Shown here in pieces: positions 1-64,000 of a stretch of DNA of 64,000 nt. A program made the translations under genes and the position numbers. Under the pieces are notes generated by a model. The model had not been told where the DNA came from and ran no database searches. It saw only the letters and a program-made list of their open reading frames with translations. This DNA is from Patescibacteria group bacterium. GTDB lineage: Bacteria; Patescibacteriota; UBA1384; UBA12157; JAENIV01. Where the stretch lies: positions 4,865 to 68,864 of the forward strand of contig JBEKTP010000006.1 in assembly GCA_049515915.1 (NCBI GenBank). The letters are read 5' to 3'. Positions within the stretch are counted from its first letter, which is position 1. Every line of letters begins with the position of its first letter.

Positions 1-63
1 CAAATAAATATCTTTTCATATTCTCTTAAAAAATTTGTATTTCGTGGTGGAGCGAAGCGAATC

Positions 64-258
64 ATGAAACAAAAAACAGTTAAATCAGCTCAAAAAAGAA
101 TCTCAAAAACCGGCCGTAATAAACTGCTGCGCCGCAAAATGTCGGCGCAGCATTTGAGTGCCGGAAAATCAAAAAGGATCCGTAGTGATGCCAGTAAAAC
201 TATCGCCGTATCAAAAGCCGATCGGAAAAGAATTAAAAGATTAATTCCAAATAAATAG
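64..258 (+). CDS. rpmI: 50S ribosomal protein L35
   Basis: 64-aa very basic protein (MKQKTVKSAQKR...). Size and composition match L35. Immediately upstream of rplT, the conserved infC-rpmI-rplT order. Confidence 0.8.
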   Translation: MKQKTVKSAQKRISKTGRNKLLRRKMSAQHLSAGKSKRIRSDASKTIAVSKADRKRIKRLIPNK

Positions 259-265
259 GTTAAAT

Positions 266-613
266 ATGCCAAGAGTAAAACGAGGAATAACAACTAAAGC
301 CAAACACAAGAGTTTACTGGCCAAGACCAAAGGCTTTCGTCATGGTCGAAAAAACTTAGTAAAAATGGCCCGTCAGGCCGATATCAAAGCCGGTCAATAC
401 GCTTACCGTGATCGTCGCAATAAGAAGCGCGATTTTCGCCGCCTTTGGATTACTCAAATCAATGCTGCCTGCAAACTCAACGATATTAAATATAGCGTTT
501 TTATCAATGGGCTTAAAAATAAAAAAATCGAGTTGGATAGAAAAGTTCTCTCATCAATCGCTCGGGAAAATCCCGAAGAATTTACCAAGTTAGTTAAAAA
601 AGTTAGAGTCTAA
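266..613 (+). CDS. rplT: 50S ribosomal protein L20
   Basis: 115 aa. MPRVKRG...KHKSLLAKTKGFRHGRKN...AYRDRRNKKRDFRRLWI is the canonical L20 N-terminus. Confidence 0.9.
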   Translation: MPRVKRGITTKAKHKSLLAKTKGFRHGRKNLVKMARQADIKAGQYAYRDRRNKKRDFRRLWITQINAACKLNDIKYSVFINGLKNKKIELDRKVLSSIARENPEEFTKLVKKVRV

Positions 614-624
614 ATAATAAGAGT

Positions 625-660
625 AGGCGCCCCGGTTTCCCAGAGCGCCTGCTTTTGTTT
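625..660. terminator. Bidirectional rho-independent terminator between convergent rplT and purC
   Basis: AGGCGC...GCGCCT stem followed by GCTTTTGTTT. Lies between the two convergent gene ends. Confidence 0.45.
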
Positions 661-669
661 GATCGTCCG

Positions 670-1563
670 TTATGTTCCGGTCAGCATCCGCTGGGCAGTT
701 TGATACCGCGATGATGTGGCGGCCACCACTTCGTCCGGCAAAGGCGGCATTGGGGGCTGCTTGTCCCAGCCGGTGCTTTCGAGATAGTCTCGCAACGGCT
801 GCTTGTCGAAACTACGCTGCGCTCTTCCAGGCAGCCAATCATCGACTGGCCAGAACCGCGACGAGTCCGGCGTCAGGACCTCGTCTACCAGAATCAATCG
901 ACCGTCATACCAGCCGAACTCGAGCTTGGTGTCCGCGATAATGATACCCCTTGTCCGCGCATAGTCAGCCGCCATCTCATAGACGGCCAGACTGCGATCC
1001 TCCATGAAGAGATACTCATCTTCGCCGACAATCTCTTTGGCCCGCTCAGGACTGATGTTTTCGTCATGAAGGCCGACCATTGCCTTAGTTGCCGGCGTCA
1101 GAATCGGTTGCGGCAGCCGGTCTCCTTCCTTAAGACCTCCTGGCAGCTGAATTCCGCAGACAGTTCCTGACTGCTGATATTCCTTTAAGCCGGAGCCGGC
1201 AAGGTACCCGCGAACAACACACTCAATCGGGACAACCTCCGCCCGCTTGACGATCATACTCCGACCCTTAAGCAGTTCAAGACGCGGCCGGAATTCGGCG
1301 GGTAGACTACTCAAATCTCGAGTCAAGAAGTGGTTCTCGACCACCTCTTGAGTAAGGGCGAACCAGAAGAATGACATCTCGGTGAGCACCCGACCCTTAC
1401 TTGGCACGGCTTTCAGCGCGACAACATCGAAGGCCGAGATGCGGTCAGTCGCGACGATGAGCAGTCTGTTTCCTTCCAGCGGATAAGTCTCACGGACCTT
1501 GCCGCGGAGCGGCCTTTTCGGAAACCATTCATCCGTCGTGTACAGCGTTTCCAACTTCTCCAC
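670..1563 (-). CDS. purC: Phosphoribosylaminoimidazole-succinocarboxamide synthase (SAICAR synthetase)
   Basis: 297 aa. LLIVATDRISAFD and the overall PurC architecture are present. Coding DNA is conspicuously GC-rich relative to its neighbours. Confidence 0.85.
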   Translation of the reverse strand: MEKLETLYTTDEWFPKRPLRGKVRETYPLEGNRLLIVATDRISAFDVVALKAVPSKGRVLTEMSFFWFALTQEVVENHFLTRDLSSLPAEFRPRLELLKGRSMIVKRAEVVPIECVVRGYLAGSGLKEYQQSGTVCGIQLPGGLKEGDRLPQPILTPATKAMVGLHDENISPERAKEIVGEDEYLFMEDRSLAVYEMAADYARTRGIIIADTKLEFGWYDGRLILVDEVLTPDSSRFWPVDDWLPGRAQRSFDKQPLRDYLESTGWDKQPPMPPLPDEVVAATSSRYQTAQRMLTGT

Positions 1564-1643
1564 CTCCCTTTAGCGAAGTATCGCAAAACAGATATCCACC
1601 AGATATCAATATTTAAGCACAAGAGCGCTGATACTTCAAGGGT

Positions 1644-2327
1644 TCAGTCCTTGATTTCTAAACCGTCATAGGCCAGGGCAAAACGCTTGTCACCGAGTTC
1701 ATTAACTAATTTTGACATTTCTTGATGGGTTTTCCGCGTGTGGCCGTTATGAGTAAAATAAATTTTTGATAAATTTTTTAAGGGTTTAACCGACACGATA
1801 ATTTCGTTCACCGAAAGATGGCCGCCAAAAGAGCGGCCTAAACTTGAGCCGTCTAAAATGGCCACTTGGGCTTCTTTAAGATATTTCATGGCGGAAGAAA
1901 GGGAGGAACTATCGGGAATATAGAGAAAATTATCAATTTCTAAGCCTACCGTCGGTAAAACCCGCGAATGTTCAACCCGAAAAGCATAAAATTCAATGCC
2001 AAAAAGTTTGAAATGCTGACCCGGGTTAATTCGAATGATTCGAATGTTTCGATTGGCTCTTAAAACATGCTTAAGGCCGCCAACATGATCCTCGTGCTCA
2101 TGGGTGATAATAACCGAGTCGAGATTTAAAATTTGAGAATTTTTCAGTTGCTTTAAAATATCCGGACCGGCATCAATCAGAATTTTTTTGTTAATTAAAA
2201 TTGAGGAACGAAGCCTTTTATCATGAGAGTCTTTCGAGGCACATTGAGCGCAATCGCAATCTTCGCGGGGAATCGACTCTCCGCTCGAGGTGCCCAAAAA
2301 TCTAATAATGACTTTTTCTTTTTTCAT
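1644..2327 (-). CDS. MBL-fold metallo-hydrolase, PhnP-like phosphodiesterase family
   Basis: HxHxDH motif (ITHEHEDHVGG). N-terminal GTSSG...CDCAQCAS resembles the structural Cys cluster of PhnP-type MBL enzymes. Confidence 0.55.
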   Translation of the reverse strand: MKKEKVIIRFLGTSSGESIPREDCDCAQCASKDSHDKRLRSSILINKKILIDAGPDILKQLKNSQILNLDSVIITHEHEDHVGGLKHVLRANRNIRIIRINPGQHFKLFGIEFYAFRVEHSRVLPTVGLEIDNFLYIPDSSSLSSAMKYLKEAQVAILDGSSLGRSFGGHLSVNEIIVSVKPLKNLSKIYFTHNGHTRKTHQEMSKLVNELGDKRFALAYDGLEIKD

Positions 2328-2332
2328 TCAAG

Positions 2333-2689
2333 TTATCTTTTTTTCTTTTTAAATATTTTAGAAGCACACGTCACGCAAAGACCGGCGGAGGGATAAGCTT
2401 TTAAGCGGCCTGGTTCGATTTCCTCACTACACTCTTCGCAAACGCCATATGTTCCCTTGTCAATTTTAGTAAGCGCTTTTTTAGTGTCTTTAACTAAGTT
2501 CCTGATATTTTTTTGCAACGATAAATTTTCTTGAAATTTTGCCAACTCCTGGACATTTTCATCCTCAGAAGTCCCATATTCGGGAAATTTTCTTGTCAGC
2601 TTATACTGTTCTTCCAGACGTTTGAGCTCTTTTGTTAAAATCGATTTCTGCTTGACCAAGAAAAGTTTATCCGAGAATTTTTTAAACAT
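2333..2689 (-). CDS. DksA/TraR-family C4 zinc-finger protein
   Basis: 118 aa, coiled-coil N-terminus plus C-terminal CEEC...CVTC four-Cys finger. Confidence 0.6.
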   Translation of the reverse strand: MFKKFSDKLFLVKQKSILTKELKRLEEQYKLTRKFPEYGTSEDENVQELAKFQENLSLQKNIRNLVKDTKKALTKIDKGTYGVCEECSEEIEPGRLKAYPSAGLCVTCASKIFKKKKR

Positions 2690-2819
2690 GGCTCTCCTTC
2701 TTTGATTGGTGACCTTCCGCTTTCAGCTTGATTATCTTTTTAAATAATCCGATTGTCAACATATAATTGAAAAAGAAGTTAGATTAAGCTAAAATAAATA
2801 AGAGTTAGACGATTCTTTT

Positions 2820-2893
2820 GGCCACTTAGCTCAGTCGGTTAGAGCGTCGCGTTCACATCGCGAAGGTCGACCGTTCAAGTCGGTCAGTGGCCA
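2820..2893 (+). tRNA. tRNA-Val (anticodon CAC)
   Basis: Cloverleaf: acceptor GGCCACT/AGTGGCC, D-arm GCTC..GAGC, anticodon stem TCGCG/CGCGA with loop TTCACAT, T-arm GACCG TTCAAGT CGGTC. Discriminator A, CCA not encoded. Confidence 0.85.
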
Positions 2894-2920
2894 CGGCTAA
2901 AAATTCTAGAAGGAGAAATA

Positions 2921-3730
2921 TTGAAATATATTCTCATTGCTTTGCTGAATGCCATTTACGGATTAATGACCTTGCAAATGTTGACCAAAGATACGCCAGG
3001 TTATTATATTATCTTTGTCATCGCGATCGTTTTAGCCTTCCTGGGTTTAGCCGGCATCGTTTTATACATCATAATGCTCGTTTCCAACGCTCGTCATCAA
3101 CCCCCCAGTACCGAGTTAATTAAAAATTGGTTTCAGTTTACAAAAAACATCGATATTGTCTTAATCATTGGTCTCCTTTTTAGAGCTTTTATCCTGCAGC
3201 CATATATCGTCGATGGAAATTCGATGGAGACTAATTTCCACAACAACGAATACGTTTTAGTCGATCAAATCACTTATCATTTCAGAGCCCCCCAACACGA
3301 AGAAACGATCGTCTTTCATCCCCCCGTTGATCCAAGTCTAAATTATATTAAAAGAATCATTGGCTTACCTGGCGATACGGTCGCCATTTCAAACAACATC
3401 GTCACCGTTAATGGCCATGTGCTGACTGAGAACTATATTTACCCCGGCAGTACTACCGAGACTTCCCAACCAAACTTTAGCGTTACTTTAAAATCCAACC
3501 AATATTTTGTCATGGGTGATAACCGCGATCATTCTTCAGATTCCCGAGAATGGGGAGTGGTTCCTAAGGAAAATATTGTTGGCCGAGCCTGGTTTGTCGT
3601 TTACCCGACAAAATATTTTGGGCTGGTCAAAAACCCAACCTTTAATTTAATGACTATGTCTTCCCCTTCGGCTATCCTTAATTCAATTTCATCCCGGTTC
3701 TCTTTGAATGCCCTTGTAAAATATGCTTGA
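2921..3730 (+). CDS. lepB: Signal peptidase I
   Basis: N-terminal TM segments, catalytic Ser in VDGNSMETN, Lys in YIKRIIGLPGD, GDNRDHSSDSREWG box. Annotated start may be too far upstream and the 3' end overlaps the next gene. Confidence 0.8.
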   Translation: MKYILIALLNAIYGLMTLQMLTKDTPGYYIIFVIAIVLAFLGLAGIVLYIIMLVSNARHQPPSTELIKNWFQFTKNIDIVLIIGLLFRAFILQPYIVDGNSMETNFHNNEYVLVDQITYHFRAPQHEETIVFHPPVDPSLNYIKRIIGLPGDTVAISNNIVTVNGHVLTENYIYPGSTTETSQPNFSVTLKSNQYFVMGDNRDHSSDSREWGVVPKENIVGRAWFVVYPTKYFGLVKNPTFNLMTMSSPSAILNSISSRFSLNALVKYA

Positions 3731-4331
3731 CCTCATTATCGCTAATTTGCGGAAAATCTTTATAGAATTGTCCGACGGCATAAAATTTCGGCTCAACAAT
3801 CAAAGTGACCACGGCATCAACTTTTTTTTGTAATTGGGCTAAGGTTGAGGGCGAAATCGCCGGTGTGGCAACAATGATTTGACGCGGTTTCAAAGTTTTT
3901 AATTCCATCACCGCAACTTGAACAGTCAGACCGGTGGCCACACCGTCGTCAACTAAAAAAACAGTTTTTCCCACTAGCGGAATTGCTGGTTTCTTGCCCC
4001 CGTACAGATTCTTGCGGCGGATAATTTCTCTTCGCTCTTTAATGGCTTGGGTAGAAATATAATAAGGATTGAATTCTTCGTTTGGGTTCAAAATAATTTC
4101 ATGTTCTGAAACGGCGCCAATAGCATATTCCGGATTAGCCGGATGGCCAATTTTTCGGGTCACGATTATATCGAGCGGCAAACTAAGTTTTTCGGCAATT
4201 TCTGCCCCGACAACCACTCCTCCTCTTGGCAAAGCTAAAACTATTCCGTTTAATATTTTCGGCATTTTATTTTGAAGTTCTTCGGCCAGCTTGCGGCCGG
4301 CTTGAATTCGATCCCGAAACATTATGACCAT
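3678..4331 (-). CDS. Phosphoribosyltransferase-domain protein
   Basis: PRPP-binding motif VFLVDDGVATGLT, ~217 aa. Confidence 0.6.
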   Translation of the reverse strand: MVIMFRDRIQAGRKLAEELQNKMPKILNGIVLALPRGGVVVGAEIAEKLSLPLDIIVTRKIGHPANPEYAIGAVSEHEIILNPNEEFNPYYISTQAIKERREIIRRKNLYGGKKPAIPLVGKTVFLVDDGVATGLTVQVAVMELKTLKPRQIIVATPAISPSTLAQLQKKVDAVVTLIVEPKFYAVGQFYKDFPQISDNEVKHILQGHSKRTGMKLN

Positions 4332-4381
4332 AACGATAAATATTTTATCACTTCTGGTATAATAAGAATAGAGAAAAATAC

Positions 4382-6577
4382 ATGAAAGAATGTTATTTAT
4401 ACAAAAAGGCTGGCGATTATGCCGACTGCCAGGCCTGCAACCACCGCTGTCATATTTCGCCGTTTAGGCGGGGAATTTGCGGTGTTCGAGAAAATCACGA
4501 CGGCAAACTCTACACTTTAATTTACGGACGGATTATTGCGGAAAATATTGATCCCATCGAAAAAAAACCTTTATACCATTTTCTGCCTGGCACCAAAAGC
4601 CTCTCCATCGCCTCGGCCGGATGTAATTTAAAGTGCCCCTGGTGCTTTCCTCCGAAAACTAAAATCCTAACCAATCATGGATTAATGGATATTGAAAACA
4701 TTTGCAAAAATCCTCATAACATATCAGTTATCTCCCATACAGGTCAAAAAAGAAAGATTAAAACTGTCTTTCAAAGATCGTATAATGGCAAATTAATAAA
4801 AATTAAAGCTGGCTTCCTCCCTCTAACTCTAAATTGTACCCCTAATCATCAAATTTATTTTGCTGAAAAACCTTTTAAAGATAAGGTTAAAAAGATATCC
4901 GCCGAAAATCTCATAAGTAATCGACATTATCTAGCGATCCCTAAGAAACATTCATTTTCACAAAATATTGTTCTGGACAATAAAGCAATCTTAGAGCAAG
5001 TATCAAATAAATTTAGGATATCTCACAAAATATCTTTTGGAGATACCAAAAAAATTCTTGAACTTTCTAAAAATCAAACGTCAAAACAAATAGGACGAAT
5101 TTTTAATCTTCATCCTGCTTATGTTAGAACTTTACGATCCAAATTGAATAAAGAGAGTTTAACAAAAGAAGATTATTACTGGGCAAATAATGTTTTAATT
5201 GAAAAAGATTCGCGTATACATTTCAAAACCGAAAAAAAACCTTATCTATCACGTTTTTTTGAATTAGACGAAAATTTGGCTTTTCTTTTAGGTTACTATT
5301 GTGCTGAAGGAAATGTTACCCAATGTAAGAATCGTCCAAATTCATATTCTTTACATTTCTCTCCGGGCAAACACGAAATAAAAAATATACAAATTATTAA
5401 AGAAAAATTTATAAAAGTGTTTGGTTTACCGCTTAAAACAACTCAACGTCGCACTACTATAGAATTAAGTAACAGTAAAACTTCTATCGCTATTATCTTT
5501 AAAATTTTATGCGGCCATAATGCAAAATTTAAAAAAGTTCCTCAAGAACTTTTTCGAGTACATAAGACGGTACTTCAAGCATTCTTAGAAGGATATATTA
5601 TAGGCGATGGTTATCACGATAAGCAAGGATTAACTGTAAGCAATACTGTGTCTAAAGAATTGGCTTTAGGATTATATGCACTTTGGTCAAAATTAGGATA
5701 CTTGCCTAGATTTTATGAATGGCATCCAAAACCTTTCAAAATAATTGAAAACCGAAAAGTCAATCAATCTATCCTTTACTATGTAAAAGTCTGGCAAGGT
5801 AAAAGAAAAATAAAATCTCGATACTACGAAGATGATAAATTTTTTTATGTCCCAATATTAAACGTTAAAAGAAAACAATATTCAGGGCTAGTATATAATT
5901 TAGAAATCGAAAAAGACCATTCTTACTTGGCTAATTTTGTTAGTGTCGGTAATTGTCAAAACTGGGATATTTCTCAATGTACCAAAGGAAATATTGACCG
6001 GGCGGAGTTTACTAACACTCTTGGGATTGAAATGGAGCCGGAACAAATTATCGAACACGCCAAGAAAGCTAAAACTCCTTCGATTTCCTATACTTATACC
6101 GAACCAACTATTTTTTTGGAATTTGCTTTGGATACGATGAAACTGGCCAAAAAAGCTAAAATTAAAAATGTTTGGGTCTCGAATGGTTATATGACCAAAG
6201 AAACTTTAGATTTAATCAACCCATATTTAGATGCCATCAATGTCGACTTAAAAGGTTTCAGCGAAGAAAACTATTTAAAATATTCCGGCGGCAAACTTCA
6301 GCCGGTTTTAGATAATATTCGCGATATCTATAAACGCGGCATTCATCTTGAAGTAACAACCTTAATTATTCCCGGTATCAATGACGATAAAAAACAATTA
6401 TCCGATATCGCGGCATTCTTGGTCTCAATCTCGCCTAAAATCCCTTGGCATATTTCACGATTCTTCCCAGCTTATAAAATGACTGATACGCCGATCACGC
6501 CCATCGAGACTCTCAAACTCGCTGAGGCCCTTGGCAAAAAGGCTGGTTTAAAGTATATTCATTTGGGAAATATATGA
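4382..6577 (+). CDS. AmmeMemoRadiSam-system radical SAM enzyme interrupted by an intein
   Basis: N-extein ...SIASAGCNLKCPW and C-extein CQNWDISQ... splice to CNLKCPWCQNW, a Cx3Cx2C motif. The remainder matches PFL-activase-like rSAM. Followed in operon by AMMECR1 and a LigB/MEMO-type gene. Confidence 0.8.
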   Translation: MKECYLYKKAGDYADCQACNHRCHISPFRRGICGVRENHDGKLYTLIYGRIIAENIDPIEKKPLYHFLPGTKSLSIASAGCNLKCPWCFPPKTKILTNHGLMDIENICKNPHNISVISHTGQKRKIKTVFQRSYNGKLIKIKAGFLPLTLNCTPNHQIYFAEKPFKDKVKKISAENLISNRHYLAIPKKHSFSQNIVLDNKAILEQVSNKFRISHKISFGDTKKILELSKNQTSKQIGRIFNLHPAYVRTLRSKLNKESLTKEDYYWANNVLIEKDSRIHFKTEKKPYLSRFFELDENLAFLLGYYCAEGNVTQCKNRPNSYSLHFSPGKHEIKNIQIIKEKFIKVFGLPLKTTQRRTTIELSNSKTSIAIIFKILCGHNAKFKKVPQELFRVHKTVLQAFLEGYIIGDGYHDKQGLTVSNTVSKELALGLYALWSKLGYLPRFYEWHPKPFKIIENRKVNQSILYYVKVWQGKRKIKSRYYEDDKFFYVPILNVKRKQYSGLVYNLEIEKDHSYLANFVSVGNCQNWDISQCTKGNIDRAEFTNTLGIEMEPEQIIEHAKKAKTPSISYTYTEPTIFLEFALDTMKLAKKAKIKNVWVSNGYMTKETLDLINPYLDAINVDLKGFSEENYLKYSGGKLQPVLDNIRDIYKRGIHLEVTTLIIPGINDDKKQLSDIAAFLVSISPKIPWHISRFFPAYKMTDTPITPIETLKLAEALGKKAGLKYIHLGNI
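4643..5953 (+). mobile_element. Intein (437 aa) with LAGLIDADG-type homing endonuclease domain
   Basis: Block A CFPPKTKILTNHGL starts at Cys (nt 4643). LAGLIDADG-like motifs LLGYYCAEGN and LEGYIIGDGYHD are present. It ends ...FVSVGN (Asn, nt 5951-5953) followed by Cys+1. Length is a multiple of 3. Confidence 0.75.
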
Positions 6578-7404
6578 ACTTGAATACCCGTATCGGAAAG
6601 TTAAAATTAAAAAATCCGATTATTTTAGCTTCGGGTACTTTTGACCGTGGTATTACCACAAAAATTGACATCAATAAATTAGGCGGATTGGTCACGAAAA
6701 CCATTACCCTAAAACCACGTGAAGGTAACCCTCTCCCTCATATTTTTAAAACACGCTACGGCTGGTTAAATAGTGTGGGGTTAAAAAATATGGGGTTAAA
6801 AAAATACCTGACAGAAGAATTGCCATTTTGGAAAAAGTATAACACCCAGATTTTCACCAGTATCGGCGGCGAGAATACCAGAGAATATATCAAAATTGCC
6901 AAATCATTGGAGAGTTTAGTATCTTCTCTCGAAGTCAATGTTTCCTGCCCTAATGTTGATGGATTATTTTTTGGTGCCGATCCTAGAAAACTCAAGAATC
7001 TTATTTCAGCAATCCGTAAAAATTTTAAAGGATTTATCGCGGTTAAATTATCCCCTAATGTTTCGGATATTATCTTACCGGCAAAAGTGGCCATGGCTGG
7101 CGGAGCCGATGCGCTCATCATCGCCAATACTTATTTGGGCTTAGAGCTTATTAAGTCAAAACCGGTCTTCCAGCAAGTTTTCGCCGGATATTCCGGCGGA
7201 GCGGTCAAACCCTTAACCATGAGGCTCGTCTGGCAAACAAGCCACGTTCTAAAATGCCCAGTCATTGCCAGTGGCGGAGTGGAAAACACCCAAGACGTCA
7301 TTGATTATTTGACCGCTGGCGCCAAGGCTGTCCAAATCGGCTCCGCTAACTTTTTAAATCCAAAGGTTTCTGTTAAGATAGTTGATGAATTACGAAGGAG
7401 ATAA
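6574..7404 (+). CDS. Class-1 dihydroorotate dehydrogenase-family TIM-barrel flavoprotein (PyrD-like)
   Basis: LKNPIILASGTFDRG N-terminus, active-site NVSCPNV, GG..N motifs. ATGA overlaps the stop of the rSAM gene. Confidence 0.65.
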   Translation: MNLNTRIGKLKLKNPIILASGTFDRGITTKIDINKLGGLVTKTITLKPREGNPLPHIFKTRYGWLNSVGLKNMGLKKYLTEELPFWKKYNTQIFTSIGGENTREYIKIAKSLESLVSSLEVNVSCPNVDGLFFGADPRKLKNLISAIRKNFKGFIAVKLSPNVSDIILPAKVAMAGGADALIIANTYLGLELIKSKPVFQQVFAGYSGGAVKPLTMRLVWQTSHVLKCPVIASGGVENTQDVIDYLTAGAKAVQIGSANFLNPKVSVKIVDELRRR

Positions 7405-8202
7405 ATGTCTTTAAATTTTGCCGCTATTTCGCCTCACCCGCCCATCATTATTCCCGAAATCGGCAGTAAAGAAGATTTGCAAAAAGTGTCACAGACTATT
7501 TTCGGCATGAGAAAACTGGCCAATCATTTTAGAGAAGCGGAAATAGACACGTTGGTCGTAATTTCGCCGCACTCCCTGATTTATCCCGACCGATTCAATA
7601 TTTGCGGCATGAAAAAACTCTTCGGCACCTTCGCCTCGTTCGGCACCCCAGATTTAATGATGGAGTTCAGTAATGATATTGATTTCGCTATTGAGTTGGA
7701 TACGGCCGCCAAAAAAAATAGTGTGGAAACCCTGCTCTACAATAATGACGGTGAGTTCTACGAGCTTGATCACGGCACCATGGTGCCGCTTTACTACCTT
7801 ACTCAAAATCAAGAATCGCCTTTAAAAATCGTTCCGGTAACCTACTCCGATCTGCCGCGTGCGGATCACTTTTCGTTCGGTCAAATTATTCGCGATGTCG
7901 CCGTTAAATATAATGGCCGAGTGGGCGTTTTGGCCTCCGGCGATTTATCTCACCGGCTCATTCAAAGCCCAGCTGGAAAAGAATTTGACGATAAACTCAT
8001 TCAAAACATAAAGGCCAGTGATACCAAGACAATTCTTTATTACGATGAAGATTTCGTCGAAAAAGCCGGGGAATGTGGCTATCGTTCGATTTTGATTTTG
8101 CTTGGCCTCTTAGACGGGTTGAAAACGAAACCTGAGGTTATTTCCTACGAAGGGCCGTTCGGCGTCGGTTATTTAGTGGCTAATTATATTTTAAAGGATT
8201 AA
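7405..8202 (+). CDS. LigB/MEMO1-superfamily (class III extradiol dioxygenase-like) protein, putative AmmeMemoRadiSam partner B
   Basis: 265 aa, AISPHPP...SPHS...His-rich LigB-like signature. Zero-gap operon position between the rSAM/DHOD genes and AMMECR1. Confidence 0.5.
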   Translation: MSLNFAAISPHPPIIIPEIGSKEDLQKVSQTIFGMRKLANHFREAEIDTLVVISPHSLIYPDRFNICGMKKLFGTFASFGTPDLMMEFSNDIDFAIELDTAAKKNSVETLLYNNDGEFYELDHGTMVPLYYLTQNQESPLKIVPVTYSDLPRADHFSFGQIIRDVAVKYNGRVGVLASGDLSHRLIQSPAGKEFDDKLIQNIKASDTKTILYYDEDFVEKAGECGYRSILILLGLLDGLKTKPEVISYEGPFGVGYLVANYILKD

Positions 8203-8206
8203 AAAA

Positions 8207-8713
8207 ATGAACCCGCCTGTTTCAACGGCTAAAAAGGCTATCGAAAATTACGTCAATTCTGGCCAAATCATTACGGTCGAAAACCCAGATCACCATCGAG
8301 CCGGCTGTTTCGTTTCAATTCATAAAAAGTCTTCCGGCGAACTTCGCGGTTGTATTGGCACAATTTTACCGGCTTGTAAAAATTTGTCTTTGGAAATTAT
8401 CAACAATGCCATTTCGGCCTGCCAAGATCCGCGTTTCGAGCCCATTACCCAAAAAGAGCTTGACGATTTGAATATTTCAGTTGATATTTTATCCGAGCCC
8501 GAGCCAATTGAATCGACGAAATCACTCGATCCCAAAAAATACGGCGTCATTGTTAAATCAAAAGATGGCAGAACCGGCCTGTTATTACCCGACTTGGATG
8601 GAATCGATGACGCGATGTATCAAATTGCCATCGCCCGCGAAAAAGCCGGCATTAGCGTCAACGAACCAATTTATCTTTATCGATTTACCGTCGAAAGATT
8701 TAAGGAACTATAA
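8207..8713 (+). CDS. AMMECR1-domain protein (AmmeMemoRadiSam system protein A)
   Basis: Hallmark ELRGCIGT motif, 168 aa. Confidence 0.85.
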   Translation: MNPPVSTAKKAIENYVNSGQIITVENPDHHRAGCFVSIHKKSSGELRGCIGTILPACKNLSLEIINNAISACQDPRFEPITQKELDDLNISVDILSEPEPIESTKSLDPKKYGVIVKSKDGRTGLLLPDLDGIDDAMYQIAIAREKAGISVNEPIYLYRFTVERFKEL

Positions 8714-10555
8714 ATGCAGGTCGCTCAAATCGTTGTCAAAGTTCGGACGACTAAAGAGGATATTTTTGATTATAGTATTCCGCCGAATTTGTTGGCGATA
8801 GTAAAAATTGGAATTTTGGTGGAGGTAAATTTTCACGGACGAAAAGTGGAAGGAATTATTGTTAGCCTTAAAAGGTCATCTAAAATCGAGAAGCTTTTAC
8901 CAATACTTTCGATCACTGATCCAAATCCAGTGGTCGATGATATCCATATTCGGCTTGCTTTCTGGATGTCAGATTACTATTTAGCGCCAATGGGTAAAAC
9001 GCTGTTCGAAAATGTCGTGCCAGTCGCCAAAAGATCTCTAAAAATTGAGGGGGAATACTCTAATCTTCAATCAAATTATATTCGACCGAAAAATCCAGAG
9101 AAGAACTCGCTGGCGATCGCCGATTTTAAAACACGAATAAACTTTTATTTAAAGATGATCGAAAAAACTTTAGCCCAAAACCGATCCGTCATTATTTTAG
9201 TTCCCGATTTATCGATCATAAAATATTTCACATTCTCCAGGCTGAGAGGTAAAAAATTTAGCAAAAGCGATATTTCCATTCTACACGCCGGCTTAACTAA
9301 AACTGGACGCTGGACTGAATGGAGCAAAATCCGATCAGGTCAAACCAAAATAATTATTGGCTCTTTGTCGGCCTTGTTTGCGCCAGCAAAAAACCTCGGA
9401 TTAATTATCATCGATCAAGAGGAAAATGAAACATACAAGAACGATCGTCAGCCGCGCTTTAGTGCTGTGGGAGTAGCTCAAAAACTTGGTGATCTTTCCG
9501 GCGCTTCCTTGATTCTTGGCTCAGTCTCGCCCCGCGTCGAAACATATTGGCAAGCTAATCGCGAAAGATATAAAATATTTCGTAAAGCCGCTCTAGGTAA
9601 GTCAACCATTGTCAATATGGCCTTCGAAAAGGGAATAATTTCCCATCCTCTCGAACAAAAAATCACTGATACTCTTAAAAAAAATAATAAAATTTTACTG
9701 GTCCTTAATCGTAAGGGTGAAGGAACCAAATTTTCTTGCCCTGATTGCGGCTGGATCGCCATCTGCGAGAAGTGCGGCCTGCCGCTTATTCCGCAAAAAA
9801 GCGAGAACGTCTGCTACCATTGCGAGAGATCGTTTTTAAAGCCTTTATTTTGTCCCAAATGCAAAAGCCCCATTTTAAAACCCGCTGGACTTGGTACGAC
9901 CAGACTGAAAAAAATATTGGAAAAACTCTATCCCAAAACAAAAATTATTATTATCGAAAAAGATTCGCATCAAGAAAGCCAGGCTTGGAATATCGCAATT
10001 ATCACTTCATATGCCTTAAAATTGCAATTTCCAAAAATCGGTTTAGTCGGAATTATCGATGCGGATCAAACCTTGAGTCTGCCCGATTTTTCTACGACGG
10101 AAGAATTATTTGAAACATTTTACAAATTTTTAAGACTCGGTAATGAAAAGGTTATCCAAACTCATTTGATCGATCACTCGGTTATCAAAAGTCTCGCTGC
10201 GCTGGACTATCACCAATTTCTACGATCTGAACTGAGTGAACGAAAAAATGGCAATTTTCCACCCTTTAGACAATTGATCCGTCTCGAATATCAAAATCCT
10301 GATTTGAAAATTGCGGCAGAGGAATGTCGGCAAGTCTTTGAATTGATTAACAAATTAAATGACGATTCCACCACCCAAATCTCAGAACCGTACCAACCGT
10401 TTATCCAAAAAAAACGCCATAAATTTCGTTACCAAATCGTTATCAGGACCAAAAATATCTTTTTAAAAACAACTCTCGGTGAAAAGCTTAAGATGTTTCT
10501 TAAATCCCTGCCCAGGGGCTGGATCATTGACGTCGACCCGATCAGTTTACTTTGA
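8714..10555 (+). CDS. priA: Primosomal protein N' (PriA)-like, helicase motifs degenerate
   Basis: N-terminal 3'-DNA-binding-like domain and C-terminal Cys4x2 zinc module (CPDCGWIAICEKCG...CYHCER...CPKCKSP). No recognisable GKT Walker A. Confidence 0.5.
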   Translation: MQVAQIVVKVRTTKEDIFDYSIPPNLLAIVKIGILVEVNFHGRKVEGIIVSLKRSSKIEKLLPILSITDPNPVVDDIHIRLAFWMSDYYLAPMGKTLFENVVPVAKRSLKIEGEYSNLQSNYIRPKNPEKNSLAIADFKTRINFYLKMIEKTLAQNRSVIILVPDLSIIKYFTFSRLRGKKFSKSDISILHAGLTKTGRWTEWSKIRSGQTKIIIGSLSALFAPAKNLGLIIIDQEENETYKNDRQPRFSAVGVAQKLGDLSGASLILGSVSPRVETYWQANRERYKIFRKAALGKSTIVNMAFEKGIISHPLEQKITDTLKKNNKILLVLNRKGEGTKFSCPDCGWIAICEKCGLPLIPQKSENVCYHCERSFLKPLFCPKCKSPILKPAGLGTTRLKKILEKLYPKTKIIIIEKDSHQESQAWNIAIITSYALKLQFPKIGLVGIIDADQTLSLPDFSTTEELFETFYKFLRLGNEKVIQTHLIDHSVIKSLAALDYHQFLRSELSERKNGNFPPFRQLIRLEYQNPDLKIAAEECRQVFELINKLNDDSTTQISEPYQPFIQKKRHKFRYQIVIRTKNIFLKTTLGEKLKMFLKSLPRGWIIDVDPISLL

Positions 10556-10605
10556 ATAATATCGTCTCAATAAAAAATCTGCTAATATAGATACGAAGGA
10601 GTGGT

Positions 10606-11766
10606 ATGCGAATTGGTATTTTTAGTGAATGCTACAATCCCGTTCTCAATGGCGTCGTCGTTTCGATTAATACCTTCAAGGCCGAACTCGAAAAACGCGG
10701 TTACGAATTTTATATTTTTACCACGGCCAGTTTAAATAAACAAGAAAATGATCCTCGTATTATTCGATACCCCATCATGCTGCCGTTTAAATCTAAAGGT
10801 GGAAAATACCCGATTGCTTGGCCGCAAAACGCCAAAAAGACCGCTAAAAAGATTGCTCAGCTCAATTTAGATCTAATTCATAGTCAGCATTTATTGGGGC
10901 TGGGTCAAACCGGCCGAAAGACCGCTACAATTCTGGGAATTCCTAAAGTTTTAACCTATCACACCTTACTGGCGGAATACGCCCACTATGTGCCGCTTTT
11001 CCCCGGCCTCGCCAAGCGGTATTTAATCCGCCAAAGCCGTAATATTTGCAACCGCTACGATCAAATTATCACTCCTTCGCCCTCAATGGCTAAAGTTTTA
11101 AGCAAGTACGGCGTCGTCAAACCGATCGAATCTATTGCGACCGGCGTTAACTTAGATGAATATGACCAGCCGTTTAGCCGAGAAGAATTAAAAGCCCGAT
11201 GGTCAGTCCCCACGGATAAAAAATTACTTCTTTATGTCAGCCGAATTGCCAAAGAAAAAAATATTGATTTACTGTTGGAAGCGGTTAAATCATTGACCAA
11301 GAAACGCTCAGATTTTCATCTTTTAATGATCGGGGGTGGACCGGAGCTTAATACCTACAAAAAAATGGTTCAGAATAGCAATCTACGCTCGGTCGTAACT
11401 TTTACTAATATGCAGCCGAAAAACGAAACGGTTAAATATTTTGGCGCGGCGGACATTTTCACCTTTCCTTCCTACACTGAAACTCAAGGCATTGTGATCA
11501 CCGAAGCGATGGCCGCTGGCGTTCCAGCGGTCGCCATTAATAAAATGGGGCCTTCCAATATTATTAAAAACGGCGTGGACGGATATTTAACCGACTTGAA
11601 TGTTGACGAATTTACTGATAGAATTAATCGCTTGCTCAATAACGACGAACTTCGAAAAAAAATGGGGCAAGCGGCGAAAGCTAACGCCCAAGAATATTCA
11701 ACTAAAGCTTGTGCCGATAAAATGGAAGAGTTATATGTCAAAGTCACGCATCATCACCGTTCCTAA
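10606..11766 (+). CDS. Glycosyltransferase family 4
   Basis: GT-B fold with ETQGIVITEAMAAGVPAV (the E-X7-E region), 386 aa. Confidence 0.75.
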   Translation: MRIGIFSECYNPVLNGVVVSINTFKAELEKRGYEFYIFTTASLNKQENDPRIIRYPIMLPFKSKGGKYPIAWPQNAKKTAKKIAQLNLDLIHSQHLLGLGQTGRKTATILGIPKVLTYHTLLAEYAHYVPLFPGLAKRYLIRQSRNICNRYDQIITPSPSMAKVLSKYGVVKPIESIATGVNLDEYDQPFSREELKARWSVPTDKKLLLYVSRIAKEKNIDLLLEAVKSLTKKRSDFHLLMIGGGPELNTYKKMVQNSNLRSVVTFTNMQPKNETVKYFGAADIFTFPSYTETQGIVITEAMAAGVPAVAINKMGPSNIIKNGVDGYLTDLNVDEFTDRINRLLNNDELRKKMGQAAKANAQEYSTKACADKMEELYVKVTHHHRS

Positions 11767-13099
11767 CCCATTTCTTAAGGAAAAAACTGAGAAAATCAGT
11801 TCTCTTGACCGTGAAGTCCAAATTCAAATTAAAGAAATGATTGCCACCTTACGTCGCGAAGGCGGCATTGGCTTGGCCGCCAACCAGCTCGGTTACAAAA
11901 ACCAAGTTATTGTGATTGAATTTATCGACCCCGAAGAAAAAAATCACCTTCCCTTAACGATCTTTATTAACCCGGAAATTGTCAAATATTCCGGCGAAAC
12001 CGAATGTTTCGACGAGGGCTGTCTTTCGGTTCCCAAAATTGAATTTGAGCTCGAGCGGCCAGCCAAACTTAAACTCAAATATGAAGATGAGCACGGCCAC
12101 AAACTTAAAATCGCGCCTAAAGGACTTTTGGCCCGAATTTTGCAACACGAGATTGATCATTTAAATGGAATTTTATTTATCGAACGAGCGCGGGCTCAAC
12201 TTTTCAAAAATTACCCCGAGCTTAAAAACACTCAAATTGCTTTTTTGGGTTCGGGTGAATTCGGCGCGGTCATTTGCGAAGGTCTAATCCATTTGGGCGT
12301 AAATTTAAAAATTTATACCGAAGCGGCAAAAGCGGCCGGTCGAGGAAAACTTTTGCAATCAACGCCAGTCGCCGATCGGGCAAAAAAATTTGGCAAACAA
12401 TATACCGAAATTACCGACATCAAAAAGGCAGTGATAGACGATTGCGACCTTTTAATCTGCGCTGATTTTGGCCAAATATTACCCAAACAAATCTTAGAGA
12501 TTCCTACCATTAAGGCGATTAATATTCACCCCTCCTTGTTGCCGAAATATCAAGGACCTTCCCCGATTCAGACCGCTCTCCTACAAGGAGAAAAGGTTAC
12601 CGGAGTTTCGATTATTGAGATGACTGTAAAAATTGACGAAGGGCCAATTATCACTCAAACCGAGATTGATATTGCCGAAAACGACGATTATACCACTTTA
12701 AGAGATAAACTGGCCACCGTCGGCATTAAACTTCTGGCAAAAAATTTGGGCGAAATTGTTCGCGGCAACCTCGAAGGAAATCCTCAACCCAAAAACTTTA
12801 TGATCAAAACCCGTAAATTTGCTAAAGCGGACGGTGAAATTTCGTGGAATAAAACCCCTCCAGAAATCGAACGTCAAATCAGAGCTTTCCAACCATGGCC
12901 TGGCACATACACCCTCATTGACAACCAGAGACTGTTAATTCACGCCGTCCATATGGAAAAAAAACGGTTGGTTTTAGATTCCGTCCAGCTTGAAGGCAAA
13001 ACACCAACCGATTTCGGCAGTTTCCTTCGCGGCTGGCACGGTCAGAAACCGAAATGGTTAAGTAAAATCAAAATCAATAAAAATGTCTCCACTGGTTGA
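11735..13099 (+). CDS. Peptide deformylase fused to methionyl-tRNA formyltransferase (Def-Fmt single polypeptide)
   Basis: Def motifs GIGLAANQLG, EGCLSVP, QHEIDHLNG, followed in the same frame by Fmt motifs IAFLGSGEFG and NIHPSLLPKYQGPSPIQ. Start chosen at MSKSRIITVPNPF, since the ORF-track start at 11600 overlaps the GT4 gene. Confidence 0.75.
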   Translation: MSKSRIITVPNPFLKEKTEKISSLDREVQIQIKEMIATLRREGGIGLAANQLGYKNQVIVIEFIDPEEKNHLPLTIFINPEIVKYSGETECFDEGCLSVPKIEFELERPAKLKLKYEDEHGHKLKIAPKGLLARILQHEIDHLNGILFIERARAQLFKNYPELKNTQIAFLGSGEFGAVICEGLIHLGVNLKIYTEAAKAAGRGKLLQSTPVADRAKKFGKQYTEITDIKKAVIDDCDLLICADFGQILPKQILEIPTIKAINIHPSLLPKYQGPSPIQTALLQGEKVTGVSIIEMTVKIDEGPIITQTEIDIAENDDYTTLRDKLATVGIKLLAKNLGEIVRGNLEGNPQPKNFMIKTRKFAKADGEISWNKTPPEIERQIRAFQPWPGTYTLIDNQRLLIHAVHMEKKRLVLDSVQLEGKTPTDFGSFLRGWHGQKPKWLSKIKINKNVSTG

Positions 13100-13176
13100 C
13101 AGAATTAGAATTAAAAGTTATAATAATAACCTGAAGGGGTTTTTATTTAAAAATTTTCTTTAAGGATTTAAAATTA

Positions 13177-13716
13177 ATGTTAACCATCAGACTTCGCCGA
13201 ACAGGCAAAAAAGGACAACCTTTATACCGAATTGTCGTCGCCGATGAACGCACGTCGGTTTATGGTAATTATTTAGAAATGATTGGTACCTACAATCCAA
13301 AGACCAAAGCCGTCACTTTAGATAACGAGAAGGCACTTAAGTGGATGACCCATGGGGCCAAGCCGTCCAATACCGTCTCTAAAATTTTTCAGAAAGAAGG
13401 GGTAAAGCATAATTCAGTGGTCATCAAAAAATTCCGAGCCGTTTCTAAAAAGGAGCTCGAGGCTCAAAAGGTTCAGGAAGAAAAAGCCAAAGCCGAAGAA
13501 GCGGCCAAGAAAGAGAAAGCTAAAGAGGCTTTCGAGGCTCAAGTGGAAGCGGAAAAGGCAGCGGCGCCAAAAGAAGACAAGCTCCATGAAATGGCGGAGG
13601 AATCAATCGCCGATGTCAAGTCCATTGAGAGCGAAAAAGAAGCGGCCAAAGCCTCCCCCGATGCCAAAGCCGAGCCAGCATCTCAAGAACCGGCCCAAGA
13701 TACAAAAGAAAATTGA
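13177..13716 (+). CDS. rpsP: 30S ribosomal protein S16 with ~90-aa K/E/A-rich C-terminal extension
   Basis: MLTIRLRRTGKKGQPLYRIVVADERT... canonical S16 followed by a low-complexity charged tail. Confidence 0.85.
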   Translation: MLTIRLRRTGKKGQPLYRIVVADERTSVYGNYLEMIGTYNPKTKAVTLDNEKALKWMTHGAKPSNTVSKIFQKEGVKHNSVVIKKFRAVSKKELEAQKVQEEKAKAEEAAKKEKAKEAFEAQVEAEKAAAPKEDKLHEMAEESIADVKSIESEKEAAKASPDAKAEPASQEPAQDTKEN

Positions 13717-13825
13717 TATTTGATTTGAACACAAAAATACTTTTTGATAAAATATAAATGCATGATAAGCAAGAAAAACAGCAGTACGGTCGACTGCTCA
13801 AATCGTAGATAGAAATGGAGAAAAA

Positions 13826-14155
13826 ATGGCAGCAGAAGCAGACAAAGATTTTGTCGAAATGGTTGTCAAAGCGATTGTCGATCATCCGGAAGATGTCAAA
13901 ACCAAAAGATCAGTTGATGAAATGGGAGTTTTAATCGAACTGACCGTTCATCCTGAAGATATGGGGAAGATCATCGGCAAGGAAGGTCGCACCGCTAAAT
14001 CGATCCGCACCTTGCTCCGTGTCTTAGGGGCTAAAAACAACGCTCGGGTCAACTTAAAAATTGTTGAACCAGAAGGACGTGAAGCTAAAGTCTCAGAGAG
14101 CAATGAAGCCAAAGAGGAAAAGCTCGAAGAAGGCAAAGCCACCGAAGTTGTCTAA
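13826..14155 (+). CDS. KH-domain RNA-binding protein (YlqC/UPF0109-like)
   Basis: GKIIGKEGRTAKSIRTLLRV KH GXXG loop. Conserved position between rpsP and trmD. Confidence 0.7.
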   Translation: MAAEADKDFVEMVVKAIVDHPEDVKTKRSVDEMGVLIELTVHPEDMGKIIGKEGRTAKSIRTLLRVLGAKNNARVNLKIVEPEGREAKVSESNEAKEEKLEEGKATEVV

Positions 14156-14271
14156 GGCCACTTAAAAGATAAATAAAAAATATTCAAAGGATCGCCACAA
14201 TCCTCTGGCTCGTTGTCGAGTTCGGGAAAGGCGATTCTTTGTATCATCGAGTGTAATACCTAATAAATTAA

Positions 14272-14946
14272 ATGACTTATCATATCATCACAACTCAACC
14301 ATCAACTTTCGAATCCTTTTTAAAAACGGGTTTAATTGCGCGTGGAATCGAGAACAAAATCATCGATGTCAAAATTCATAGTCTTTACGATTTTGCGGCC
14401 GACAAACACCGTACCATCGACGACTCGCCCTATGGCGGCGGCCCCGGCATGGTTTTGCGAGTTGATATTATGGATAAAGCCTTATCCAAACTTAAAACTA
14501 AAAGCTTAAAACTAAAAACTATTTTATTAACACCGCAAGGAAAAAGATTCACTCAAAAAGATACCAAGAGACTATCGAAGGAGAGGGAATTAATTCTCGT
14601 TTCCGGCCGTTTCGAGGGATATGACGAAAGAATCCGCCAACTTATTGACGAGGAAATATCAATCGGCGATTACATTTTAACTTCCGGCGATTTGCCAGCG
14701 ATGGTGTTAATTGACGCTATTTCCCGCCATCTGCCAGGCTTTATTCAAGAAAAAGAATCTCTTAAAAACGAATCATTTAACAATAATTTGCTGGAATATC
14801 CTCAATACACTCGCCCACCCGAATATAAAAAACTAAAAGTGCCCGCCATACTCCTTTCGGGCGACCATGCCAAAATTAAAAGATGGCGCGAGACTGCCTC
14901 CGCCCAAAAAACCCGGCAAAAAAGACAAGATCTCCTAAATATTTGA
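14272..14946 (+). CDS. trmD: tRNA (guanine37-N1)-methyltransferase
   Basis: LVSGRFEGYDERI and GDYILTSGDLPAMVLIDAISR SPOUT-knot motifs. Confidence 0.85.
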   Translation: MTYHIITTQPSTFESFLKTGLIARGIENKIIDVKIHSLYDFAADKHRTIDDSPYGGGPGMVLRVDIMDKALSKLKTKSLKLKTILLTPQGKRFTQKDTKRLSKERELILVSGRFEGYDERIRQLIDEEISIGDYILTSGDLPAMVLIDAISRHLPGFIQEKESLKNESFNNNLLEYPQYTRPPEYKKLKVPAILLSGDHAKIKRWRETASAQKTRQKRQDLLNI

Positions 14947-15005
14947 CATTTCTCCTCGTGAGAGGTATAATACTACCAGAAAGATTGATAATTAAAGGAG
15001 GATTG

Positions 15006-15290
15006 ATGTCAAACATAAAAGAGATCATCAGACAAATATATCGAGACTTATTTTGTCCGGTCTGCGGGAAAAGTTACAAAATTGATCAATTAAATATCCG
15101 GGGGATCGTTGGTCAGACTTTGGCTGTTCAGACAACTTGCTCGAACGGCCACGCGACTTTGTTCATGACTTCCCTTGGCCAAATCGAACAGATTAAATCT
15201 GAACCGATTTCGGCCGACGACTGCATCGATATCCACTATAATTTAAAAAAGTTTAACGGAGATTTTGTGAATTTATGGAAATCGCATTAA
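15006..15290 (+). CDS. Small zinc-ribbon-like hypothetical protein
   Basis: RBS AAAGGAGG upstream of ATG 15006, CPVCG...C..H, 94 aa. Confidence 0.3.
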   Translation: MSNIKEIIRQIYRDLFCPVCGKSYKIDQLNIRGIVGQTLAVQTTCSNGHATLFMTSLGQIEQIKSEPISADDCIDIHYNLKKFNGDFVNLWKSH

Positions 15291-16009
15291 AAGCCGATCA
15301 GCGCGAAGTTCTAGGTAAAAAAGTTAAGAAATTAAGAAAGAACGGCCAAATCCCGGCGGTTTTGTATGGCCGAAAATCTGACCCAATTTCACTGGCGCTC
15401 AACCGCAAAGAGTTTTTTCAAGTTCAAAAAGTGGCCGGGGAAGCAACTTTAATTGATCTTCAAATCCCGGGCCAAAAAGAGACCAAAGCTTTAATTCGTC
15501 AAATTCAGCGTCATCCTGTCAGTGATAATATTTTACACGTTGATTTATATCGGGTTGATATGACCCAAGAAATCGAAACTGAAATCCCCTTTGAATTTAC
15601 CGGAGTTTCTCCGGCCGTTGAAGAACTCGAGGGCAATCTTATCACCAATAAGGACTCGGTCAAAGTTAAATGTTTACCAAATAAACTTGTTTCGGAAATT
15701 AAAGTGGATATTGGGACACTCAAAACTTTCGAAGATCTTATTCATTTAAGCGATATTAATGTGCCAGCCGGTATTGAGGTTTTAGATGATTCCGAAGAAA
15801 TCGTTGCTCAGGTCACGCCGCCTCGTTCCGAAGAAGAATTAGCCGAACTTGAAGCGGAAACAACGGCCGCCGCCGAGACCGAAAAAGCTCAAATTGAAAC
15901 GATGGAAACTCAAGCCGCCGCGGAGAAGGCGGAAAAAGAATCCGCTGAAGAAACTGAAGAAAACCAAGAAGCTGCTCCTCCAACGAAAGAAAAGGAATCA
16001 TCAAAGTAA
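15275..16009 (+). CDS. rplY: 50S ribosomal protein L25/general stress protein Ctc with acidic C-terminal tail
   Basis: MEIALKADQREVLGKKVKKLRKNGQIPAVLYG canonical L25 N-terminus. E/A-rich tail. Confidence 0.75.
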   Translation: MEIALKADQREVLGKKVKKLRKNGQIPAVLYGRKSDPISLALNRKEFFQVQKVAGEATLIDLQIPGQKETKALIRQIQRHPVSDNILHVDLYRVDMTQEIETEIPFEFTGVSPAVEELEGNLITNKDSVKVKCLPNKLVSEIKVDIGTLKTFEDLIHLSDINVPAGIEVLDDSEEIVAQVTPPRSEEELAELEAETTAAAETEKAQIETMETQAAAEKAEKESAEETEENQEAAPPTKEKESSK

Positions 16010-16022
16010 GATTTGGAAGGAT

Positions 16023-16045
16023 GCTCCTTAGGGAGCTTTCTTCTT
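16023..16045 (+). terminator. Rho-independent terminator after rplY
   Basis: GCTCC TTAG GGAGC followed by TTTCTTCTT. Confidence 0.45.
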
Positions 16046-16076
16046 AATATAGATGGACCAAGTCTCGAGGAGGTAA

Positions 16077-16388
16077 ATGACCATGGTCCAGACTGCGGCA
16101 GATAACGTCCTGTCGCCAAGCGAGTTTTGCAACCGAGTCGCGGCCGGCGTGACGGCTCAAATCATCACTGATACACACCCAGCCCAGCAAGATGACATTC
16201 ACCGCCTGATGGCCAGACAGTATGCCTTGAGTTTTGCGCTTGAATACTACAGGCAACACTCAGGCGAATTGGCGACCATCGAAGGCGACGAGAAGGAAAT
16301 CGCTGAAGCTATAAAGGCTTTCGTCGATGATGCCGTAAAAAAGATCAGCCCACGAGTCATCCAGCAACTCAGCAAAACTCGTGATTGA
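16077..16388 (+). CDS. Hypothetical protein on a short GC-rich cassette
   Basis: GGAGG RBS, 103 aa, no recognisable family. GC-rich DNA bounded by terminators on both sides. Confidence 0.4.
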   Translation: MTMVQTAADNVLSPSEFCNRVAAGVTAQIITDTHPAQQDDIHRLMARQYALSFALEYYRQHSGELATIEGDEKEIAEAIKAFVDDAVKKISPRVIQQLSKTRD

Positions 16389-16396
16389 AGAGATCC

Positions 16397-16430
16397 GGCG
16401 CCCCGCTTAGCGGGGCGCCGACTCATTTTA
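16397..16430 (+). terminator. Strong rho-independent terminator
   Basis: GGCGCCCCG CTTAG CGGGGCGCC perfect 9-bp stem followed by a T-rich tract. Confidence 0.6.
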
Positions 16431-16455
16431 AAATGAAATACTTTTTTGTAAGAAA

Positions 16456-17484
16456 ATGTATTATATTTTTACTTTAGGTTGTCAAATGAATCTCGCCGAC
16501 TCCGAACGAATCGCGGCGATTTTGGAACGACAGGGATATAAAGCGGCCACTGAAAAAGAGGCCGATTTGATCGTTGTCAATGCCTGCTCGGTTCGTCAAA
16601 AAGCCGTTGATCGTATTTGGGGCAAAATTAAAAAGTGGCAAGAAGCAGGCAAAAAGATAATCCTCACTGGTTGTGTTTTACCTTTAGATCGAAAAAAGTT
16701 TGCCCGAAAGGGAATAGAGTATACCGATTTTCGTAATGAGAATTTTTTCAATATTATCCCTCGTAACCTTTCCCCGATAACCTATATTCCTATTATGACC
16801 GGTTGCGATAATTTTTGTTCTTACTGCGCCGTGCCTTACACTCGCGGCCGGGAAGTCTCAAGACCTCTCAGCGATATTATGCGTGAAATTAAAATTGCCG
16901 TTGCCGGCGGGAATAAAGAAATTCTTCTTCTGGGTCAAAATGTGAATTCGTACAAAATTAAAAAATCAAAATACAAAATACAAAATGACAAATCAAAATG
17001 TAAAATTGATAATAGTGATTTTATTGAGTTATTAAAAAAGATCGATAATCTTCCTGGTGATTTTAAATTAAATTTTCTTTCATCCAATCCTCACGATATG
17101 AGCAATGAGCTAATTGAATGTTTGGCTGATTTAAAAAAATGGCCGCGAGAACTTCATCTGGCAATGCAGTCCGGCGACGATGAGATTTTAAAGAAAATGA
17201 ATCGGCGTTATAATAGCAGCCAATACTTGGCCTTAATCTCAAAACTCAAAACTCAAATCTCAAAATTAAGATTAAGCACAGATATAATCGTTGGATTCCC
17301 AGGCGAGACCAAAACGCAATTTAATAACACCGTCAAAATTTGCAAAAAAATCAATTTTGATAAGGCCTATATCGCCCAGTACTCTCCTCGTCCCGGCACC
17401 GCGGCGGCAAAATTGAAAGACGATGTCTCCCCCGCTGAAAAAAAACGCCGCTGGAAAATTTTAGAAAACTTAATAAACAAATAA
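16456..17484 (+). CDS. MiaB/RimO-family radical SAM methylthiotransferase, short form without TRAM domain
   Basis: N-terminal MTTase domain (LGCQMNLADSE, VVNACSVR) and rSAM CDNFCSYCAVPYTRG. 342 aa with an internal Lys-rich low-complexity insert. Confidence 0.75.
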   Translation: MYYIFTLGCQMNLADSERIAAILERQGYKAATEKEADLIVVNACSVRQKAVDRIWGKIKKWQEAGKKIILTGCVLPLDRKKFARKGIEYTDFRNENFFNIIPRNLSPITYIPIMTGCDNFCSYCAVPYTRGREVSRPLSDIMREIKIAVAGGNKEILLLGQNVNSYKIKKSKYKIQNDKSKCKIDNSDFIELLKKIDNLPGDFKLNFLSSNPHDMSNELIECLADLKKWPRELHLAMQSGDDEILKKMNRRYNSSQYLALISKLKTQISKLRLSTDIIVGFPGETKTQFNNTVKICKKINFDKAYIAQYSPRPGTAAAKLKDDVSPAEKKRRWKILENLINK

Positions 17485-17515
17485 TATCAAAATTTTTCCC
17501 AGTGATTTTTAGTTC

Positions 17516-17959
17516 TTAATCCAATGATGGTATTTTTAAATTCTCTCTTATTGTCTGTTCATCTTTATAAACGATTTCCGAGGAAGCACTTCCTGGCGGA
17601 CCAAAAACCAAATTCGAAAGTCTTATCAGTCTTCTCGCTGCGCCAGAAACTTGTTTTGGATAATCTTTACTAAAGTACCAATGAAATGGAAGTTGCTTAA
17701 AATTTGCTTCCAATTCGCATGATAAATTTCTGACTACGCGAGCACATTCGAGTTTTTCATTTCTAGGAATATTTTTATCACCTTGGCTACCAATTATATT
17801 AGCGTAAAATTTCAGTCTATTATCAATTCTTCCGATCGTTTTCTTGTATTCAAACATCGGTTTAAGAATAAAATTTTGTACAATCTGACCTATAACAAAA
17901 ACTAGAGTGCCAACGATAACAGTCTGAAAAACCTGATTATGGAAAATACTTATTACCAT
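17516..17959 (-). CDS. Hypothetical membrane-anchored protein
   Basis: N-terminal TM helix, no recognisable domain. Confidence 0.3.
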   Translation of the reverse strand: MVISIFHNQVFQTVIVGTLVFVIGQIVQNFILKPMFEYKKTIGRIDNRLKFYANIIGSQGDKNIPRNEKLECARVVRNLSCELEANFKQLPFHWYFSKDYPKQVSGAARRLIRLSNLVFGPPGSASSEIVYKDEQTIRENLKIPSLD

Positions 17960-17972
17960 TTCTATTTTCCGA

Positions 17973-18110
17973 TTATTTCGATTTCTTTTTTCTGCCAGCG
18001 GCTAAAGTTTGTGCCGCTTTTCGTTCTTTACTTTCGCGCGTATGCGGATTTTGGAGATCTCTTCCGGCTTTGCTCAATTGAGCCTTTGTCGGTTTTTTAT
18101 TTCTTGCCAT
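17973..18110 (-). CDS. Small highly basic hypothetical protein (45 aa), not in ORF track
   Basis: Manual translation of the minus strand: MARNKKPTKAQLSKAGRDLQNPHTRESKERKAAQTLAAGRKKKSK. Confidence 0.2.
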   Translation of the reverse strand: MARNKKPTKAQLSKAGRDLQNPHTRESKERKAAQTLAAGRKKKSK

Positions 18111-18111
18111 T

Positions 18112-18921
18112 TTACTCACCACTTTTCTGACCTTGATTTTTAATTAACTCTTCTTGGTCGTAGAGTCTTTCTCTTAAACTACAATTCGGACAATATTCCA
18201 GCTGTTTTAATTTCTCACCTGTAATTAACTGTTTCGCCTTGATTAGCAAGTTGTTGGTTAAATTCGGTTCAATCTCAAAAATTTTTGCGATAACGTTGAA
18301 ATCTAATTTGAATTTGTCATCGAAATCATTAATCGAATATGAAGTTTCCTCGGGTTTGTAACCAACGGGTTCGGTATAGACCAAAAATAACTTTGAGACC
18401 GGTTGAAAAATCCCAATCTTTTCAGCAATTTCCATATATGCGTGTAGCTGAGCTTTGTAGAGAGGCAACAAAGCGTCATGTGTGTCAGAGAAGCGAGCCG
18501 TTTTGTAGTCGCCTAAAGCATAAGAGCCGTCAGTTAGTTTGAATACAACATCCAGAGCCCCGGTCAATTTAATATCGTGTTCTGGAAAATAAGCATTAAA
18601 ATTTTGCCAACCTGGAGCGTTTTCGATAGACGCGATTTCAACACCCAAATCAGGAAACCAGCTTGGCATCTTTTTATTCTTTTCAAAATAGTCTTTTATG
18701 ACTTGTTTAGTATGAGAGTCTAAATTAGAAAAAACGCCCGGCATAGGCATTTGGAATGGAAGTCTCTTGCCGTCAATACTCGTCAATTGTTCTAGTTTAA
18801 TCTTTACTTTATAACAATCCGGGCAAACATCGGGCATTGCTAATTCAGCTAGAGTTTTACCAGACAACCTTATTGACATAAAAATCCTTTCTAATTTAGG
18901 AGCGCGGGCTGGCGTGGCCAT
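18112..18921 (-). CDS. PD-(D/E)xK nuclease-fold candidate with N- and C-terminal CxxC pairs (possible restriction endonuclease)
   Basis: ALD...ALGDYK resembles a D-(D/E)xK core. CPDC near the N-terminus and CPNC near the C-terminus. Located beside the MTase gene. Confidence 0.35.
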   Translation of the reverse strand: MATPARAPKLERIFMSIRLSGKTLAELAMPDVCPDCYKVKIKLEQLTSIDGKRLPFQMPMPGVFSNLDSHTKQVIKDYFEKNKKMPSWFPDLGVEIASIENAPGWQNFNAYFPEHDIKLTGALDVVFKLTDGSYALGDYKTARFSDTHDALLPLYKAQLHAYMEIAEKIGIFQPVSKLFLVYTEPVGYKPEETSYSINDFDDKFKLDFNVIAKIFEIEPNLTNNLLIKAKQLITGEKLKQLEYCPNCSLRERLYDQEELIKNQGQKSGE

Positions 18922-18939
18922 CGCCAGCCCCCTCCCAGT

Positions 18940-19233
18940 TTAAATTTGTCCACAAGGAAAACTGAAAGAAGATCGGATGCTTTTTTCTATGATCCTACGT
19001 TTTTCCTGATCCACTTCCAGTAAGGCATACACAAAAATCTTTCGATGTGCATTTCTCAACCAACAATCTCTCCGTTCATGTTTCGCTATCCTAGTCTTAA
19101 GAGTATCAGTTTCGCCTACGTCTAGATTCTTTCCAAGATCGTCTACGATCAGGTAAACAGCTGCGACATCGTTGAAATCGATCCTATCAAGAGAGTATGG
19201 ACCCTCAAAATTGTAACCTGCAATTGTAATCAT
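18940..19233 (-). CDS. GIY-YIG nuclease-domain protein
   Basis: AAVYLIVDD...VGETDTLKTRIAKHE fits the GIY..YIG..R..H pattern. 97 aa. Confidence 0.5.
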   Translation of the reverse strand: MITIAGYNFEGPYSLDRIDFNDVAAVYLIVDDLGKNLDVGETDTLKTRIAKHERRDCWLRNAHRKIFVYALLEVDQEKRRIIEKSIRSSFSFPCGQI

Positions 19234-19423
19234 TTTTTACTCCTGAACTATTTTTATAAAACCAGCTTTCCCCGATCGACACACCGTTCCCCTCCGCACC
19301 AACAGCCGGAGCTGATTTTTGACTTACGAAAATTATTTTTGCTATAATTAAAAAGCAAGAAGCGTAACTGGGCCGTCCAACCTTTTTACACTTCTTGCTT
19401 TTATTTTTAGACATAAATCCTCC

Positions 19424-19690
19424 TTACAAATTAAATTTTCTCTTTTCCTTTTTAGTAAACCTTAATCGCGCCGCGTCCATCTCTTCTTTGATGGTACTAA
19501 ATATCTTTTCAATATCCTTATCATCATAGTTATATGCTGATTTATTCGCACAGTGCGACAGTATTCTTAGACGATCGATAACAGATTGAGTCCTCGTTGT
19601 AGCTAATCTCAAAAATCTCTCTCTTTTTGCTTGAAGGGAAGTATCAAACTTTTTTTTGTCAGCATTTTCCATATATATCCTCTTCATCAT
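19424..19690 (-). CDS. Hypothetical protein
   Basis: 88-aa ORF with no recognisable motif, between the nuclease candidates and the MTase. Confidence 0.3.
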   Translation of the reverse strand: MMKRIYMENADKKKFDTSLQAKRERFLRLATTRTQSVIDRLRILSHCANKSAYNYDDKDIEKIFSTIKEEMDAARLRFTKKEKRKFNL

Positions 19691-19825
19691 TATAGAACAA
19701 GGAAATGAATTTTTTCAAGAGTCATTTTCAAAGGATTCTTTCTGCTTACAAAAAATAGGCCTTCTATGCCTATTTTTCTCTTATCTGAATACCGGGATGG
19801 ATTTTTAGCTAAATCCCATGATGGT

Positions 19826-21352
19826 TTACCGATTTTCGAATAATCCTTTCTGATTATCAATTTCTTCCGCTTCGGCTTCTTTGTGGTGCGAATGATACCA
19901 ACCGGTTGGCAATTTCGGCTGTTTGCCTAAAAGTAGTTCATTGATAGTTAAAATTTGAATTTTGGGAAATTCAGTTGGCAAATATTCGACAGAAAAATCT
20001 CCTACGGCAAATGCTTCCTCTTTCATTGGTTGGGTTGGCTCATCGAGAGTTATAAAGACGCCGGCGTCGGCGCGCTCTCTCTCAATATCGCCTTTTAGTG
20101 TGGCAATATCACCACGATTGATATGCCCACTTTTAACTTGAACAATTGCCTTGCCGATTTCCTGACTGTCGTGATTCAGTTTCTTATAAAAAGTAATTAT
20201 TCCGTCAACGCCTTTGTCAGCGCCGCCCATATTTTCTTGGGTTTTGTTTTGCGCCGGCATAGCGTTGACTAAACTTAAAGCCCAATATTCAAATTCGAAA
20301 CGATTTTTTCGCGCCAATTCTTTAGCACCCGACAAATCTTTCGGCAAACCGTCAACATTGATTTTGATATTCTTATTGGCAAACTTATTTTGTAAGCGAG
20401 ATTTGATTAGGTTAATTGCAAGTGTAGTGATATCAATTCCTATCCATCTACGATTTAATTTCTCCGCCACCGCGACGGTTGTCCCACAACCGCAAAACGG
20501 ATCCAAAACCCAATCACCTTCATTCGAAGAAGCTTTTATAATCCGTTCTAATAACGCCTCGGGTTTTTGCGTCGGGTAGCCGAGACGTTCTTTTGCCGTC
20601 GAACCAATTGGTGGCATTTGCCAAACATCACCGATTTTTACACCTCTGTTTTCGTCTTCCAAATAAACTTTGTATCTTTTTCCCTTTACCGTGTGCCAGC
20701 GCCATCTTTTCCCTTGATCGTCAACATATCTATAATCTTTCTTGATCCAATCTCCGTAAGGTTCCCACTGACTGTTAAAAGTAAAGGTATCAGATTTCGA
20801 ATAAAAAAGAATGATGTCGTGAAGCCGCTGGAATCTACCAGAAGACGCTGTCCAGCGTCTGTAATGCCATACGATTTCATTCTGAATATTTTCTTTTCCA
20901 AAAATAACATCCATTACAATTTTTAAATAATGGCTGGCAGTTGGGTCGCAATGAAGATAAATAGAACCGGTGGATTTTAAAACGCGTTTTAATTCAATCA
21001 GACGAATGGTCATCATCGTTAAATAGGCCAAAATATCGTTTTTGCCAACCATTTTTTCGAATGCCAGCATCAAATCCGAGATATTTTGATTGATTTTGGT
21101 TTGAGAAGTTTTAACTCCGACTAATTCTGCAAAAACATGTTCGGCTTCGTGCGTCCAATGCCAAGAATCTTCAAACGCTTGCACTTGCGCCGGACTATCA
21201 ACTAAGCCTTCTTTATAAAGAATGTTGTAGTTTCGATTGGAATTAAACGGCGGATCGAGATAAATTAAATCGATTGATTCGCTGGGAATTTTTTCGCGAA
21301 GAATCTCTAAATTATCACCGAAATACAAGGTTCGGTTGGTTAATTCATTCAT
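19826..21352 (-). CDS. Beta-class DNA methyltransferase (N4-cytosine/N6-adenine) with C-terminal Mrr-like PD-(D/E)xK domain
   Basis: Motif IV IYLDPPFNSN comes before motif I VLDPFCGCGTTVAVA, the beta-class order. C-terminal ~140 aa has ADKGVDGIITF...AIVQVKSGHI, resembling the Mrr catalytic signature. Confidence 0.8.
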   Translation of the reverse strand: MNELTNRTLYFGDNLEILREKIPSESIDLIYLDPPFNSNRNYNILYKEGLVDSPAQVQAFEDSWHWTHEAEHVFAELVGVKTSQTKINQNISDLMLAFEKMVGKNDILAYLTMMTIRLIELKRVLKSTGSIYLHCDPTASHYLKIVMDVIFGKENIQNEIVWHYRRWTASSGRFQRLHDIILFYSKSDTFTFNSQWEPYGDWIKKDYRYVDDQGKRWRWHTVKGKRYKVYLEDENRGVKIGDVWQMPPIGSTAKERLGYPTQKPEALLERIIKASSNEGDWVLDPFCGCGTTVAVAEKLNRRWIGIDITTLAINLIKSRLQNKFANKNIKINVDGLPKDLSGAKELARKNRFEFEYWALSLVNAMPAQNKTQENMGGADKGVDGIITFYKKLNHDSQEIGKAIVQVKSGHINRGDIATLKGDIERERADAGVFITLDEPTQPMKEEAFAVGDFSVEYLPTEFPKIQILTINELLLGKQPKLPTGWYHSHHKEAEAEEIDNQKGLFENR

Positions 21353-21592
21353 TTTCCTCCTGACTGGTTTTTCCTTTCGCTTGGTTTTTGGTCATATTAA
21401 AAATATTAATTTAACTTCAGCTTAATTCTACCCCAGTACCAGAAGGATATCAATCTTTTGCTACGGGGCAGGCCCCAGTTAATTAAAAGAGTCCAGAGAA
21501 ACAATAGTACAAAGTAAAAAGTATATCGATACTGGCGATCAGTATTAAGAAAAGGATCAAAAAAAGAAAGCGCAAAAAGAACAAGACGAGTT

Positions 21593-24500
21593 CTAATAAT
21601 TAGCGGTAGAGATATAGTAAATAATCGTCTGATAAGTACTCGCACTTTGAGCCGTCGGCGCCACAACTTTGTAAGTTAATGTATAAATATCATCGGCGTT
21701 GCCGGTCGAGCCATTGACGGCCGCTTCGTGGTCGGCAACAATATCGCCGGGTGCAGTTTGGGAAAAAGCGCAAAATTTGGTTGAGCTTGTCCATTTATCC
21801 ACCCCGCCGATATCGGGGTCGTTTGAAGTATAACCAAAACCTGTCCCGCTCCAAATCGATGGCGAAGCATATGAACTGGCATAGTTAGGAATTGTTAATG
21901 CGCCGTTGACAATCGAAGTTAATAAACCGTTGGCATAAGCTCGAACCGAATATCCGCCGGCGGCGTTAGTGACAGTGTGGACGGCCGTCGTTTTGGTATC
22001 GGTCCAGAAATTGCCGGCGTTGAGATTGGAAAATGTCACGGTATTGGAATCAAGGGAAAATGATAAAGTCGGCACCACCTGCTGAGCAGAGGCGCTAACG
22101 GCATTTCCGATATTGCCGGCATTATCAAAAGCTTTCACGGAAAAATAATAGTTAATACTTGTTTGTAAATTTAAGCCGGTGGCCGTGGCGGAAGTTCCCG
22201 TGCCGTTGTCGGTCCAAGAGGCGATATCAGAACCGCCAGCGGTGGTACCAACCGCATATTGATATTTCAAAAGCCCCGAAACCGTCGCATCAAAACCGCT
22301 CCAGGTCGCACCAAGCTGCGTTAGCGAGCCGGTGTTAGCACTATTAGTAACGCTGCCGCCGGTCGGGGCGGTGGCGTCAACTTTGAGATCAACCGTTGCT
22401 TGAACTCCAAAATAAGCTGGACTAGCTGATGTTGCACCATGGTTATCAATTCCATAGACTCGCCACCAATAACCGGTCGACGAGTCTGACAAAGTCATCG
22501 AAGCAGAACCAACCGCATAGGTTCCGCCACTTTGGCCGACTTGATAAGCAAAAGTTGTGCCTGAAGAGGAAAGTGTACCGTAGGTGTAATCCAAAACCAA
22601 ATGAGTAAAGTTGGAATCTGTATTGTCGATTTGGATTTCATATTTAACAGTGTCGCCGGTATCGGGATCGGTAATATTGAAGCCGAACCAAGGTTGGTTA
22701 ACATTGGTCCAAGCACTCTCGGCAATATTATTGGCTCCGGAAGTTGTTCCCTGGGTTAAACTTGTTGGCGTATTGGGCGGATGGTTGGTCACAAACCAAT
22801 TGGTATTGTTGCCGTCGTCGGTATAATGAGTGGGATTAATGGGAGAAGCGGCTTGATTGTTAGAATTTGCCGGCGTAACGTAATCAACGCTCCAAGCTGT
22901 CGGATTAATATTCCATTGACTCGAGCCTGAACCGCCATTCCGCCCTAAGGTAATGAGTTGTCCTGAAGCACCAGTACAGGTCCAAGTTCCGGAAACGGTT
23001 GTGGTTGAACCGGAATCAAAATTGATTGTTCTTGCTGTCGTCGCCGTAGCTGTAAAATTGTAAAAAGATGTATTGCCTGAAACAATCTGGGTCGAACCGC
23101 CAGCGCCAGTAAAAGTCACCGTGCCGCCGGAATTATTGGTAAAGGTGCCAGAATTTATCCAGTTACCGGCTAAATCAATACTATATTTATTGGTCGCGTT
23201 ATTATTTAAAGTGGCGTTAGTATTACTAAGAGTCAAAGTGCCGGTCATAGCCGCCGAATTAGCGGCCGTTAAATTACCGGTCAAAGAATAAGTTGTTGTC
23301 GAAGTCGGCGTCAAAGTTAAATTATTGTAGGCGGCTGTCGTAATATTGGTTCCTGTGCCCGAGCCGGTATAAACTACCGTTGAGCTGGTCGTCGTCAATG
23401 TGCCTGATTTAGTAAAAGGTGTGCCGGTGCCGGCAATAGTCAAAGTTTTACTAGTAATGTCTAAAGTATTGTTAATATAAAGATTCAGCGTCGTTAATTT
23501 CATATTAGTTTGAGCTGAAATCGCCATGCCGGACGAACCGTTAATTGCCACTGTACCGAGATCTTGAAGACTGGCAGTGTTATCGTAAAAATTATCCGTG
23601 CCGGCAGGACCATCGAAAGTCGTGGTGCCGCCTTTGGTAAAAGTAGTTCCCGAAGCTAACGTAAAAGAGCCGGCGTAAGTTTGATTTTGACTATTGCAGT
23701 TATAGATACCAGTCTGAAGATTAAAAGCACCATTGGTATCAACTTGACCGGTAATGGTTGCCGTATTGCCGCCACCAACATTAATGGTTAAATTATTAAA
23801 ATTAGTGACGCCGATTTGCGGCGCGACGCCGGTAAAAATCACCGTACCGGTGGCGGTAAAAGTGCCAGCAGATTTAACCCATGTCGAAGCGCCGGTGCCA
23901 GTTACCGTAATCGTATTGCCGTTATCGGCCAGAGTTCCACCTGATCCGGTTTGATTGTATTGGCCAATCGAAATCGGCGTCGATGATGTCAGTGTCGTCG
24001 TGCCACTGGTAGAAGAATAATTTAATGCGCCCGTCACAGTAAAAGCAGCATTAGATGTCATAGTTGCCGTACCAGAAACAGTTAAGCTGCTGCCGATGGC
24101 AGTTACGCCAGTCATGGTTTTAGCACTGGTACCGCTTAAAGTCAGATTATAATAAGAAGTTGGATTGACTGTTTGAACTCCGCTAGCATTATAGTTGACC
24201 GTATTACTTGCAGCTGATGCGGTAAAAGTGGCCACGCCAATCGAACTGCCGCCAAAATTTAAAGTGCCGGTCGTGCCGTTGCCATCTGTCCAAGTGCTAC
24301 CCGACCCGCCGGAAGCAAGTGTTGTGCTGATAGTTACCGTGCCGCTATTGGTGACTGATGCGCCCGCACCAATGGTTGTATTTGGCATCGTCGTTGTTGT
24401 TGAACCGCTAATTGTTTTTCCTGAACCGGTAAAAGTATGAATGCCGGTAGAACTGGTCCAAGTAGTGGCGTTATTAGTTAAACTGCCACCAAAGTTAATA

Positions 24501-26410
24501 GGCTGGGCCGCCGATTCGTTCCACACAGTTCCCGAGTTGAGCGTCACATCCCCGGTAAATGTCGCACTCCCAGAAGCACTACTAAAAGTTATATTTAGAC
24601 TAATCGATAAGGTACCACCCACCGAAAAAACATAGGCGCCGTTGCTTAAGCCGCCGCTGGAGATTGTGAGGTTTCCGCTGACCGACAAATTGTTGCCAGT
24701 GGTAAGTGTTCCACCGTTAATAGTTAAAGTACCGGCAGTCATCGATGCCGCAGTCGTCGCCGTACAAGTGCCACTAACCGTGAAAGTGCCGCTAATCGTC
24801 GAAACATTAGTTAAAGTTTTGGCACCGCTAGATTGAATCTTTAGATTGTAATAAGTGATGCTGGGGAAAACTGTTTGGGCTCCGGCATAGCCGTAAACAA
24901 CAGTGTTACCGGAAGCCGAGGCAGTTAAAGTGGTGATGCCCATCGCGCCAGTAAAGTTATCGTTTAGTATTCCGGTACCAGCATTAGTCCAACCGCCGGA
25001 ACCAGTTAGTGAGCTAGTAAAAGTGGCTGTCCCGTTGTTAGTAACGGTCACACCGGATGCGACTGTCGCGACACCACTGGCGCTGATCGGAACTGTTGTC
25101 GAGGCTCCAGAAGTGGAAATACTAAAACCGCTGGTATTATTAAAGTTAACCGTCACAAAAGCTAAAGTCGCTGTGCTGGTACCGGTAATTGATGTTGCCG
25201 CCGGCGACGCGGGAGTATTGAAGTTGATGGTGCTGCCAGTAAACGTGATCGGGGTTGCCGCAGTCGTGTTAATTACCCAGTTTCCGTAAAAATTATGCGT
25301 GTAAGAACCAGCCGTAAAGGTTGCCGCGCCACCAATCGTAAAATTACCGTTAACTGTTAGAGCACCGCCCGCTGATTTTGCCCCTGCCGTGCCATTAATC
25401 TGCAAGTTCCAATAGGCCGGGGTGTTTGAAACGGTTTGAGTCGTGTTGGCCGCATAATTAACCGTCGTTCCGTTAGCGATATTTCTCGTCGCAAAGGCTG
25501 GCCAGGTGGTCGCTCCCCCCGTCCCTCCGAGGGTAAATGTTCCGGAAGTTAAGTTGAGAGTTCCCGTGTCGGTTATTTGATAGCCGCCATCGGCAAAAAT
25601 ACTGCTTGACGTCACATCACCAATGGTTAAAGTTACAATCGTCGCCGTGCTGGTTAAGGTCACCCCGGCCGGATTGTTTGATTTTAAAACATTATAGGTG
25701 GTATAACCTCTTGCTGTTTCGGCCGAGGTGCCCTTAAAATTCATGACGCTTCCGGTTGTTGTTGTCAATACTCCGGCGATCGAACCGGAGCCAAAGTTGC
25801 CCGTAAGATTGACTGTCCCGGCGCCAGAAAAAACCAACTGGGCATTACCGGTCGTGCCACCAAAAGTGATATCACTGGACGCCCCGCCTGCCGCCCCAAC
25901 GTTCAGTGTGCCGGTGCTGATGCTCACCTGGCCGACTCTTGAAGATGTACCACCGTTAATGGTCACGGTCCCGGCAGCTGACGCAGAGCCCGTACTTAAC
26001 GTATACGCACCAATAGCAACCGCCGTTCCGGAGCTGGAGGTTGGTGCGGTTATGGTTATTGTACCGATTGGATTAGTAACGCTCGCGGTCAGTGTGACAG
26101 TTATATTGGCATTAATAACAACGTTATCAAAGTTTGAGCTTGACCAACCGGGATAAGCGGAGGTATTACTTTCACAAGCACTTCCCCAAGTTGCCGGGGC
26201 GTTCCAGTTGCCGCTGACCGAGGCAGTACAAGTATAAGTGGTCGCTTGAGCTTTAAAAAACGAGGTAAAATTAATCAGTGAAAAAACGAGAATACCCAAA
26301 ACAACTAAGGCAATCGTGCCCCAAGTGAGCCGCGTTTTATTTTTCGGCTTACGAAAAGTCTCACGAACTCTTAAATAGATTCCGTCAATTTTTCTTATCG
26401 GATTAGACAT
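21593..26410 (-). CDS. Giant (1605 aa) membrane-anchored Thr/Gly/Ser/Asn-rich surface protein with beta-helix-like repeats and C-terminal FN3/Ig-like domains
   Basis: N-terminal TM anchor LTWGTIALVVLGILVFSLI, then >1000 aa of degenerate TGT/SGT-rich repeats, then Ig/FN3-like segments. Almost no charged residues. Confidence 0.7.
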   Translation of the reverse strand: MSNPIRKIDGIYLRVRETFRKPKNKTRLTWGTIALVVLGILVFSLINFTSFFKAQATTYTCTASVSGNWNAPATWGSACESNTSAYPGWSSSNFDNVVINANITVTLTASVTNPIGTITITAPTSSSGTAVAIGAYTLSTGSASAAGTVTINGGTSSRVGQVSISTGTLNVGAAGGASSDITFGGTTGNAQLVFSGAGTVNLTGNFGSGSIAGVLTTTTGSVMNFKGTSAETARGYTTYNVLKSNNPAGVTLTSTATIVTLTIGDVTSSSIFADGGYQITDTGTLNLTSGTFTLGGTGGATTWPAFATRNIANGTTVNYAANTTQTVSNTPAYWNLQINGTAGAKSAGGALTVNGNFTIGGAATFTAGSYTHNFYGNWVINTTAATPITFTGSTINFNTPASPAATSITGTSTATLAFVTVNFNNTSGFSISTSGASTTVPISASGVATVASGVTVTNNGTATFTSSLTGSGGWTNAGTGILNDNFTGAMGITTLTASASGNTVVYGYAGAQTVFPSITYYNLKIQSSGAKTLTNVSTISGTFTVSGTCTATTAASMTAGTLTINGGTLTTGNNLSVSGNLTISSGGLSNGAYVFSVGGTLSISLNITFSSASGSATFTGDVTLNSGTVWNESAAQPINFGGSLTNNATTWTSSTGIHTFTGSGKTISGSTTTTMPNTTIGAGASVTNSGTVTISTTLASGGSGSTWTDGNGTTGTLNFGGSSIGVATFTASAASNTVNYNASGVQTVNPTSYYNLTLSGTSAKTMTGVTAIGSSLTVSGTATMTSNAAFTVTGALNYSSTSGTTTLTSSTPISIGQYNQTGSGGTLADNGNTITVTGTGASTWVKSAGTFTATGTVIFTGVAPQIGVTNFNNLTINVGGGNTATITGQVDTNGAFNLQTGIYNCNSQNQTYAGSFTLASGTTFTKGGTTTFDGPAGTDNFYDNTASLQDLGTVAINGSSGMAISAQTNMKLTTLNLYINNTLDITSKTLTIAGTGTPFTKSGTLTTTSSTVVYTGSGTGTNITTAAYNNLTLTPTSTTTYSLTGNLTAANSAAMTGTLTLSNTNATLNNNATNKYSIDLAGNWINSGTFTNNSGGTVTFTGAGGSTQIVSGNTSFYNFTATATTARTINFDSGSTTTVSGTWTCTGASGQLITLGRNGGSGSSQWNINPTAWSVDYVTPANSNNQAASPINPTHYTDDGNNTNWFVTNHPPNTPTSLTQGTTSGANNIAESAWTNVNQPWFGFNITDPDTGDTVKYEIQIDNTDSNFTHLVLDYTYGTLSSSGTTFAYQVGQSGGTYAVGSASMTLSDSSTGYWWRVYGIDNHGATSASPAYFGVQATVDLKVDATAPTGGSVTNSANTGSLTQLGATWSGFDATVSGLLKYQYAVGTTAGGSDIASWTDNGTGTSATATGLNLQTSINYYFSVKAFDNAGNIGNAVSASAQQVVPTLSFSLDSNTVTFSNLNAGNFWTDTKTTAVHTVTNAAGGYSVRAYANGLLTSIVNGALTIPNYASSYASPSIWSGTGFGYTSNDPDIGGVDKWTSSTKFCAFSQTAPGDIVADHEAAVNGSTGNADDIYTLTYKVVAPTAQSASTYQTIIYYISTANY

Positions 26411-26483
26411 ATATCTATACCAAAGATAGGCAGAAATGTCTTAAAATATCTAAACTGCCTTTCTTATTTTTTTGTTTTCTATC

Positions 26484-27272
26484 TTAACTTTGCCGATTAT
26501 AATTGGGCGGAAACATTTTTTGTAAAAGCTTAACTTGTTCACCTTCCATCCAGCGCATTCTTCTTAAATTGAGAAAATTCAAAATAATAAACAGCGGACA
26601 AAGTAAAATCAGTAAAGTGGGCCAAGCCAAAACCCAGAAAGAAATTTGGATTTTGGTACCGGTATTAACCAACTTTTGGGCCGCAATTTGCGCACCTGAT
26701 AATCCTTCATCTATTTGCTGTTTGGGAGAGTATAAAGTAATTTCTTTACCCGTAATTGGATTGGTCATCCCGACCGTCACATTGGTGGGAAAAGGCGGCG
26801 GATCAAAAGTGACTTTAATTGGGTTGAGAGTCACTAAGGTGTCGGCGACCACCGTAAAAACCGCCTCGCCAGGGATAAAACTGGTTACCCGAAACTGAAC
26901 TTGGCCGTTTTGATCGGTGGTGTCTTTTTGCATATCGCTGATATCGGCCGCCTGAACTTTACCCGGCCCAAGTTTGCTAACGGCTTCAATAATATCAACT
27001 TGGCCGCGGTTTGAAGTGACCACGACCGAAATGTTAGGCATCGGATTACCGTCCGCATCCTTTAATGTAATAGTCAACAAAATTGAGTGGCTGGCCGGAT
27101 CGGATAAGGTTTCTTGAGTGTTGGTGTCAACTGATGACTGGATTTTGGAAACTTTAGAATCAACTACCGCCGAAACGTTCACCTCGGCGCTGCTTTGCGC
27201 CAAAACCTTCAAAGCAAAAACCATATTAAAAATCAAGAAGATTAAACTGAAAAAAATTATCTTTCTTGTCAT
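26484..27272 (-). CDS. Secreted bacterial Ig-like (Big-1-type) domain protein with C-terminal TM anchor
   Basis: Signal peptide, SILLTITLKDADGNPMPNISVVVTSNRGQVD Ig-like domain, C-terminal hydrophobic helix plus basic tail. Confidence 0.5.
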   Translation of the reverse strand: MTRKIIFFSLIFLIFNMVFALKVLAQSSAEVNVSAVVDSKVSKIQSSVDTNTQETLSDPASHSILLTITLKDADGNPMPNISVVVTSNRGQVDIIEAVSKLGPGKVQAADISDMQKDTTDQNGQVQFRVTSFIPGEAVFTVVADTLVTLNPIKVTFDPPPFPTNVTVGMTNPITGKEITLYSPKQQIDEGLSGAQIAAQKLVNTGTKIQISFWVLAWPTLLILLCPLFIILNFLNLRRMRWMEGEQVKLLQKMFPPNYNRQS

Positions 27273-28243
27273 TGTAAAATTACTCTTTTTTTTCGATCAC
27301 TTCTTTTTTTCTTGGGTCTGATTAGAAAGAAGATAATCGCTGCGATAATTAGAACAATAATTGTAATGAGCCACCAAGGAATAATCCAAAAACTAAAACT
27401 GCCGGACAAAGGCTGATTACCGACACCGTAGGTCGCGGCTAAAGTAACATTAAATTTCCCGAACGAGTACCATTTGCCGGTAAATTTCAGTCCATCAAAC
27501 CGGCGAATGGAATTTGGCAAGACATTACCCTTCGTCGGATTAATATCTTGGGTGGACACCGTTTTACCCCAATTGGTCACCGTCGTTTGACCTTGAGGCG
27601 CAAAATGAACATTACCGGTGTTACCAATTCTTAAAGTAAAATTGACCGGCGGTTTGAGAAATAGATGACCTTCGCTTGAGAATTCAACAATACTGCCTTT
27701 TTCCACGATGTTACCCGAAACCGTGCCTAAAACCAAAGAGCCAACCATGCTGGCTAAGGCCACTTGGGTGGTTTCGCCGGTTGGCGAGGGCGGCTCGGAA
27801 GCAAACAAAACCGCTGCATAATGGCCGCCCGGTTCAGCATTAGCCGGTACAGTAATGGTATATTGAAATTCAATTTCTTGCTCCGGCGTCAAGGCCAGTT
27901 TCGTTTGGGAAAAACTAACCCAGGTCGCTAAGCCGTAAGTGGCATCTTGATTCGGACTTTCAATCGCCGGTACGCCAGTTTCACCTGAAGCCGTAAAATT
28001 TCTCGCGACCGGATAAACTGTGACCAGATCTTTAGTCGGATTATTAAGTTTAATTGTTTCTTTGTAAGTTTTTCCGGGATCAAAATTTAGTTCGGCAATC
28101 GGCGGTGAAATAGTTAATCCCTCGCCAGTTTGGGCCAAGGCCGGCGGCGAGGAAATAAGTAGATATGACGATGAGAAAATAAGGGCGATAAAGATATAAA
28201 ATTTTTTCAAAATTCTCCTTTTTTTAAAAATTCGCGGTCGCAA
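27269..28243 (-). CDS. Secreted cell-surface protein with C-terminal TM anchor and KKKR tail (DUF916/DUF3324-like topology)
   Basis: Signal peptide ...PPALAQT, beta-rich body, C-terminal IIPWWLITIIVLIIAAIIFFLIRPKKKRSDRKKR. Confidence 0.45.
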   Translation of the reverse strand: MRPRIFKKRRILKKFYIFIALIFSSSYLLISSPPALAQTGEGLTISPPIAELNFDPGKTYKETIKLNNPTKDLVTVYPVARNFTASGETGVPAIESPNQDATYGLATWVSFSQTKLALTPEQEIEFQYTITVPANAEPGGHYAAVLFASEPPSPTGETTQVALASMVGSLVLGTVSGNIVEKGSIVEFSSEGHLFLKPPVNFTLRIGNTGNVHFAPQGQTTVTNWGKTVSTQDINPTKGNVLPNSIRRFDGLKFTGKWYSFGKFNVTLAATYGVGNQPLSGSFSFWIIPWWLITIIVLIIAAIIFFLIRPKKKRSDRKKRVILQ

Positions 28244-29273
28244 CCACCGTGACGGTATCGGTATAACTTCCGGCCGGGGCCGAGCCTAAAACTTTAGCTT
28301 TAGAAGTAATGGTGACCGCCTGTGAATTGGCCACCCCATTAAAACTCGCTAAAGTTTGCGGCGTTCGGGTGTATCCACCAACCGTATCGCTTGATTGATT
28401 ATAATGCGCCGCGATGGTGGCCGTGGCCGAAGTTGCCTGAATCCCATAGCCAGCGACCGAATCCAAATTAGCTGAACTGTCATAACTGGCGTCAGCCGAA
28501 CCTAAAAGATAGCTCGAGACGGAATTGTATAATCCGGGATTGGTATTATTGCCTTGATCCTGAACCGAAATCGTATAACCGCTATTGGCATTGGTGGAAG
28601 TGGTGAAGGTAATATTGGGCGAAGAGGTTTTCACCGAAGTCGAAGTGATGGTGCCAAAATCCGTCGAAGTATGATCTAATGAAAAAGTAATCGTCGGATC
28701 AACGCTGGCCGTCACGGAAATTTGATCGCCGGTTAAAAGATAAACTGCGACCGAGCCGCTCTCTGAGGAAGAACCGGCTACGGCAATACTAATAACATAG
28801 GTAGCGTTTGAAGAGCCATTGACAGAATTGGTGTTGTCATAAGTAATAATAATTTTGTCCGAGGCCGCCACCGCCGCCGCGCCCACACCGTCAGTCGGGG
28901 CGGTTAAAGTGAAAATACGATCCTGAGTACCCGAAAAAGCCGCTCCCCAAGCTGAAGCTGAAGGCGTCGCTGCTAAAGTTTCCGTGTTTTCTAAACCAGT
29001 TGAAGCGCCATGAGTGAAAGTCACTGTTGAAATTGTTTTGGAGGTAAAGTTGAAATCAGAGGGGAAAGTGATCGTAATTGTGTCACCGGTAGTTTGGATG
29101 GCATTCTGCGTTGTAAATTTGATTATATGAGAAGAATTTTGAGAAACTTGCTGGCGGCTCATCGTATCGGAAGGGGCCGTCAGACCAGCCGCTTGAGCCC
29201 GTTTAACGATAATTAACGCCAAAAGTGCCAATATCAATACTCCAATAAATAACTTCTTTAAAGTCTTGAACAT
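28224..29273 (-). CDS. Secreted Thr/Ser-rich protein, paralog A of a tandem pair
   Basis: Signal peptide, conserved SDTMSRQQVSQNSSHIIKFTT...TITFPSDFNFTS N-block, C-terminal ...TVTVVATANF. Confidence 0.5.
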   Translation of the reverse strand: MFKTLKKLFIGVLILALLALIIVKRAQAAGLTAPSDTMSRQQVSQNSSHIIKFTTQNAIQTTGDTITITFPSDFNFTSKTISTVTFTHGASTGLENTETLAATPSASAWGAAFSGTQDRIFTLTAPTDGVGAAAVAASDKIIITYDNTNSVNGSSNATYVISIAVAGSSSESGSVAVYLLTGDQISVTASVDPTITFSLDHTSTDFGTITSTSVKTSSPNITFTTSTNANSGYTISVQDQGNNTNPGLYNSVSSYLLGSADASYDSSANLDSVAGYGIQATSATATIAAHYNQSSDTVGGYTRTPQTLASFNGVANSQAVTITSKAKVLGSAPAGSYTDTVTVVATANF

Positions 29274-29312
29274 ATTTTTACTGATTATTTCAAAAAATCA
29301 AATTAAATTTTA

Positions 29313-30425
29313 TTAGAAGTTTCCGGTACAAATGTAAGTTATAGTAGTTGAATAAGCGCCTGCGGGTGTAGTGGAAGCAACATTAGCGATGTATGAAACA
29401 GTAAAAGTATTGGAGGCGGTCGGCGCTGAAGCGCTGGCTAAAGGCGTGGCCGTATTAACAACATAACGGAAGCTATTGGCCGTACCGTAATCGGAAGCGG
29501 GAGTACCGCTACCCGAACCGGTTGGATTAGCTCCAGTTGAAGGTGTTGTATTGGCCTCTAAATTAATGCCAAATTGAGCGGTACCATAAGAAGAAGCCCC
29601 CGCCGAAGCCATGGCCGCAATGGAGTTGCTACCGCTTTTTAGCGTGTCACCGTTATAAGTAATCGTATAACCGCTAGTGCCATTGGTGCCGGCCGCTAAA
29701 GTATTAGCTGTGCTTTGATTATAACCGGTGCCGCCTGATTGGTAAGTCGGGTTGCCGCCGCCAGATTTAGTTAAACTTACCGATGTCGTGGTTAAGGTTA
29801 AAGTCAAATAAGGATCAATCGTCGTGGAAACGGTTACTTGATCATTGGTTAACAAAGTAATGGCATAGGAAGTCGGCCCGGCGGCACAATCTGTACCAGT
29901 CAGTTGAATGGTCGGTAGATAGGTTGTGGCCGTCGAACCATTTACCGCATGAGTGCTAGCATAGGAAATAATTAATTTATCATTGGCGGCAATCGGGTTT
30001 GGGTCAGCGGAAGTTGGAGCTGTCAAAGTTAAAGTCCGATTACTCGTACCAGAAAAAACCGCACCCCAGGTGGCAGACCCAGGGGCACCCGCTACTATAG
30101 TTGAGGTATGTTCCAAACCAGTAGAGGAACCATGAGTAAAGGTAAGGTCAGTGGAGACCGCGCTAGTAAAATTAAAATCGGAAGGAAAGACGATTGCAAT
30201 CGTATCACCTGATATTGCTATTGCGCCACCGGTTGTAAATTTAATCGCGTGACTGGAGTTTTGGGAAATCTGATCACGGCTCATCGTGTCAGAAATCGCC
30301 GTGATAGATGCCGTCGCACGGGTCAGTTGCGGATAACCAAAAGCCACAACTATGGCGAGAACTAAGAAATAGACCAAAAATCTCAAAAATTTTGAGCCTT
30401 CACCTTTACCTCGAGATAAAAACAT
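29313..30425 (-). CDS. Secreted Thr/Ser-rich protein, paralog B of a tandem pair
   Basis: Shares N-block SDTMSRDQISQNSSHAIKFTT...TIAIVFPSDFNFTS and the ...WGA.FSGT...TLTAPT block with paralog A. Ends ...TITYICTGNF. Confidence 0.5.
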   Translation of the reverse strand: MFLSRGKGEGSKFLRFLVYFLVLAIVVAFGYPQLTRATASITAISDTMSRDQISQNSSHAIKFTTGGAIAISGDTIAIVFPSDFNFTSAVSTDLTFTHGSSTGLEHTSTIVAGAPGSATWGAVFSGTSNRTLTLTAPTSADPNPIAANDKLIISYASTHAVNGSTATTYLPTIQLTGTDCAAGPTSYAITLLTNDQVTVSTTIDPYLTLTLTTTSVSLTKSGGGNPTYQSGGTGYNQSTANTLAAGTNGTSGYTITYNGDTLKSGSNSIAAMASAGASSYGTAQFGINLEANTTPSTGANPTGSGSGTPASDYGTANSFRYVVNTATPLASASAPTASNTFTVSYIANVASTTPAGAYSTTITYICTGNF

Positions 30426-30522
30426 AAACCCCTCCCTCTTTAGTCAAAGCCTTTTTGCTATCTATAATAAGTTTAAAACAATGTCATTATTTCGTCAATA
30501 TTGTCAATATATACAAGCTTTT

Positions 30523-31707
30523 TTATTTAAAGGAACTCAAAAAATCTTTAATTTCCTGGGATTTTATCTCTTTTGAACCGCGATTTCTGACCGAAATTTG
30601 GCCCTCTTTTTCTTCACGATCACCAACTACTATTATATAAGGCACTTTTTGAAGTTCGGCATCGCGGATTTTTTTATTAATCGATTCATTACGGTCGTCA
30701 ATTTCAAAACGAACTTCATTTATCTTTTCAGCCACCTTCTTCGCATAATCAAGATGCTTATCGGAGACAGTTAAAATCACCGTTTGCACAGGCGCTAGCC
30801 AAACCGGCAAATCGCCACGGGTGTGCTCAAGTAAAACGGCAACAAAGCGCTCAACTGAGCCCAAAATGGCGCGGTGAATAATGACCGGATTTTTCTTTTC
30901 GCCTTTTTCGTTGACATAGAAAGCCTCCAGTCGTTCGGCCATTGAAAAATCAAGTTGGATCGTACCCAGTTGCCAACTGCGATTCAGAGAATCTTTAACA
31001 TGAAAATCGATTTTCGGCCCGTAAAATGCACCTTCGCCTCTGTTTTCTTTATACTCAATTTTCGCATTTTTGAGCGCCTTGACCAAACCATTTTCTGCCT
31101 TTCGCCACTGCTCATTGGTACCGATCGATTTCTCCGGCCGAGTTGAAAGCTCAACCCGGATATCTTTGAAACCGTAAGATTTATATAATTCTTGAATAAA
31201 GTTAATCAGCTTGATAATTTCCGACTCAATTTGATCTTCAGTGCAAAAAATATGAGCGTCATCAATCGTCAACGCGCGAGCTCGAAACAAACCATTAACT
31301 TCACCTGGTTGTTCATAGCGGTAAACCATGCCGACTTCGGAAAATTTAATCGGTAAATCTTTATAAGAACGCATTTCCTCGTTAAAAATCATAATTCCAC
31401 CCGGACAGTTCATTGGTTTTAAACACCAATTAACACTCTCCGATTTCATTTCTTTCTCGTTGCCGGTGAAAAAAAGTTTTTCGCGATAGTTGTCGTAATG
31501 ACCACTTTTTTTTAAAGTTTCGGCTGAAATGATTGTCGAGGTTCGAATGTCATGATAACCCTCGTTCTTTAGTTTATTTTTTAAATTCTCGACAATTAAA
31601 TTAAAAAGAGTATTCCCTTTCGGCCACCAATAACAAGTCCCCGGAACATTGCGGGAAAAACTAAATAAGCCTAAACGACGTCCGATTTCTTTATGATCTT
31701 GTTCCAT
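30523..31707 (-). CDS. thrS: Threonyl-tRNA synthetase, minimal form (catalytic core + anticodon-binding domain only)
   Basis: Class II motifs (FRARALTIDDAHIFC, GTIQLDF) and C-terminal anticodon-binding domain. No N-terminal TGS or editing domains. Start set at MEQDHKE with AGGAG RBS. Confidence 0.8.
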   Translation of the reverse strand: MEQDHKEIGRRLGLFSFSRNVPGTCYWWPKGNTLFNLIVENLKNKLKNEGYHDIRTSTIISAETLKKSGHYDNYREKLFFTGNEKEMKSESVNWCLKPMNCPGGIMIFNEEMRSYKDLPIKFSEVGMVYRYEQPGEVNGLFRARALTIDDAHIFCTEDQIESEIIKLINFIQELYKSYGFKDIRVELSTRPEKSIGTNEQWRKAENGLVKALKNAKIEYKENRGEGAFYGPKIDFHVKDSLNRSWQLGTIQLDFSMAERLEAFYVNEKGEKKNPVIIHRAILGSVERFVAVLLEHTRGDLPVWLAPVQTVILTVSDKHLDYAKKVAEKINEVRFEIDDRNESINKKIRDAELQKVPYIIVVGDREEKEGQISVRNRGSKEIKSQEIKDFLSSFK

Positions 31708-31773
31708 ATTTATAACTCCTGGATTTATTTTACACCAGAGAGAAGAAGAGCGCAAGCTAAATTATGCGAACAA

Positions 31774-33006
31774 TCACTTAACAGGAAACTTTTTACAGAG
31801 TTTTAAGACTTTGGAGGCAATTTCTTTTTTCGATGCTGATTTTGAGAGCGTCGCCGCGACAAGTCCGGCCACAATTTCCATTTCTTTTTCCTTCATCCCA
31901 CGCGTGGTCAAGGCCGGCGTGCCGATGCGGATTCCCGAACCGATAAAGGGTTTTTGCGGATCGTTCGGGATGGTATTTTTGTTAACGATAATACCAATAT
32001 TTTCAAGGGCGATTTGGGCTTCTTTGCCAGTCGTTTTGATATCACGAAGATCAAGGAGCATTAAATGATTATCGGTCCCGCCGCTGACAATGCGCAGTCC
32101 CAACTTTTGTAACGATGTCGCTAAAGCCTTAGCGTTTTTCACAATTTGTTTAGCATAATTTTTAAAGTCGGGATCAAGCGCTTCGCCGAAACAAACCGCT
32201 TTGGCGGCAATTTGATGTTCGTGTGGTCCGCCCTGACTGCCCGGGAAAACGGCTTTATCAACTTGTTCGGCAAATTCTTTGCGGCAGATAATAATAGCGC
32301 CGCGCGGGCCGCGTAAAGTTTTATGAGTCGTGGCCATCGCTACATCAACATACGGAAAGCACGATGGATGCGCTCCGCCGACAATTAAGCCAGCAATATG
32401 AGCAATGTCGGCAAATAAATACGCCTTAACCGATTTAGCAATTTCTGATAATTTTTTAAAATTGATCGTCCGCGAATAAGCCGTCGCCCCGCAGACAATC
32501 ATTTTTGGTTTTTCGCGCTTGGCAATTTTGGCGATCTCGTCATAATCGAGTTGTTCGGTTTTAAGATCAACGCCGTAAGAAATAAATTTGTAAATTTTGC
32601 CAACTAAACTGATGGGCAAACCGTGGGTGATGTGTCCGCCTTGATCAAGCCGCATCCCCATAACTTTATCGCCTGGCTCTAAAAAAGCATGATAAATAGC
32701 AATGTTCGCTGGCGAGCCGGAATACGGCTGAACGTTGGCGTGCCATTTTTCGGGCGAGAGTTTAAATATTTTCAAGGCCCTGGCTTTGGCCACTTCCTCA
32801 ACTTGATCAATGTTAATTTGCCCAGCATAATAGCGTTTACCCGGATAACCTTCGGAATATTTGTTCGCCAAAACCGAGCCCATCGCTTCGCGTACTTCCG
32901 CACTGCAATAATTTTCTGATGGGATTAAATCCAGTGTTTCTTGCTGGCGCTTGGCTTCGGCCTCGATTAATTTGGCAATTTTCGGATCTTTTGATTTCAA
33001 TGACAT
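31774..33006 (-). CDS. glyA: Serine hydroxymethyltransferase
   Basis: GGHITHG and PLP-Lys region TTHKTLRGPRGA, 410 aa. Confidence 0.9.
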   Translation of the reverse strand: MSLKSKDPKIAKLIEAEAKRQQETLDLIPSENYCSAEVREAMGSVLANKYSEGYPGKRYYAGQINIDQVEEVAKARALKIFKLSPEKWHANVQPYSGSPANIAIYHAFLEPGDKVMGMRLDQGGHITHGLPISLVGKIYKFISYGVDLKTEQLDYDEIAKIAKREKPKMIVCGATAYSRTINFKKLSEIAKSVKAYLFADIAHIAGLIVGGAHPSCFPYVDVAMATTHKTLRGPRGAIIICRKEFAEQVDKAVFPGSQGGPHEHQIAAKAVCFGEALDPDFKNYAKQIVKNAKALATSLQKLGLRIVSGGTDNHLMLLDLRDIKTTGKEAQIALENIGIIVNKNTIPNDPQKPFIGSGIRIGTPALTTRGMKEKEMEIVAGLVAATLSKSASKKEIASKVLKLCKKFPVK

Positions 33007-33018
33007 TTTATTTCCTTA

Positions 33019-33510
33019 CTAGCGTTCGAGCTCGACATATCGATATTTCAAACCGTTTGATTCCTCTGGCTGCTCCGATACTATTTTAAATGATGAATAA
33101 TCGGGAAAAAATGTATCCGCCTCAAAATCCCCTTCTACTAGCGTTAAATATAATTTATCGGCCAAATCAATTGTTTGAGCATAAATCGAGCCGCCACCGA
33201 TAAAAAATATTTCGTTTTGATCTTTCTGGCTCGCTTGCTCGATAGCCTCGTCAATCGAATGACAAACAATACAATCATTAACTTTTAAGTTTAGATCTTT
33301 AGCTATAACAATATTTTCACGATTTGGCAATGGCCGACCAATCGATTCAAAAGTTTTTTGCCCCATAATCACCGGATGGTTTAAAGTAATTTTTTTAAAA
33401 TGCTCTAAATCCGCCGGAATATTCCAAAGCAGTTTATTATTTTTGCCGATCGCCCGATTCTTCTCGGCCACGGCACAAATTAGACTAATTTTTGGTTTTT
33501 TCTTTGACAT
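33019..33510 (-). CDS. folA: Dihydrofolate reductase
   Basis: ISLICAVAEKNRAIGKNNKLLWNIPADLEHFKKIT..GQKTFESIG, ~163 aa. Confidence 0.8.
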   Translation of the reverse strand: MSKKKPKISLICAVAEKNRAIGKNNKLLWNIPADLEHFKKITLNHPVIMGQKTFESIGRPLPNRENIVIAKDLNLKVNDCIVCHSIDEAIEQASQKDQNEIFFIGGGSIYAQTIDLADKLYLTLVEGDFEADTFFPDYSSFKIVSEQPEESNGLKYRYVELER

Positions 33511-34471
33511 ATTTGGTAAAAAATCCGCCAGAAACCGAAAGTTCTCCTTTAAGAGCAGGGTGAGGGTTATAGTTTTCTATAACGACGTTTTCCGGTCTAA
33601 AGTCATCGATATTGTTAAGCTTACCCTTTATTCGCACTGTTGGCAATGGCCGAGGAGCTCTTTTAAGTTGCTCTCTCGCTTGCGCCATATGATTTTCATA
33701 AATATGAACGTCCCCGTACGAATGAATAAATTCGCCGGGCTGATAGCCAGTTATTTTAGCCAGGATTATTGTCAGTAATGCATAACACGCGATGTTAAAC
33801 GGAACGCCCAGAAACATATCGCAAGTTCGCTGATAAAGGTGAAGGTTTAGCTTGCCGTTTTTCACGCTCACCTGATAAAAGATGTGACACAAAGGAAAGC
33901 GAGCGGCATCTTCTCTCTCGGCCATGGTGTATAGATATTCTGGATTCCAGGAGCTGACAATCGCATTCCGTGCATATGGATCATCCTTGATTTCATTTAT
34001 CATCCATTTTAGTTGGTCGATGGTTTGACCTTTGCGCGTCGGCCAATGACGCCAGAGCTCGCCGTAAATTTTTGGCAGAACACCATATTTTTTGGCATAA
34101 GCTTTGTTGGTCGCGATTTTTTCAATGAATTCTTCCTTCGTTATATCTGGTTCTTTGCCAGCTTCAACTTTCTCCCGATAAATTTTGTAAGGATAATCAT
34201 CCCAAATGTGAACGTTTTGATCGACTAAATATTTAATATTGTTTTGACCAGAAATAAACCAATAAAGCTCTTCAACAATTCCTCGCCAAAAAACTTTTTT
34301 AGTCGTGAGCAATGGAAAACCTTTTGATAAGTCAAAGCGAGCCTGACGACCAAAAAGACCGTAGGAAATATCGCCTGTGCCTCGATCGACGTTCTTAACG
34401 CCATGTTTATAAATTTCTTCAAGTAGATTTAGATACTGATATTCCGGATGATTTTTGGAAACTTGCGGCAT
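33485..34471 (-). CDS. thyA: Thymidylate synthase (ThyA type)
   Basis: Active-site FPLCHIFYQ (PxCH motif) and conserved WNPEY region. Overlaps the folA start. Confidence 0.85.
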   Translation of the reverse strand: MPQVSKNHPEYQYLNLLEEIYKHGVKNVDRGTGDISYGLFGRQARFDLSKGFPLLTTKKVFWRGIVEELYWFISGQNNIKYLVDQNVHIWDDYPYKIYREKVEAGKEPDITKEEFIEKIATNKAYAKKYGVLPKIYGELWRHWPTRKGQTIDQLKWMINEIKDDPYARNAIVSSWNPEYLYTMAEREDAARFPLCHIFYQVSVKNGKLNLHLYQRTCDMFLGVPFNIACYALLTIILAKITGYQPGEFIHSYGDVHIYENHMAQAREQLKRAPRPLPTVRIKGKLNNIDDFRPENVVIENYNPHPALKGELSVSGGFFTKYVKEKTKN

Positions 34472-34483
34472 GTCGACTCCTTT

Positions 34484-35071
34484 CTAGAAACGCTTTTCTT
34501 CTTTTTTATCTAATGTAACGTTTGTGATATTAGTTTTTGATGGTTTAGTCTTTTCCTCAAACCGGAACTGTTCGCAAATAATCCCGCGTTTAATCGCCAA
34601 CTCTCGCGCTTCCGGCTCGGCTTTTTTCTTTGTTCCGTCCGATCCGTCAAGAACGCGCAGATAGTCATCGAGATAAACAATCCGCTTGATACCCAAATTA
34701 TTGAGCGCTTTCATACAGTCGTAGCACGGAAAAACCGTAATATAGAGCGTCGCTCCTTTTAGTTTTGATGTATCGCCGGCATTAATAATCGCGTTCATTT
34801 CCGAATGAACACCGCGACATCTTTTGATCTCGCCGGTGATCGGATCGCCATGGACTTTAGCGCAACCGACTTCATTGCAGTGGTAGTCACCAACCGATGG
34901 GCCGTTGTAACCGATCGAAATAATTTTATGATTTTCGTCGACAAAAACGGAAGCGACTTTATGAAAAAGGCAGGCTACTCGCTCGGTCGCCGTGAGTGCA
35001 ATTTTCATAAAAAATTCGTCCCAAGAAGTTCGCGACCCTTTGATAAAATTATTTTTTTTCTGAGGCACCAA
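34484..35071 (-). CDS. dCMP deaminase (CMP/dCMP deaminase zinc-binding family)
   Basis: HSEMNAI and PCYDCMKAL zinc-ligand motifs. Confidence 0.75.
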   Translation of the reverse strand: MVPQKKNNFIKGSRTSWDEFFMKIALTATERVACLFHKVASVFVDENHKIISIGYNGPSVGDYHCNEVGCAKVHGDPITGEIKRCRGVHSEMNAIINAGDTSKLKGATLYITVFPCYDCMKALNNLGIKRIVYLDDYLRVLDGSDGTKKKAEPEARELAIKRGIICEQFRFEEKTKPSKTNITNVTLDKKEEKRF

Positions 35072-35086
35072 AACCTCCTTCGCCCC

Positions 35087-35626
35087 TTATATTTGTTTCT
35101 CTCTTTTTTTTGTCGTTACTCGGCCACCTTGCCATTGGCCGCGGTAAGCATTTGTTTTCCCCTTCACTTCCCAAAATAAAATATGAACAATGCGCGCTCC
35201 TAATTCAATTTCCATTTTAGCTTTTCCAGCATTATAAAAAAGAAAGGTTAATTCGCCTTGATAACCTGGGGGGACATTTCCGGCTGACATAATAATTCCC
35301 GAACGGTAAAGTGTACTACGCATCCACGTTTTTGCAGTCAAATTTTGTGGAAGATTCACTCTTTCCAACGTGGTTACTAAATAACTTTCGGCGGGTTTAA
35401 TGATTATTGATTTTTTCTTTTTTGGGTTATATTCAGCAACAAGTTTAGAATCAGCAGAATTTCTTTCGTCAATTCCTAGAAAACCCTTGCCGGAAATTTT
35501 ATGAACTTTACCCAACCGCAAATCAAAACCTGATCCTTCAGGATTTGTTAATTCCCGATCGCACAAACCTTCAACCAACTTTTTGCTTTTAACCAACTTT
35601 AGTAACTCATCAACACCCAAAACCAC
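35087..35626 (-). CDS. dcd: dCTP deaminase/dUTPase-superfamily protein (Dcd-like)
   Basis: FDLRLG...GNVPPGYQGELTFLFYNAG...IVHILFW pattern typical of the Dcd/Dut beta-barrel family. Confidence 0.55.
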   Translation of the reverse strand: MVLGVDELLKLVKSKKLVEGLCDRELTNPEGSGFDLRLGKVHKISGKGFLGIDERNSADSKLVAEYNPKKKKSIIIKPAESYLVTTLERVNLPQNLTAKTWMRSTLYRSGIIMSAGNVPPGYQGELTFLFYNAGKAKMEIELGARIVHILFWEVKGKTNAYRGQWQGGRVTTKKREKQI

Positions 35627-35703
35627 ATTTCCTCCTAATGTTAACTGTAACCATACTATAAGATGACCTGTAAAAATGTCAAACTTTCAGGTACAATATA
35701 GGT

Positions 35704-36123
35704 ATGCAAATTATCGCTTCAAACAAAAAAGCCCATTTAGAGTATGAACTAGAAGATCACTTTGAAGCCGGGCTTGTTTTGACCGGCCAAGAAATCAAAG
35801 CCATCCGCCATCATCGCGTCAATTTAGACGGGACATTTTGTCGTGTTCAAGGCGGCGAAGCGTGGGTTTTAAATATGCACATTGCCACGGTCAAAGAGCC
35901 GGAACGCTCGCGCAAACTCTTGCTTCACAAAGCCGAAATCCAATCGCTTATCGGCAAAACCCAACAAAAAAACTATACATTGATTCCCACAAAACTTTAT
36001 ATTAAAAAAGGCAAAGCGAAACTCGAAATCGCACTTGGTCGCGGCAAAAAACTTTATGACCATCGCGAGGATCTTAAAAAGCGCGATCTCAACCGTCAGG
36101 CCGTCCGCGAACTGGCCGAATAA
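35704..36123 (+). CDS. smpB: SsrA-binding protein
   Basis: KKAHLEYELEDHFEAGLVLTGQEIKAIRH...SRKLLLHKAEI canonical SmpB. TACAAT box 8 nt before the ATG suggests a leaderless transcript. Confidence 0.8.
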   Translation: MQIIASNKKAHLEYELEDHFEAGLVLTGQEIKAIRHHRVNLDGTFCRVQGGEAWVLNMHIATVKEPERSRKLLLHKAEIQSLIGKTQQKNYTLIPTKLYIKKGKAKLEIALGRGKKLYDHREDLKKRDLNRQAVRELAE

Positions 36124-36680
36124 ATATAGATCGTTTTATTAAAAAACTTTGTTTGAGATAATAATTTTAGACCCGGAACTAGGAAACTTATCGATATTAA
36201 TCGAGCGGATTTTTTGAGCTCTTTTTTAAATCTTGGTGCCAGTTTTTCTAAAAACTCCGGCAAAAGATAACAATAAACAATATCGGCTTTCGAAAGATCG
36301 ACTTTTTTAATGTTTCTAAAATAAATTCTGGGTAAACAGAATATTCTATTATTTCCGCTCGATCGAGAATGATAGAAACTATATAACATCATTCTGATTT
36401 TTGACCAAATATAATAGTAGGGCGAAATTTCAAACCCCATCGCTTCGGCGCCCCATTCGGCCGCAATGATTAAGCTCTCACCATTACCGCTGCCGAGATC
36501 GTAAAATTTTTCACCTTTACGAAGATTAGCGAGCTTGAGTGATTTTCTAATAACCTCTTTTCCGGCCCCGACCGATGGGCTGCCCCAAAAAGCCGAAATC
36601 AAATTTGAGCCTTGCCAGAAGAGCACAAACAAGGCAAGTACAAAAAGCAATAAAAATATTAAGCCAAATAAAATAACCAC
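36096..36680 (-). CDS. Class I SAM-dependent methyltransferase with N-terminal TM helix
   Basis: LGSGNGESLIIAAEWGAEAMGFEISP motif I. Confidence 0.5.
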   Translation of the reverse strand: MVILFGLIFLLLFVLALFVLFWQGSNLISAFWGSPSVGAGKEVIRKSLKLANLRKGEKFYDLGSGNGESLIIAAEWGAEAMGFEISPYYYIWSKIRMMLYSFYHSRSSGNNRIFCLPRIYFRNIKKVDLSKADIVYCYLLPEFLEKLAPRFKKELKKSARLISISFLVPGLKLLSQTKFFNKTIYIYSASSRTA

Positions 36681-36706
36681 AAATCCATTTTAAAACGGAT
36701 TTTCGA

Positions 36707-37477
36707 TTAGTAAATAAAGCCTTTAATCACCGGAGAATTGGCGGAGATAACCCTCGAAGAAATAATCCCGAAACCAAGGTAGTTCATTTCCGAAACGGTG
36801 ACCTGATCGCCGTTAACGGCCTCGACATAGGCCACATGACCGGCCGCGCCGCCTTCATAAGTGACCATAATCGCGCCGACTTGTGGCACCGAACCGGTGG
36901 CAAAACCGTACGCGCGAGCACCGGTAAGCCACGTACCGGCGTTCCCAAACCACGGGATCGGTCTTTTGGAAGCAACATAGTAAGTGCAATAGCCATACGG
37001 AAAGTGATTGCTGACCGAATCACCTGCCTGATATAATGAAACAGTTCGAGTGACAGTTTTGACCGCCATTGTTTTTTTAACAACCGGTTTCGGATCTTGA
37101 GTAATTGTTGTTTCAGCCACCAGCGGCTTAGCTAAGAATCCGTCGGGCGGAGTGACAGTGACATTTTGAGAATCAGCCACCGGCACACCAATAACCGGTA
37201 AATTATCTTGAATAATCGGCGCGGCATTCGAAATTGCTTGTTTGGCCAAATCTAATTGCGTCACGACCGGAATATTCGCTGCTTGAGCTTTGGAAATCGA
37301 AAACAAATTCGACCCAAGCTCAGAAAATCCGCCGGTCAAAATGAGAGCCACAATTCCCCCTACCCCAAGAAGGGATGTGGCGAGATTAAATTGTCTTTTT
37401 CTTATTAGAGACTTTTGTTTCGAATTTTTGCGAGATTCTTTAAAGCTTTTCCCCCGTTTCCCCTTGAGCGGTGACAT
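36707..37477 (-). CDS. CHAP-domain cell-wall hydrolase, membrane-anchored
   Basis: C-terminal CTYYVA...GHVAYVE Cys/His CHAP signature, N-terminal basic segment plus TM helix. Start set at MSPLKGKRG. Confidence 0.6.
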   Translation of the reverse strand: MSPLKGKRGKSFKESRKNSKQKSLIRKRQFNLATSLLGVGGIVALILTGGFSELGSNLFSISKAQAANIPVVTQLDLAKQAISNAAPIIQDNLPVIGVPVADSQNVTVTPPDGFLAKPLVAETTITQDPKPVVKKTMAVKTVTRTVSLYQAGDSVSNHFPYGYCTYYVASKRPIPWFGNAGTWLTGARAYGFATGSVPQVGAIMVTYEGGAAGHVAYVEAVNGDQVTVSEMNYLGFGIISSRVISANSPVIKGFIY

Positions 37478-37857
37478 CTGGTATAATTTGATTTCCAGAG
37501 CATCCGAGGCGGACGTACAAATAATGAACCTCCATGTTAAGAGAGTGATAACTGGATCCCGTCCTCTTAAGGTACTGCCGAATTTCGGCCTTGAATTCAA
37601 CTATCAACTCTCGATGCAAGTCAAGAAAGCGCTCTTCAGACAAGCTTTTTTGACAACACGATATAAATTTTATCATGAGTGTAAATTTTGTCAAGCCTCC
37701 AGCCCCCATCTGTTAAAATATTAGAAACCGAAGCCTGTGGATAACCTTTTACAAAAAATAGTGACAACCTTCCCCTTTGTTAGTTAAAGCCGATAACGCG
37801 GCCTTTTTTTACGAAAAATCACCCTCTAAAGGTAATTTGCGAATAGATACAAGTAAG

Positions 37858-37885
37858 GCGCGGATTTCTCCGCGCCTTACGCCCA
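37858..37885 (-). terminator. Hairpin terminator downstream of the 37899..38375 gene
   Basis: GGCGCGGA TTTC TCCGCGCC perfect inverted repeat. Confidence 0.4.
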
Positions 37886-37898
37886 CAAAGCGGGAAGG

Positions 37899-38375
37899 TT
37901 ACTTCAGAAGAGAGACTACGTGAGCTCTCTCCTTCTTGAGGCGTTCAGCCTCTTTACGGGCCATCTCTCGCTCCTCGCGCACCTGCTTCTCGTGCTTGGC
38001 CAGAAGCCGAGAAAACTCGGTCTTCTGCATGAAGAAGATGGTGCCGTTCGGAGCAGTTGTACCACCACCCTTTTCAAGGGTAGCGTACTCAACGAGGACT
38101 TTGTCCCCGTCAAACTTGATGACCTTGAGGATGCCGTTACACGAGATACAGGCTTCCTCACCGAAGGCAAAACGGCCATTGCAGTTCGAGATACCGTCGG
38201 GATTAGCGACGGTGACCCAATTAGGCCAGTCAGGCGACTCGTTCATCTGGTAGTACATGGACGGGTGGTCCTGTACCTTTACCGGAACGGTGCTGCCGAC
38301 CTTGACGGCTGCCAGAGCCGTGTTCGCGAACACTACAACCATTACGAGGATCAGGATACCGGCGAGACGCTTCAT
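37899..38375 (-). CDS. Secreted hypothetical protein (GC-rich gene)
   Basis: Signal peptide MKRLAGILILVMVVVFANTALA, Cys-containing body, basic coiled C-terminus. GC-rich coding DNA. Confidence 0.4.
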   Translation of the reverse strand: MKRLAGILILVMVVVFANTALAAVKVGSTVPVKVQDHPSMYYQMNESPDWPNWVTVANPDGISNCNGRFAFGEEACISCNGILKVIKFDGDKVLVEYATLEKGGGTTAPNGTIFFMQKTEFSRLLAKHEKQVREEREMARKEAERLKKERAHVVSLLK

Positions 38376-38480
38376 TTTGCTTCACCTCTCTCTTGGAGTT
38401 CTGTTCCACGAATTTCAAACCATATATTCTGATTGTGGAACCTTAATACTATAGCACAAAAAAGTTCAAATGTCAAGTCA

Positions 38481-38510
38481 TTAACAGGTTCAAATTTACC
38501 AACCTGTTAA
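38481..38510. promoter_or_regulatory. Perfect 10-bp inverted repeat with 10-bp spacer (candidate operator)
   Basis: TTAACAGGTT caaatttacc AACCTGTTAA. Tandem TTGACA boxes at 38595-38610 nearby. Confidence 0.3.
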
Positions 38511-38998
38511 CCTATAAGTATCAAAAAATGACCCAACGAGTGGATCATTTTTTGGTGGAGCTAGGGAGAATTGCACTCCCGTCCAAAAAACGATTTGACA
38601 ATCTTTGACAAGCATAGATACAGTCCTTGTTATCTTAAGAGTTATACCAGGACGATCTCTAACTCTCGAAGGTCAACTAATGTCGCCATTTCCGACCGGT
38701 CAACCAACGCATCGGAATGACGTGCTTAACCCCGGCTTACGCTAGAGCTAAGGCAGGTGCTAAATTTGGTTTAGCGTTTAGATTTTGCCACGATTTTTTA
38801 CGAGAATGCGTAGCCTACTCGACTTGAAATTGTCAAACGGGTTTTTTGTCGAATCTATATAGCCCCGTTACCTAAACCCTACCATATTTTCAGTCGGAAG
38901 TCAAGCAAATAAACATCAGCTTGACATTAAAGATAGGTTTTGATATTTTCAAATGCCTGACAGATCGTTGCTATTCTGATTCGTAAGGAGATTCGCCG

Positions 38999-39454
38999 AT
39001 GATGCCAGAGGAGACCACGCTGGTCCTGATCAAGCCCCACGATGTCTACCGCAGACAAATCACGCCTATCCTGAGTTTGCTCGATACTGACAATCTTCGA
39101 ATCACGGGCATCAAGATGATCCGACCGTCTCTTCAGATGGTCGAGGATCACTATCAGGAACATGCGGGTAAGGACTACTTTCCTTGGCTCTGCGAACAAC
39201 TCGATGATCAGCCAGTCGTCGCCATCGCCATCTCGGGCAAGAACGCCGTGAAAAGAATCCGCGGGATAGTCGGACCCACTAAGCCCGAAGATAACTCGTC
39301 GTACACCATCCGCGGAAAGTTCTCGGATGACACTTTCGAAGCTTCTCGCCGAGAGAAGCGCGCCGTCCGGAACGTCGTCCACGCTGTCTCAAGCCTTGAG
39401 GATGCCGAGCGCGAGCTCAAGATCTGGTTTCGGGCAGAAGAGCTACTTACGTAG
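38999..39454 (+). CDS. ndk: Nucleoside diphosphate kinase (GC-rich gene)
   Basis: LVLIKPHDV, HY.EH, SGKNAV..IRG, YTIRGKFS, NVVHAV NDK motifs. Confidence 0.75.
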   Translation: MMPEETTLVLIKPHDVYRRQITPILSLLDTDNLRITGIKMIRPSLQMVEDHYQEHAGKDYFPWLCEQLDDQPVVAIAISGKNAVKRIRGIVGPTKPEDNSSYTIRGKFSDDTFEASRREKRAVRNVVHAVSSLEDAERELKIWFRAEELLT

Positions 39455-39558
39455 CACAAATGATCCAGTAGGCAGGCCTTTTGGCCTGCCTACACTCATT
39501 TCATCAAAAATATCTTGACAAAATGTAAAGTTTCCTTTACAATTTTATTGGAGAAGAG

Positions 39559-40233
39559 ATGGTTAAAATTTATGTTCGAACTTTCTCAAATAAATTTAAA
39601 AATTTAAGAGAGGAAAAAAAATTAACTCAGGAAGAACTGGCTGAACGCTTGGGGATTTCGAGGCAGTCAGTGATTTCGGTTGAACGCGGTAAAAATCTCC
39701 CTTCCCTGCCCTTAGCCCTGCGCATCGCCGAGATTTTCGAGCAATCCTTTGATGAACTTTTCTTTAACAAGCAAAAAATTGAGAAAGGAGGTGAAAACAA
39801 AATGCCACGTTACATTATGCCTTGGTCGCCGTTGCGCGATTTAGACCGATTTTTTGAAGACGATGATCTAACTTCGTTACCCGGCTCGCGCGGTTGGCAA
39901 TTTCCAGCCGTTGACGTCAAGCAGTCCGAAAAAGACGTCACCATCACCGCCAATATCGCCGGTATCAAAGAAGAAGATATTAATGTCGAAGTCGGCGACA
40001 CCTATATCGATATTTCAGGTGAACGAAAAGCCGAAATCGAAGAAAAAGAGGAAGATTATTACCGCAAGGAAATTCGATACGGCTCTTTCGCCCGCCGAAT
40101 TCCTCTGCCGGCGGAGGTAAACGCCGACAAAGCCGAAGCCTCGATTAAAGACGGCCAGCTCAGAATTATTGCCCCTAAAATCGAACCGGAAAAACCCAAA
40201 ACGACCAAGATCAAAATCAAAAAAGAATCCTAA
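39559..40233 (+). CDS. XRE-family HTH domain fused in frame to an Hsp20/alpha-crystallin domain
   Basis: N-terminal LTQEELAERLGISRQSVISVERGKNLPSLPLALRIAEIF HTH. An internal AAAGGAGGTG RBS + ATG at 39802 opens MPRYIMPWSPLRDLDRFF, a complete alpha-crystallin domain. Confidence 0.7.
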   Translation: MVKIYVRTFSNKFKNLREEKKLTQEELAERLGISRQSVISVERGKNLPSLPLALRIAEIFEQSFDELFFNKQKIEKGGENKMPRYIMPWSPLRDLDRFFEDDDLTSLPGSRGWQFPAVDVKQSEKDVTITANIAGIKEEDINVEVGDTYIDISGERKAEIEEKEEDYYRKEIRYGSFARRIPLPAEVNADKAEASIKDGQLRIIAPKIEPEKPKTTKIKIKKES

Positions 40234-40341
40234 CCAAAATTCCCCCGCCTGGGGGATTTTTGGTTGCGAAAACTATAATTATCTGGTAAAATAATTTAGA
40301 AATGTACAAAAAAACATTTTATCAATGTTTAATTTACACAT

Positions 40342-40418
40342 GGGCTCGTAGCTCAGTTGGTTAGAGCGTCACGTTGACATCGTGAAGGTCACCCGTTCAA
40401 ATCGGGTCGGGCCCACCA
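40342..40418 (+). tRNA. tRNA-Val (anticodon GAC)
   Basis: Acceptor GGGCTCG/CGGGCCC, anticodon stem TCACG/CGTGA with loop TTGACAT, T-arm ACCCG TTCAAAT CGGGT, encoded CCA. Confidence 0.85.
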
Positions 40419-40482
40419 CTAAAAAATATCTCCGCTCTTTTGTTAGGAGATTTTTTTATAAAAAGTACTTATTTTAGTCGAT

Positions 40483-41493
40483 TTAAGAATATAACTTCCG
40501 AATTTCAGGCCATTCCTGGATCAAAACGGAAAGGGCCGCCGCGACCGGTACGGCAATGATAATTCCCAAAAGCCCCATCAACTCGGCGCCAACCAGCAAA
40601 GCCAAAATAATAATCACCGGCGAAAGACCGACCGCTTTACCCATAATTTTTGGGGCCAAAAAATTTGATTCGATCTGTTGAATAATAACAAAAGCAATCA
40701 AAACCAAGATGCCTTTGAGTGGCGAAAGACTAAAACTGATGGCGACCGCCGGAATTAATCCGAGCCACGGACCGATATAAGGCACAACTTCAATTAATCC
40801 TCCCCAAAGCGCCAAGGCCAGAGCATAAGGAACACCCAGCGAAATCAGAGCGATAAAATCAAGCGCCCCGATAATGAACATCAAAACAAATTGGCTGCGC
40901 AGCCAGCTACCCATCTTTTCACTAATTTTTTTGAGAATCGGGATAATTTTCTCTTTTTTTTCAGAAGGGATACTTTGATTTAAAAAATTCTTAATCGCAT
41001 TTTGTTCAAGGAGCATATAAAATGACAAGACCAAAATGGTCAAAAAACCCAAAAGACCGGTGATAAAACCGACGGTTGTCGAGTAAAGACCGCTGGAGAT
41101 TTTCCCAATTTGAGATGAAACATTGAATAATCCCTGCTGATAGTTCCCTAATGAATTTTGAATATGCTGATAAAGAGGGCCTAATTTTATGGCAATTGAT
41201 GGTAGATTGATGGCTAGTTGTTTGACTTCGGTTACCACCGGCGGCACGATTAAAAAACCAACCGCCGCCAAAATCCCCAAAACAACGATGCTTAAGATGA
41301 TTACCGCTAAAAGTCGGGGGATATATTTGGTCATACGATCAACTAACGGACCTAAGGCGGCCACAACCACCAAAACAATAAAAAATAAGAAAACGATATT
41401 ACGAACGGCAAAAAGAAGCCAAATGCCTAAAACGACAGCGGCGACTTTTAAAATCGTGACCGTGGAGATATCGAATTTAACTTTCTGTTCCAT
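40483..41493 (-). CDS. AI-2E family transporter (UPF0118/PerM-like) membrane protein
   Basis: 336 aa, ~8 TM helices, characteristic topology and Gly/Pro-rich TM motifs. Confidence 0.55.
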   Translation of the reverse strand: MEQKVKFDISTVTILKVAAVVLGIWLLFAVRNIVFLFFIVLVVVAALGPLVDRMTKYIPRLLAVIILSIVVLGILAAVGFLIVPPVVTEVKQLAINLPSIAIKLGPLYQHIQNSLGNYQQGLFNVSSQIGKISSGLYSTTVGFITGLLGFLTILVLSFYMLLEQNAIKNFLNQSIPSEKKEKIIPILKKISEKMGSWLRSQFVLMFIIGALDFIALISLGVPYALALALWGGLIEVVPYIGPWLGLIPAVAISFSLSPLKGILVLIAFVIIQQIESNFLAPKIMGKAVGLSPVIIILALLVGAELMGLLGIIIAVPVAAALSVLIQEWPEIRKLYS

Positions 41494-41551
41494 TTATCCT
41501 CCCATATATTTTAAGCTTTTTTGGAGTAAAAAACAAGAGAGAAGGTTGTCC

Positions 41552-41580
41552 TTGACTTTAATTAGGTTCTATGATATAAT
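41552..41580 (+). promoter_or_regulatory. Consensus sigma70 promoter (TTGACT-17-TATAAT)
   Basis: TTGACT 41552-41557, 17-bp spacer, TATAAT 41575-41580. Upstream of the TolB-like gene. Confidence 0.4.
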
Positions 41581-41633
41581 TTCAGGTTGTACATTGACAG
41601 GCGAAAAAGCCTGGGCCGATGCCCGGCTAAATA

Positions 41634-42629
41634 TTGTTGGATGCGTGGGAGGAGACGATGTTGCGGAGAATGGTAGCACTACTGGTTGCTCTAACTCTGA
41701 TGTTGGCGTTTACTACGGCGCTGTTCGCGGCGCCCCTCGTGCGGCCGGCGATGCCGTGGAGAGAGATCTCCACCTTCGCCTTCAGCGTTCAAGTGACAGA
41801 TGCAACTACTGGCGCTATCGTCAGTAAGAACATCTGGGGCTGGGATGGAAAAAAGTTCGTGATGCTTGTAAACGCCCAAGGCACCGAAGCCCACCAGCCG
41901 GCGTTTTCGCCGGATGGCCGGTTCATGGCGTATGCGGAGCGGTCGAACGGAGATCTCAACATCTGGGTGAAAGATCTCCGATCCGGCCGGTCCCATCGGG
42001 TAACTTTCGGGACGGAAGACCAGGAACCTGCCTGGAGCCCGGACGGGACCAAACTCGTCTTCAAACAAGGACCATGGCCAGCCAAGGTGGTCACGATCAA
42101 CGTGAGCAACCTGAATACGCCTGGCCAACCAGAGCGAGTGTCAGCCGCGCCAGAGTCGGCAGACGAAGGTCACCCCACGTGGGGTGACGGAGTCATCTGC
42201 TGGCAAGTCGATCTAACGGACAATGGCCATACCCAGATCTGGAAGAAGAATTTGGTCAACGGCGAGATCACGGCGGAGGTTCAGGTTGCCGATACTGATG
42301 CCGTTGAACCAGCACTTCTTGGCACGCGGCTAGTCTTCGCCACCCCATTCGGGATATTCGTCAAGACTCTCGGGGAAGCGAATCCCGAAACACCTTTACT
42401 CGATTTCGGGAACCTCCCGGCCTGGGCGCCGGACGGTAGTGGGTTCTATCTATCCGCTACCGAAACTAATCCGGTCGATGGGACATCAAAGACCAGTATC
42501 GTCTTCGCCAGCCTCAATGACGAAGGTGTCACCAGAGTCAGCTGGCTGACAGCCCAGTTCGACTGGGCTTCGGAGCCGACAGCGGCGTTCAGCCGCGACG
42601 TCGGCACCCATCGTTACCTTCCTATGTAA
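41634..42629 (+). CDS. Secreted TolB-like beta-propeller (PD40 repeat) protein (GC-rich gene)
   Basis: Signal/TM segment plus repeated PAFSPDGRFMAY, PAWSPDGTKLVF, PAWAPDGSGFYL PD40 motifs. Confidence 0.6.
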   Translation: MLDAWEETMLRRMVALLVALTLMLAFTTALFAAPLVRPAMPWREISTFAFSVQVTDATTGAIVSKNIWGWDGKKFVMLVNAQGTEAHQPAFSPDGRFMAYAERSNGDLNIWVKDLRSGRSHRVTFGTEDQEPAWSPDGTKLVFKQGPWPAKVVTINVSNLNTPGQPERVSAAPESADEGHPTWGDGVICWQVDLTDNGHTQIWKKNLVNGEITAEVQVADTDAVEPALLGTRLVFATPFGIFVKTLGEANPETPLLDFGNLPAWAPDGSGFYLSATETNPVDGTSKTSIVFASLNDEGVTRVSWLTAQFDWASEPTAAFSRDVGTHRYLPM

Positions 42630-42736
42630 GGGAATATCTGGGATGAAGGAAAAAGGAGGTGCGATCGGGACATTCCACCGGACCTGGGGACGGCGTGCTT
42701 GCGCGCCGTCCCTTTTTTATTCTCAAAATATTTGCC

Positions 42737-42765
42737 TTGACGCGAGTGTTCGGCTATGCTATAAT
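42737..42765 (+). promoter_or_regulatory. Consensus sigma70 promoter (TTGACG-17-TATAAT)
   Basis: TTGACG 42737-42742, 17-bp spacer, TATAAT 42760-42765. Upstream of the 42820 gene. Confidence 0.45.
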
Positions 42766-42819
42766 GCGTAGTTGTTCTTCGACAACTAAATAGAAAACCA
42801 AATGGCGAGGGAGATTGCA

Positions 42820-43695
42820 ATGAAGACCGTCGGATGGATATTCGTCGCACTGGTTGTTGCCCTGGTCCTCGTCTGCGGCAGGATGGGACCAAAATCCCAG
42901 AACCAGCCGGCCGTCAAGGTCATCGTCGATCTTAACGAAACGTCCGGCGGCGCTAACTTGCGCGTTGCCCGAACAGAATCCCTTGACGAAAGGACGACTC
43001 TCAAGCGCTGGGCCAGCCTCACGCCGATGAGTGGAAATCAAATCACTCTCGACACCACCGACTTACTTGAGAGTGATAAGGCCCCCCGTACGTATTGGTC
43101 TGACGATAACGGACTCCTCGCACTTTGGTCTTACGATGAAGAAAGCGACAGTCCCATCGGCGTCTTCGATGCGACTACTGGCCAACGAATTCATACTTTG
43201 CCAGTGCTCCGGAATCACCACGGACCGCTTACCATTTCAGCCGACAATCAATGGGCGGTGTGTGACTTTTTCTCCCACAACCTCAAGACCGGCCGGGACA
43301 CTCGACTGGACGGCTGGTACGTCGCGTATAAAGGCAACCAGCTTTGTAAGGTCGAAGTCGAGCCACTCTGGCTGGACTCGACTCACATTCTCATGGGCGG
43401 ATGGGTGCCGGGACTTCTCAAAGATGACGGCACAGCTGATCCGCCCAACTCGGGATTTCTGGCTATCTACGACGTTGAAAGCGGCCAGAAAGAAGATCTG
43501 ATGAGCCGATTACCCAAAGGTTCACTCATCGTCGGGATCATTAATGAGTTACCCAGATATGTCGATGTCGAGATTTCCGACAACCGCACCGGCGATGGCA
43601 ACGAGCCCATAAGAACGGCCACCTACCGATTCCGCATCCGTGTCAAAGTCGAACCGACGGCCACCAAAGTGGCCGTCGGCGAACCCGCTGAATAA
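42820..43695 (+). CDS. Membrane-anchored hypothetical protein (GC-rich gene)
   Basis: N-terminal TM MKTVGWIFVALVVALVLV, no recognisable domain. Confidence 0.4.
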   Translation: MKTVGWIFVALVVALVLVCGRMGPKSQNQPAVKVIVDLNETSGGANLRVARTESLDERTTLKRWASLTPMSGNQITLDTTDLLESDKAPRTYWSDDNGLLALWSYDEESDSPIGVFDATTGQRIHTLPVLRNHHGPLTISADNQWAVCDFFSHNLKTGRDTRLDGWYVAYKGNQLCKVEVEPLWLDSTHILMGGWVPGLLKDDGTADPPNSGFLAIYDVESGQKEDLMSRLPKGSLIVGIINELPRYVDVEISDNRTGDGNEPIRTATYRFRIRVKVEPTATKVAVGEPAE

Positions 43696-43708
43696 GAACG
43701 AGTCCTGC

Positions 43709-43737
43709 GAAGGCCTGGTCCTCTGGACCAGGCCTTC
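43709..43737. terminator. Bidirectional terminator hairpin
   Basis: GAAGGCCTGGTCC tct GGACCAGGCCTTC, a perfect 13-bp stem between convergent genes. Confidence 0.6.
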
Positions 43738-43753
43738 TCCTATTTAGAGTATT

Positions 43754-44851
43754 TTATTCGTCTGACAACCGAAATCGCCATATCGAGATAGCCAGCATCA
43801 CCACAATCCAAATGCCAACGATAATAATGTTGCTGGGATTACTCAAAGGCGAAATATTTTGGTTTCCGATTTGCCGAATCATTCGAAGCAGCGGCGACAA
43901 GGGAAGATATTGAACAATTTTAAAAAGCCAACTCGGCAACGAGTCGATGGGAAAAAAGACGCCAGCCAAAAACATCATCGGAATAGTAATGGCCACTGAC
44001 ATTCCTTGAGCGGCATCTTCGGTTTTGGAGACGCTCGCCACCGTAAAACCAATCGTTTGGAAAAGCAAACCGCCTAAAAGCGCAAATAAAAATAGTAAGA
44101 AAATGTTGCCGATAATATGGGCGTGAAAACCATAAACCCCAATTATCAAAATGAAGCTGACTTGAAACAAATTTAAAACCAACCGCGAGAGAACCTCGGC
44201 GAAGACAAATTTCCACGAGGCCAACGGCGTGGTCGTAATGCGTTTGAGGATTTTATCTTGGCGATATTTGGCCATGGCAATGGCAATGCCCTGAACGGCC
44301 GAGTTCATCAGAGCCAGACCGATTAAACCCATCAACACAAAATCAAAATAGTTTAAATTATTATTCGTCGATGTTTCGCTCTTAACCGAATAAATCGCTT
44401 TCGCTTTTTGAATTTGATAATTTACATTGGTCAGATATTGAGAAAGGAAACCTTCAATCGTCGCGTTGGCGGAAGCGTTGGCCGGGTCGTTGATAAAATT
44501 AATTTGCGTCGGCGCGCCCGGTTTTGACAAACCAAAATCAGCCGGTATTTCAACGATCGCCGCAATTTTGCCTTTTTGAAGTAAATCTTTGGCAGTCGCT
44601 AAATCAGTTTCCTTTTGAATGCTAAAAAGTCCGGCCGAGGTAGCCGCTTGCTCGAGATTGGTCGCTAGCGGACTTTGCGAATTATTAATCCAAGCCACCG
44701 TACCAACCGAAGTCTTTGTGCCGCCAAAGAAAAAGCCGAAGATAATCGTAAACATTAACGGAAAAGCCAGACTCCAAAAGAGAGCTTGGCGGCCGCGGAC
44801 CATCATTTTTAAATTGGCGATAAATAATTTAGCCATTGTCATTTTCCTCAT
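43754..44851 (-). CDS. ABC-2 type transporter permease
   Basis: 6-TM ABC-2 permease layout with N-terminal cytoplasmic segment and a large first extracellular loop. Confidence 0.7.
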   Translation of the reverse strand: MRKMTMAKLFIANLKMMVRGRQALFWSLAFPLMFTIIFGFFFGGTKTSVGTVAWINNSQSPLATNLEQAATSAGLFSIQKETDLATAKDLLQKGKIAAIVEIPADFGLSKPGAPTQINFINDPANASANATIEGFLSQYLTNVNYQIQKAKAIYSVKSETSTNNNLNYFDFVLMGLIGLALMNSAVQGIAIAMAKYRQDKILKRITTTPLASWKFVFAEVLSRLVLNLFQVSFILIIGVYGFHAHIIGNIFLLFLFALLGGLLFQTIGFTVASVSKTEDAAQGMSVAITIPMMFLAGVFFPIDSLPSWLFKIVQYLPLSPLLRMIRQIGNQNISPLSNPSNIIIVGIWIVVMLAISIWRFRLSDE

Positions 44852-45761
44852 CGGTAATCGTTTTGCCAGTTAATTCAATAAAAAGATCTTCCAGTGTGGA
44901 CCGGCCGACCGAAAAAGTATCGATGTTATATTGATCAAGAATTTTCATCGCCTTCGCTAAACTTTCTTTCGAGCGCAGGAAAACGGAAATGTTATTTTTC
45001 TTACCGCCGAGATTGGAAACTTGACCAATTTTAGCAAATTCGGCACAAGCTTTCGGATTTTCCTTTTCACAAATCGCTTCCACTCGATATGGAAATTCGG
45101 TTTTTTCAATCAATTTATGAGTTTCATCGAGAGCGATAATTTTTCCTTTATCCATAATGGCAATGCAATCGCAAAGAACCTCGGCTTCTTCCATATAGTG
45201 CGTCGTCAAAACAATTGTTTTGCCTTGGGCACGAATTTTAGTAATGACTTCCCATAAGTTGCGCCGCGCCACCGGGTCAAGACCGGTTGTCGGCTCGTCA
45301 AGAAAAATAATTTCGGGGTCGTTAATCAAGCTGGCAATAATGGAAAAACGTTGTTTTTGGCCGCCAGAAAGATTTCTGACATATTGGTCGACTTTACTTT
45401 CGAGTCCAACCATTTTTAATAAATCGTCCGGGTTTTGATTTTTATGATAAAAACTCGCAAATAAATTTAAAATCTCACGTAGTTTTAAAAAATCATAATA
45501 AGCCGAGGACTGCAACTGGACACCAATTTGTTCTTTAATTTTACGTAAATTCTTTTGCACATCGGTTCCCAACACTTCAATTCGGCCGGCCGTTGGTTTT
45601 CTTAAACCCTCAATCATTTCCAGCGTCGTTGTTTTACCGGCACCGTTTTCGCCGAGTAAACCAAAAACTTCTCCACGGTTTACTTCAAAAGAAATATTGT
45701 CGACGGCGGAAAGTGGACCATACTTTTTGATGAGATTTTTGACGATAATAACTTTTTCCAT
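44829..45761 (-). CDS. ABC transporter ATP-binding protein
   Basis: Walker A GENGAGKTT, signature LSGGQKQR, Walker B IIFLDEPTTGLD. Confidence 0.85.
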   Translation of the reverse strand: MEKVIIVKNLIKKYGPLSAVDNISFEVNRGEVFGLLGENGAGKTTTLEMIEGLRKPTAGRIEVLGTDVQKNLRKIKEQIGVQLQSSAYYDFLKLREILNLFASFYHKNQNPDDLLKMVGLESKVDQYVRNLSGGQKQRFSIIASLINDPEIIFLDEPTTGLDPVARRNLWEVITKIRAQGKTIVLTTHYMEEAEVLCDCIAIMDKGKIIALDETHKLIEKTEFPYRVEAICEKENPKACAEFAKIGQVSNLGGKKNNISVFLRSKESLAKAMKILDQYNIDTFSVGRSTLEDLFIELTGKTITDEENDNG

Positions 45762-45800
45762 GCCTTAATATTGTAAAAGAATTTGGCGATACAGTCAATT

Positions 45801-45876
45801 TGGCGCCCTCGGCAGGATTCGGACCTGCGACCTAGACGTTAGGAGTGTCTCGCTCTATCCCCTGAGCTACGAGGGC
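45801..45876 (-). tRNA. tRNA-Arg (anticodon CCT)
   Basis: Minus-strand cloverleaf: acceptor GCCCTCG/CGAGGGC, anticodon loop CTCCTAA, T-arm GCAGG TCCGAAT CCTGC, encoded CCA. Confidence 0.8.
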
Positions 45877-45985
45877 ATCGCTATCTCGATTTTACCATAA
45901 TGATAAGGTATAATAAAGTCGATTGGGGTGTAACGCAGTTACAAAGCATGTTAGCGCGTCTCCGACAAAGTCGGAGTAAAAGTTT

Positions 45986-46058
45986 CGGGGTGTAGCGCAG
46001 TTGGTAGCGCGCAGCGTTCGGGACGCTGAGGTCCGCGGTTCGAATCCGCGCACCCCGA
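45986..46058 (+). tRNA. tRNA-Pro (anticodon CGG)
   Basis: C1-G72 acceptor pair (CGGGGTG/CACCCCG) typical of bacterial tRNA-Pro, anticodon stem CAGCG/CGCTG with loop TTCGGGA, T-arm CGCGG TTCGAAT CCGCG. Confidence 0.8.
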
Positions 46059-46338
46059 CTTTTTAGTGATTAAAAACATAGAAATCATCAGCCCCGCTCT
46101 ATAATAAATTAAATTTCGACATCGCCTTAAAATGACTCTTAAAATAGTTATTGGGGAAGATTCTATCAAATTAGTCCTTTCTTCTTGATTTATTAATGAC
46201 GATGTGCTATACTAAAAGCGAAGTTTGAAGAGTGCTCGTGCGTATTTCGACCCCTCGAGGGTAGAATACCCCGAGAAACGTCAGACGGGGTCGAAAAGTA
46301 TTGTCCAACCGATTAACTGGTTGGAAAAGAAAGAGAAA

Positions 46339-46605
46339 ATGGAAGAACAAAAAAACAAGTTGTACGTAGGCAATTTGCCCTATTCTACGACTGACGAGTC
46401 TTTGAAAGATCTCTTTGCCGGCGCTGGTGAAGTTGTTGAAGCGAAAGTTATCACCGACAAATTCAGCGGACGATCAAAGGGATTTGGCTTTGTTACCATG
46501 AAAGACGATGCAGCTGCGGAAGCAGCGATCGCAGCCATGGATGGCAAGGAAATCGAAGGCCGACAGATCAAGGTCAATGTTGCCCGTCCAATGCGCGAAC
46601 GGTAA
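46339..46605 (+). CDS. RRM (RNA recognition motif) RNA-binding protein
   Basis: RNP-2 LYVGNL and RNP-1 KGFGFVTM. Start set at MEEQKNK. Confidence 0.75.
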   Translation: MEEQKNKLYVGNLPYSTTDESLKDLFAGAGEVVEAKVITDKFSGRSKGFGFVTMKDDAAAEAAIAAMDGKEIEGRQIKVNVARPMRER

Positions 46606-46630
46606 ACTCTAAGTTTATCATAAGCAAGCA

Positions 46631-46658
46631 AAAACCCGCCTTAAAGCGGGTTTTTGCG
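46631..46658 (+). terminator. Rho-independent terminator
   Basis: AAAACCCGC cttaa GCGGGTTTTT. Confidence 0.6.
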
Positions 46659-46811
46659 TATATTTAGATTTTAAAGATAAGGACAATCACTTCGGTATGT
46701 TTAAAAAAATTCACCCAGTCCGACCGACTGTCAAGATAGTGGTTTGAAAAAAGTGTTCAAATTAGTTAGAATGAGAATGGATACATTTGTTCTATCTTAG
46801 AAAGAAAGGAG

Positions 46812-47021
46812 GTGATGGCGATGAAAATGAATGTCCTAGATTGGATTGTGATCGTTTTGGTGGTGATTGGCGCTCTCAACTGGGGACTAGTTGGTATTTT
46901 CCGATATGACGTTGTAAAATCTATTTTTGGCGACATGACGACGCTTACAAGAATCATCTATACCCTCGTCGGCCTCTCCGGTCTCTACCTGATCTTTACG
47001 GTCGGTAAATACAACAAATAG
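46812..47021 (+). CDS. DUF378-family small membrane protein
   Basis: LDWIVIVLVVIGALNWGLVGIF...TLVGLSGLYLIF two-TM pattern typical of DUF378. Confidence 0.5.
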   Translation: MMAMKMNVLDWIVIVLVVIGALNWGLVGIFRYDVVKSIFGDMTTLTRIIYTLVGLSGLYLIFTVGKYNK

Positions 47022-47146
47022 AGATTCTAAAACAAAATCCACCCTTGATTTTTCAGACGGGTTTTATCATTTAAAATAAATTGCTCCACCCAGAAGTACT
47101 GGCAGGATTTTATTCGAAAAGTCCATTAATGATGTAAAATAGATTT

Positions 47147-47632
47147 ATGACCTATCTAATTTTAGTTATGGTCTTTAGTCTTTTGATTTTAGTGGGCGCG
47201 GCTAGCTTCTTACTGATGATTTTTCCGGCCCATCTTTATTTACTTGCCATCACTTTAGTTTTTGGCTTTATTGATCATTTCCAACATCTTAAATTTTGGG
47301 AGTGGGGGATTTTAGCCGGAGTAGTAGTCATCATGACGCTGGTCGATTGGCTTGCCGGACTTTTAGGCGCCCAATTTTCCGGCGCTTCGAAAAAATCACT
47401 TTGGTGGGGATTGATCGGCATGATTATCGGCCTTTTAGTCTTTCCCCCATTCGGCAGTTTAATTGGATTATTTTTAGGTGTTTTAATCGTCGAATTAATT
47501 TATTATAAAGAATACCGCCGCGCTTTTCGCGCCGCCGCCGGCAGTTTGCTCGGTAAAATAAGTGGAACAATTTTAAACTTAATTTTGGCCATATTATTCT
47601 TGATTTTATTCATCTTTTTTGCTTTAAAATAA
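47147..47632 (+). CDS. DUF456-family membrane protein
   Basis: Four TM helices with GLLGAQFSGAS...GSLIGLFLGVLIVE pattern. Confidence 0.45.
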   Translation: MTYLILVMVFSLLILVGAASFLLMIFPAHLYLLAITLVFGFIDHFQHLKFWEWGILAGVVVIMTLVDWLAGLLGAQFSGASKKSLWWGLIGMIIGLLVFPPFGSLIGLFLGVLIVELIYYKEYRRAFRAAAGSLLGKISGTILNLILAILFLILFIFFALK

Positions 47633-47655
47633 ATGTTTTCAAAACGAAAGGAAAA

Positions 47656-47796
47656 AATGGCTAAAGTGTCAAAAGTCGGAGAGAAATTTATCTGTCTTGT
47701 CTGCGGCAACGAAGTCGAAGTTACCAAAGCCGGCGGTGGTGAACTTACCTGCTGTAACCGACCGATGTCTCAAACTTCTTAATTTACTCTTCTTGA
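47656..47796 (+). CDS. Desulforedoxin-like small metal-binding protein (46 aa), not in ORF track
   Basis: Manual translation: MAKVSKVGEKFICLVCGNEVEVTKAGGGELTCCNRTDVSNFLIYSS. The CxxC...GGG..CC pattern matches the desulforedoxin/Dfx N-domain. Confidence 0.45.
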
Positions 47797-47865
47797 CCTG
47801 ACGCGACGCTAAAGACCGTCTGCCTTTTGATTTTTAAATATAGTAAAATGAAAGTGGGAGGATGA

Positions 47866-48174
47866 GTGAATTTATCAATGTTTATTGGTCTTATTTTGCT
47901 ACTTTTGGGCGTGGCCGGTGTTTGGGCTTCAAGAATTAAATTTCCTCATGCGCCGCAATACTTTCCCTCAGGAACAGTTTTAAAATACGAACGCACCGGT
48001 TACTTTCTTGGCCTCCTCGGCGTTTTTTTAATTGGCTGGGGAATTTTTTCCAACATTTCCAATTTTACTTTAAGAACGATTCTAAAAATATTGCTTGTCA
48101 TTATTGTTCTCTGGATAGGCTATCAGTTTTACCACACAAACGTTTGGGACTGGCACCGATTTGTAAAATTCTAA
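47866..48174 (+). CDS. Hypothetical small membrane protein
   Basis: Three predicted TM helices. Confidence 0.3.
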   Translation: MNLSMFIGLILLLLGVAGVWASRIKFPHAPQYFPSGTVLKYERTGYFLGLLGVFLIGWGIFSNISNFTLRTILKILLVIIVLWIGYQFYHTNVWDWHRFVKF

Positions 48175-48185
48175 AAAGGAGAAAA

Positions 48186-48671
48186 ATGATTCAGGAAATT
48201 AAAAACCGCCGCAGTATTCGCCAATTCAAAAATGAGCCGGTTCCGGACGAAACAATCAAAGAAATTATTAAAGCCGCCCATTTTGCGCCGTCAGGCCGAG
48301 GCATTCGAGCCTGGGAATTTTTCGTGATTAAAGACAACCTCACTAAAAAGAAAATTGCCGAAATTGGCCAGCAAGAATTTTTAGCTCGGGCCCCCGTTTT
48401 AATTTTGCCGGTCGTCGACAAGACAAAAACTAATTTAGCCGTTCAAGATCTCGCCTTGGCTTCCGGCTATCTTTTTTTGGCCGCTCAAGAGCAGGGTTTG
48501 GGGACTGTTTGGAAAAATCTAAACTCCGAGCAGGCTAAGATGATTAAAAAACTTTTAGAAATTCCGGAAAATTTCTTAGCGATCAATATTATTCCGGTCG
48601 GCCGACCGGCCAAGAAGATACCGCCGCATCAAGATAAAGATTTTGATGAAAAAATAATTCATTTTCGATAA
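48186..48671 (+). CDS. Nitroreductase-family protein
   Basis: IKNRRSIRQF...AAHFAPSGRG..WEF FMN-nitroreductase N-terminus. RBS AAAGGAG. Confidence 0.7.
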   Translation: MIQEIKNRRSIRQFKNEPVPDETIKEIIKAAHFAPSGRGIRAWEFFVIKDNLTKKKIAEIGQQEFLARAPVLILPVVDKTKTNLAVQDLALASGYLFLAAQEQGLGTVWKNLNSEQAKMIKKLLEIPENFLAINIIPVGRPAKKIPPHQDKDFDEKIIHFR

Positions 48672-48790
48672 TTGTACTTTGTAGTTGACTATGATATTTT
48701 TGAAAAGTTCATGGCTTTTTAAAGATTTTGATTTTAATATCAGCTTTATTTTATGATGGATTTTCTTATGGCTAAGAAATTGGAGGATTA

Positions 48791-49282
48791 ATGGAAGAAA
48801 ATATTTCCGTCCCGCGCCGAATCGAGCAGATTGAAACTTTTGAAAAAGAAAATAAAGAAGCTCGGTTAATGCTTAAAGAATCATTGGAAAACGACCCCGC
48901 TTATTTAGAATCAGTTGAAGAGGTTCGTTCGGCCACAGCCGAACGCCAGAAAATTAAAACGGAAATATTAAATAAAACGGAAAACCAAAAAATTCAAGCG
49001 GAAATAAAAGAAAATAAAGTGGAGCTTGAAACTTTGCGGGAAATTTTATCGACCGAATTAATCAAAATTTATCAAGAAAAACAAACTGATGAAGTTGTCG
49101 ATCAATACGGCGAGTCTCGCAAGTTTAAAATTATCGTTAAATTACTCCCTAGAAAAAAGAGATACGACGAAAGAGACGAGGAGGGAAAATTTTCGAAATC
49201 CGAGGGAGAAATGATTCCCGAAGGAACAGTGATGCGCGAACTGCCTGAAATAAATGCTGATTTGAAAAATGAAAAAGAATAA
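48791..49282 (+). CDS. Hypothetical coiled-coil protein
   Basis: Charged, heptad-like, 163 aa. Confidence 0.3.
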   Translation: MEENISVPRRIEQIETFEKENKEARLMLKESLENDPAYLESVEEVRSATAERQKIKTEILNKTENQKIQAEIKENKVELETLREILSTELIKIYQEKQTDEVVDQYGESRKFKIIVKLLPRKKRYDERDEEGKFSKSEGEMIPEGTVMRELPEINADLKNEKE

Positions 49283-50000
49283 TTTTTGGTTTGAAAAAAT
49301 TCCCAAACCGATTATTGGACTGGCACCAATGCATGGTTTCACCAAAAGCGATTTTCGATTAAAATGCCGCTGGTTTGGGGCCGACGTGGTTTATTCGGAA
49401 ATGATTGCCGCCGAAGCGGTCATTCGGCGCGTTGATAAAGCGTTTGAAATGATCAAATTTAACAAGGCTGAGCGACCGATTGTTATCCAGATTTTTGGTT
49501 CGAATCCCAAAACGATGGCTAAAGCGGTAACAATTATTGAAAAAGAATTTTCGCCCGACGGGATTGATATCAACTTTGGCTGTCCGGTCCAAAAGGCAGC
49601 TAAACAAAACTTTGGCGCCGTGCAGTTGAGCAATCCAGATAGCGCCGTCAAGATTACTAAAGCGATAAAAAATGCGCTCGATCACACTCCTATTTCGGCG
49701 AAGATGCGATTACCGAATACTGATATCAAAAGCGCCATTAATTTTGTCAGCGCCATCAAAAACGCTGGTATCAAACTCATCGCCGTTCATGGCCGCACCG
49801 CCACCCAAAAATATCGAGGGCAAGCCGATTGGCAACCGATTTATGAAATCAAAAAGAAATTTCCAGATCTTTATGTTTTAGGCAACGGTGATATTAAATC
49901 CAAAAAAGATTTTGATAATAAAGTCGGTAATCTCGATGGCGTTCTCATCGGCCGTGCCGCCAAAAATAATCCGGAGATATTTTTAGAACTCAACAAGTAG
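49269..50000 (+). CDS. tRNA-dihydrouridine synthase (Dus family)
   Basis: LAPMHGFTKSDFRL, IDINFGCPVQKAAKQNFGA (catalytic Cys region), HGRTATQKYRGQADW. Confidence 0.7.
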   Translation: MKKNNFWFEKIPKPIIGLAPMHGFTKSDFRLKCRWFGADVVYSEMIAAEAVIRRVDKAFEMIKFNKAERPIVIQIFGSNPKTMAKAVTIIEKEFSPDGIDINFGCPVQKAAKQNFGAVQLSNPDSAVKITKAIKNALDHTPISAKMRLPNTDIKSAINFVSAIKNAGIKLIAVHGRTATQKYRGQADWQPIYEIKKKFPDLYVLGNGDIKSKKDFDNKVGNLDGVLIGRAAKNNPEIFLELNK

Positions 50001-50036
50001 AAACTCAATCTTGGCATTGATTGAATCAACAAAGTC

Positions 50037-51107
50037 CTAATTATATTCGACAATTAATCGATTATATTGATCGACTTGATTATTATAGGCCGAAATCTCG
50101 CTTTGAACTTTGGCCAATAAACTATTGTAAGCCGGAACGTTGGCGTTATAAGTCGCGATATCACCGATGGACTTATAACCATCAAGTGCCGTACCGAGAT
50201 TTTTAAGATTTGCCTCATCAGTATTAATTTGGGTATTTTCTTGGTTTAAACTCTGTTTTAAAGCCGTAATTTGATTGGATAACTCAATGGTCGCGACAAT
50301 CCCGCCGTAAGTTATACCATTAGTCTTAGCGATAATCTGTGGGTTGGAAAGTTCTTGGCCCGAAGCGACACTTTGATTTGTATTATAAGCAGGTAAAGCT
50401 TCCAGGGCACTCGCCTGGGAATTGTCTTTTAGCTCGGGGATTAAGCCAATTTTATTACCCGAAGTTGTTGTCTCGGCAAAACAATAGCCCGAATTATAAG
50501 AAGAATATTGAGCCGAGCACTCGACCCCCACTGCCATATGCTCATCTTGCGGAAAAAGAAAAACCGCCGTGCCAAAACCTTCTTGGCGGATTAAAGCGTC
50601 ATAGAGCAGGCTTTTATCGCTACAAATCCCCAAGTCTTCATAAAGCGTTTCGTAGGGATATCTTGGATGGGTCAAATCGGTTTGGGCCCGCGTCACATCA
50701 TAAGGAATAGCTTGGACAAAAGTTAGAGTCATTTCCGCCATCTGATCTTGGGTAAGGTTTTTCGCTCTTCCTAAAACTTCAAGATTAGTCGCCACTTGGC
50801 TGATGGTCTGATCCTTTTTGGGAAAGTTCAGATATTTATCAATTGAACTTTCTTCTTGACCGGTTAAAATCCCTTTTTCTTGATGGGCATAATATTGGTC
50901 AATGCTAAGATAAAGAGTTTCATCAAATGTATAATTTTGATGTTGATATTCCCACTGATAAGTCATTTCTTTGGGACCTTGCGGCGTGGGAAATCGACCC
51001 TGCCATACCAAATAAAATTCAAGAGCACTTAAAATAAAACCGATGAGTAAAACGGTTTTTAAAAGGCTCCAAAAATAGTTCTTGGGTGATTTTAAATTTT
51101 TTTCCAT
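50037..51107 (-). CDS. Membrane-anchored transglutaminase-like (papain-fold) domain protein
   Basis: N-terminal TM. GICSDKSLLYDALIRQEGFG...HMAVGVE resembles the TGase-like Cys/His core. Start set at MEKNLKSPK to abut HU. Confidence 0.35.
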   Translation of the reverse strand: MEKNLKSPKNYFWSLLKTVLLIGFILSALEFYLVWQGRFPTPQGPKEMTYQWEYQHQNYTFDETLYLSIDQYYAHQEKGILTGQEESSIDKYLNFPKKDQTISQVATNLEVLGRAKNLTQDQMAEMTLTFVQAIPYDVTRAQTDLTHPRYPYETLYEDLGICSDKSLLYDALIRQEGFGTAVFLFPQDEHMAVGVECSAQYSSYNSGYCFAETTTSGNKIGLIPELKDNSQASALEALPAYNTNQSVASGQELSNPQIIAKTNGITYGGIVATIELSNQITALKQSLNQENTQINTDEANLKNLGTALDGYKSIGDIATYNANVPAYNSLLAKVQSEISAYNNQVDQYNRLIVEYN

Positions 51108-51108
51108 T

Positions 51109-51372
51109 TTAAGCTCGGAAGTCCGATCCCGCTTTAAAATGTGGCAAAAATTTTTCAGGAATTTCGTGAGCTCTTTGAGTTTTGGGATTAATAAATGTTT
51201 TGGCTTTTCGTTTTGAAAGCAAAAATGTCCCAAAGCCCGAGATGGTCACTTTTTCGCCGCGGAGCAACCCTTCTTTAATTGTTTCAACGAAAGCATCAAT
51301 GATACGAATGGCCTCGTCTTCCGAAATGCCCGTATTTTTAGAAATGACTGCCACTAGCTCTGGTTTTTCCAT
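51109..51372 (-). CDS. DNA-binding protein HU
   Basis: ISGFGTF..R..R.GRNP.T arm motif, 87 aa. Confidence 0.8.
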   Translation of the reverse strand: MEKPELVAVISKNTGISEDEAIRIIDAFVETIKEGLLRGEKVTISGFGTFLLSKRKAKTFINPKTQRAHEIPEKFLPHFKAGSDFRA

Positions 51373-51389
51373 TTTTCCTCCTTAAAAAC

Positions 51390-52880
51390 CTATTTGGCAA
51401 ATTCAATCGCCCTGGTTTCGCGAATAACATTAACTTTAATCATCCCCGGATATTGCAGATCGTCTTCAATTTTTTTGGCGATATTTTTCGAAAGTTTAAT
51501 CGCTTCCAAATCATCGATGGCCTCCGGTTTTACCAGAATTCGCACTTCTCGGCCGGCTTGGATGGCGTAAGATTTTTCCACACCCGGAAAAGCATTAGCA
51601 ATATTTTCCAATTCCTCCAAACGCTTGACGTAGTTTTCCAAAGTTTCACGGCGGGCGCCAGGCCGCGAGGAAGAAATGGCATCAGCCGCTTTAACAATGA
51701 TCGCTTCTACCGATTTGGCCTCAATATCGTCGTGATGAGCCATAATCGCGTGAACAATATCTTCCGAAAGACCGTATTTTTTAGCAATGTCGCCGCTGAT
51801 GTGATGATGGGGACCGGGAATATCGTGATCAACCGCTTTGCCGATATCGTGCAAAAGAGCGGCCTTTTTGGCCAAATTCACGTCCGCGCCCAGTTCCGAA
51901 GCGAGCATCCCCGCAATATAAGCCGATTCAATCGAATGCTGCAAAACATTTTGGCCGTAGGAAGTTCGAAATTTCAACCGTCCTAAAATTTTCAATAAAT
52001 CGGGATGCAAACCCGCGACGCCGACTTCGTAAGCGGCTTGCTCGCCGGCTTCCTTGACTTGCTGACCAATTTCTTCTTTGGCTTTTTTGACCACTTCCTC
52101 AATGCGCGTCGGATGAATTCGGCCATCGGCAATCAGTTTTTCCAGAGCAACCTTAGCAATATTTCGCCGGATAGGATCAAAGGCAGAAATAACCACCGTG
52201 TCGGGCGTGTCATCGATAATTAAATCAGTGCCCGTTTCCTTTTCAAAAATTTGGATATTGCGACCTTCGCGCCCGATAATTCGTCCCTTCATTTCATCGG
52301 ACGGCAAACTGACCGCCGTCGTCGTCGTCTCGACCGTATGCTCGGAAGCTAACCGCTGAATCACCGACGAAAGAATCTCACGGGCCATTAATTGAGCTTC
52401 TTCTTTGGCGATCTCTTTCTGCTCTTTGATTTTCTTAATCAAATCGTCTTTATATTCTTTCTCGACTTGCCGCAGCAATAGATCCAATGCCTCTTCCCTT
52501 TTTAATTTGCTAATTTTTTCAAGGGCTTCTTCGTGTTTTTCTCTAACAGCCGTAATTTCAGTTTTAATCACCTCGATTTCTTTTTCTTTTTCGAGAACTT
52601 TGTTTCGTTCGACATCGACTGATTCCGACCGATTATCAAGTGACTCCTCGCGCCGGCGAAGATTTTTTTCGAGCTCTTGGAGATCTTTTTTTAAATCTTC
52701 TTCTTCTTTTTTCGCTTGTTCTTTAATCTTTAAAGCTTCGTCTTTAGCTTCAAGTAAAATTTCTTTTTGTTTTTGGAAAACTTGATCTTTTTGTCTTTTG
52801 GCGATATAGATTCGTCCCATATAACCAACCGCCCCACCGCCCACGGCCGTGGCTATTAAATACAATATTAAATTGACCAT
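51390..52880 (-). CDS. rny: Ribonuclease Y
   Basis: N-terminal TM, long coiled coil, KH ([12 protein letters not shown]), HD domain (LLHDIGK...HH.S). Confidence 0.85.
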
Positions 52881-52979
52881 TGCCTGCTCCGATCATTGAA
52901 CCTTCCTTTTAAGATAGAAAAACCAGTCTAATTATATAACATCTAGGTGGGAATGTCAAAAAATGTGAGTTCATGATTT

Positions 52980-54039
52980 CTACTCTCTTAGCCAAAACCA
53001 ATATTGATTTTCTAACTCTTGGTGAAGTTCATAAGTATTAGCGTGAGACAAAACGCCAAGATATGAATTTAAGGACTGTTTTATTGTCTCTTCGCTAATT
53101 AATCCTGTTTTATATTCCTTTACTCCTAGCTTTAACTTCTGGAAAATTCTTCTTTTTGTCTTAGTCCTTAAAAGCCGATGCTTTGGAAAGACGACAAAGC
53201 CCAAAAAATCAATTCCCTGACGAAATTTTCTAATCAAGATTTTGTTCGGATGAATTTCTAATTTGAGTTTTGTGGTTAAAAAAGCTTTTATTTTAGGGAT
53301 TAAATTCAACAAACATCTTTCGTTATCTGACACAATCACAAAATCGTCGGTATATCGAACGTAATACTTTACTTTTAAGCTGTGTTTTATAAAATAATCA
53401 AATTCATTAAGATAAATATTGGCAAAAAGCTGGCTGGTTAAGTTGCCGATGGGTATTCCCCGGCCGAAGGCCGTCTCTCTCTCTCTCTCTCGATTCGAAC
53501 GGGAAACTTTCAATAATTTCTCTTAGAAGCCAAATAGTGTTATCATCTTTAATTTTTTTGGTGATAATCGAAAGTAAAATTTTATGATCAGTTGAATCAA
53601 AAAATTTCTTAATGTCACATTTTAAAACGAAACAAGATTTTTGGCTATTTTTGCTGACTTTATTTAATGCATAAGCTAAATAATTTACCCCTTTATGAGT
53701 TCCTTTCTTAACCCGACAGGAAAAGGAGTGGGCGATAAACGTAGGCTCAAAAAGCGGATTTAGAACCCGAAAAACCGCATGGTGTAAAATCCGGTCTCGA
53801 ACAGCTGCCTTATGAATTTTTCGCTGTTTAGGATCGCAAATGGTAAATGAGGTATAGACACCATGTTTATATCTGTGATACTTTAAGTCGCGGTGAAGCT
53901 TTAAGATATTTGATTCTAAATTCCACTCGAATTCCAAAACATCTTTTTTCTTGAGCTTGTCTACCTTAAACTCTTCCCAAGCAAGAAAAAGATTTTCAAG
54001 TGAAATAATTTCGTCAAAAATATCAGTATAAAATTTCAT
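52980..54039 (-). pseudogene. DGR-type reverse transcriptase split into two overlapping frames at a (GA)n tract
   Basis: ORF 53407..54039 carries RT motifs 1-3 (RKIHKAAVRDRILHHAV, CDIKKFFDSTDHKIL). ORF 52980..53513 carries the DGR hallmark IGNLTSQ (IGxxxSQ) and YxDD (YVRYTDDFVIV). The frames differ by +1 and meet at the tract. Confidence 0.65.
53474..53490. repeat. (TC)8.5/(GA)8.5 dinucleotide microsatellite at the RT frameshift site
   Basis: tctctctctctctctct on the + strand, coding RERERE in both RT frames. Confidence 0.9.
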
Positions 54040-54053
54040 CGAAAGTAAAACCG

Positions 54054-54401
54054 ATGCAAGAATTCGATATTCCCATCTTTAAGAAAACTTATGAACTTTA
54101 CAAAAATTTTCATTTCGTTAGAAACACAGCGCCCAAACAAGAACGCTACACTATTTTTCTAAAATGTGAAAATATTATCCTTGAAATTATCGAAGGGATT
54201 TTAGAAGCGAGCGAGCTTTACAAAAATGAAAAAATGCCAGTTTTGAGAAAAACCAGCCGGAAACTGAATTTACTGAGAGTTTTCGTGCGTTTAATGAAAG
54301 ATACGGAATCGATTAAATTGAAAGACTACACCGTAATGGAAGAAGAGATTGACGAAATTGGCCGCATGCTCGGCGGCTGGATCAAGTCTACTAAGGAATA
54401 A
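54054..54401 (+). CDS. avd: Four-helix-bundle protein (23S rRNA IVS protein family), Avd-like accessory variability determinant
   Basis: 115 aa. ...YELYKNF..NTAPKQERYTIFLKCENIILEIIEG......IDEIGRMLGGWIKS matches the PF05635/TIGR02436 pattern. Divergent from the RT with a 14-bp gap. Confidence 0.75.
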   Translation: MQEFDIPIFKKTYELYKNFHFVRNTAPKQERYTIFLKCENIILEIIEGILEASELYKNEKMPVLRKTSRKLNLLRVFVRLMKDTESIKLKDYTVMEEEIDEIGRMLGGWIKSTKE

Positions 54402-54412
54402 AAGAAAAACGC

Positions 54413-55363
54413 CTACTTTCGCAAGCGTCTTTCTTTTACAAGGAGAGACTTCGGGAGGAAGCCAGATGCAGAGCCATAGCACCCGCTGGCATCGTCAATC
54501 CAGCGGGAGCCGAACCAGACCTCATCGTCGCGGAAGCGGAAGCACGGCGCGCCGTCGAACTGGCCACCGGCTCCCGAACTGAATTCGTCTCCGGCACAAT
54601 CGATCCAGAGGTCGTCATAGCGCTGAAGGCGTACCGGATTGGTCAGGATCATGACCCCAACCACGAAGGCTCCTAGACCAAATTCGCCCGTCGTGCATTC
54701 AATGACGACACGAGCTCGGCGAACGCTGCGGCCCCGATGGCGAATGCCGAACTGGGCCGGGACGACCAGAATGTCGGGGTTGCCCTGAACTTCGGCAAGT
54801 TCCTTCCAGAACTTCTTGGAACGAGCCGACTGGCGCAGGTGCTTTTCGTCAATCTGGCCCTCACGGTAGTTATAGAACCTACCGTCGCGAGCCTTCTTGA
54901 TTGCGTTGAGCACGGTCTGCACCGCCTGGCTGTAGGTCGAGCCGAAGGTCCCAGGATTCTTCATCCAGTTGGGGATGGCAAACCATCCCTCGGCACCCAC
55001 AGGCAGTTCGACCTCACCCTTCTCGATCTGCTGGAGCAGATCATGATTGGCGTAGCCGACGCCCGGGAACACTGCGCGGAGCTGGTTGCACTGTTCAGTG
55101 AGCCCGGCCGGCTTGCTGTAGCCGGAGAGGTAGCCGTACTTTGACGGCACTTCCTCGTCGCTGAATTCGTTTCTGACGCGATGCTCAGCGATGAAGTTAC
55201 CGATCAAGTCGGCAAGGCCCGGCGTCTCGTTGACGCGCTGGGCCTCGTCTTCGGAGAGTGCCGCATTGTTGTATGCGGCTTCGACCACCGAGATGAACTT
55301 GAGACCCTTGGGGTCTCGGGTGGTAACAGACGGAGCCAATGCTTTCCTAGACATCGGAGCCAT
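54413..55363 (-). CDS. GC-rich hypothetical protein, candidate DGR target
   Basis: 316 aa, no family recognised. C-terminal Gly/Trp/Cys-containing segment (...VWFGSRWIDDASGCYGSASGF) abuts Avd and ends in a hairpin (54401-54436). Confidence 0.3.
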   Translation of the reverse strand: MAPMSRKALAPSVTTRDPKGLKFISVVEAAYNNAALSEDEAQRVNETPGLADLIGNFIAEHRVRNEFSDEEVPSKYGYLSGYSKPAGLTEQCNQLRAVFPGVGYANHDLLQQIEKGEVELPVGAEGWFAIPNWMKNPGTFGSTYSQAVQTVLNAIKKARDGRFYNYREGQIDEKHLRQSARSKKFWKELAEVQGNPDILVVPAQFGIRHRGRSVRRARVVIECTTGEFGLGAFVVGVMILTNPVRLQRYDDLWIDCAGDEFSSGAGGQFDGAPCFRFRDDEVWFGSRWIDDASGCYGSASGFLPKSLLVKERRLRK

Positions 55364-55514
55364 CCTCCTCGGATGTGATATGGCTATCTCCCTAATGGGA
55401 TAAGCACTCTATAAACCACCATTTTTACCTGATAAATGATTTACAAAGCGCTTACCCCATGTATGTTTTAAGGTTCAAAGTAACAACATATAATAACATG
55501 AATCAGATTAAAAA

Positions 55515-56258
55515 TCAAGTCTTTCGGCCGGAAATTATCATCGCTTTGCGGCCGGAATCGATATTATCTTGGCGGCCGGCCCAATCGTGAATGGCGTTAT
55601 ACAAAATGGTCGCATTGAACTGATAATGATCGCCGTGTTTGGTGCCCACATCTTGGACGATAAAATTATTTTGGTTATAGCCGATGATTAAAAGCATGTG
55701 ATAAACCGGCCCGGGCGCCGTGTAATAAGGGTTGCCCAATAACTGCCCCGCCGCCGGCACAATCACCGGATGATTTTGGGCAATTTCGCGTTTGATGCTT
55801 TCGATACTGACGTTATAATTGACAGTCAAGTCATTAATTTGATAATAATCTTTGGCGACCAAAACCAGTTGGGCTGAGGTCAAATCTTGAGGATAACCGT
55901 TGGCATTTTCCCACGCGACAATGGCTTGAATTTGGTTTTCCATTGTTTGGGCCGAAAGACTGGCGCCCGTTTGCCAATATTTAAATAGAATCAAAGTCGC
56001 TTCTTCACAAGCCTCTTCGTGGAGGGTGTCCCAATTGCCGAGTGGTGCTTGAGTTTGAAAAGGAAAACCTGAAATTAAATAAGAACTGGGAAGAGAAGAA
56101 GATGTTGATTGCTCCGGCGTCGGCGTGGGTGAAGAAAGTAATACTGGACTGGGCGAAGCCGCAAAATTTGAATTTGAATGCCCATACTTATAATTGATTA
56201 CCAAACCAACGGCCAAAATAACGACTAGAGCTAAAAATAAAAAAATGACTTTTTTCAC
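55515..56258 (-). CDS. Secreted C39-like peptidase-domain protein
   Basis: Signal peptide, Pro/Ser linker, QAPLGNWDTLHEEACEEA (Cys) and YHMLLIIGYNQNNFIVQD (His) resembling the Peptidase_C39_2 fold. Confidence 0.45.
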   Translation of the reverse strand: MKKVIFLFLALVVILAVGLVINYKYGHSNSNFAASPSPVLLSSPTPTPEQSTSSSLPSSYLISGFPFQTQAPLGNWDTLHEEACEEATLILFKYWQTGASLSAQTMENQIQAIVAWENANGYPQDLTSAQLVLVAKDYYQINDLTVNYNVSIESIKREIAQNHPVIVPAAGQLLGNPYYTAPGPVYHMLLIIGYNQNNFIVQDVGTKHGDHYQFNATILYNAIHDWAGRQDNIDSGRKAMIISGRKT

Positions 56259-56344
56259 TCATATATTTTAGCATTTTTCTTTATTCTTTTAAAAGGACTT
56301 TGACGTTTTTTGAATATTAAAACTAAAAGATTTAAAATAAAAAC

Positions 56345-57385
56345 ATGGGGATAACGTTTTTGATTATTTTATTTTTAATTTCATCCGCCGTGATTTGGTA
56401 CGCCGGTGTTTATTTGGCTAAAGCAACCGATACAATTGATACCCGATTTAATTTAGGCGACGCGTTAGGCGGCTTAATTTTACTGGGTATTGCCGGCAGT
56501 CTGCCTGAAATTGCCGTTGTCGTAAGCGCCGCTTTAAAAGGAAATTATGACGTTATCATTGGCAATTTAATCGGCGGCATTTCGATCCAAACGCTGGTGA
56601 TCATTATTTTTGACGCCATTGTCAAAGGCAAAAAACCCCTCTCGTACTTAGCCGGTTCAGCCATGCTGGCTTTAGAAGGACTTTTTGCCATTGTCATTAT
56701 TGCCATGACGATCGTGGGCGCCAAACTGCCAGCCAATGTTCATTTCGCCGGCATTAGCCCGATTTCAATTCTAATCGTTTTGGCCTGGATTTTAGGTTTA
56801 TTTTTAATCGATAAAGTCAGACAAATAAAAGCTTTTAATACAGTTTTGCCGGACGCAGATCCCGGCCGTCGGCATAAAGAGCGACGAGCGGTTGAAAATC
56901 ACGTTTTTTTCAAAGGCCGCTCAAATTCCTTCGTTTTTTTAATTTTTGGCTTGGGTGCTTTGGCCACTTTGATCGCGGGGGTAGTGCTTGAGAGAACCGG
57001 CAATTCCATTGCTACCACCTTCGGCATTTCCTCCGGCATCTTTGCCGCCACCTTCATGGGGCTGGCCACGTCCCTTCCAGAAATCAGCACGGGCGTGGAA
57101 TCCATCCTTATCGGCGATAATCAACTTTCCATCAGCGATATTTTTGGCGGCAATGCTTTTATGCCGGTCATTTTTATTTTAGCCGATATTTTATCCAAAA
57201 AACCAGTCATGACTTTCTCGACCGGACAGGATATCGGTTTTGCCATTTTGGGTATTCTTTTAACGGCTATTTACTCAATCGCCTACATTTTTAAACCGCA
57301 ACGAAGATTTTTGCGTTTGGGAATAGATTCAATTTTAGTTCTAATCTTTTATATTCTTGGACTGGCTTTAATTTTTACCCACTAA
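56345..57385 (+). CDS. Ca2+/cation antiporter (CaCA family, YrbG-like)
   Basis: Two alpha-repeats GSLPEIAVVVSA and TSLPEISTGVES, ~10 TM helices. Confidence 0.7.
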   Translation: MGITFLIILFLISSAVIWYAGVYLAKATDTIDTRFNLGDALGGLILLGIAGSLPEIAVVVSAALKGNYDVIIGNLIGGISIQTLVIIIFDAIVKGKKPLSYLAGSAMLALEGLFAIVIIAMTIVGAKLPANVHFAGISPISILIVLAWILGLFLIDKVRQIKAFNTVLPDADPGRRHKERRAVENHVFFKGRSNSFVFLIFGLGALATLIAGVVLERTGNSIATTFGISSGIFAATFMGLATSLPEISTGVESILIGDNQLSISDIFGGNAFMPVIFILADILSKKPVMTFSTGQDIGFAILGILLTAIYSIAYIFKPQRRFLRLGIDSILVLIFYILGLALIFTH

Positions 57386-57449
57386 CTCTTGATATTTGGC
57401 GAAACTAAAATATAATTTAGTTAAACATTTAACTATAAAGAGGATACAG

Positions 57450-58193
57450 ATGAAATTTCGAATTTTTAAATCAAAGAAAAAAAAGGAACGGCTTTTAGAT
57501 GTGCTGGCGGGTTTGGCCTTGGGTATTATTTTGACATTTATTTTTATTAAGTACGTTTCACCGGCGATCAAATCAAGTGAAAACAAACAAAATAATGCTA
57601 ATGGTAACGCCGCCGTTCAAACGGGGACGACGACCATCAGCGATTCGCCTTATTTGGGTGACAAGACCAAAGCGAAAGTGGCCATTGTTGAATTTAGCGA
57701 CTTCGAATGCCCTTATTGCCAAGCATTTTATCAGCAAACTTTTGACCAAATCGTCAGCCAGTATGTCAATACTAATAAAATAATTTTTGTTTATCGGGAT
57801 TTTCTTGGTGTTGGTCAGCCGGCCGCCGAAGTCGATGCCAATGCCGCCTTATGTGTGAAGAGTCTTGCTGACAATCAAACATATTTTCAAATGGCCAAGC
57901 TAATTTATCAAAATACTGGTCTTGAAGGTCAGGGAATTGCCACCGATAAAATGGTAACCCTGGCGAGCGGTCTCGGCGTCAGTAAGGATAAGTTTACACA
58001 ATGCCTAAGTTCCGACCAGTTTAAAAATACCATCCAAAAAGATACTGACGACGGCAATAAAATTGGCGTGACCGGCACGCCCAGTTTTGTCATCGGAAAG
58101 TTAAAAAGCAACGGTGAAGTTGACGGTGAATTAATCGTCGGCGCCGAGCCATTTTCTTCTTTTCAAACAACGATTGATAAATATCTCAAATAA
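57450..58193 (+). CDS. DsbA-like thiol:disulfide oxidoreductase, membrane-anchored
   Basis: N-terminal TM, CPYC active site (FSDFECPYCQAF), thioredoxin fold. RBS AAAGAGGA. Confidence 0.7.
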   Translation: MKFRIFKSKKKKERLLDVLAGLALGIILTFIFIKYVSPAIKSSENKQNNANGNAAVQTGTTTISDSPYLGDKTKAKVAIVEFSDFECPYCQAFYQQTFDQIVSQYVNTNKIIFVYRDFLGVGQPAAEVDANAALCVKSLADNQTYFQMAKLIYQNTGLEGQGIATDKMVTLASGLGVSKDKFTQCLSSDQFKNTIQKDTDDGNKIGVTGTPSFVIGKLKSNGEVDGELIVGAEPFSSFQTTIDKYLK

Positions 58194-58308
58194 ATTTGAA
58201 AATCGGATGATTTACAAAAACCGACTAATTTAGTCGGTTTTTGTAGTAGACTTAATGCGATTTCTTTCAAACGCCTTTTAAGCTGGCTGAACCAGCTGAT
58301 ATCCTCAT

Positions 58309-59199
58309 TTATTGGCCACCTTTATAATTACCAGCGATTTTCCAAATGCCTCGTTCGCGAAAAGCCGGAATTGACTGACGACGAGCGGAGTTAAAAACTG
58401 CTGGCGCTTTTAAGTTATTTTTTCTGACATAATCTGAAAGATTAATAATTTCCGATCCTTCAAAATAGGTTATCCTTTTATTAAGCGATTCAATCAGAGC
58501 AAGGGCGATAACTTTTTCCATTAGTTTTAAGTTCTTGCTCAATTGATATTCTTCGAATGCCCGATAATAATCAGCTTTCTCCTTGTTCCTGATAATTATC
58601 CGAGGAAAACCAAGTCGCAAAAGCTGAAAATTAGTAATAACCCGGCCAATCCGGCCGTTACCGTCTAAGAAAGGATGGATCCACTCAAATTCGAGATGAA
58701 ATTTAGCAATTTTATCGGCAAAATAAAGCCTGTGATCGCTTGAATAATCGATCAAAATATTATCAATTAATCGCTCGACCTGTTCAGGAGCCGGAGCAAT
58801 GTGAGCACCGACTCTAACATACTCGCCGCTCTGGCGAAAACGACCAGCAATACGATCGTCGATGCCGCCGATTAGCATCTGGTGAATAAGTAAAATTAAT
58901 TCTTTCGATAGTTCTTCCGTCTGTGCCTTATTTCTTGTGTAATCAACGACTCTGGCAAGATTTTTAGCCTCGTAGACCTCGCGGAGAGAAACATCTCGGA
59001 AAAGCTCCTGCTCGAGAAGAATTTTTTCTGTTTCTTTGAGAGTTAGAGTTGAGTTTTCGATGGCGTTGGAGTTGTAAACGCTTTCCGGCACTTCGGCTTG
59101 ATCAATAATCGTCAAAAGAGCATCTTTGCCCTGTTTAAAAAGATTGTATTTTTCTTTTAGGTCTTTTAATTTATCTCGATAAGGTTTTGTTAATGCCAT
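58309..59199 (-). CDS. Fic/DOC family protein
   Basis: Canonical HPFLDGNGRIGR motif. Confidence 0.8.
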   Translation of the reverse strand: MALTKPYRDKLKDLKEKYNLFKQGKDALLTIIDQAEVPESVYNSNAIENSTLTLKETEKILLEQELFRDVSLREVYEAKNLARVVDYTRNKAQTEELSKELILLIHQMLIGGIDDRIAGRFRQSGEYVRVGAHIAPAPEQVERLIDNILIDYSSDHRLYFADKIAKFHLEFEWIHPFLDGNGRIGRVITNFQLLRLGFPRIIIRNKEKADYYRAFEEYQLSKNLKLMEKVIALALIESLNKRITYFEGSEIINLSDYVRKNNLKAPAVFNSARRQSIPAFRERGIWKIAGNYKGGQ

Positions 59200-59215
59200 A
59201 CTCTAATTATAATAT

Positions 59216-59246
59216 ATTCACTAATATTTGTCAATAGTTAGTGAAT
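59216..59246. promoter_or_regulatory. Perfect 9-bp inverted repeat in the fic promoter region (candidate operator)
   Basis: ATTCACTAA-13 nt-TTAGTGAAT immediately upstream of fic, overlapping a TATAAT-like box. Confidence 0.3.
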
Positions 59247-59395
59247 AATTACCTTTTTTAATAAATATTCACGCTTTTTCTTGAAATATCTCAAGGGGAG
59301 TCGAACCCGTCTACCTTGTGAGTTAACATGGGAAAACAAAAAAGAGCCTAATTTTTAGACTATTTTTGTGCCTCCAAACCTGTTAGCATCCCTTT

Positions 59396-59470
59396 TGGTA
59401 GCCTGTAGGGGAGTTGAACCCCTCTTTCCAGCTTGAAAAGCTGATGTCCTAACCGATAGACGAACAGGCC
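59396..59470 (-). tRNA. tRNA-Glu (anticodon TTC)
   Basis: Minus-strand cloverleaf GGCCTGT..TCGTCTA..GGACA, anticodon loop TTTTCAA, T-arm AGGGG TTCAACT CCCCT, acceptor with G1-U72 wobble, encoded CCA. Confidence 0.7.
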
Positions 59471-59717
59471 ATATTTATTCATATTTTGTACCAACCAAGT
59501 TGTTTTACACTACCCAAGCCAGAAACCCTGACAAATCAGGAACTCTGGCTTGAGGAACATTCGGATCTAGAACTCTTAGCCCTTTTAAGACCCTTTATCT
59601 CTTTCTAATAGTAGAATATCAGGTTTAAGAGTAAATTTCAAGCAAATTTTGAAAAATATATCGCTTTAAGCGATTTTTTACTTGACTTCTACCCTAAGAG
59701 GGGTTATAACAAAAGCG

Positions 59718-59822
59718 AAAAGAAAATATGCAAGCTTTAAGATTAACCTTCGCTATCACCGCCGTCATTGTTTATATTTTAGTTTTTCCTCACGTCATCA
59801 ATCGCTACAAATTTTTTATTAA
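59718..59822 (+). CDS. Small hydrophobic peptide (34 aa) behind a consensus promoter
   Basis: TTGACT-17-TATAAC at 59681-59712, then ATG 59718: MQALRLTFAITAVIVYILVFPHVINRYKFFINRE. Confidence 0.2.
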   Translation, partial: KRKYASFKINLRYHRRHCLYFSFSSRHQSLQIFY

Positions 59823-59979
59823 CCGAGAATAAACTCTGATCCAACAATTAACAGGCAATAGTGGTTAAAATTTAAGATTTTTTCTTTGTTAAATCCCACT
59901 CGCGTTAACCCGCAACCCCTTTACCCGCAGGTGGTTTTTTAGTATTATTAAATTAAAGAAAAAAATAATAGGAGGCCAA

Positions 59980-60336
59980 ATGGACGTAAAAAAATCATTG
60001 TTAGATGTTATTTCTGGCACTGGCGAAGCCGGGAAAACTGTTGTTTCGGTCAGTGGCGACATCATTAAGGAAGGTGAGGCAACTGTGGGCGATCTAATTC
60101 ATGTGACTTTTGAAATCGCTAAGGAAACTGGTAAAGATACGGTTGAACTAGTGAAAGATGTCGTTATTGGTGCAGTCAAAGCGACCACTGAAACAGCCGC
60201 CGTTGGCGAAGAAGGAACGGCCAATGTGATTGTTGAAGCCGAAAAAGCGGCAGGTGAAATTACTGAAGAAGGCGGCGAGGATGTTCGCAAAGGCATTGAC
60301 GAAGCAAAAAAGATTGTCAAAGAACCACTCAAATAG
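59980..60336 (+). CDS. Hypothetical acidic Gly/Glu/Thr-rich protein
   Basis: GGAGG RBS, 118 aa, repeated G-E-x-T-x-x-G-like units. Confidence 0.35.
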   Translation: MDVKKSLLDVISGTGEAGKTVVSVSGDIIKEGEATVGDLIHVTFEIAKETGKDTVELVKDVVIGAVKATTETAAVGEEGTANVIVEAEKAAGEITEEGGEDVRKGIDEAKKIVKEPLK

Positions 60337-60397
60337 ACCTCTTTAACAAAACGGCTCCGCCGAGTGGGCAGAGCCGTCCAAGACGAGGTCGAAAGGA

Positions 60398-60967
60398 CTA
60401 CGGGCAGCGGAAGGCCCATCGACAGTTAGCGGGCCAAAAATCGCTCCAGAAATCGTCTGAAAAGGCAAAAGAGCTGCAGAGCCAGCGTTTACCAAAGACG
60501 CTGGCAAGATTGAAAACCCCGGGGTAGCCGTTGGAGTCGATGATGGGCTCCATGCCGATAAGCAGCCATTCCCCCTTGGGTTGATCGCGGTATTGAAGTC
60601 GCATCGCCGGACCGACTTCGGCGGCGCAAAGCTGCAAGCCCAACGAAAGCGCCTTTTGGTAAATCTGGATGCGGGTGGCGCCGTCGGGAAAGCCCAACTC
60701 CGCGACAGTGACGATCTTGATCTTAACGGCCGTTGGCTTCGAGGCGACTTTGACTCGCTTTAGGATATCATCGCCCCATCGGCCAATCCTGAATCCGGCA
60801 CCAATAAGCGCCTGGCGCAGAGCTTCATTCGACACGTACGTACCGAGTTTAACCGTCATAGACGGCGGCCACTCAGTGACGGCCGAATCAGATGTCGATA
60901 CGAAGGCGCAGCCAGCCAGAATAACGACTAACAACAAAACAGATAATAGCCATCCAGCCTTTCTCAT
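60398..60967 (-). CDS. Putative lipoprotein (GC-rich gene)
   Basis: MRKAGWLLSVLLLVVILAGC lipobox, GGAGAAG RBS. Start trimmed from the ORF-track 61138. Confidence 0.4.
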   Translation of the reverse strand: MRKAGWLLSVLLLVVILAGCAFVSTSDSAVTEWPPSMTVKLGTYVSNEALRQALIGAGFRIGRWGDDILKRVKVASKPTAVKIKIVTVAELGFPDGATRIQIYQKALSLGLQLCAAEVGPAMRLQYRDQPKGEWLLIGMEPIIDSNGYPGVFNLASVFGKRWLCSSFAFSDDFWSDFWPANCRWAFRCP

Positions 60968-61319
60968 GCGGCTTCTCCTCTTAATGCGGATGTCGCGATC
61001 GGGAAGGTCGTCCGAGGCATCTCGGATGTTCCTCCTTGCGTTTTTTTGGTCTTCGCCTGACGATGTAAATATACAGTCGAACCTTAAGGAGTAACACTCC
61101 AAAACTACCGATTCGACTATCTGATGATGATAGCACAATTTGTGCTAAAAAATCAAGTCCTGGAACAAATTTCCAAGGTTAGAAAAATAATTCGAATCCC
61201 AAGTAAGGTTATTTAAAATAGGGCTGTTTAACAACAAAAAAGACCCAAAAGTCTTTTGCATCTTTTCCTACCCCTTATACTCTTTTCTCTCCTCTTAAAA
61301 AGTTCCACTTTCTAACCTG

Positions 61320-61391
61320 AGGGCCACCAGGGACTCGAACCCTGAACCATTTCCTTAAGAGGGAAATGCTCTACCATTGAGCTAGTGGCCC
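61320..61391 (-). tRNA. tRNA-Lys (anticodon CTT)
   Basis: Acceptor GGGCCAC/GTGGCCC, anticodon stem TTTCC/GGAAA with loop CTCTTAA, T-arm CAGGG TTCGAGT CCCTG. Confidence 0.8.
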
Positions 61392-62080
61392 ATATCAATT
61401 TTTTTTGAAGCTTCCTCAATCCACCCCAAAATTCTGTGCCTAAGATTTTCACTGCAAAACCTAATTTTTATTGTTCCGTTGTATAGTATGTTTTTCCTGT
61501 GGCCTGTTCCTTCTGGTTTAATATAACTTTTGCAAAAATTATTTAAAGGAATTCCAGTTAACACCGACCAGTATTTCTTCATTCTAACTTCATCTTGTCC
61601 GGAATGTACATGAAGTTGAGCTTTTAACTTAATTGGTTTGACTGAACAGAATTTCTCAAACCATTTCACCATGAATTTGATGATTTTAGGATCAGAGTTT
61701 GAAACTTCAGCATTTTTTGTTTTACTACCTTCGGCCCAATAAAGTGCAATACCCATTAATTTAAATTCTTGATTCGATATATTTCCTATTTCTTTTTTTG
61801 CCAATGTTCTAATTCTTTTTATCTCTGCTTGTCTATTCCGATGATTTGCCTCTGCGCCATAATTTTTTATTGGACGTTTGGTGCTTAAACGCATCAGTTG
61901 AGAATTAGTTAAACAAATGTCTTTACACCATAAGCTCAAGCTGCTTTTTGAAACTTTAACTTGCTCCAAAATTTCTCTGTAGCTCGAACCTTCTTTCCTC
62001 AGTTTTCGAACTAATTTTTTTTGAACAATTTTAGTTTTCAACCGAACCTCTGACTTGATGATACAGTAACAATGTGCCAT
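61382..62080 (-). CDS. Free-standing LAGLIDADG-like homing endonuclease-like protein with N-terminal HTH
   Basis: SSYREILEQVKVSKSSLSLW HTH-like segment. GIALYWAEGSK resembles the LLGYYCAEGN block of the intein endonuclease in this window. 3' end overlaps tRNA-Lys by ~10 nt. Confidence 0.4.
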   Translation of the reverse strand: MAHCYCIIKSEVRLKTKIVQKKLVRKLRKEGSSYREILEQVKVSKSSLSLWCKDICLTNSQLMRLSTKRPIKNYGAEANHRNRQAEIKRIRTLAKKEIGNISNQEFKLMGIALYWAEGSKTKNAEVSNSDPKIIKFMVKWFEKFCSVKPIKLKAQLHVHSGQDEVRMKKYWSVLTGIPLNNFCKSYIKPEGTGHRKNILYNGTIKIRFCSENLRHRILGWIEEASKKIDMGH

Positions 62081-62099
62081 GAGTCAAATTATTAAGGAT

Positions 62100-62172
62100 C
62101 GCCCCTGGAGGGAATCGAACCCCCAACCTTGACGTTAGAATCGTCCTGCTCTATCCGTTGAGCTACAGGGGC
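62100..62172 (-). tRNA. tRNA-Arg (anticodon TCT)
   Basis: Acceptor GCCCCTG/CAGGGGC, anticodon loop ATTCTAA, T-arm GGGGG TTCGATT CCCTC. Confidence 0.75.
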
Positions 62173-62271
62173 ATAAAATAAAAAAAGTTTACGCTACAAA
62201 AATTATAGCATATTTTACCCTTAAAAGACAGAGGCCCGCTGGCGGTTCAAATTTGTTATAATAAAAGTACT

Positions 62272-64000
62272 ATGAAAGTAAATCATTCCGCCGCTCAAAG
62301 TCAACTCGAGGCAAAAGATTTTTCTAACCAGCCAGTCGAGAAGGTTTTAAGTGACCTTAAAAGCCGAGCCAGTGGTCTGACTAGTCAAGAAGCGGCTAAA
62401 TTTTTAGCCATTTATGGCCCAAATGAAGTCAGAACCAAAGATGAAAAAAGTGCATTTTCACTGTTCCTTAGTAAGTTTTACAATCCGCTGGTAATTATGC
62501 TTTTTATTGTCGCTATTTTTTCCATCTTTTTCGGCGAAAAAGTAAGCGCCATTATTATCATTGCCATTGCGTTCTTAAGCGTCATTTTGTCATTCATTCA
62601 GGAGCACAGCGCTTCTAAAAATGCCAAAAAACTTCAGGAAATGGTTAAAGTGAGCGCTACAGTACAACGTGACGGCATAAAAAAAGAGGTAGCTTTAAGC
62701 GAAATTGTGCCAGGCGATATCGTCGAGCTTTCGGCCGGCAAACTCGTGCCCGCTGATTTAAGAATCATCCAAAGCAAAGATTTGTTTGTTAACCAGTCTT
62801 CACTGAACGGTGAGTCTTTCCCTGTTGAAAAAGATTCTGCCTCTCAAACAACAAAAACCACTTCCATTTTTGATGCTCAGAATCTTCTTTTTATGGGCTC
62901 GAGCATCGCGTCGGGCAGCGGTCAAGGGGTGGCCATAATTACTGGCCGCCAAACGGAATTTGGCAAAATAACTGGCGAACTAACCGCCGCCAAAACCGAA
63001 ACGGCTTTTGACCAAGGCATTAAAAAATTAACGTGGCTTTTAATCCGATTTATTGTTGTTTTAGCCCTTTTCATTTTTTTGGTCAACGCCCTCTTTAAGG
63101 GCAATTTCGTGGAATCCTTACTTTTTGCCTTGGCTATCGCGGTCGGACTAACACCCGAAATGCTCCCTATGATTGTGACGGTTAATCTGTCCAAAGGGGC
63201 TATTAATATGGCTAAGAAAAAAGTGATCATCAAAGAGCTTGATTCCATTCAAAACTTCGGGGCAATGGACGTGCTTTGCACCGACAAAACCGGCACGTTG
63301 ACTCTTAACGACATCACTTTAGTTGAATATACCGATTTTGCCGGTCATAAAGATGATGAAATTTTAAGACTCGCCTTTATTAACAGCAACTTTCAAACCG
63401 GGCTGACCAATCTTTTAGAGCAAGCAATTTTTGATTATAAAAAATTCGATCTAAAAAATATTCGAAAAATCGATGAAGTGCCCTTCGATTTTTCGCGGCG
63501 GATCTTATCGGTGGTGATTGACGATCAAGGCAAAGATAAGCTCATTGCCAAAGGGGCCCCGGAAGAAATTTTAGCGAGATCGAATTTTTATTACCTCGGT
63601 GGACAGATTCTAAAATTGGAAGAAGCTCAAATCGAAAAGCTAAACCAAGAGTATGATAATTTTAGCCGCGAAGGCTTCCGCGTTTTAGCAGTGGCTTACC
63701 AAGAAGTGGAGAAAAAACCAAGTTATTCTCAAAAAGACGAGGCCAATTTGATTTTTGTGGGGTTTATTTCTTTCCTAGATCCGCCGAAGCCGGACGCCGC
63801 TCAAGCGATTAAAAATCTTGAATCGCTGGGTATTACATTGAAAGTTCTTTCCGGTGACAACGAGTTGGTAACCGAAAAAATTTGTCGTGAAGTTGGCCTT
63901 AACACCGAAGGCATTCTGACCGGCACCGATTTAGAAAAATTAAACGATGACGAAGTTAAGCACAAAGTTGAAACGGTCAATGTTTTTGTGCGGCTAGATC
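62272..64000 (+). CDS. Mg2+/cation-transporting P-type ATPase (MgtA-like), 5' partial at the window end
   Basis: ATG 62272, open to the end of the window. Contains LAIYGPNEV N-terminus, TM helices, phosphorylation site CTDKTGTLT. Absent from the ORF track because no stop lies in the window. Confidence 0.8.
   Translation, partial: MKVNHSAAQSQLEAKDFSNQPVEKVLSDLKSRASGLTSQEAAKFLAIYGPNEVRTKDEKSAFSLFLSKFYNPLVIMLFIVAIFSIFFGEKVSAIIIIAIAFLSVILSFIQEHSASKNAKKLQEMVKVSATVQRDGIKKEVALSEIVPGDIVELSAGKLVPADLRIIQSKDLFVNQSSLNGESFPVEKDSASQTTKTTSIFDAQNLLFMGSSIASGSGQGVAIITGRQTEFGKITGELTAAKTETAFDQGIKKLTWLLIRFIVVLALFIFLVNALFKGNFVESLLFALAIAVGLTPEMLPMIVTVNLSKGAINMAKKKVIIKELDSIQNFGAMDVLCTDKTGTLTLNDITLVEYTDFAGHKDDEILRLAFINSNFQTGLTNLLEQAIFDYKKFDLKNIRKIDEVPFDFSRRILSVVIDDQGKDKLIAKGAPEEILARSNFYYLGGQILKLEEAQIEKLNQEYDNFSREGFRVLAVAYQEVEKKPSYSQKDEANLIFVGFISFLDPPKPDAAQAIKNLESLGITLKVLSGDNELVTEKICREVGLNTEGILTGTDLEKLNDDEVKHKVETVNVFVRLD

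Follow-up and report, generated by a model that had tools for sequence, protein, structure and literature searches.

Among the closest described systems is the diversity-generating retroelement (DGR) of Bordetella phage BPP-1, which consists of mtd with its variable region (VR), avd, the template repeat (TR) and the reverse transcriptase (RT) gene brt. An open question about DGRs is how a useful variant can be kept while the mutator continues to rewrite the same codons. Heritable on/off control is familiar from simple-sequence-repeat contingency loci, such as the phase-variable genes of Haemophilus, Neisseria and Campylobacter and the phase-variable methyltransferases. Within the DGRs, clade 2 comprises cell-encoded elements restricted to the CPR (Patescibacteria), and its activity is below average (Roux et al. 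2021, PMC8144416). Breaks in DGR RT genes have been recorded sporadically and were put down to decay or to errors of sequencing (Schillinger et al. 2012, PMC3521204).

The DGR described here lies in a 64-kb stretch of DNA from a Patescibacteria group bacterium (the window). It shares with the BPP-1 element an IGxxxSQ RT of the same family (8ub7 being the best PDB match), an Avd four-helix-bundle partner, a target that has a C-type-lectin fold and carries the VR at its 3' end, TR-to-VR substitutions confined to adenines, and a hairpin close to the 3' end of the repeat. In contrast to BPP-1, its Avd gene is antisense and located between the repeat and the RT gene, a separate TR is missing, the hairpin is of the type that flanks TRs, the RT gene is broken by a polymorphic (GA)n tract, and the host is a CPR bacterium rather than a phage. 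As in clade 2, the element is cell-encoded in the CPR, and the closest homologues of its RT, Avd and target proteins all come from Patescibacteria MAGs.

The locus also resembles the contingency loci: the frame is set by the unit number of an intragenic repeat tract, several length alleles, in and out of frame, occur in one natural population, and the position of the tract is conserved while its length is hypervariable. It departs from them in the dinucleotide GA unit, in the non-pathogenic, uncultured CPR lineage, and in the nature of the switched gene, which is a mutator (the RT) and not a surface structure or a methyltransferase, so that the switch would gate a second diversity generator. 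With the inactivated DGRs of Schillinger et al. (2012, PMC3521204) it shares a frameshifted RT ORF beside clean repeats; here, however, the break occurs at one conserved tract in at least 57 lineages, and in-frame alleles are present within the same species. Neither an intragenic GA repeat, nor frame-switched or frameshifted DGR RT genes, nor a collapsed TR/VR pair is mentioned in the literature that could be searched. The best reading of the locus, and a probable one, is that of a collapsed DGR whose RT is phase-variable, being switched by a repeat.

Components of the cassette

The RT gene is of the DGR type and is split over two overlapping minus-strand ORFs, each matching Pfam RVT_1 (Table 1). 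The N-terminal frame aligns with residues 5-180 of the Bordetella bRT (8ub7), enters the GA tract and meets a stop 67 nt beyond it, while both diagnostic motifs, GIPIGNLTSQ and YVRYTDDF, are located in the C-terminal frame. Joined across the frameshift, the two halves form a protein of 353 aa whose top PDB match is the Bordetella DGR RT 8ub7 (E=5e-46); group II intron RTs score more weakly against it (1e-21). The nearest RT homologues adjoin TR/VR pairs. A function of the two halves as separate polypeptides was considered and dropped: no start codon is conserved in the C-terminal frame, and those ATGs that come after GTAAA are out of frame.

Table 1. Features of the DGR locus (positions in the 64-kb window)
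Feature	Position	Strand	Remarks
RT C-terminal frame	52980..53513	-	177 aa; motifs 3-7 and thumb; open, full length; Pfam RVT_1
YVRYTDDF	53340-53363	-	YxDD box; in RT C-terminal frame
RT N-terminal frame	53407..54039	-	210 aa; fingers, motifs 1-2a; Pfam RVT_1
GIPIGNLTSQ	53430-53459	-	IGxxxSQ, motif 3; in RT C-terminal frame
Small hairpin CGGCC-UUC-GGCCG	53461..53473	-	5 bp; directly 3' of the GA tract; weak alone
(GA)9 simple-sequence repeat	53474..53491		in RT gene, between motif 2a (IIESF) and motif 3 (GIPIGNLTSQ)
Avd accessory gene	54054..54401	+	115 aa; Pfam bAvd 8.7e-18; NCBIfam DivGenRetAVD; PHROG 'Avd protein of DGR'
Stem-loop	54398..54439		19-bp stem, GAAA loop, A-run and T-run flanks; overlaps Avd and target stops
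TR-type 3' flank, AAGTCTCTCCTTGT + hairpin	54402..54451	-	abnormal 12-residue target tail KSLLVKERRLRK
Target (variable-protein) gene	54413..55363	-	316-aa ORF; C-terminal VR
Single repeat copy	54452..54578	-	127 nt; diversified VR-type body; aligns with TRs of L007 and L035
Variable sites of the repeat copy	54480-54573		21 sites

The Avd protein passes the NCBIfam DivGenRetAVD model narrowly (81.6 bits, cut-off 80). Its gene is divergent from the RT gene, with a gap of 14 nt, and convergent with the target gene, an antisense layout common to most of 80 related loci. The Avd stop is located 50 nt past the repeat; in relatives, it lies about 50-80 nt past the TR. Apart from the frameshift at the GA tract, neither RT nor Avd carries a lesion. 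A search of the locus against Rfam returned no family, and a scan of it for promoters and terminators added nothing.

The target gene has a GC content of 59%, against 42% for the window. Adenine depletion was considered as the source of this high GC and dropped, coding-strand A being about equal to T. Translation probably begins at the ATG at 55354, which lies 9 nt past a GGAGG and gives a protein of 313 aa. In an alignment of 31 homologues, the C-terminal ~45 residues display a scaffold-plus-hypervariable pattern; most of these proteins end at or just past a Pro-Gln pair (PQ), and a few have other short tails. The modelled fold matches C-type-lectin/FGE folds, including those of the DGR variable proteins TvpA and TaqVP.

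An earlier note on this DNA, made from the sequence alone, had proposed a DGR cassette from a split RT with the two motifs, an Avd gene 14 bp upstream on the opposite strand and a GC-rich 316-aa target ORF. All three genes are borne out, the RT as DGR-type and not group II, and relatives carry adenine-only TR/VR pairs at the same position. The locus is a CPR-type DGR cassette, in which a target whose C-terminus is C-type-lectin-like is accompanied by antisense Avd and by the RT.

The GA tract and its alleles

The earlier note had seen the split of the RT gene and had given no cause for it. The split lies in a polymorphic (GA)n tract and probably represents a frame switch, not decay. In the window, the (GA)9 tract, the sole dinucleotide repeat of at least five units in the whole 64 kb, shifts the downstream half of the RT to the +1 frame. 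Assemblies of the same species carry (GA)8 (L002 and L211), (GA)9 (the window, L001, L208, L209 and L212) or (GA)10 (L210), the last with an intact RT of 353 aa, and no other difference separates the (GA)8, (GA)9 and (GA)10 alleles across 5.3-8.3 kb. Both the polymorphism in tract length and the coexistence of in-frame and out-of-frame alleles in one species are thereby demonstrated directly. As in a phase-variable gene, the tract lies inside the gene, between the two RT frames, and its length sets the frame. The in-frame allele is present in only about one of ~25 assemblies, and the two commonest alleles are both out of frame.

The tract is predicted to occupy a surface loop ahead of motif 3. 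Being hypermutable, it would presumably gain and lose units via replication slippage, and each change could move the catalytic half of the RT among the three frames, with (GA)8 and (GA)9 out of frame and (GA)10 in frame. A miscounted tract is one part of a further explanation, according to which assemblers misjudged the GA number and also merged VR with TR. This is very improbable. Tracts of 16-20 nt are far below the assumed sequencing read length of ~150 nt, and identical alleles are found again in different samples. The VR-body and TR-body alleles described below do resemble two paths through a collapsed repeat bubble; however, the exactly shared segments (~5-27 nt) are shorter than the assumed assembler k-mers (the ENA contig names k141_... 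presumably indicate a final assembly k of 141), the ENA and JGI sources concerned also supplied relatives, some on k141-named contigs, that were assembled with an intact VR-spacer-TR arrangement, and at least 24 contigs from ENA, JGI and NCBI assemblies show the fused form.

A single repeat copy with a template-type flank

The template repeat had escaped the earlier note, and the 64-kb window indeed holds none. Repeat finding in either orientation and sensitive self-blastn around the locus detected no TR/VR pair; a whole-window diagonal scan with adenine or thymine as wildcard detected no TR, its lone match being T-rich low complexity; and comparison of the VR with both strands, and of the relatives' TRs with the 64-kb window, detected no second copy. 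The note's picture of an intact DGR whose TR was yet to be located is therefore not sustained, as the window contains one repeat copy only.

The adenine-rich counterpart exists as an allele. In the near-identical strain L211, an Asn-rich, TR-like form occupies the same position, so that the adenine-biased pair for which the note had suggested a self-alignment, and whose absence from the contig it had named among the grounds for rejecting its interpretation, is missing from the contig but present between strains. The repeats of L211 and the window differ at 21 sites, all of them A on the L211 coding strand (15 A>G, 3 A>C and 3 A>T in the direction of the window), while the remaining sequence differs by one SNP in 4.2 kb and by the tract. 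The spectrum is like that of the TR-to-VR changes in eight relatives, whose TR/VR pairs have 17-22 adenine-only mismatches; within the genomes of relatives, 153 of the 156 TR/VR mismatches fall at TR adenines.

The 3' surroundings of the copy are those of a template. In relatives, TRs are followed by CCG AAG TCTCTCC or AAATATCTCC, whereas VRs are followed by CCG CAG T, a stop and then a CTTGA-rich spacer; the flank and hairpin of the window resemble the former. The stem-loop is stable (-24.5 kcal/mol, z = -5.8, with none of 200 shuffles equally stable), and hairpins follow the TR at the same position in L030, L033, L049, L007, L035, L055, L077 and L213, the last sharing ACGCTTGC with that of the window. 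The VR-flank hairpins typical of related loci are absent from the window locus. The strong hairpin that the earlier note had placed at the 3' end of the target is real, but its interpretation as a VR/IMH cruciform is replaced by that of a counterpart of the post-TR hairpin of relatives.

Since the diversified VR runs directly into a 3' flank and a hairpin of the kind found after the TR in relatives, VR and TR appear to have collapsed to one copy, and all that seems to survive of the TR/VR pair is two allelic forms of one locus. The usual two direct repeats of ~127 nt, about 500 nt apart, would have been reduced to a single one that combines the diversified body with the TR's own 3' flank and hairpin, with a structured spacer of ~390 nt deleted. 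Because an adenine-rich template is missing, the VR would now be fixed. Drift of the tract could then be neutral in the window's species, where no template is left for the RT. All contigs with the fused structure share one VR except the TR-like L211; only two VR states exist across all public data. The L211 allele is hard to reconcile with the simple view of one collapse after which the VR stayed fixed, and two explanations address it.

According to the first, which may well be correct but has somewhat less than an even chance, a recently intact ancestor underwent two independent collapses, and both products are inert fossils. A crossover in the 27-nt identical 3' end would have kept the VR body (the window), and one at the extreme 5' edge the TR body (L211). 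Repeats in direct orientation at a distance of 500 nt readily undergo deletion, the architecture is the same for every in-register crossover, and VR-bearing targets without Avd or RT are known elsewhere in the family (L004-L006 and L009). Against this, a lineage that is almost clonal would have had to undergo two such rare events and also to lose the ancestor, no other fused locus occurs among 31 related loci with enough upstream context, and the crossover leading to L211 is confined to ~5 nt rather than to the identical blocks of 17-27 nt.

According to the second, which is possible but doubtful, the single copy is self-templated: one collapse gave a target::TR fusion (the L211 state), whose own transcript was used as template, and an adenine-mutagenised cDNA homed back into the copy it came from while the RT was in frame, giving rise to the window allele. 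The near-identity of the two alleles, the 21 of 21 A-to-N differences with the usual spectrum of related DGRs, and the in-frame RT allele in the population all speak for such an event. An intact ancestor was not found in the 90%-identity protein cluster, and relatives have only ~5 nt of homology before the first variable A, so that an independent crossover for L211 needs microhomology. The GAAA loop of the hairpin, ~20 nt past the repeat, also fits the rule for target-site hairpins of phage DGRs (GRNA loop, 4-34 bp; PMC3240598). Three points argue against self-templating: the VR-flank hairpins of related loci are missing, as is their conserved spacer, which probably belongs to the DGR RNA; continuing diversification is not evident from the two VR states; and the flank is that of a TR. 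In the Bordetella paradigm, as reportedly established by Doulatov and colleagues in 2004, homing into the TR is blocked by its flank (IMH*).

An extension of the second explanation is equally tentative. One copy in the target might be both template and recipient, a few-shot diversifier that erodes itself because each round uses up adenines, with the (GA)n phase switch turning it on and off, and with gating and locking of this kind operating across many CPR DGRs. The pair of TR-like and VR-like alleles at a single-copy locus could show how DGRs die, or it could constitute a natural breach of the directionality rule.

Probable frame switching across related loci

A metagenome scan yielded 70 independent lineages with (GA) of at least six units at the same RT site, of which 57 are out of frame (binomial p = 0.005 against an expectation based on 1/3). 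The shortage of in-frame alleles may partly reflect ascertainment: where selection keeps the RT on, the tract may become shorter or interrupted, and the lineage would then be overlooked by a search for six or more units. Related loci without long tracts (about 75/80) are all in frame, in a control set picked by tblastn score and thus biased toward intact genes. A scan of viral contigs for the GA-tract pattern gave 0 matches.

The state of the out-of-frame genes bears on plain decay, in which the frameshift inactivates the RT of a dying DGR and the tract plays no part in regulation. The loss of the TR at the window locus, the predominance of out-of-frame alleles in its species and the recorded DGRs with inactivated RT and intact repeats (PMC3521204) would agree with it. 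However, both RT halves stay open over their whole length, the YxDD box is kept in 56 of 60 out-of-frame relatives, the C-terminal ORF is full length in 51 of the 53 such ORFs lying wholly inside contigs, near-perfect adenine-only TR/VR pairs are kept at 23 out-of-frame loci, and the position of the tract is conserved among RTs that share merely 33-81% identity. Together with the freedom of RT and Avd from other lesions and the diversifying sister species described below, this makes decay improbable.

Recoding would allow some full-length RT to be made from out-of-frame alleles, by a slip of the ribosome (a 2-nt slip of tRNA-Glu/tRNA-Arg) or of RNA polymerase on the tract; it is compatible with phase variation, though unlikely. 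Whatever the frame, (GA)n encodes Glu-Arg repeats, and after a slip of 2 nt codons and anticodons again pair perfectly, as can be read directly from the sequence. Stable hairpins (-8 to -20 kcal/mol) are located just 3' of the tract in about one third of related loci, and populations with an out-of-frame consensus allele go on diversifying their VR. In the remaining loci, the window included, the hairpin is absent or weak, and the 61-nt context of the small 3' hairpin in the window folds no better than its shuffles. Offsets of +1 (n=32) and +2 (n=25-28) are about equally common and tract lengths range from 12 to 50 nt, so there is no fixed slippery site or direction; the related loci thus lack the fixed site, fixed direction and conserved stimulatory structure at a constant distance that mark programmed ribosomal frameshifting. 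The in-frame state is, moreover, explained by DNA-level alleles alone. A shift stimulated by the stop codon at (GA)nGTAA was also considered and dropped, the frame relation to GTAAA being inconsistent.

The preferred reading, a phase-variable RT, would offer an answer to the question of variant retention. A reversible, heritable frame switch might gate mutagenesis and lock in a useful VR variant, with most cells locked and rare in-frame cells exploring; the clade-wide pattern points to it, with 57 of 70 lineages out of frame yet intact, alleles of both kinds side by side in one species and the VR pattern of the sister species. The reported low activity of clade 2 fits mostly out-of-frame RT genes and would be explained by the switch as well. 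Surveys that demand an intact RT ORF would miss most GA-tract elements.

The sister species provides the view of a locus with both repeats. Its TR is constant, and at least four VR variants are present. The tract alleles (8, 10 and 12 units, and an interrupted tract as long as 10 units) cover all three frames and include an intact RT of 353 aa; most assemblies are out of frame, yet the VR is diversifying. VRs that recur across samples are found with an out-of-frame RT, whereas those found where the RT is in frame are unique.

The retroelement and its target gene

The reverse transcriptase (RT) gene as a whole extends over the minus strand from 52980 to 54039 and is read in two frames. One extra GA unit fuses these, in a reconstruction, into a protein of 353 aa whose top solved-structure match, aligned end to end, is the RT of the Bordetella diversity-generating retroelement (DGR; 8ub7, E=5e-46); group II intron RTs match at 1e-21, and retron or Drt RTs still more weakly. 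The small neighboring gene matches Pfam bAvd (8.7e-18), reaches the NCBIfam DivGenRetAVD cut-off and is labelled by PHROGs as the Avd protein of a DGR. The earlier note had recognized a DGR-type RT, an Avd-like gene and a GC-rich open reading frame (ORF) with a hairpin over its 3' end, and proposed a probable DGR with this ORF as its target. All details of the observation are confirmed, while its interpretation is partly supported.

Features of the retroelement locus in the window
Feature	Position	Strand	Remarks
RT, N-terminal frame	54039..53407	minus	210 aa; Pfam RVT_1 match
RT, C-terminal frame	53513..52980	minus	177 aa; Pfam RVT_1 match
GIPIGNLTSQ	53430-53459	minus	RT motif
YVRYTDDF	53340-53363	minus	RT motif
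(GA)9 run	53474-53491		break between the two RT frames
Avd	54054-54401	plus	115 aa; 14 nt upstream of RT, opposite strand
Target ORF	54413-55363	minus	316 aa; convergent with Avd; start probably 55354, 9 nt after GGAGG
Single repeat copy	54452-54578		in 3' end of target
Stem-loop	54398-54439		19-bp stem, GAAA loop; -24.5 kcal/mol, z = -5.8; spans target and Avd stops

The target has a GC content of 59% (GC3 72%), against 42% in the window and 33-36% in RT and Avd. Its protein is without sequence match in Pfam, NCBIfam, PHROG or PDB, and its 2226 homologues are all unnamed proteins of Patescibacteria. In eight relatives, the region corresponding to the repeat is a variable region (VR) of 123-136 nt, paired with a template repeat (TR) 467-545 nt downstream; 153 of their 156 mismatches lie at TR adenines, which bears out the ORF as a DGR target. 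Read on the target strand, the clade layout consists of the target with its VR, a spacer of ~390 nt, the TR, ~50-80 nt with a hairpin, antisense Avd, and RT. The window element belongs to the CPR DGR clade ('clade 2', Roux et al. 2021), whose activity is reported to be below average (Roux et al. 2021, PMC8144416). The DGR itself is of an ordinary kind for CPR genomes; out of the ordinary are the collapsed template, an allelic pair of TR-like and VR-like sequences and, above all, a probable GA-repeat frame switch of the RT found across the clade.

A perfect match to the sigma-70 consensus (TTGACA, 17 nt, TATAAT; 52931-52959, minus strand) lies past the RT stop, before the RNase Y gene. A tmRNA gene (113.8 bits; 38553-38866, minus strand) and seven tRNA genes elsewhere in the window bear no relation to the DGR.

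The repeat and its lost template

Five kinds of search, like inspection by eye in the earlier note, yielded no TR in the 64-kb window: repeat finding and sensitive self-blastn found none, and a whole-window scan with A (or T) as a wildcard, a comparison of the VR with both strands and a search with the TRs of relatives recovered the VR alone. The 3' end of the repeat accounts for this absence. In relatives, the VR ends in ...CCG CAG T, followed by the stop and a CTTGA-rich structured spacer, and the TR in ...CCG AAG TCTCTCC (or AAATATCTCC), with an A-run, a hairpin, a T-run and then the Avd stop behind it. The repeat in the window ends in ...CTCCCG AAG TCTCTCC TTGT AAAAGAAAGACGCTTGC-GAAA-GTAGGCGTTTTTCTTTT; the Avd stop lies 50 nt past CCG, and ACGCTTGC occurs both in this flank and in the TR-flank hairpin of L213, the closest relative. 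The flank is that of a TR. As a result, the target protein carries the tail KSLLVKERRLRK, absent from all 31 aligned homologues. The repeat body is diversified: AAC codons are lacking at its variable sites, and 12 of its 127 nt are adenines. The combination of a VR-type body and a TR-type flank indicates a VR body fused to a TR flank, the spacer being gone: VR and TR have collapsed, and hence no TR is found. Among the defining properties of a DGR, two repeats in one genome are missing from the window (64 kb); a DGR-type RT, Avd, a target with a VR at its 3' end and, between alleles, mismatches confined to adenines are present.

An assembly artefact behind this structure is very improbable, given that exact segments common to both repeats span merely ~5-27 nt, below the assumed assembler k-mers (k141_... 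in ENA contig names points to a final k of 141), and that relatives from the same ENA and JGI sources were assembled with VR, spacer and TR intact. Moreover, at least 24 contigs (ENA, JGI and NCBI assemblies) show the collapsed form.

The ~390-nt spacer missing in the window contains conserved structures in five relatives (L007 at 1249-1664, L030, L033, L035, and L213): a long imperfect CTTGA-rich hairpin directly past the VR, the hairpin GGGTTATCCACA(A/G)NGTGGGTA(G/A)CCC, and blocks such as AGGCTCATGAACG and GAGATACTGCTTGC. These probably represent the hairpin of the target site together with a portion of the DGR RNA; an Rfam scan of the window, which is without the spacer, gave no match at the locus. 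The hairpin at the target/Avd junction, likened in the earlier note to those at cruciform-flanked VRs, is no VR cruciform. By its sequence and place it corresponds to the TR-flank hairpin of relatives, and it probably serves as a bidirectional terminator that separates avd from the convergent target/TR transcript.

At 90% protein identity, the cluster that contains the target comprises four sequences, two of which (P0241 and P0242) equal the window protein outside the VR, bar one L-to-P change in P0242. Their VR region reads FDNAPYFNFNDDKVKFDTNWIDNANENYG, Asn-rich as if TR-encoded, and the tail is of the TR type, as in the window. This allele is carried by contig L211 (JGI 3300038416) of the window organism, which differs from the window over 4.2 kb by one SNP (52716), one GA unit, and 21 substitutions at 54480-54573. 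All 21 fall on adenines of the L211 coding strand (15 A>G, 3 A>C, 3 A>T), so that 33 repeat adenines in L211 correspond to 12 in the window, and the spectrum agrees with the TR-to-VR changes in the eight relatives (95 G : 32 C : 26 T). The adenine-biased pair anticipated in the earlier note is absent within the window and exists as two alleles of a single-copy locus in sister strains. An intact ancestor, with a ...GFLPQ-stop end, was not found in the collection.

Two independent collapses in an element that was intact until recently could account for the two alleles, a quite conceivable course that falls short of probable; the collapse in L211 would require a crossover confined to ~5 nt where the repeat begins (5' edge). 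Instead, a single collapse could have produced the L211 state, with self-templated mutagenic homing afterwards altering that one copy. This needs fewer rare events, and the GAAA loop ~20 nt past the repeat in the window fits the rule for target-site hairpins (GRNA loop, 4-34 bp; PMC3240598), which the TR-flank loops of relatives do not. This course nevertheless appears rather unlikely; it breaks with the directionality of homing in the Bordetella paradigm and would have to function without the spacer. The window element resembles a disarmed DGR, or possibly one turned self-templating.

The GA tract in the reverse transcriptase gene

Contigs of the same organism from other samples show no difference from the window over 5.3-8.3 kb bar the tract. 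The latter is (GA)9 in the window, L001, L208, L209, and L212 (~19 contigs), (GA)8 in L002 and L211 (~5 contigs), and (GA)10 in L210 (JGI 3300018015), which encodes the intact 353-aa RT exactly as reconstructed. It is the sole dinucleotide repeat of at least 5 units in the 64 kb, and homopolymers of 9 or more are absent from the window. The split of the RT lies in a tract of polymorphic length that probably acts as a frame switch.

A sister species (L216-L225) carries the nearest Avd (P0245, 92% identity), within a DGR syntenic with window positions 51390-56258 and ordered RNase Y, RT, Avd, TR, VR/target, C39 peptidase. The target at this chromosomal site is of another family (275 aa) and has its own TR, and the RT of the sister species is 87% identical to that of the window in the N-terminal half and only 71% in the C-terminal half; from these sequences the cassette looks like a mosaic with an exchanged target/TR module. 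The TR is constant across contigs save one SNP, whereas the VR exists in at least four versions, differing at 20-23 TR-adenine sites. The tract is (GA)8 in seven contigs (+2 frame), (GA)10 in L220 (in frame, 353-aa RT), interrupted at 10-unit length in L222 (in frame), and (GA)12 in L225 (+1 frame); another close relative, L226, has (GA)13 (+1 frame). Out-of-frame VRs recur between samples (V1 in two contigs, V2 in three, L225 with an extra point change), and the two in-frame alleles have unique VRs, 5 sites apart. Although the numbers are small, this is the pattern predicted by a lock-and-explore switch.

The closest full-length RTs contain Arg-Glu runs of variable length in the corresponding loop, flanked by IIESF and G(I/L)PIGNLTSQ. 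Metagenome contigs were scanned for (GA) of at least 6 units with a PIGNLTSQ coding pattern within 30 nt, which gave at least 118 stretches, 80 loci being returned. Upstream sequence was usable in 73 of the listed loci, which comprise 13 in-frame cases, 32 at +1, and 28 at +2; clustering at 95% identity leaves 70 lineages, 13 of them in frame (binomial p = 0.005 vs 1/3). Tracts in the listed loci measure 12-50 nt, the RTs are only 33-81% identical to the N-terminal half in the window, and tract length is unequal in three of five near-identical pairs. In out-of-frame genes, N-terminal ORFs span ~185-200 codons and C-terminal ones a median of 155-156 (two short exceptions), YxDD is retained in 56 of 60, and TR/VR pairs are kept at 23 loci, differing at 9-25 adenines and 0-2 other positions. 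The in-frame depletion may partly reflect ascertainment, because always-on lineages may lose the tract and evade the search. All 80 related GTDB loci are in frame, ~75 without a long tract, in a set whose selection by tblastn score favours intact genes. Two further split RTs were met along the target family (L007/L008 and L214/L215). The GA tract, with its probable frame switch, is a clade-wide feature. About half of the tracts (L090-L169) are directly followed by GTAAA, which the productive frame reads as Glu-Ser-Lys, whereas one other frame runs at once into the stop TAA.

Tract length thus changes in DNA within species and sets the RT frame; in-frame and out-of-frame alleles coexist, the latter forming the majority in assemblies, and in such populations RT genes stay intact and diversification continues. 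Slipped-strand mispairing at the tract would turn the RT off and on, and such switching would limit mutagenesis to a minority of cells and lock in successful VRs. Less probably, the frame may be restored by recoding, through a 2-nt slip of ribosome or RNA polymerase: (GA)n encodes Glu-Arg repeats in all frames, codons pair perfectly again after a 2-nt shift, and a hairpin of -8 to -20 kcal/mol lies directly 3' of the tract in ~1/3 of loci. The equal frequency of both offsets, the widely differing tract lengths and the weak 3' hairpin of the window itself speak against a programmed recoding site. The window RT behaves like a contingency gene. Sporadic frameshifted DGR RTs beside intact repeats have been taken as decay or sequencing error (PMC3521204); in the part of the literature that was searched, neither a repeat switch inside a DGR RT gene nor a single-copy TR/VR locus was found.

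Composition and surroundings of the target genes

The target family is GC-rich regardless of host (the window, L007, L009, L035, L055, L213, and L214), the target of L035 reaching 63% against 33%. As A/T strand asymmetry is absent in the target, its high GC is not plain adenine depletion; frequent transfer and mRNA selection are possibilities.

Targets in L004-L006 (P0004) and L009 (P0033) have VR-like C-termini with non-canonical tails, e.g., GFFPAKLKLVS, and have neither Avd nor RT nor TR within 5 kb; such targets may have been orphaned or be served from a distance. In L112, L129, L163, and L214/L215, the target with its VR is inverted relative to TR and RT (in L214, the arms at 3400-3526 and 4876-5002 are 89% complementary), hence target orientation is not fixed in the clade. 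In the window species, the target adjoins a secreted-looking Peptidase_C39_2 protein of 247 aa (55515-56258, minus strand). The same neighbor stands beside the different target of the sister species, and may be functionally linked to the target.

What the first reader, a model, noticed from the sequence alone, without database searches (positions are those of the whole stretch)
53474..53490. Dinucleotide (GA)8.5 tract exactly at the RT frameshift: phase-variable switch or assembly error
The two RT ORFs are in frames differing by +1 and overlap only across the (TC/GA)n tract. Both frames read RERERE through it. Gain of one GA unit (or loss of two) would restore a single ~345-aa RT. This could be slipped-strand phase variation controlling retrohoming, or a homopolymer/dinucleotide sequencing artefact.
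Basis: seen in the sequence. Interest (0 to 1): 0.6.

Follow-up and report, generated by a model that had tools for sequence, protein, structure and literature searches.

The report
Slippery GA repeat splits DGR transcriptase
A run of nine GA units breaks the reverse-transcriptase gene of a protein-diversifying retroelement in a tiny uncultured bacterium. The same gene turns up elsewhere with 8, 9 or 10 units, only 10 being readable, and about a hundred related elements carry the same unstable run, so it looks like a natural on/off switch for targeted mutation.

Summary
A perfect (TC)9 run, (GA)9 on the coding strand, lies at 53474-53491. It is the only dinucleotide run of 5 or more units in 64 kb, and it splits an otherwise intact reverse transcriptase (RT) into two ORFs one frame apart. 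The RT is of the diversity-generating retroelement (DGR) type: it has the IGNLTSQ and YTDD motifs, an adjacent Avd gene, and a GC-rich target gene with an adenine-specific variable region.

Public assemblies of the same Patescibacteria locus carry 8, 9 or 10 units. Ten units gives the predicted 353-aa RT exactly. Several contigs show no other difference over 7-13 kb, so this is not an assembly error, and the gene shows no further decay.

The pattern holds across the family. Of 101 metagenomic RT homologues with a (GA) run of 7 or more units at this position, 83 are out of frame. Ninety-four read open after one unit is added or removed, and 27 of the out-of-frame ones retain diversified TR/VR pairs.

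Best reading: a slipped-strand switch on DGR RT expression, mostly OFF.

Caveat: in this genome the template repeat (TR) and variable repeat (VR) have collapsed into one hybrid copy. No read-level data were available, and no prior description was found.

The parts
53474..53491 (-). Perfect (GA)9 dinucleotide tract inside the RT coding sequence. This is the frameshift point. Alleles of 8, 9 and 10 units occur in public assemblies.
   Evidence: establish the tract and its rarity. establish the alleles.
53407..54039 (-). RT N-terminal ORF of 210 aa (RT motifs 1-3). It ends in a 22-aa out-of-frame tail after the tract.
   Evidence: RVT_1 positions 8-103. In one search it is identical to P0121, NCBI MGA2667073.1.
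52980..53513 (-). RT C-terminal ORF in the +1 frame of the N-terminal ORF. It carries IGNLTSQ, the YTDD catalytic motif and the thumb, with no other lesion.
   Evidence: Every column invariant in 35 homologues is kept.
52980..54039 (-). Complete DGR-type reverse transcriptase gene. It is 353 aa when the tract has 10 units and 351 aa with 7.
   Evidence: predicts it. Searches find it as P0123 in loci L005 and L006. One search gives E = 5e-46 to chain 8ub7_A, which I take from memory to be the Bordetella phage DGR RT.
53461..53473 (-). GC hairpin CGGCC-UUC-GGCCG directly 3' of the tract on the mRNA strand. It could stimulate slippage, but it is not conserved across the family.
   Evidence: -8.3 kcal/mol here. 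Only about 28% of relatives have a hairpin of -5 kcal/mol or stronger.
54054..54401 (+). avd, the DGR accessory variability determinant, divergent from the RT.
   Evidence: Pfam bAvd at 65 bits against a cutoff of 40. NCBIfam DivGenRetAVD at 81.6 bits against a cutoff of 80.
54413..55354 (-). DGR target gene of 313 aa, 59% GC, with no Pfam or NCBIfam family. Its last 14 or so residues are read-through into former TR-flanking DNA.
54448..54576 (-). Single 129-nt hybrid TR/VR unit. It aligns with the VR of relatives together with the target gene upstream, and with the TR of relatives together with avd downstream.
   Evidence: No second copy was found in the window or in the sequence fetched beyond either end, about 84 kb in all.
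54480..54573 (-). 21 variable positions. The window allele has G, C or T where the allele in L010-L012 has A at every one. Six of them form AAY-codon pairs.

Best explanation
The (GA)n run is a truly hypermutable simple-sequence repeat. It sits in a length-tolerant surface loop just before the IGNLTSQ motif of a DGR reverse transcriptase. Polymerase slippage adds or removes GA units. Only one length class in three (7, 10 or 13 units here) gives a full-length RT; the others truncate the protein before its catalytic YTDD motif. The tract therefore works as a stochastic, heritable ON/OFF switch on RT supply, and through that on adenine-directed mutagenic homing into the target gene. OFF is the usual state in populations.

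Shown: the length polymorphism among near-identical genomes, its effect on the reading frame, the intact rest of the gene, and the same arrangement in about 100 related DGRs, many with diversified VRs.

Inferred: that switching is reversible and frequent within a lineage, that RT protein level follows the frame, and that selection maintains the tract.

In this particular genome TR and VR have recombined into one hybrid copy. The switch is present and still slipping, but canonical TR-to-VR diversification is probably no longer possible.
For: 1. Same locus, different lengths. The product of the 9-unit allele occurs on 21-24 contigs across 43 index blocks. The 8-unit product was read on 9 contigs (6 on record) and the 10-unit in-frame product on 2 contigs. 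Both products match the sequences predicted exactly.
2. L005 (10 units) and L007-L009 (8 units) differ from the window by zero substitutions over 9.5-13 kb, the tract aside. L006 (10 units) and the short L013 (8 units) are likewise identical apart from the tract. Across all the contigs there are at least 3 tract changes against 2 SNPs and one VR event, so I estimate the tract mutates roughly 10,000-fold faster per site.
3. The 8-unit allele is linked to a distinct haplotype in L010-L012, so length is inherited and is not technical noise.
4. There is no other lesion. All invariant RT columns are kept on both sides of the tract.
5. A perfect AGA/GAG run is not needed to encode RERERE. Its probability under this window's codon usage is about 1e-4.
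6. Family level, homologues found by homology search. Perfect GA runs sit at the same codon position in 4 of 80 genome homologues with different flanks.
7. Family level, homologues found by scanning for the tract. Of the 101 with RT halves on both sides of the tract, 18 are in frame, 44 are +1 and 39 are +2. Ninety-four read open after a change of one unit. The pipeline was validated on L001, L005 and L007.
8. The out-of-frame excess holds for tracts of 18 nt or less (25 of 30) and after dereplication.
9. Of 10 near-identical locus clusters (one of them three chance, non-RT hits), 6 differ in tract length.
10. Of 46 tract-bearing loci with enough upstream sequence, 36 have TR/VR pairs with 8-25 mismatches, almost all at TR adenines. 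Of those 36, 27 have an out-of-frame RT.
11. L095 and L128 (OFF) and L117 (ON) share an identical TR but have differently diversified VRs.
12. The tract maps to an insertion relative to the RT of 8ub7 and to a loop of very variable length in the homologues.
Against: No reads were available, so mixed lengths within one population, reversibility and switching rate are all unshown.

Some ENA, JGI and Logan contigs may be assemblies of the same samples, so there are fewer independent observations than contigs.

In this genome no separate TR exists within about 84 kb. The two ON contigs carry the same VR allele as the OFF contigs, so no consequence of switching is visible here.

In-frame alleles are rarer than the one-third expected from free slippage (18 of 101, p = 0.0007). 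That fits selection for OFF, but it also fits relaxed selection with some bias, or expression by recoding.

The tract-bearing RTs are a minority of the family: 4 of 80 in a sample biased towards intact genes.
Confidence: 0.62

Rival explanations
1. Neutral mutational hotspot in a dying element. The DGR here is already broken because TR and VR are fused, the RT is no longer under selection, and the repeat simply drifts in length. The frameshift is then an early pseudogene lesion, not a regulatory device.
For: There is a single hybrid TR/VR and no second copy within about 84 kb. Only two VR alleles appear across more than 25 contigs. The ON contigs show no VR change. OFF states predominate.
Against: The RT has no second lesion and keeps every invariant residue. 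In relatives, the same out-of-frame tract sits in cassettes with intact, diversified TR/VR pairs (27 loci). Ninety-four of 101 RTs have the tract as their only defect. Closely related strains with one identical TR carry differently diversified VRs and differ in RT frame (L095 and L128 against L117). Perfect runs of up to 51 nt persist at one codon position in RTs only 34-81% identical to the window's RT, and neutral repeats should acquire interruptions.
Confidence: 0.2
2. Recoding. Full-length RT is made from out-of-frame DNA, either by RNA polymerase slippage on the GA run or by ribosomal slippage of 2 nt. On a GA run the P- and A-site tRNAs would re-pair perfectly on GAG and AGA after such a shift. 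The DNA frame would then set only the expression level.
For: In-frame DNA is under-represented, as if it were not required. A stable hairpin abuts the tract here and in about 28% of relatives. The re-pairing argument is inference from codon geometry.
Against: There is no preferred shift: 44 loci need +1 and 39 need +2, whereas a programmed site normally fixes one frame relation. The hairpin is not conserved (mean z = -0.7). To my knowledge, documented bacterial transcriptional slippage involves homopolymer runs. In 41 of 101 relatives a stop codon directly follows the tract, so one OFF frame ends at once.
Confidence: 0.1
3. Sequencing or assembly artefact. PCR stutter or assembler error at the repeat produced a false length, and the true gene is in frame.
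For: Dinucleotide repeats do stutter in amplified libraries. Two short contigs, L012 and L013, both end 70 nt past the tract.
Against: The 9-unit state recurs on 21-24 contigs from several pipelines: k141 contigs in ENA, JGI assemblies and NCBI. The 10-unit state recurs in a JGI assembly and a Logan assembly. The 8-unit state co-segregates with a 21-site haplotype. An 18-nt run lies well inside Illumina read length. Among relatives, tracts of 18 nt or less are out of frame as often as long ones. The RT coding sequence outside the tracts shows almost no frameshifts.
Confidence: 0.03

Closest known systems
Simple-sequence-repeat contingency loci (slipped-strand phase variation), for example the CT/GA dinucleotide tracts in Helicobacter pylori outer-membrane protein genes such as sabA (PMC2715451, PMC4081817) and, from memory, oipA
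   Same: A perfect dinucleotide run lies inside a coding sequence. Unit gain or loss moves the gene between one ON frame and two OFF frames. Length differs among otherwise identical genomes.
   Different: The switched gene is the RT of a mutagenic retroelement, not a surface or modification protein. The host is an uncultured Patescibacteria (CPR) bacterium. The tract is kept at one codon position across a large, divergent gene family. Switching rate and reversibility have not been measured.
Canonical DGR: Bordetella phage BPP-1 with bRT, Avd, TR and VR (PDB 8ub7 series), and the CPR cassette layout that Wu et al. 2018 report as 'architecture B3' for 90% of CPR DGRs (PMC5758913)
   Same: The RT has IGxLTSQ and YxDD and matches 8ub7 at E = 5e-46. 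Avd passes as an equivalog. The target has a C-terminal VR and adenine-specific differences. Relatives are laid out as target(VR), spacer, TR, avd on the opposite strand, then RT.
   Different: A GA-repeat insertion interrupts the RT. In this genome TR and VR are one hybrid copy, so there is no separate template. The target is of unknown fold: the model has pLDDT 86 and no significant PDB match.
Phasevarions: phase-variable DNA methyltransferases such as modA (PMC4525171, PMC6828955)
   Same: A repeat tract sits inside an enzyme gene, so one stochastic switch changes a downstream genome-level process rather than a single structural product.
   Different: The downstream process here is targeted sequence diversification of one gene, not methylation-dependent regulation.
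Rescue of frameshifted genes by polymerase infidelity at poly(A) tracts in reduced-genome endosymbionts (recalled from the literature, not checked here)
   Same: Small-genome symbiont-like bacteria, with genes interrupted at slippery tracts that may still yield some full-length product.
   Different: Those tracts are homopolymers and the rescue is transcriptional. Here the tract is a dinucleotide repeat and the DNA alleles themselves vary.

Membership tests
Diversity-generating retroelement (DGR) | RT of the DGR clade, with the [I/L/V]GxxxSQ motif 4 and the YxDD catalytic motif | tested here: met
   The restored protein contains IGNLTSQ and YTDD. The best solved relative is chain 8ub7_A, deposited simply as 'Reverse transcriptase' and which I take from memory to be the Bordetella phage DGR RT. 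E = 5e-46, with GIPIGSLTSQLFAN aligned.
Diversity-generating retroelement (DGR) | Accessory Avd gene next to the RT | tested here: met
   Pfam bAvd scores 65.2 bits against a cutoff of 40. NCBIfam DivGenRetAVD equivalog scores 81.6 bits against a cutoff of 80.
Diversity-generating retroelement (DGR) | A TR/VR repeat pair differing at TR adenines | tested here: not met
   No second copy was found in the window or in the sequence fetched beyond either end. A single 129-nt unit occupies both the VR and the TR positions of relatives. Adenine specificity shows only as an allelic difference: 21 of 21 sites are N in the window and A in L010-L012. Relatives do have canonical pairs: 53 of 80 and 36 of 46.
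Diversity-generating retroelement (DGR) | VR at the 3' end of a target ORF | tested here: met
   The variable sites fall in the last 60 or so codons of the 313-aa ORF, and homologous targets end just after the VR.
Diversity-generating retroelement (DGR) | IMH and hairpin homing signals, and demonstrated mutagenic homing | not testable with these tools
   This needs functional assays or within-sample VR diversity from reads.
SSR contingency locus (slipped-strand phase variation) | A perfect simple-sequence repeat within a coding region, more than chance would give | tested here: met
   (GA)9 is the only such run in 64 kb, with 0.02 expected. The chance of encoding RERERE with AGA and GAG throughout is about 1e-4.
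SSR contingency locus (slipped-strand phase variation) | Repeat-number polymorphism among otherwise isogenic genomes | tested here: met
   8, 9 and 10 units occur with zero flanking substitutions over 7-13 kb. Six of 10 near-identical clusters among relatives vary in tract length.
SSR contingency locus (slipped-strand phase variation) | Length changes toggle the reading frame between ON and OFF with no other lesion | tested here: met
   for this locus. For relatives, 94 of 101 read open after a change of one unit.
SSR contingency locus (slipped-strand phase variation) | High-frequency, reversible switching within a clonal population, with a phenotypic consequence | not testable with these tools
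   No reads, cultures or expression data were available.
Programmed frameshift or recoding site | A fixed frame relation between the upstream and downstream ORFs across homologues | tested here: not met
   The frame classes are 18 in frame, 44 at +1 and 39 at +2.
Programmed frameshift or recoding site | A conserved stimulatory structure downstream of the slippery site | tested here: inconclusive
   A hairpin of -8.3 kcal/mol is present here. Only about 28% of relatives reach -5 kcal/mol or stronger, and the mean z against shuffles is -0.7.
Group II intron RT/maturase (classical retrohoming) | Match to the group II RT/maturase equivalog model | tested here: not met
   TIGR04416 scores 150 bits against a cutoff of 300. 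The 353-aa protein ends about where the 328-aa RT of 8ub7 ends (query 4-348 aligned to chain 5-324), which leaves no room for additional maturase or endonuclease domains. No search for intron RNA was run.
Retron RT (the JGI label 'retron-type reverse transcriptase') | Match to a retron RT model | tested here: not met
   NF038233 scores 55 bits against a cutoff of 235. The context is Avd plus a VR-bearing target, not msr/msd.

The most novel reading that the evidence does not exclude
A whole clade of Patescibacteria (CPR) DGRs carries a conserved, hypermutable (GA)n tract inside the RT gene. The tract acts as a second-order evolvability control. Slipped-strand switching keeps the hypermutation engine OFF in most cells and turns it ON in a stochastic minority. 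Populations then sample new target-protein variants without every cell paying the cost of losing an adapted one. This would be the first known regulatory mechanism of DGR activity built on phase variation.
Probability: 0.45. Interest if true: 0.85.

Novelty: new variant of a known kind. Interest (0 to 1): 0.72.

Why it matters
DGRs are the only known prokaryotic systems that deliberately rewrite a protein-coding segment. How their activity is restrained or triggered is largely unknown, and least of all in the uncultured CPR bacteria where they are most abundant.

A repeat-length switch inside the RT would give a simple, heritable and reversible answer. It would also couple two classes of localized hypermutation: slippage at a simple repeat, and adenine mutagenesis by the RT.

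There is a practical consequence. Gene callers split or drop these RTs, and 83 of 101 are out of frame, so DGR surveys that require an intact RT probably under-count active CPR elements.

The idea can be tested directly with existing metagenome reads. The fraction of in-frame tract alleles should predict VR microdiversity across samples.

Tried and rejected
1. Looked for a TR in the window with the repeat finder, with blastn-short using both VR alleles, and in the sequence fetched beyond each end of the window. None was found.
2. Scanned metagenome contigs and genome contigs with an adenine-masked TR/VR pattern. There were no hits at all, so those collections do not hold this genome and the scans say nothing about a distant TR.
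3. Initially inferred that no in-frame version existed, because the best hit was 72% identical. This was wrong. The 353-aa allele sits inside the cluster whose representative is the 210-aa fragment.
4. Tested whether a hairpin next to the tract is a conserved feature. It is not.
5. Tried to count how often TR/VR collapse recurs in relatives from the distance between target and avd. The result was uninformative because tblastn with the target protein also hits the TR.
7. Rejected group II intron and retron readings of the RT, both below the model cutoffs.
8. Literature searches found no description of a repeat-switched DGR RT. The key CPR DGR paper, Paul et al. 2017 (PMC5436926), is not held and could not be checked.

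Full report
THE OBSERVATION

The + strand reads (TC)9 at window 53474-53491, which is (GA)9 on the - strand.

The tract is the only dinucleotide run of 5 or more units in the 64-kb window, and no homopolymer reaches 9 nt. A dinucleotide-preserving shuffle expects 0.02 such matches.

Two - strand ORFs meet at the tract. ORF 54039..53407 (210 aa) matches Pfam RVT_1 positions 8-103. ORF 53513..52980 (177 aa) matches positions 110-204 and lies in the +1 frame of the first.

Rebuilding the sequence with 5 to 13 units shows that 7, 10 or 13 units give one ORF of 351, 353 or 355 aa. All other lengths truncate the protein at 197-212 aa.

WHAT THE GENE IS

The restored protein carries IGNLTSQ and YTDD. 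Its best solved relative is PDB chain 8ub7_A, deposited as 'Reverse transcriptase', which I take from memory to be the Bordetella phage DGR RT. E = 5e-46, and the tract-encoded residues fall in a gap between 'LPDE' and 'GVGIPIGSLTSQ' of that chain.

Group II intron and retron models score far below their cutoffs.

Divergently upstream lies avd (54054-54401, + strand). It passes the Pfam bAvd cutoff and the NCBIfam DGR-Avd equivalog cutoff.

Eleven bases beyond the 3' end of avd, a convergent 313-aa ORF ends (54413-55354, - strand). It is 59% GC, against 42% for the window and 33% for the RT.

Thousands of RTs of about 349 aa from Patescibacteria are 60-74% identical to this one. In an alignment of 35 of them, the tract falls in a loop whose length ranges from 0 to about 50 residues. 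Several of the closest homologues read RERE, or RERERERERE, at that point.

THE SAME LOCUS IN OTHER ASSEMBLIES

The exact 210-aa truncated product, whose tail depends on there being 9 units, is on record on 21-24 contigs across 43 index blocks. These come from ENA, JGI, Logan and NCBI (MGA2667073.1).

Its 90% cluster also holds a 199-aa protein and a 353-aa protein. They are letter for letter the products I had predicted for 8 and 10 units.

Fetching the DNA confirmed the alleles:
- (GA)8 in L007-L013.
- (GA)9 in L001-L004.
- (GA)10 in L005 (a JGI assembly) and L006 (a Logan assembly).

L005 and L007-L009 differ from the window by no substitution at all over 9.5-13 kb; the tract indel is the only difference. 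L006 and the short L013 are likewise identical apart from the tract.

Counting events across the contigs gives at least three tract changes, because the 8-unit allele occurs on two haplotypes. Against that stand two SNPs and one VR event. I estimate the tract mutates about four orders of magnitude faster per site than its surroundings.

The 8-unit length co-segregates with a distinct haplotype in L010-L012. Length is therefore inherited and is not random technical noise.

This rules out an assembly error as the main explanation. It also rules out a pseudogene that is accumulating lesions, because the C-terminal half keeps every residue that is invariant in the homologues.

THE DGR CONTEXT, AND A COMPLICATION

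L010-L012 differ from the window at 21 positions, all within 54480-54573. At every one of them the window has G, C or T and L010-L012 have A on the target's coding strand. Six of the positions form the first two bases of AAY codons. This is the DGR adenine signature, so the GC-rich ORF is the target gene.

No template repeat exists in the window or in the sequence fetched beyond either end, about 84 kb in all.

In relatives the cassette is laid out as follows:
- target gene with the VR at its 3' end;
- a spacer of roughly 350-570 nt;
- the TR;
- about 12 nt;
- avd on the opposite strand;
- the RT.

Wu et al. 2018 (PMC5758913) report that one layout, 'architecture B3', accounts for 90% of CPR DGRs. 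I did not confirm from the paper that the layout above is B3.

In this window a single 129-nt unit (54448-54576) aligns collinearly with the VR of relatives plus the upstream target gene. The same unit also aligns with the TR of relatives plus the downstream avd. In addition, the target protein carries about 14 extra C-terminal residues that homologues lack.

TR and VR have therefore collapsed into one hybrid copy, as recombination between the two direct repeats would produce.

Why two hybrid alleles exist is unresolved. One is VR-like and dominant; the other is TR-like, with A at all 21 sites. Either two separate deletions occurred from an intact ancestor that is not in the data, or there was one deletion followed by self-templated mutagenesis. 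Canonical TR-to-VR diversification is unlikely in this genome, and the two ON contigs carry the same VR as the OFF contigs.

THE FAMILY-WIDE PICTURE

Among the 80 best genome homologues, all of them intact RTs, four carry perfect GA runs at the same codon position within otherwise different flanks. The runs are 10, 12, 21 and 27 nt long.

I then ran a frame-agnostic scan of metagenome contigs for seven or more GA units followed within 10-40 nt by the IGNLT codons.

For 101 of these loci, RT N- and C-terminal halves flank the tract. The tracts are 15-51 nt long. Only 18 are in frame, 44 need +1 and 39 need +2. The method assigns the known 9-, 10- and 8-unit alleles correctly.

After adding or removing one GA unit, 94 of the 101 read open across both halves. 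Among the 60 with full-length coverage, 57 do. The tract is thus essentially the only lesion in these genes.

The shortage of in-frame alleles is significant against the one-third expected from free slippage (p = 0.0007). It survives dereplication (17 of 92) and holds for tracts of 18 nt or less (5 of 30 in frame). Repeat-length-dependent sequencing error therefore does not explain it.

Six of ten clusters of near-identical loci differ in tract length, some with 100% identical flanks.

Of 46 tract-bearing loci with enough upstream sequence, 36 have TR/VR pairs with 8-25 mismatches, almost all at TR adenines. Of those 36, 27 have the RT out of frame.

In one lineage, L095 and L128 (18-nt tract, OFF) and L117 (20-nt tract, ON) share an identical TR but carry differently diversified VRs. 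That cassette has been active while the tract changed state.

MECHANISM

The best-supported reading is slipped-strand mispairing at a coding dinucleotide repeat. It toggles the RT between one ON frame and two OFF frames, and so gates mutagenic homing. OFF predominates in consensus assemblies.

Shown: the polymorphism, its effect on the frame, the integrity of the rest of the gene, recurrence at one codon position, and association with functional-looking cassettes.

Inferred: reversibility and switching rate, protein-level consequences, and selective maintenance. Maintenance is suggested in two ways. Long perfect runs persist in RTs only 34-81% identical to the window's RT. And the chance of encoding RERERE entirely with AGA and GAG is about 1e-4 under this window's codon usage.

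RIVALS

A neutral hotspot in a dead element fits this genome's collapsed TR/VR. It does not fit the family-level data.

Recoding, by RNA polymerase slippage or by 2-nt ribosomal slippage, is geometrically possible on a GA run. A hairpin of -8.3 kcal/mol abuts the tract here. However, no single frame relation is preferred and the hairpin is not conserved.

A sequencing artefact is contradicted by reproducibility across assemblies and pipelines, by linkage of tract length to a haplotype, and by the behaviour of short tracts.

COMPARISON AND NOVELTY

The tract behaves like a classical contingency locus, of which dinucleotide examples are known in Helicobacter pylori. What it switches, however, is the engine of a DGR.

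Full-text searches found nothing on repeat-switched or phase-variable DGR RTs, nor on simple-repeat phase variation in Patescibacteria. The main CPR DGR survey, Paul et al. 2017, could not be read.

I rate this a new variant of a known kind. The main uncertainties are the missing read-level evidence and the collapsed state of the DGR in this particular window.

Noticed in passing
window 54448-54576 (- strand); L010-L012, L215: TR and VR of this DGR are fused into one 129-nt hybrid unit. It exists as two alleles. The VR-like allele is on 22 contigs. The TR-like allele has A at all 21 variable sites, is seen only with 8 GA units, and is linked to SNP 52716 A>G in L010 and L011. N-to-A change at 21 of 21 sites cannot come from DGR mutagenesis, so the origin of the pair is unexplained. 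Possibilities are two independent VR x TR deletions, or one deletion followed by self-templated homing.
   Followed up: partly
window 54413-55354 (- strand): The target gene is 59% GC in a 42% GC window (RT 33%, avd 36%). It belongs to a large Patescibacteria family of proteins of about 300 aa with no Pfam or NCBIfam model. The AlphaFold model is confident (pLDDT 86) but has no Foldseek PDB match below E = 0.2. Its last 14 or so residues (LPKSLLVKERRLRK) are missing from homologues.
   Followed up: partly
L094-L211 (relatives), directly 3' of the GA tract: In 41 of 101 relatives a TAA or TAG codon directly follows the tract, typically as ...GAGAGtaaa. One of the two OFF frames therefore terminates immediately, while the ON frame reads through as R-V-K/N.
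   Followed up: partly
L094-L211 as a set: In-frame tract alleles are rarer than the one-third expected from unbiased slippage: 18 of 101, or 17 of 92 after dereplication. This suggests selection against the ON state, or expression that does not need an in-frame gene.
   Followed up: partly
window 53461-53473 (- strand): A GC hairpin, CGGCC-UUC-GGCCG (-8.3 kcal/mol), starts at the first base after the tract. Similar palindromes occur in some relatives (for example L159 and L172 at -15 kcal/mol), but only about 28% reach -5 kcal/mol or stronger.
   Followed up: yes
L127, L208, L111, L211: Some relatives have compound repeats at the same site. In L127 and L208 a (TC)n run is directly followed by the (GA)n run. 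In L111 and L211 a poly-G run directly follows the GA tract.
   Followed up: no
L012 and L013 (window position 53404): Two short contigs from different assemblies both end exactly 70 nt past the tract. In addition, 907-nt contigs on record for the C-terminal RT fragment (cluster 2) begin, judging by where their 117-aa products start, near window 53335. This pattern could reflect assembly-graph branching caused by mixed tract lengths in those samples.
   Followed up: no
L212/L213 5751-7946 (just beyond the low-coordinate end of the window): A 731-aa radical SAM protein has weak intein-splicing and LAGLIDADG hits, so it may be an intein-containing gene in this small genome.
   Followed up: no
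window 2819-2903 with 40341-40425, and 45804-45878 with 62100-62174: The only long repeats in the window are two pairs of tRNA-like sequences, 75-80% identical. They are ordinary and unrelated to the DGR.
   Followed up: no
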